This document shows, piece after piece, positions 1 through 13,828 of a DNA stretch of 13,828 bases. A program made the translations under genes and the position numbers. The DNA is from a bacterium (GTDB lineage Bacteria > BMS3Abin14): the NCBI GenBank assembly GCA_020349685.1, contig CP070698.1, positions 1,833,281 to 1,847,108 of the forward strand, written 5' to 3'. How positions within the stretch are numbered: the first letter of the stretch is position 1; each line of letters begins with the position of its first letter. The notes under the pieces were generated by a model, which worked only from the letters and a program-made list of their open reading frames with translations, was not told the DNA's origin and did not search any database.

Positions 1-1
1 G

Positions 2-88
2 GGCCGTCTGGCCGACGTGGCGCCGACGATCCTGAAGATCATGGGGATAGAGCAGCCTTCGGAAATGACTGGAACACCACTCTTTTAG
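2..88 (+). CDS. gpmI: 3' end of 2,3-bisphosphoglycerate-independent phosphoglycerate mutase (partial, runs off the left edge)
   Basis: Frame from nt 2 reads GRLADVAPTILKIMGIEQPSEMTGTPLF*, the characteristic iPGM C-terminus (G.LAD.APT.L..MG...P.EMTG). Not in the ORF track because it is short. Confidence 0.88.
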   Translation, partial: GRLADVAPTILKIMGIEQPSEMTGTPLF

Positions 89-103
89 AGAACATTTTCC
101 CAT

Positions 104-258
104 GACTCGGAGACACGGGGACACGGAGACACGGAGAAAATGTTTCCCCCGCGGCGCTGCGTCGAAGACATTGAGAAGATCTCTCCCCGACACCCCGTTA
201 CTCCGATACCCCGATACCAGAATTTTTCTCCCCCTCACCCTCTCACCCCCTCTCCCCC
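104..258. repeat. Three 8-nt tandem arrays: (GACACGGA)x4 at 104-135, loosely inverted (CYCCGAYA-like)x4 at 185-216, and (TCWCCCCC)x4 at 227-258
   Basis: Read directly: gactcgga gacacggg gacacgga gacacgga ... ccccgaca ccccgtta ctccgata ccccgata ... tctccccc tcaccctc tcaccccc tctccccc. Confidence 0.85.
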
Positions 259-282
259 TCCCGGGCATCAAGAAAACCGGTT

Positions 283-299
283 CAGGCACCCATTTTGCA
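283..299 (+). promoter_or_regulatory. Putative sigma-54 (-24/-12) promoter of comF
   Basis: CAGGCACCCATTTTGCA: GG at 285-286, exactly 10 nt, GC at 297-298, matching the TGGCAC-N5-TTGC consensus. Predicted +1 is about 310 and the ATG is at 311. Confidence 0.62.
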
Positions 300-310
300 C
301 AGACTTTTGT

Positions 311-1042
311 ATGATTGTGCAAAATGTGGTGCGTGGTTTTCTTGATGCACTCTACCCCCCTTTCTGCCTTATCTGCGGCCGGCTGTCTGACGGGCCCTAT
401 CCCCACTGCTGCCCGGACTGTTTCCGCTCCTTCGAGCCCATCGGGACGTCGTGCTGCGAGCTCTGCGGGGAGCCGTTCCAGGACGGGCAGGTCCCGCATG
501 TGTGCCTTTCCTGTATCAGGCGACCTCCTCCCTTCGACTGGTGCCGCGGAGTTCTTCTTTACCGGGGCGCCCTGGCCGAGGCGCTGTCCAGGCTGAAATA
601 TTCCGGAGCGCTCCCCTTGCTGCAGCCCCTGGTTGAGGCCCTCCTTTCCAATCTGGGGGCCTCAGGTCCTCTCCCGGTTGTGGATGCGATAGTGCCGGTT
701 CCGCTTTCCCTCAAGGGGCTATGGAAGAGAGGGTTTAACCAATCAGTCCTCCTGGCCACGCCTGTGGCGCGGCATCTCAAGGTTAAGGTCCAGGAGGGAA
801 CGCTCAGGAAAAGGGGAGGCAAGCCGCAGGTGGGTATTGCGGCGTCCCAAAGGCACCGGAACGCCATGTCATCCTTTCTTCCGGGCCCGTCCATCGATCA
901 GGTGAAGGGGAAAAGACTCCTGCTTTTTGATGACGTGTTTACAACAGGAGCGACGGCAAGGGCCTGCGCCGGGATCCTGCGGGCAGAGGGCGCGAAGGTG
1001 TCGGTCCTGACGCTGGCAAGGGCGGGGAAGGCGAGTGTCTAG
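311..1042 (+). CDS. comF: ComF/GntX family competence protein (double zinc ribbon + PRTase-like domain)
   Basis: LYPPFCLIC...CPDC...CELCG...CLSC zinc ribbons, RGFNQ, and the LLFDDVFTTGAT PRPP-binding loop. Start moved from 140 to ATG 311 because 140-310 translates the repeat arrays and family-like sequence begins at MIVQ...FLDALYP. Confidence 0.9.
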   Translation: MIVQNVVRGFLDALYPPFCLICGRLSDGPYPHCCPDCFRSFEPIGTSCCELCGEPFQDGQVPHVCLSCIRRPPPFDWCRGVLLYRGALAEALSRLKYSGALPLLQPLVEALLSNLGASGPLPVVDAIVPVPLSLKGLWKRGFNQSVLLATPVARHLKVKVQEGTLRKRGGKPQVGIAASQRHRNAMSSFLPGPSIDQVKGKRLLLFDDVFTTGATARACAGILRAEGAKVSVLTLARAGKASV

Positions 1043-1157
1043 TGTCTGGTTCTGGTTTCTGGTAAAAAAACAGGTCTCCGCTATTTACTCTGGAACTGGA
1101 CGCCAGACACCAGAACTAGACGCTAGACACCAGAACTAGACACCAGAACTAGACACT
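1034..1157. repeat. Inverted pair of 6/7-nt tandem arrays (RGTGTCT/GGTTCT left; CYAGACA/CCAGAA right) between convergent comF and suhB
   Basis: Left 1034-1063: agtgtct agtgtct ggttct ggtttct ggt. Right 1090-1157: ctggaa ctggacg ccagaca ccagaa ctagacg ctagaca ccagaa ctagaca ccagaa ctagaca ct. Confidence 0.92.
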
Positions 1158-1955
1158 GGTTTTCAGTACTTCCACCATCTCCCTGTGGATCCTTCCGTTG
1201 CTTGCGAGAACTTTTGATCCATCCATCTTCAGTTCCCTGCCCTCGAAGTCGGTCGTTACGCCTCCGGCTTCCCGGATGATGAGGGCCCCGGCTGCGATGT
1301 CCCAGGGCTGGAGGTTCAGTTCCCAGAAACCGTCCAGCCTCCCGCTGGCTACGAAGCAAAGGTCGAGAGCGGCGCTCCCGCAGCGGCGGATGCCTTGCGT
1401 TCTCAGGGCGAAATTGCTGAAGTGGTCCAGGTTCGTTTCTGCCGTGTGCCTGATGTTGTAGGGAAAACCGGTCCCCAGGAGACTGTCATCGAGCTGCTGA
1501 GTCGAGGAGACCCGGATGGGCAGAGCGTTGAGGCTGGCTCCCTGCCCGCGGACGGCTGAGAAGAGCTCCTCCGATACCGGGTTGTAAACCACGCCGCACA
1601 GGACATCCTGTTCGTGGGCGACGGCGATGGATATGGAAAATACAGGGAAACGGTGCGCGTAATTTGTGGTCCCGTCCAGCGGGTCGACGATCCACCAGAA
1701 CCCTTGGGAACCCTTGATGTCAAGGTCTTCCTCGGCGAGGATACCGTGATGGGGGTACTTGAGATGGACCTCCTTCCTTATGAGGTCCTGGGCGGCCCTG
1801 TCCATTTCTGTGACGAGATCCAGCTCCCCCTTGTGGTCAACGGAAAAATCGGTGAGAAGGCGGTCTTTGAGGAGCTGCCCTGTAAGGCGGGAGATGCGGA
1901 TGGCATCCTCCAGGAGATCGGAAGGGCCGGGCTGTTGCTTATCGAGCGGGGTCAA
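1149..1955 (-). CDS. suhB: Inositol monophosphatase family protein (SuhB-like)
   Basis: Motifs DLVTEMD, AEE, WIVDPLDGTTNYAH, RRCGSAALDLC, WDIAAG. TTG start at 1955 is uncertain. Confidence 0.9.
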   Translation of the reverse strand: MTPLDKQQPGPSDLLEDAIRISRLTGQLLKDRLLTDFSVDHKGELDLVTEMDRAAQDLIRKEVHLKYPHHGILAEEDLDIKGSQGFWWIVDPLDGTTNYAHRFPVFSISIAVAHEQDVLCGVVYNPVSEELFSAVRGQGASLNALPIRVSSTQQLDDSLLGTGFPYNIRHTAETNLDHFSNFALRTQGIRRCGSAALDLCFVASGRLDGFWELNLQPWDIAAGALIIREAGGVTTDFEGRELKMDGSKVLASNGRIHREMVEVLKTSV

Positions 1956-1978
1956 TGGTATTAGAGTCTAATTGCAGC

Positions 1979-2134
1979 TTAGTTGTCGTCTACCAGCTTG
2001 AGACCATCGCTGCCCTTCTTGCGGTAGATCTTGATGGTGCTGCTGCAATAGGAGCAGTAGACGGATTCGCCGGGTTTCTCGTCACCGTCGAGGGTAAGAT
2101 CCGCATCGCAAACGGGACATTTGTAATCCTTCAT
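1979..2134 (-). CDS. Small (51 aa) zinc-ribbon protein, LysW-like fold
   Basis: MKDYKCPVCDADLTLDGDEKPGESVYCSYCSSTIKIY...: two CxxC pairs with LysW-like spacing. AAGGGAG Shine-Dalgarno upstream of ATG 2134. Ends 23 nt before the suhB start. Confidence 0.75.
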   Translation of the reverse strand: MKDYKCPVCDADLTLDGDEKPGESVYCSYCSSTIKIYRKKGSDGLKLVDDN

Positions 2135-2166
2135 GGCAGGCTCCCTTGGACTGTGAAGTGACCAGG

Positions 2167-4059
2167 ATGAAACGATATACCAATATGGGCTTTCTGGCAA
2201 TAATTCGCAGGGCTTTCCTGCCTCTTTTGTGTGCCGTGATGATGACGGGCCTCGTGGGCATCGGAGTCGTCAAGGCTCGCAAGGCAATGGCTGCCGTGGA
2301 GGATGCTTCCGCCGGGCCTGGATTTTCAGGATCCCGGCCCCGTCTCGAGGTGCTGGAGAGGAGGTTCTACCTCGCCTCGGAGGAGGAACGATCCCCGGTG
2401 CTGGACGAGATGCGTAAGCTGGGAACAGACGATGCCCTCGATTTCACCATGGATCTTCTCAGGTACCCGGACATCAAGGTCAGGCGGGAGGCTGTTGACG
2501 CCCTTAAAAAGTGGGGTCCCGAGGGCTACAAGGCTGTTTTCGGGGGCATGACCGATCCGGAGATCGACTGGCTGTGTGAAACGGTCTTCGTCGAACTGGG
2601 GCCGGCGGCCCTTCCTTTTCTCATCGATCAGTTGGGGCACAGCAGGCCTGACCACCGCGGACGGGCAGCCTACCTTCTGGGAAAGATCAAGGACCGCCGT
2701 GCCACGGGACCTTTGTACAGCAGGCTCAAGGACCCGGACAGGGATGTGAGGATCCAGGTTGTTCAGGCCCTGTGTGAACAGGGCGATGAAAGGTCCCTGG
2801 AGGGCATCCTCGACCTTTTCGAGTCAGAGGACGCTGGGCTGGCCGATTTTGTCATCAAGGCGGCCGAAAAGTTCGGGCCGAGGGCCGTTCCAACTCTCCG
2901 GGCGGCGTTAAAGAAGGGCAGCGTGAAGATCAGGAGCGGCGCGGCTCTGGCTATCGGGCGCATCAGGCTGCCTGGAGCGCTGCCCTCCCTTTTCGATGCC
3001 CTTGAAGATCCGGATGCCGGTGTTCGCCGAAGCGTGGTGAAAGCCCTGGATTCCTATCACAACGTGTCCACAGCCAGGGGTTTGTTCCTGGCGCTTCATG
3101 ATCCGGACCTCGAGGTCCAGGATTACGCCACCACAGCCCTGGCCAGGCTTTATCCGGGTATTTCCCAGGCCCTCATGGAAAGGATCCGGGATGAGGACCC
3201 TGGCATCAGGAAGAACGTCATTGCCGCTTTTCGCAAAGCGGGGGATAAAGAGGCTGTGCCGTTAATCATTCGCGCCCTGGACGATCCGGACCCCGACGTG
3301 CGCATGTTCGCGGTCACAGCACTCATCGAACTCAAGGATCCCCGGTCCATCCAGAGCCTCATTGCCAGAATGAAGATAGAGGACACCATGGGATGGCTTG
3401 TCTCCTACGCCCTCATGGAGCTGGGAGAAGTGGCGGTGGAGGCGCTCCTGAAGGAAACGGGTGACGACAGCTTCTGCCTCACCCGGAACCTGGTCATCCT
3501 GCAGATGGGAGAACGGGCCCTCGGGGCCCTGCACGAAAGGGCCAGAAACGGGGAGGGCACGGCCGTGCGCTACAACGCCATCGCTCTCCTCGGGGAATTG
3601 GGCAGCCCCGAGAGCGTGACGGTTCTGGAGGAGCTTCTCCGTTACGAGGAGGTGGGCTGGGTGGCCGCCAACGCCCTCGGGAATGTCGGGGAGCCGGCCT
3701 GGGAGGCCTTGAGCAGCGCCGCTGCCAGGGAAGGGGTCGCCGGTGACAACGCCCGCCACGCCATCAGCAGGTTGTGCGACCCGAAACTCTACCTGGAGTT
3801 TGTCGAGGCCCTCGATTCAGACCACGCCGGATTCCGGAGGGCGGTAGCCGAGCCCCTGGTGGCCGCCGGGGGGGCGGTGGTTCCCCTCGTTGTCGAGAAG
3901 ATGGCCCAACTGGAAGGACCCCAGTTCTCCGATGCGGTCGAGATCATCTGCAGGATCCAGGATCAGAAGGCCGTTCCTGCCATCAGCAGGGCCCTTTTCC
4001 CGGAAAACCGGGAATTGTCTTTTCTGAGGACGGAACAGCTTCAACAGCTCAGGCAGTAG
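2167..4059 (+). CDS. HEAT/PBS-lyase repeat protein with N-terminal export signal (start uncertain; may continue to 4161)
   Basis: Many L.D.D..VR..A..AL repeats (LKDPDRDVRIQVVQAL, LEDPDAGVRRSVVKAL, LDDPDPDVRMFAVTAL). N-terminus has RRAFL, a hydrophobic stretch and AMA. Confidence 0.85.
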   Translation: MKRYTNMGFLAIIRRAFLPLLCAVMMTGLVGIGVVKARKAMAAVEDASAGPGFSGSRPRLEVLERRFYLASEEERSPVLDEMRKLGTDDALDFTMDLLRYPDIKVRREAVDALKKWGPEGYKAVFGGMTDPEIDWLCETVFVELGPAALPFLIDQLGHSRPDHRGRAAYLLGKIKDRRATGPLYSRLKDPDRDVRIQVVQALCEQGDERSLEGILDLFESEDAGLADFVIKAAEKFGPRAVPTLRAALKKGSVKIRSGAALAIGRIRLPGALPSLFDALEDPDAGVRRSVVKALDSYHNVSTARGLFLALHDPDLEVQDYATTALARLYPGISQALMERIRDEDPGIRKNVIAAFRKAGDKEAVPLIIRALDDPDPDVRMFAVTALIELKDPRSIQSLIARMKIEDTMGWLVSYALMELGEVAVEALLKETGDDSFCLTRNLVILQMGERALGALHERARNGEGTAVRYNAIALLGELGSPESVTVLEELLRYEEVGWVAANALGNVGEPAWEALSSAAAREGVAGDNARHAISRLCDPKLYLEFVEALDSDHAGFRRAVAEPLVAAGGAVVPLVVEKMAQLEGPQFSDAVEIICRIQDQKAVPAISRALFPENRELSFLRTEQLQQLRQ

Positions 4060-4139
4060 TACGTCAGAAAGGGTTCATTGGAGCCGGTTCTGGCGCGCCT
4101 GCAAAGGGAAATGGATCGAGTCGGCAGCGGAGGAAGCCC

Positions 4140-4595
4140 ATGGGAACGGGCCGTACCTTAGTAGAGAACCGCCAGGCGCGCTTCAATTACGAGATACTGG
4201 AAAAGGTCGAGGCAGGGATAGCCCTTCTCGGGACCGAGGTCAAGTCCATCCGGGAGGGAAAGGCCAACATCAAGGAGGCTTATGCGGACATACGCGGCGG
4301 CGAAGTGTGGCTCACCGGTGCCCACATCAGCCCTTACTCCCACGGCAACATTACCAACCACGACCCTTTAAGAGACCGAAAACTGCTGCTAACCGGAATG
4401 GAGATCAGCAGGCTCCAGGGCAAGGTCATGGAAAAGGGGCTGACCCTCATTCCACTGCGCCTGTACCTGAAGGGCCGGCTCATTAAGCTTGAGCTCGGGG
4501 TCGGACGCGGCAAGAAACTCGTGGACAAGAGGGAGGATATCAAGAAGCGTGATCAGCAGCGGGAAATACAGAGAGAATTAAAGGATCGCGGATGA
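4140..4595 (+). CDS. smpB: SsrA-binding protein SmpB
   Basis: NRQARFNYEILEKVEAGIALLGTEVKSIREG, HDPLRDRKLLL, GLTLIPLRLY, GKKLVDKRE. GGAGG Shine-Dalgarno before ATG 4140 (151 aa). Confidence 0.97.
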   Translation: MGTGRTLVENRQARFNYEILEKVEAGIALLGTEVKSIREGKANIKEAYADIRGGEVWLTGAHISPYSHGNITNHDPLRDRKLLLTGMEISRLQGKVMEKGLTLIPLRLYLKGRLIKLELGVGRGKKLVDKREDIKKRDQQREIQRELKDRG

Positions 4596-4615
4596 GTCTT
4601 TCGATGCTGATCACG

Positions 4616-4732
4616 CTGGTGTCTGGTTTCTAGTGTCTTGTGTCTAGAAACAGGACATAGAGCAAAACAGGAATGGCGGCCTTAAGGCCGCCCGCTTATT
4701 AGCTAGACACCAGAATCTAGACACGAGACACT
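4616..4732. repeat. Inverted CTAGACA-family heptamer arrays flanking a perfect 18-bp palindrome
   Basis: Left 4616-4647: ctggtgtctggtttctagtgtcttgtgtctag. Right 4703-4732: ctagaca ccagaat ctagaca cgagaca ct. Core palindrome GGCGGCCTTAAGGCCGCC at 4675-4692. Confidence 0.88.
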
Positions 4733-4733
4733 G

Positions 4734-4775
4734 TACCAATAAAAAGGTGGTCAAAAGCCCACCTTTTTATTGGTA
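4734..4775. terminator. Probable bidirectional intrinsic terminator between smpB and the hcp-like gene
   Basis: Perfect 17-bp inverted repeat TACCAATAAAAAGGTGG-N8-CCACCTTTTTATTGGTA, giving a T-tract on both strands. Overlaps the hcp-like stop codon. Confidence 0.8.
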
Positions 4776-5261
4776 TTCCACCTGCTTGAAGCTCACCGTG
4801 ACAATTTCCGTATCTTTCCCGTCGCGTTTCTTCTTCCCCGGCTCTACGGACAGGATCTTCACCTTTCTCAGGATCAGGGACTTGAATTGACCCAGGTCCG
4901 AGCCGGTAAGTTCGATGCGGATGTGAGACAGCTGGACCTTGCTCTGGCAGCACAGGGCGAGCATCCTGGAAGATCGATCGACCTCTTTTTCAAAGGAAAA
5001 GTCACCGAAGTGCAGTTTCCCTGCATTTCCTTCTCCATCCAGGGGAAGCATGGAACCCCTGGGCGCGGGCACGGAACCGAAATCGCACGAGATTACCTCG
5101 ATCCAGTTGCGATGGGCGGGCTCGGGGCTGCTTCCGGGTATCCCGGGCATATAAAGGAAGGCGTAGGTGTCCGATGCAGCCCGTGCCGTGGCTGTCATTC
5201 CGCATAAAAAGAGCAGGGCCGATAGAAAAATGAAACCGCTGGTTCTGATTATCCCCCTCAC
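4767..5261 (-). CDS. Hcp-like (type VI secretion tube, DUF796) protein with a Sec-type signal peptide
   Basis: AFLYMPGIPGSS...HRNWIEVIS, FGDFSFEKEVDRSSRMLALCC and EIVTVSFKQVEY follow the Hcp pattern (FLKIDGI.GES...HKDWIEVLS...DFSF.K.VDKASP.L...C...E.V.L.Y). N-terminal n/h/c regions end in ARA-A. GTG start. Confidence 0.8.
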   Translation of the reverse strand: MRGIIRTSGFIFLSALLFLCGMTATARAASDTYAFLYMPGIPGSSPEPAHRNWIEVISCDFGSVPAPRGSMLPLDGEGNAGKLHFGDFSFEKEVDRSSRMLALCCQSKVQLSHIRIELTGSDLGQFKSLILRKVKILSVEPGKKKRDGKDTEIVTVSFKQVEYQ

Positions 5262-5328
5262 AGCACAACCCCCGGTATCGGATGTTTCAGTGCCGGGTCA
5301 GGCAACGAAACAAAACTTTCTTTTACCT

Positions 5329-5337
5329 ATTATAACA
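5329..5337 (-). promoter_or_regulatory. Extended -10 sigma-70 promoter for the hcp-like gene
   Basis: Minus strand reads TGTTATAAT (TGn + perfect TATAAT), about 70 nt upstream of the GTG start. No clear -35. Confidence 0.6.
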
Positions 5338-5553
5338 ATACGTCAGGACCGGATCATGGTTACGCAAAGGATCCCCCGCAAGGGAGAGAACGGGATCCTT
5401 GTAAAGTAGACACCCGATAGAAGGTAAAGTTTAAGGATGTTTTCGGTCAGGGATACGGGTCTGAAGTTTGATGGAGGAAACCATGTCCGGGTCCATGAGG
5501 TCTTCGCGCCGGCTTTCCCTGATCAAATGTTCCGTATTTTTAACTGAGCGCCC

Positions 5554-5598
5554 TTGACACCCTGACTATTTATGTATATATGAACAGATAATCATATA
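5554..5598 (+). promoter_or_regulatory. Sigma-70 promoter overlapped by an SmtB/ArsR-type operator
   Basis: TTGACA 5554-5559, 17 nt, then TATATG 5577-5582. Inverted repeat TATATGA-acagataa-TCATATA (5577-5598) resembles the SmtB/CzrA operator core. Confidence 0.75.
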
Positions 5599-5614
5599 GA
5601 TAGAGGTGTTGCCA

Positions 5615-5974
5615 ATGACGGATAACCAGGATCTGTGCCAGAGCAGGGTGATCCACGAGGAAAAGATCGCGCGCGCGCGCAGGAGGGCTCTCGGAGCGCA
5701 GGACGTAGACTGCGTCACGAGAACCTTCAAGGCCATGGGCGACCCCACGCGCCTGAAGATCCTGTGGGCTCTCGAGCCGGGCGAGATGTGTGTCTGTGAC
5801 ATCGCTGCCCATCTGGAGGTCACCGAATCGGCGGTGAGCCATCAGCTGAGGATCCTCAGGCACCTGGACCTGGTGTCCAACCGGAGGCAAGGAACAATCC
5901 TCTATTACAGGCTCAACGACCGGCATGTCAGCCAACTCATTGATCTTGCGCTGGAGCATGTGCGAGAGCCGTGA
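5615..5974 (+). CDS. ArsR/SmtB family metal-responsive repressor
   Basis: FKAMGDPTRLKIL, EMCVCDIA, SAVSHQLRILR HTH, and C-terminal D-x-H-x10-H-x2-E (alpha5 site). GAGGT Shine-Dalgarno 7 nt before ATG 5615 (alternative GTG 5606). Confidence 0.93.
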   Translation: MTDNQDLCQSRVIHEEKIARARRRALGAQDVDCVTRTFKAMGDPTRLKILWALEPGEMCVCDIAAHLEVTESAVSHQLRILRHLDLVSNRRQGTILYYRLNDRHVSQLIDLALEHVREP

Positions 5975-6105
5975 TTCGTGAATCGTGAGTCGTTATTCGA
6001 ACTTACTGTTTAAAAAAGCCTTAGAGGGCTATTTCCCAAATCACGAATCAAAAATGGCTGATTCAGCTTTATTGCAAATCACGAATCACAAATTACGAAT
6101 CACGA
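5970..6105. repeat. Inverted CGTGAWT / AATCACG heptamer arrays between arsR and the permease
   Basis: Left 5970-5999: cgtgatt cgtgaat cgtgagt cgttatt cg. Right: 6039-6055 aatcacg aatcaaa aat and 6077-6105 aatcacg aatcaca aattacg aatcacg a. Confidence 0.9.
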
Positions 6106-6114
6106 GAAGGGAAA

Positions 6115-7332
6115 ATGGCATTGATAAATTTCATCAATTTTACCGATATTGTTCTTAAGGAGACATTTTCCCTTCTTTTAGACGCCTCCCCTTATATCCT
6201 CTTCGGGATCCTGGTGGCGGGCCTGCTCAAGATGTTCCTGTCCACCGATTATATCGTGCGGAACTTAGGCAGCGGCCGCTTCAAGCCGGTTTTCAAGGCC
6301 GCCCTTCTGGGGATACCCATTCCCCTTTGTTCCTGTGGTGTCCTGCCGGCGGCGGCTTCCCTCAGAAAGCAGGGAGCGAGCAAAGGTGCTACCACGGCCT
6401 TCCTCATATCCACACCAGAATCCGGTGTCGACTCCATCGCCGTCTCGTGGGCTCTTCTCGATCCCGTCATGACGGTGGCGAGGCCTCTGGTGGCTTTCGT
6501 AACGGCCTTTACAGCCGGTCTGTCGCAGGCTCTTTTGGGGGAAAGCCAGGATGGTGTCGTAAAGAATGTGGACAACAGCTGCGCTGTAGACGGGTGCTGC
6601 GATGGATCGGACTGCGATCCCGTTGAACATAGCAACCACCATTCCTTCGGGGAAAAGCTGGCCGGAGGGATGAAGTACGCTTTCGGGGAACTGTGGGGAG
6701 ACCTGGCGGGATGGTTTGCAGTGGGTCTTCTCCTGGCAGGGGTTATCACGGCCATGGATCCCGATGAGCTTGTCACGGGCTACCTGGGCGGAGGACTTGT
6801 CGCCATGCTGCTCATGCTGGTGGTGGGGATACCCCTTTACATCTGCGCCACCGCTTCCACCCCCATCGCCGCCGCGCTCATTCTCAAGGGAGTCAGCCCC
6901 GGCGCGGCCCTCGTGTTCCTGCTGGTGGGTCCCGCTACCAACGTGGCCTCCCTCTCGGTCCTCGTGGGCATGCTCGGGAAAAAGGCAGTGGCGATCTACC
7001 TGGGAGCCATTGCCGTCGTCAGCGTTGTGGCGGGATTGGCGCTGGACTGGTTCTATGGACTGTCGGGCATCGCCGCCAGGGCCGTGGTGGGTCAGGCTGC
7101 CGAGATAATCCCCGTGTCCTGGCAGTACCTTTCTGCAGGTGTCCTGGTCCTCATCTCCATCAAGCCTCTCGGACGGACCCTCAGGGGGTGGCTGGGGAAA
7201 ATACGACCGGCGCGAAAGGAGACGGCAGCCGCCTCCTGCGGATGTGCTGGAGAAACGCAGTGTGTGGATTCCCTACCCCCGACCCCCGACCCCCGACCAC
7301 AGACCCCGGACCCTGGCTTGCCAGCCGTTTGA
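6115..7332 (+). CDS. Predicted metal efflux permease (SO_0444 / ArsP_1, DUF318 family)
   Basis: GIPIPLCSCGVLPAAASLRKQGASKGATTAFLISTPESGVDS and GIPLYICATASTPIAA...GVSPGAALVFLLVGPATN motifs. Multiple TM helices, a central Cys/His-rich loop, and position downstream of the ArsR gene. Confidence 0.87.
   Translation: MALINFINFTDIVLKETFSLLLDASPYILFGILVAGLLKMFLSTDYIVRNLGSGRFKPVFKAALLGIPIPLCSCGVLPAAASLRKQGASKGATTAFLISTPESGVDSIAVSWALLDPVMTVARPLVAFVTAFTAGLSQALLGESQDGVVKNVDNSCAVDGCCDGSDCDPVEHSNHHSFGEKLAGGMKYAFGELWGDLAGWFAVGLLLAGVITAMDPDELVTGYLGGGLVAMLLMLVVGIPLYICATASTPIAAALILKGVSPGAALVFLLVGPATNVASLSVLVGMLGKKAVAIYLGAIAVVSVVAGLALDWFYGLSGIAARAVVGQAAEIIPVSWQYLSAGVLVLISIKPLGRTLRGWLGKIRPARKETAAASCGCAGETQCVDSLPPTPDPRPQTPDPGLPAV
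7275..7316 (+). repeat. ACCCCCG-type heptamer array (6 units) inside the permease 3' end
   Basis: acccccg acccccg acccccg accacag accccgg accctgg, encoding PPTPDPRPQTPDPG. Confidence 0.85.
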
Positions 7333-7333
7333 T

Positions 7334-7379
7334 CTTCCGCAGCTTTACGCGAAGGCGGAAGCTTCAAGCAAAGGCTGGA
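7334..7379 (-). repeat. REP-like imperfect palindrome plus a degenerate tandem copy; related copy at 12575-12617
   Basis: Reverse complement of 7334-7359 (tccgccttcgcgtaaagctgcggaag) matches 12575-12600 (tcctccttcgcctgaagccacggagg) at 20/26 positions. Confidence 0.55.
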
Positions 7380-7390
7380 CAGTTAGACAC

Positions 7391-7419
7391 TAGACACTGC
7401 TTCCTCTCTCCCTTATAGT
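7391..7419 (+). promoter_or_regulatory. Putative sigma-70 promoter of carB; -35 formed by a CTAGACA repeat unit
   Basis: TAGACA 7391-7396, 17 nt, TATAGT 7414-7419 (5/6 match for each box). The -35 lies in the short array ctggaca gttagaca ctagaca ct (7375-7398). Confidence 0.55.
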
Positions 7420-7474
7420 CCTCTGGACGCCCTCCTCAAAGAATTGTCCTGAGACGGTCGGGGGGGCGAAATAC

Positions 7475-7579
7475 AGTCCAAAGCCCAAAGCCCAAAGACC
7501 AAAGGGGATGATCAGGTTTGAAGTTTGAGGTTTGAAGTTTGAGGTTTGTATTTAAAACCCAAAACTCAAAACTCAAAAC
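7475..7579. repeat. Three further heptamer arrays upstream of carB: (AGCCCAA)x4, (ARGTTTG)x5, (AAAACTC)x3.5
   Basis: 7475-7504 agtccaa agcccaa agcccaa agaccaa ag; 7514-7548 aggtttg aagtttg aggtttg aagtttg aggtttg; 7554-7579 aaaaccc aaaactc aaaactc aaaac. Confidence 0.9.
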
Positions 7580-7610
7580 AGGTTGACTCCAGTCAACTAT
7601 GGAGGGGTCC

Positions 7611-10600
7611 ATGCCCACTTACGACGACATCCGCAAGGTTATGATCATCGGTTCCGGTCCCATCGTCATCGGACAGGCCTGCGAATTCGACTACTCCGGC
7701 ACACAGGCGTGCAAGGCGCTCCGTGCGCTCGGGTACGAGATCGTCCTGGCCAACTCCAACCCGGCGACGATCATGACCGATCCCGGCATGGCGGACGCAA
7801 CTTACATCGAACCGCTGACCCTCGAGCGCATGAAGGAGATCATCGAGATCGAAAAGCCCGATGCTCTCCTGCCGAACCTCGGAGGACAGTCAGGCTTGAA
7901 CCTCTCCTCCGAGCTTTCCAGAAAGGGCGTGCTCAGTGAAAACGGGGTCCGTATCATCGGCGTCACGGTGGACGCCATCGAACGGGGAGAGGACCGGCTC
8001 GCCTTCAAGGAGACCATGAAACGCCTCGGTCTCGACCTTCCCAGGAGCGAGATCGCCCGCAGTCTCGAAGAGGCCGAACGGTTCGCCGCAGAGCTGGGAT
8101 ATCCTGTCGTGATACGCCCGGCCTACACCATGGGCGGTACGGGAGGAGGTCTCGTCTACAACCGGGAGGAGCTCGAGGTCATCGCGGGCAGGGGCCTCGC
8201 GGCCAGCCTCGTGGGCCAGGTTCTTGTGGAGGAGTCGGTCCTGGGGTGGGAGGAACTGGAACTGGAGGTCGTGCGGGATGCCAGGAACCAGATCATCACG
8301 GTGTGCTTTATCGAGAACGTGGACGCCATGGGGGTGCACACCGGAGATTCCTTCTGCACCGCTCCCATGCTTACCATCTCCCCCGAACTTCAGGCCAAGC
8401 TCCAGGACTATTCCTACCGTATCGTTGAGGCCATAGAGGTCATCGGGGGCACCAACATCCAGTTCGCTCACGACCCCGAGACCGGCCGCGTCGTGGTCAT
8501 CGAGATCAACCCCAGGACTTCCAGGTCCTCGGCCCTTGCCTCCAAGGCAACCGGGTTTCCCATCGCTCTCGTTTCGTCAAAGCTCGCCGGTGGGCTGGTG
8601 CTGGACGACCTGCCTTACTGGAAGGGGGGCACCCTTGAGCAATACGCCCCATGGGGTGAGTACGTGGTGGTGAAGTTCGCGCGATGGGCCTTCGAAAAAT
8701 TCCATGACGTGCCCGACAAGCTCGGGACGCAGATGAGGGCTGTCGGGGAAGCCATGAGCATCGCCCGGACCTACAAGGAGGCGTTCTTAAAGTCCATCCG
8801 GTCCCTCGAGATCGGTCGTTACGGTCTGGGTTTTGCCAAGAATTTCAATGAGCTCGGCCTTTCTGAGCTCATGGAGCTTCTCGCCGAACCGTCCAGCGAG
8901 CGCCAGTTCATAATGTACGAGGCCCTGCGCAAGGGCGCCAAGGTGGAGGATCTTTTCGCCAGAACCCACATCAAGCCCTGGTTCATCGAGCAGATGAGGG
9001 AGCTGGTGGAGCTGGAGGAGGAGATCCTCAAGTACAAGGGAGGCGTGCTGCCGGATGACATCCTCGAAATGGCCAAGAAGGACGGCTTTGCCGACCGGTA
9101 CCTGGCCATGCTGCTTCAGATCCCCGAAAAGGAGATCCGCCAGAGGCGCGAGGCTATCGGTGTCGTTCCCGGATATCAGGCGCTCCCCGTGAGCGGGGTC
9201 GAGGACGCGGCCTACTATTATTCGACCTACAACGTCCCCGATAATGTTGATACAAGCGGCCGGAAGAAGATCATGGTCCTGGGCGGCGGACCCAACCGCA
9301 TCGGCCAGGGGATCGAGTTCGACTACTGCTGCGTCCACGCCGCTTTCGCCATCCGCGAGGCGGGCTTCGAGTCGATCATGGTCAATTGCAACCCCGAGAC
9401 GGTCTCCACCGACTACGATACCTCCGATAAGCTGTACTTCGAGCCGCTGACGGTGGAGGATGTGCTGGCCATCTACGAGAAGGAAAAGCCGGAAGGGGTC
9501 ATCGTCCAGTTCGGGGGCCAGACCCCCCTTAACATAGCAAGGGAGCTTCTGGAGGCCGGCCTCCCCATCGTCGGGACCTCCCCGGAGGCCATCGACCTGG
9601 CCGAGGACCGCGACCGGTTCAGGCAGATGATGGAAAAACTGGGTATTCCCATGCCCGAATCGGGAATGGCCAGCAACATGGACCAGGCACTGGAGGTGGC
9701 CGGGAAGATCGGATACCCCCTGATGGTCAGGCCCTCCTACGTCCTTGGCGGCCGGGCCATGGAGATCGTGAGGGACGAGGCCATGCTCCGGGAGTATGTT
9801 TCCCAGGCTGTGGTCGTCACACCGGACCGCCCCATCCTCATCGACAGGTTTCTAGAGGACGCCATCGAGGCGGAGGCCGACGCCATTGCGGACGGCAGCG
9901 ACGCCTTTGTGCCGGCGGTCATGGAGCACATCGAGCTCGCGGGGGTGCACTCGGGGGACTCGGCCTGCGTCATCCCCCCCATCAGCATACCCGAAAAGCA
10001 TATCGAGACGATCGTGCAGTACACCAGGAAGATCGCCATGGAGCTTAACGTGGTGGGGCTCATGAACATCCAGTATGCCATCTGTGATGACGCGGTGTAC
10101 GTCCTGGAGGCCAACCCGAGGGCCTCGCGCACCGTCCCCCTGGTGTCGAAGGTCTGCAACATCTCCATGGCCAACATGGCCACCAAGATCATGCTGGGTG
10201 CCAAGCTGGCTGACATGAATCTGGAGCATAAGCGCATCCCCCATTACGGAGTCAAGGAGGCGGTCTTCCCCTTCAACATGTTCCCGGAAGAGGATCCGGT
10301 TCTCGGACCGGAGATGAGATCCACGGGTGAGGTCCTCGGTATGGCCTCCTCCTTCGGGCTGGCTTACAGCAAGGCCCAGGAGGCCGCCCTGTCACCGCTT
10401 CCCGCAGGGGGAACGGTCCTCATAACGGTGACGGACAGGGACAAGAACGCCATTTTGGAGGTGGCACGGAAGTTCTCGGAACTGGGATTCGAACTTCTCT
10501 GCACGGAGGGTACGTCCCGGTTCCTGGAGGAAAAAGGCATACCAAGCGGTGTGGTGAAGAAATACCACGAAGGGCGTCCCAACCTCGTGGATTCCATCAA

Positions 10601-10811
10601 GAACGGCCAGATACAGCTGATCATCAACACCCCCAGCGGGAAGACGAGCGCCGAGGACGACTCCTATATCCGTAAGGCCGCCATCAAGCACAAGGTTCCT
10701 TTCATCACGACGGCCACGGCGGCGCTGGCCGCCGTCCGCGGGATCGAGGAGCAGAGGAAGGAAAGGGGCGCCGTCAAGTCGCTCCAGGCGTATCACGGGG
10801 AGATAAAATAA
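7611..10811 (+). CDS. carB: Carbamoyl-phosphate synthase large subunit
   Basis: IIGSGPIVIGQACEFDYSGTQACKAL, NSNPATIMTD, MGVHTGDS, IEINPRTSRSSALASKATG, second half GGGPNRIGQGIEFDYCCVH and HSGDS, and a C-terminal MGS domain. GGAGGGG Shine-Dalgarno before ATG 7611 (1066 aa). Confidence 0.98.
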   Translation: MPTYDDIRKVMIIGSGPIVIGQACEFDYSGTQACKALRALGYEIVLANSNPATIMTDPGMADATYIEPLTLERMKEIIEIEKPDALLPNLGGQSGLNLSSELSRKGVLSENGVRIIGVTVDAIERGEDRLAFKETMKRLGLDLPRSEIARSLEEAERFAAELGYPVVIRPAYTMGGTGGGLVYNREELEVIAGRGLAASLVGQVLVEESVLGWEELELEVVRDARNQIITVCFIENVDAMGVHTGDSFCTAPMLTISPELQAKLQDYSYRIVEAIEVIGGTNIQFAHDPETGRVVVIEINPRTSRSSALASKATGFPIALVSSKLAGGLVLDDLPYWKGGTLEQYAPWGEYVVVKFARWAFEKFHDVPDKLGTQMRAVGEAMSIARTYKEAFLKSIRSLEIGRYGLGFAKNFNELGLSELMELLAEPSSERQFIMYEALRKGAKVEDLFARTHIKPWFIEQMRELVELEEEILKYKGGVLPDDILEMAKKDGFADRYLAMLLQIPEKEIRQRREAIGVVPGYQALPVSGVEDAAYYYSTYNVPDNVDTSGRKKIMVLGGGPNRIGQGIEFDYCCVHAAFAIREAGFESIMVNCNPETVSTDYDTSDKLYFEPLTVEDVLAIYEKEKPEGVIVQFGGQTPLNIARELLEAGLPIVGTSPEAIDLAEDRDRFRQMMEKLGIPMPESGMASNMDQALEVAGKIGYPLMVRPSYVLGGRAMEIVRDEAMLREYVSQAVVVTPDRPILIDRFLEDAIEAEADAIADGSDAFVPAVMEHIELAGVHSGDSACVIPPISIPEKHIETIVQYTRKIAMELNVVGLMNIQYAICDDAVYVLEANPRASRTVPLVSKVCNISMANMATKIMLGAKLADMNLEHKRIPHYGVKEAVFPFNMFPEEDPVLGPEMRSTGEVLGMASSFGLAYSKAQEAALSPLPAGGTVLITVTDRDKNAILEVARKFSELGFELLCTEGTSRFLEEKGIPSGVVKKYHEGRPNLVDSIKNGQIQLIINTPSGKTSAEDDSYIRKAAIKHKVPFITTATAALAAVRGIEEQRKERGAVKSLQAYHGEIK

Positions 10812-10815
10812 GAGA

Positions 10816-11017
10816 AGTGTCTAGTTCCAGTGTCTGGTGTCTAGTTTCTGGTTCTGGTTTCTAGAAGGTTTTCAAAGCGACGGCTGAAGCCTCAATCCAT
10901 ATTTTTTTTAATATTCTTTTCCTCTGCGTCCCTTCGCGTACTCTGCGTTTAATTAGTATAAACCGTTTTTAAAACAACAGCTCTTTTGCCAGACACCAGA
11001 TACTGGAACTAGACGCT
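10816..11017. repeat. About 200-bp element bounded by inverted CTAGACA-family arrays, with an internal CTCTGCG-type 9/10-mer array
   Basis: Left 10816-10864, right 10989-11017. The first 29 nt of the left arm match the reverse complement of the right arm at 26/29. Internal ctctgcgtc-c-cttcgcgta-ctctgcgtt at 10922-10949. Confidence 0.88.
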
Positions 11018-11048
11018 GAATCTTGACGGCATGAAGCCGCCGATTTTC

Positions 11049-12506
11049 TTATCTATCAAGCAATCGTTTCTCGCCGTCAAGATTCCTTATCTCCGTCACG
11101 TCCTGGCTGACCTCGAGGCATCCCTCGTATTTTCCGCTCTCGTCCCGTATGGCGAAGTAGCGTATGAGGATGAACTGGCCGCCCATCTGGATCCAGAAGT
11201 CGGCGGTGTCCCTGCTGCCGTCGCGGAAGCTGTCGAGGATCTCCTGGACTACATGAACGCTGGAGGGCGGATGGCAGTTCTGCACCTCCCGTCCGATGAT
11301 CCCGGGGCTGCGGGGGAAGATCCTCTCCGGCTGGGCCGAGTAATACTGGACCTTGTCCTGGGCGTCCACGAAGGTGATGTCCACGGGGAGGCTGGTGAGG
11401 ATGAGGTCCAGCTGTTTCGGATTGAGGCCCCCGGTGGACAGCCACAGGGGCGCCTCACCTCCGCCGGGGCGGGGCGGCGGGGCTTCGCTCAACGGACCTG
11501 TTGAGGCCTGCCAGCCGGTCTCGGGTTCTATGAGGGCGTACCCGATCTCTTCGCTGCCTTCGAGAACCCGTCCCCAGTCGGACTCTGAGAGGATCTCCAT
11601 GGCCATGGGAAAGAGGATGTTCTCCTCCTTGTAGATCATGTCGGAGATGATCGTCACAAGGGCGGTGCCCTCGCCCAAGATGATCTCGTTATCCCCGTTC
11701 TCGAGCCCTGTCCGGAGCTCCTTGAAGATGCTGCGGATATCGTCGTGCAGGGCCCACATGACCTTGGAAGGCCCCGTGACCCCGTGTTTTTCCAGCATGG
11801 GGAACAGCTGGTTTTCCTTCCTGAGGTAGTGTTTTTCGATCTGGGCCAGGTCCACGAACAGACCCTTGAGCTCCTCTATCCATGCCTGTCCGGTCTCCTG
11901 GTCCGGAGGATCGGTAAGCTCCTCGAGAAGGAACCGGATCCGGTCTGCCACCTCTCCCAGGGCCGCGTTTTCCTTGCGGAAGGTGTCCACGGGATGACCG
12001 GCGGGGACCTTGGGTGGTTCGGCGCCCTCGAAGGATTCCGCGAAGACCTGAACGTGGACATCGCAAAGGTTCTTGATCTCCTCGGCGCTGATCCCCTCCT
12101 TGATAAGAGACTGTTCCATCTCGGCGATCTCGGAGGCGGAGACCTCCCTGAGCATGGCGGCGAAGCGCGCCTTCTGCGTCTCAGGGGCGATCCCCTCGTG
12201 GAGGCCGCGGACGATCTCTTTTAACGATTCGATGCGCTCAGCCCGTTCCTCGGGCGTTTGGGCCGGTTTTTCCCCGGCGCCGGCAGGTGCGTGGATCATG
12301 GCCTCGGATATTTTTCTCGACAGTTCCTCGAAAGGAACGCCGCTTGTCTGGGCCGCGTGTTCGAGGGTGGCGAAGCGGCCGATGGTTTTCCTGAGCAGGG
12401 GGTTGCGAAGTTTCTTGAATTCCGGGGAAATGCCCACCAGGACCTCCAGGAGGTTGGGGTTCTCCTCGAGGAGCTGAAGGACTTTGGTGTTCTTGTCGAT
12501 CTTCAT
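11049..12506 (-). CDS. DUF1858-DUF438-hemerythrin-PAS domain protein (DUF438 family)
   Basis: N-terminal F.KLRNPLLRKTIGRFATL (DUF1858); EIAEMEQSLI...LCDVH (DUF438); GHPV...EN...HYLRKENQLFP...MWALHDDIR...MIYKEENILFP (hemerythrin HHE); LPVDITFVD...IIGREVQNCHPP (PAS_10). GGAGGT Shine-Dalgarno. Confidence 0.9.
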   Translation of the reverse strand: MKIDKNTKVLQLLEENPNLLEVLVGISPEFKKLRNPLLRKTIGRFATLEHAAQTSGVPFEELSRKISEAMIHAPAGAGEKPAQTPEERAERIESLKEIVRGLHEGIAPETQKARFAAMLREVSASEIAEMEQSLIKEGISAEEIKNLCDVHVQVFAESFEGAEPPKVPAGHPVDTFRKENAALGEVADRIRFLLEELTDPPDQETGQAWIEELKGLFVDLAQIEKHYLRKENQLFPMLEKHGVTGPSKVMWALHDDIRSIFKELRTGLENGDNEIILGEGTALVTIISDMIYKEENILFPMAMEILSESDWGRVLEGSEEIGYALIEPETGWQASTGPLSEAPPPRPGGGEAPLWLSTGGLNPKQLDLILTSLPVDITFVDAQDKVQYYSAQPERIFPRSPGIIGREVQNCHPPSSVHVVQEILDSFRDGSRDTADFWIQMGGQFILIRYFAIRDESGKYEGCLEVSQDVTEIRNLDGEKRLLDR

Positions 12507-12574
12507 AGGTCACCTCCGGTGGTGGTGATTGATTTCAGATCCCATCCGCTTTCCCTGGCGCCTGCCGATCAGCT

Positions 12575-12617
12575 TCCTCCTTCGCCTGAAGCCACGGAGG
12601 GCAGGACGGCGGACAGG
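12575..12617 (+). repeat. REP-like imperfect palindrome with duplicated 3' tail (ACGGAGGGCAGG ACGGCGGACAGG)
   Basis: Similar to 7334-7359 in the opposite orientation. The 12-nt tail is repeated directly (12594-12605, 12606-12617). Confidence 0.55.
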
Positions 12618-12657
12618 GATTCCAGGTTTCGAAAATATTATCAACTCTGATGGAAAA

Positions 12658-12699
12658 AATATAACAGATCTGGTGAGACCCTGCGTTGATGCCGGTCAA
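12658..12699 (-). promoter_or_regulatory. Class II FNR/CRP-family (HcpR/Dnr-like) activated promoter of the DUF438 gene
   Basis: TTGAT-gccg-GTCAA at 12686-12699 (centre 12692.5). Minus-strand extended -10 TGtTATATT has its -12 base at 12663, which puts the box centre at -41.5. Confidence 0.7.
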
Positions 12700-12709
12700 G
12701 TTTAAATGC

Positions 12710-12737
12710 CGCGATTCGTGACTCGCGATTCGTGACT
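12710..12737. repeat. CGYGAYT heptamer array (perfect 14-bp duplication), same family as 5970-5999
   Basis: cgcgatt cgtgact cgcgatt cgtgact. Confidence 0.8.
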
Positions 12738-12770
12738 GGTAAAACAGGTGATCCTGAAAACCGTCGATAC

Positions 12771-13577
12771 TCAGTCGATGCCGAAATAGAGGCGGACCAG
12801 GCGCTGGACCAGCCAGTCGGGCAGGAAGCGTCTTAGCTCCAGCAGCCGGGAATCGTATCCCACACGGTACCTGAACCGGGGTGAGCCGGCCCTCGCGATC
12901 CTCAGGACGGTCCTGGCGACCTTTTCGGGGTTTCCTCCTTTTTCCAGGTACCTTGAATACGCTTTTTCAAAGCGATCCTTAGGGATCGAGTATGCCGGCA
13001 TATTCATCGAAGCGGCCGCCCTGTTTTCGCGGATACTCGTCAGGATGAAGCCGGGCTGGACGACCGAGGCGGATATCCCGGTGTGCTTCAGTTCCTGGCG
13101 GAGTCCTTCCGTGTAGAGGTTGAGCGCGGCCTTGGAGGCGGAATAGAGCCCCTCGAAGGGCATGGCGAAATCGGCAGCCCCGGAGGAGATGTTGACGATC
13201 CGGCCGTAACCCCTCTCCCGCATACCCGGAAGCACGGCGTTGACCATGCGGAAAGCTCCGAAAAAGTTGGTCTGGAACTGCAAGACCGCATCGGTGTCAG
13301 AGCACTCTTCGAGGGCGCCGAGAATGAGATAGCCGGCGTTGTTCACCAGGATGTCGACACCTCCAGCCTCCTGCGTGACGGCCCTTATGCACTCCGTTAC
13401 CGATTGATCAGATCTTACATCGAGAGGCAGCAGCGCAACCTCCGGGATCTCCGGACACCGCTCCGGCTGGCGGCTCGTTCCGAAGACGCGATAACCCTTC
13501 TGTCCGAAGAGCGCCGCTACTTCGCGTCCGATCCCCGAGGAGACTCCCGTGACGAGAACGGTTTTAGGATCTGCCAT
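12771..13577 (-). CDS. Short-chain dehydrogenase/reductase (classical SDR)
   Basis: TGVSSGIG Rossmann motif, DILVNNAG, NISS, YSASK catalytic motif, QPG. GGAGG Shine-Dalgarno before ATG 13577 (268 aa). Confidence 0.93.
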   Translation of the reverse strand: MADPKTVLVTGVSSGIGREVAALFGQKGYRVFGTSRQPERCPEIPEVALLPLDVRSDQSVTECIRAVTQEAGGVDILVNNAGYLILGALEECSDTDAVLQFQTNFFGAFRMVNAVLPGMRERGYGRIVNISSGAADFAMPFEGLYSASKAALNLYTEGLRQELKHTGISASVVQPGFILTSIRENRAAASMNMPAYSIPKDRFEKAYSRYLEKGGNPEKVARTVLRIARAGSPRFRYRVGYDSRLLELRRFLPDWLVQRLVRLYFGID

Positions 13578-13638
13578 ACGCCCTTCCTCCCTTCTGAACC
13601 GACAGTGTAATACGGATCTACTCTCAATCAAAACTCTC

Positions 13639-13712
13639 TACCCCGGTGTCAGAGCACAAGGTGGGCAGGGAGCGAATACTGATCCACTCGTAATACCCCG
13701 GTGTCAGAGCAC
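13639..13712 (+). repeat. Two identical 19-bp direct repeats (TACCCCGGTGTCAGAGCAC) separated by 36 nt, upstream of the transposase
   Basis: Exact copies at 13639-13657 and 13694-13712. Confidence 0.9.
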
Positions 13713-13735
13713 TTTTTGGTTGGTGATGACAGGTT

Positions 13736-13752
13736 TTGGCAACGTCTTTGCA
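13736..13752 (+). promoter_or_regulatory. Putative sigma-54 (-24/-12) promoter of the transposase
   Basis: TTGGCAACGTCTTTGCA: GG 13738-13739, N10, GC 13750-13751. Predicted +1 is about 13763 and the ATG is at 13764. No strong Shine-Dalgarno. Confidence 0.62.
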
Positions 13753-13763
13753 AGGCTAACCGC

Positions 13764-13828
13764 ATGGGACGGCCCCTGCGCATCATCCAGAACATCTACC
13801 CCTACCACCTGGTCTGCAGAACCAACAA
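13764..13828 (+). mobile_element. N-terminus of a REP-associated (RAYT-like) / IS200-like Y1 HUH transposase (partial, runs off the right edge)
   Basis: MGRPLRIIQNIYPYHLVCRTN(N) matches the typical Y1_Tnp start M.R..R......YH(V/L)..R.NN. Only 21 codons are visible. Confidence 0.72.

Follow-up and report, generated by a model that had tools for sequence, protein, structure and literature searches.

Why should the gaps between the genes of one bacterium carry short tandem arrays of so many different units, often facing each other as inverted pairs? The question is raised by a 13,828-nt stretch of contig CP070698.1 (assembly GCA_020349685.1, lineage BMS3Abin14), called the window here, in which an earlier note, made from the sequence alone, reported arrays in seven intergenic gaps and one coding sequence. 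According to that note, the gaps share an architecture—a G-rich left arm shortly after a gene, a short core and a C-rich right arm in inverted orientation—and may be copies or scars of a mobile or repeat-writing system. TRF finds arrays at all seven gaps and returns 27 rows in the window, where a Markov-3 control (383 rows per 2 Mb) predicts about 2.6 (Table 1).

Table 1. Tandem arrays and inverted pairs in the window (positions within the window)
Feature	Position	Strand	Basis and details
Solo G-rich array, GACACGGA x4.2	104..137	+	TRF; 17 nt past the stop of the preceding gene (85-87)
Two C-rich arrays, CCCCGATA x4.2 (185-218) and CCCCCTCA x3.9 (230-260)	185..260	+	TRF
Inverted pair, convergent comF / suhB	1035..1157	.	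arms 1035-1062 and 1103-1157; core 1063-1102
Inverted pair, smpB / hcp	4619..4731	.	arms 4619-4647 and 4703-4731; z -5.8
Inverted pair, arsR / ArsP-type permease gene	5970..6104	.	arms CGTGAAT 5970-5997 and AATCACG 6077-6104; z -4.2
CCCGACC x6.1 array inside CDS	7271..7313	+	TRF; C-terminal tail of ArsP-type permease ORF
Four arrays upstream of carB, pairing weak or absent	7384..7579	+	TRF; fold z -0.8 and -1.5
Inverted pair, carB / DUF438/hemerythrin/PAS gene	10816..11017	.	left array 10816-10862; right arm 10991-11017
Two copies of 14-nt unit CGCGATTCGTGACT, unpaired	12710..12737	+	TRF; z -1.9

The shared architecture stands in four of the seven gaps, which hold true inverted pairs, and fails in the other three, where the arrays are unpaired; to that extent the reported arrays and their inverted layout are confirmed in part. 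Arms of the four pairs measure 27-29 nt, with 82-93% complementarity, and give stems of 22-27 bp that fold well on either strand (z -4.0 to -6.8) and were matched by none of 200 shuffles. The comF-suhB pair (-56.8 kcal/mol, z -6.8) has left-arm units GTGTCTAG and GTTCTGG, a unique, single-copy core and the TAG stops of both genes within its arms. A 7-bp GC hairpin lies in the core of the smpB-hcp pair (4648-4702), and the pair downstream of carB forms a 27-bp stem (z -6.6; arm match 10816-10842/10991-11017) around a 128-nt, AT-rich core that contains a further CTCTGCG-type array and is otherwise unique in the genome. The reported position of the left arm, just past a gene, is borne out. Three stop codons fall within the first repeat unit, those of comF (1040-1042), arsR (5972-5974) and, on the minus strand, suhB (1149-1151); the carB and smpB stops precede their arms by 4 and 23 nt. 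Folding in the gaps 104-260, 7375-7579 and 12710-12737 is no better than in shuffles (z -0.8 to -1.9). The first of these nevertheless keeps the G-rich-left, C-rich-right layout; its C-rich arrays, upstream of the likely comF start (~311), show no complementarity to 104-137 (z -1.7). The arrays ahead of carB are TAGACAC x2, CCAAAGC x3.9, GTTTGAR x4.7 and AAAACTC x3.7. In the permease ORF, nucleotide similarity to a same-genus genome (G001) ends at 7245, ahead of the CCCGACC array.

Across the 2.03-Mb genome, TRF returns 2501 rows against 383 in the Markov-3 control and 1015 period-7 rows against 40; a stricter detector of our own finds 544 period-7 arrays against 3. The 1015 rows comprise 218 distinct canonical heptamers, the commonest being ACACTAG, AGATCTC, AAATCTC and ACACCAG, and unit families recur at tens of loci in the genome and in several genera. 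By our own crude ORF model of gene context, which misses smpB in the window, 1336 of 2014 merged arrays are intergenic, covering 42,356 of 395,499 intergenic bases (10.7%). With roughly a tenth of its intergenic DNA made of arrays, the genome is an extreme case, and its DNA also turns up in sediment and estuary metagenomes of eight studies. Lengths are set rather than spread: the period-7 histogram peaks at 24-31 nt, with medians of 27 nt (period 7) and 27-27.5 nt (period 8), whether the arrays are paired or unpaired.

Pairing is likewise a property of the whole genome. Among 981 pairs of neighbouring arrays, those less than 200 nt apart are inverted in 124 cases and direct in 11, and the ratio falls to parity at larger distances. 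A random sample gives a similar picture, 110 of 393 arrays having an inverted partner within 250 nt and 13 a direct one. About one third of all arrays form inverted pairs around a unique core; some 60-70% are without a detectable partner, yet have the same length and polarity as the paired ones. The polarity that had been read from the window is borne out as well: in 465 of 746 arrays (p = 2e-11) the G-rich strand, read 5' to 3', leads away from the neighbouring gene, and in 52 of 72 pairs the left arm is the G-richer, independently of the strand read. It is a bias of 62-72%, not an absolute rule. Arrays adjoin stops as often as starts, and on both sides the G-rich strand leads off from the gene next to it.

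Comparison with related genomes tells how the arrays are gained. Empty sites exist for the comF-suhB gap, the smpB-hcp gap and one site between divergent genes: comF and suhB have no gap at the site in eight of eight other genera examined, and the smpB-hcp gap of the same-genus genome carries no arrays. At the divergent-gene site one genome (G000) holds a PF05635 gene cassette, another (G002) a gene-less pair, and two (G001 and G007) neither; older sequence was replaced at the insertion, and no target-site duplication is visible at the junctions compared. Arrays thus enter the space between genes by insertion or replacement of DNA and have not grown out of older sequence. Orthologous sites in different species of one genus carry different units. 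In the same-genus genome, the arsR-permease gap has related units in both arms and the gap upstream of carB has a GGTTTGA array. After gain, unit number changes by whole units, as slippage would change it. Such variation between populations was found in contigs of other runs, with one extra TCGTGAA unit at 5975 in contigs of three of four runs and one extra CAAAACT unit at 7559 in contigs of all four. Slippage, to which single arrays had been ascribed, therefore does occur, but it accounts for neither the set length, the polarity nor the recurrence of families across loci and genera.

The arrays have the marks of the class known as STRR or long simple-sequence repeats, with head-to-tail units of about 7 nt at many, mostly intergenic loci and in several families. 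We think it probable that they belong to this heptanucleotide class, together with the paired heptamers of Xanthomonas and Geobacter, and that their roles are the following. Pairs in transcripts would fold into stems of 22-28 bp; these may be processed by an enzyme of the RNase III type, or may insulate neighbouring genes in the role of stability or terminator hairpins, and the same stems may carry small PF05635 four-helix-bundle genes in the manner of 23S rRNA intervening sequences. Any such role in transcripts is an inference of ours. Since the 60-70% of arrays that are unpaired share length and polarity with the rest, stem function cannot explain the whole class.

The link to PF05635 gives rise to another reading. 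The earlier note mentioned similar arrays next to small four-helix-bundle and GxxExxY genes in other bacteria; the latter family (PF13366) was not found in the 82%-complete genome, and the former is enriched between arms. Six PF05635/TIGR02436 genes occur in the genome outside the window, one cut by a contig end, and all five complete ones lie between inverted arrays 470-585 nt apart, with a different unit at each. In other phyla, 28 of 67 PF05635 loci are bracketed in this way against none of 125 shifted controls (0/62 and 0/63), and the polarity holds in 26 of the 28. Of the six genes in the present genome, three score 93-125 bits with TIGR02436, whose cut-off is 24. The gene-less pairs could thus be relics or non-autonomous copies of a portable PF05635 (S23p/Avd-like) cassette with which the arrays have spread, a reading that fits the divergent-gene site with its cassette, gene-less pair and empty states. 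In agreement with it, two window families, GTGTCTRG and CCGATACC (the latter from the arrays at 185-260 and an arm unit in one cassette), are also arm families of cassettes. However, the window pairs, with cores of 40-128 nt, contain no PF05635/TIGR02436 ORF, and blastn-short finds no second copy of their cores in the rest of the genome. In a strict test, just 224 of 1735 arrays belong to the six cassette arm families, and PF05635 genes per Mb do not follow array density in 24 sampled genomes (Spearman 0.24, p = 0.26): G019 has nine genes and one array in 40 kb, G014 no gene and ten arrays in 18 kb. No target-site duplication is visible either, and one cassette has kept its place in different genera, which points to stability more than to mobility. 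We therefore regard spread with a cassette as unlikely. The wider proposal, that the arrays are non-autonomous copies or scars left by a mobile element, finds no support, since the cores are single-copy, copy number does not follow density and no RVT_1 reverse transcriptase was found in the 82%-complete genome. The earlier interpretation as a whole is partly supported: of the three outcomes that the note named as refuting it, a lack of pairing or polarity bias, a lack of empty sites and a lack of any gene family enriched between arms, none was observed. More specific elements were rejected: a MITE, as the cores share no internal sequence and the junctions compared show no target-site duplication, and a REP/BIME with RAYT, as neither of the two Y1_Tnp genes in the genome is flanked by matching inverted arrays.

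On a further reading, length and polarity could be set by a dedicated activity that extends the 3' ends left by a break or nick with some 27 nt of repeat, much as at telomeres, the G-rich strand being directed inward on both sides and the intervening DNA left as the core. A strand-independent polarity such as that seen here and in the cassettes of other phyla is what 3'-end extension at the two sides of a break should produce; the equal length in nucleotides of arrays with 7- and 8-nt units and the way insertions take the place of older sequence fit as well. PF05635 is related to Avd, the accessory protein of diversity-generating retroelements (PMC10053308), although the genes match the NCBIfam Avd model weakly (20-21 bits against a cut-off of 80). 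In contrast, no enzyme candidate was identified and no RVT_1 reverse transcriptase was found in the 82%-complete genome, a large number of templates would be required for more than 200 unit types, and the polarity is not absolute; we hold such an activity to be decidedly improbable. A version in which the arrays are written rather than slipped, with the 3' ends that flank a break or the base of a hairpin at gene boundaries each extended by about 27 nt and the PF05635 genes riding in or assisting, is improbable too. If true, it would cover at once the polarity across more than 200 units and several phyla, the equal length, the replaced sequence and the gene-family enrichment. Very improbable in our judgement is that the arrays are neutral slippage products without function or dedicated mechanism, their inverted pairs coming from template switches at small hairpins already in place. 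Whole-unit indels between populations and the small hairpin often found in cores would agree with it, and arms of the GTGTCTRG family are slightly more alike within a pair than between loci (0.40 vs 0.33, p = 0.006). Yet the ATCTCAG family has no such extra likeness (0.57 vs 0.61), the length distribution is peaked rather than decaying, the polarity is far from chance, and most of the distant genomes sampled stand at about background, 1 array per 10 kb. Least probable is that each unit family is bound by a protein of its own, a global DNA- or RNA-binding regulator; this has been proposed in Geobacter metallireducens, where comparable pairs were annotated as 'putative global regulator binding sites' (PMC2700814). 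The recurrence of families at many loci and in several genera and a fixed ~27 nt, compatible with a protein footprint, speak for it, but 218 heptamers in 2 Mb are far above any plausible regulator set, units differ at orthologous sites within one genus, and stops are adjoined as often as starts.

The assignment to the heptanucleotide class rests on comparison with systems already described, and both the empty sites and the population variation in unit number supply concrete loci for experiments. STRR heptanucleotides were reportedly described in Calothrix and Anabaena by Mazel et al. in 1990, and long SSRs are said to have been treated by Mrazek et al. in 2007. Both comprise tandem heptamers in several families per genome at many intergenic loci; the present case differs in its host, an uncultured sediment bacterium, where the original STRR definition names heterocystous cyanobacteria, and in the prominence of inverted pairing. 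Bacterial tandem heptamers have been on record since 1990 and, to our knowledge, neither their origin nor their function is agreed upon. REP/BIME elements and MITEs are similarly intergenic and hairpin-forming and often lie at gene ends or between convergent genes, whereas the arms here are tandem arrays rather than a conserved palindromic unit and the cores are unique. According to Warrier et al. (2016, PMC4990558), in the part of their description compared, the S23p intervening sequence of Coxiella burnetii has a 28-bp stem with strain-variable tandem heptamers, and RNase III cleaves this stem in vitro. It resembles the cassettes in placing a PF05635-type ORF between terminal inverted repeats with heptamers, and the window stems come close to it in length; the window pairs, however, are gene-less, with no cassette in the window, and the cassettes seen all lie between protein-coding genes rather than in helix 45 or 25 of 23S rRNA. 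For Geobacter metallireducens, Aklujkar et al. (2009, PMC2700814) list four classes of paired sites, with four or five octa- or heptanucleotides in tandem at each site, and the parts of that account compared here describe, as in the present genome, several classes mostly paired on opposite strands at variable distance. Its units (GTTGCTYN, MTYCTGA, GGACCGG) are different and were interpreted as protein-binding sites, and those parts mention neither polarity nor a four-helix-bundle link. A close description, as far as the sections compared go, concerns the GGGAATC heptamers of Xanthomonas (Rehm et al. 2015, PMC4692102): each genome has 70-75 convergent inverted pairs, about four units are preferred, and G-rich repeats follow a stop where they lie on the sense strand and precede an ORF where they lie on the antisense strand. 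The same sections, which also cover the GGGGA(C/T)T repeats of Nostoc, note that repeat length varies between species while the repeat type is kept. Intergenic heptamers of about four units, convergent inverted pairs and a matching G-rich polarity are all found here, and the inverted architecture and its polarity are thus already published for one unit family. In contrast to that single G-tract family, read as G-quadruplex-forming, more than 200 unit types occur here; the commonest units and the four window pairs are without a G3 tract. Since most units lack G3 and those of 7 and 8 nt alike add up to 27 nt, the quadruplex is not the common denominator. Three rules known from single families—about four units, inverted pairing and a G-rich strand leading away from the gene—hold across hundreds of unrelated units, and the question therefore moves from any particular sequence to the process or constraint that sets length and polarity.

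The tests proposed in the earlier note have outcomes that favour an element that is non-random and polar, is of the insertion type and has one gene family enriched between its arms, and the underlying observation proved largely right. Short tandem arrays are present in all seven intergenic gaps named there, and 27 TRF rows lie within the 13.8-kb window, compared with about 2.6 predicted from a genome copy generated by a third-order Markov model (383 TRF rows per 2 Mb). The inverted architecture described for these gaps is borne out by true inverted pairs in four, whereas the arrays of the other three fold no better than shuffles. The arms of the four pairs measure 27–29 nt, are 82–93% complementary, and are predicted to form continuous 22–27 bp stems on either strand (z −4.0 to −6.8; 0/200 shuffles as good). 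They touch the adjoining genes: comF and suhB each end in a TAG, and arsR in a TGA, that falls within a repeat unit. An Rfam scan of the window at gathering threshold gave no matches. Hairpins of the ordinary type at 4734–4775 and 11018–11085, one a perfect 17-bp inverted repeat and the other 18 nt at 89%, lie immediately beyond right arms, where they extend into the 3′ ends of the hcp and DUF438 genes; the array pairs therefore come on top of conventional terminator-like structures.

Genes of the window, identified by Pfam matches
Gene	Position	Strand	Source
comF-like	about 311–1042	plus	Pfam
suhB	1149–1955	minus	Pfam
HEAT-repeat protein	2146–4059		Pfam
smpB	end 4595		Pfam
Hcp-like gene	4767–5261	minus	Pfam
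arsR	5606–5974		Pfam
ArsP-type permease	6115–7332		Pfam
carB	7599–10811		Pfam
DUF438/hemerythrin/PAS gene	11049–12506	minus	Pfam
short-chain dehydrogenase	12771–13631	minus	Pfam

The longest smpB ORF (3774–4595) shares about 285 nt with the end of the HEAT-repeat gene; since the SmpB domain begins only at residue 130, the true start codon probably lies near 4150. No carA adjoins carB within the window. Two relatives' genomes each yielded two carB matches, at 77% and 52% identity in G003 and at 89% (partial, residues 4–392) and 55% in G004.

The assembly containing the window (2.03 Mb in 344 pieces joined by N runs, 82% complete) holds 2501 TRF rows versus 383 in the control, or 1015 versus 40 at period 7 only, and 218 distinct canonical units are represented among the 1015 heptamer rows. 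A crude gene model of our own, by which the window's smpB went uncalled, places 1336 of the 2014 merged arrays between genes; these occupy 42,356 of 395,499 intergenic bases, and at least one array lies in 444 of 994 clean gaps. Neighbouring arrays less than 200 nt apart comprise 124 inverted and 11 direct cases among 981 neighbour pairs; the corresponding figures are 2 and 2 of 366 at 200–400 nt, and 14 and 24 of 1030 at 800–1500 nt. When 500 of the 1179 intergenic arrays were drawn at random and 107 with N in their flanks removed, an inverted partner within 250 nt was found for 110 of the remaining 393 and a direct partner for 13. Roughly one array in three is therefore a hairpin arm; the others are solitary. 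Period-7 array lengths peak at 24–31 nt and show no decay with length; medians are 27 nt with 7-nt units and 27–27.5 nt with 8-nt units, the same in paired and unpaired arrays. Array length has a set-point that is counted in nucleotides, not units.

The G-richer arm is the left one in 52 of 72 pairs (the 124 inverted pairs minus 32 adjoining contig joins and 20 that overlap gene calls). A G-rich-left/C-rich-right pair is unchanged in appearance by reverse complementation; because it reads alike on both strands, the polarity belongs to the element and not to the strand read or to contig orientation. Among the 746 intergenic arrays of period 6–9 with non-zero skew, 465 have the G-rich strand pointing outward from the nearer gene (odds ratio 2.7, p = 2e-11), with outward:inward ratios of 284:163 beside stops and 181:118 beside starts, and unpaired arrays display the same outward polarity (328:194). 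The polarity, described in the earlier note as fixed, is thus intrinsic to the element, but it amounts to a bias of 62–72% in the genome and is not absolute. Stop codons were rejected as its cause, stop triplets being equally common on the outward and inward strands (363 versus 352 of 688), as was a tie to gene direction (31 versus 23 in tandem gene contexts). No cumulative skew pattern was seen in this assembly of joined pieces.

The enriched family is the four-helix-bundle family PF05635 (23S rRNA intervening-sequence protein; NCBIfam TIGR02436, "four helix bundle protein"), of which the genome has six copies, one of them cut by a contig end and left out of the count. All five complete copies are flanked by inverted arrays, 470–585 nt apart and with a different unit each time; two of the five arm units belong to families present in the window. 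The five proteins show only 29–36% identity to the first, and one of these cassettes is kept in place in the same-genus genome G001 and in the relatives G002 and G007. A scan of species-representative genomes provided 80 relatives from many phyla, 67 of which had at least 350 nt on either side and were assessed. Arrays occur on both sides in 41 of these 67 loci and a clear inverted pair in 28, compared with 0/62 and 0/63 for pseudo-gene controls shifted left or right; in 26 of these 28 pairs the G-richer arm is the left one. GxxExxY genes, the other kind named in the earlier note beside such arrays, did not appear, as no GxxExxY/PDDEXK_3 gene was found in the 82%-complete genome. At G000:C1:1432317-1432905 (locus L169 of the window's own genome, G000), the space from a G-rich GAGAGGGG array to a C-rich CCCACTCT array holds a hydrophobic ORF of 125 aa that matches no Pfam family above cut-off; genes of a second type may be enclosed here by inverted arms of the same polarity. 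A further gene, at G000:C1:139396-140059, which from its translation and not from a family scan we take to be rpmB (ribosomal protein L28), is flanked by arrays with inverted 6-mers in common. Arrays can also bracket ordinary genes, possibly by chance among common unit families.

G001 is syntenic over the window, its genes having 67–81% nucleotide identity, and its arrays occupy the same gaps, save that between smpB and hcp, which has none. Units akin to those of the window are found in the arsR–permease and permease–carB gaps and at the suhB end; those downstream of carB are unrelated. A different dispersed intergenic motif, recognised by eye in G001 (locus L013, reverse complement; ...CATTGCGAG... 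/ ...CTCGCAATGAC...), sits near 930–1030, 2030, and 12270, in several of these same gaps. In other genera, suhB and comF meet at their 3′ ends without a gap, as judged by eye, in all eight loci examined (a ninth stops at the gene end); the comF–suhB element was therefore gained by insertion in this genus's ancestor. A divergent-gene site exists in three states: a plain 55-nt palindrome, the older sequence, common to G001 and G007 and lost from G002 and G000, a GTGAACT/TTCACTC pair without a gene in G002, and a four-helix-bundle gene flanked by GATTAGT/ACTAATC arms in G000. No target-site duplication is visible there in G002 or G000. Metagenome contigs from four runs of four studies carry one extra whole unit at each of two sites, TCGTGAA at 5975 (three runs) and CAAAACT at 7559 (four runs), in populations that otherwise show scattered substitutions relative to the window. 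Apparent core swaps at 1060–1132 in such contigs were discarded, the shorter side being merely 20–33 letters of repeated arm and probably derived from other loci. Inverted duplication of a specific arm was likewise rejected, being weak in one unit family and absent in a second.

The element would most likely work as an RNA stem where genes meet, on the model of the S23p intervening sequence of Coxiella, for which a 28-bp terminal stem, tandem heptamers variable by strain, and stem cleavage by RNase III in vitro are described (Warrier et al. 2016, PMC4990558). Such a role cannot account for the unpaired majority of arrays, whose length and polarity match those of paired ones. No evidence was found that the pairs in the window arose as copies of a mobile element: as MITE candidates, the cores gave only self-matches when blasted against the genome, except for the array within core 4, and since these cores are single-copy, the window pairs are not copies of one element. 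Nor was any candidate found for a writing enzyme. PF05635 has a reported likeness to Avd, a protein of diversity-generating retroelements (PMC10053308); no reverse transcriptase (RVT_1) was found in the 82%-complete genome. A RAYT-like system was dismissed, as neither of two Y1 transposase genes has matching flanking arms, and so was the idea that array density is driven by the number of PF05635 copies (genes per Mb versus density, Spearman 0.24, p 0.26, across 24 genomes sampled at only 4–40 kb each, in stretches selected by contigs of known length).

No published statement of a general link between PF05635 and heptamer arms was found, Coxiella being the sole case. The array element itself falls in a repeat class that has been published. 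In Geobacter metallireducens, paired sites in four classes have been described, every class consisting of octa- or heptanucleotides in tandem runs of four or five (Aklujkar et al. 2009, PMC2700814). The GGGAATC arrays of Xanthomonas, as reported by Rehm et al. 2015 (PMC4692102), have the same architecture and polarity as the arrays found here.
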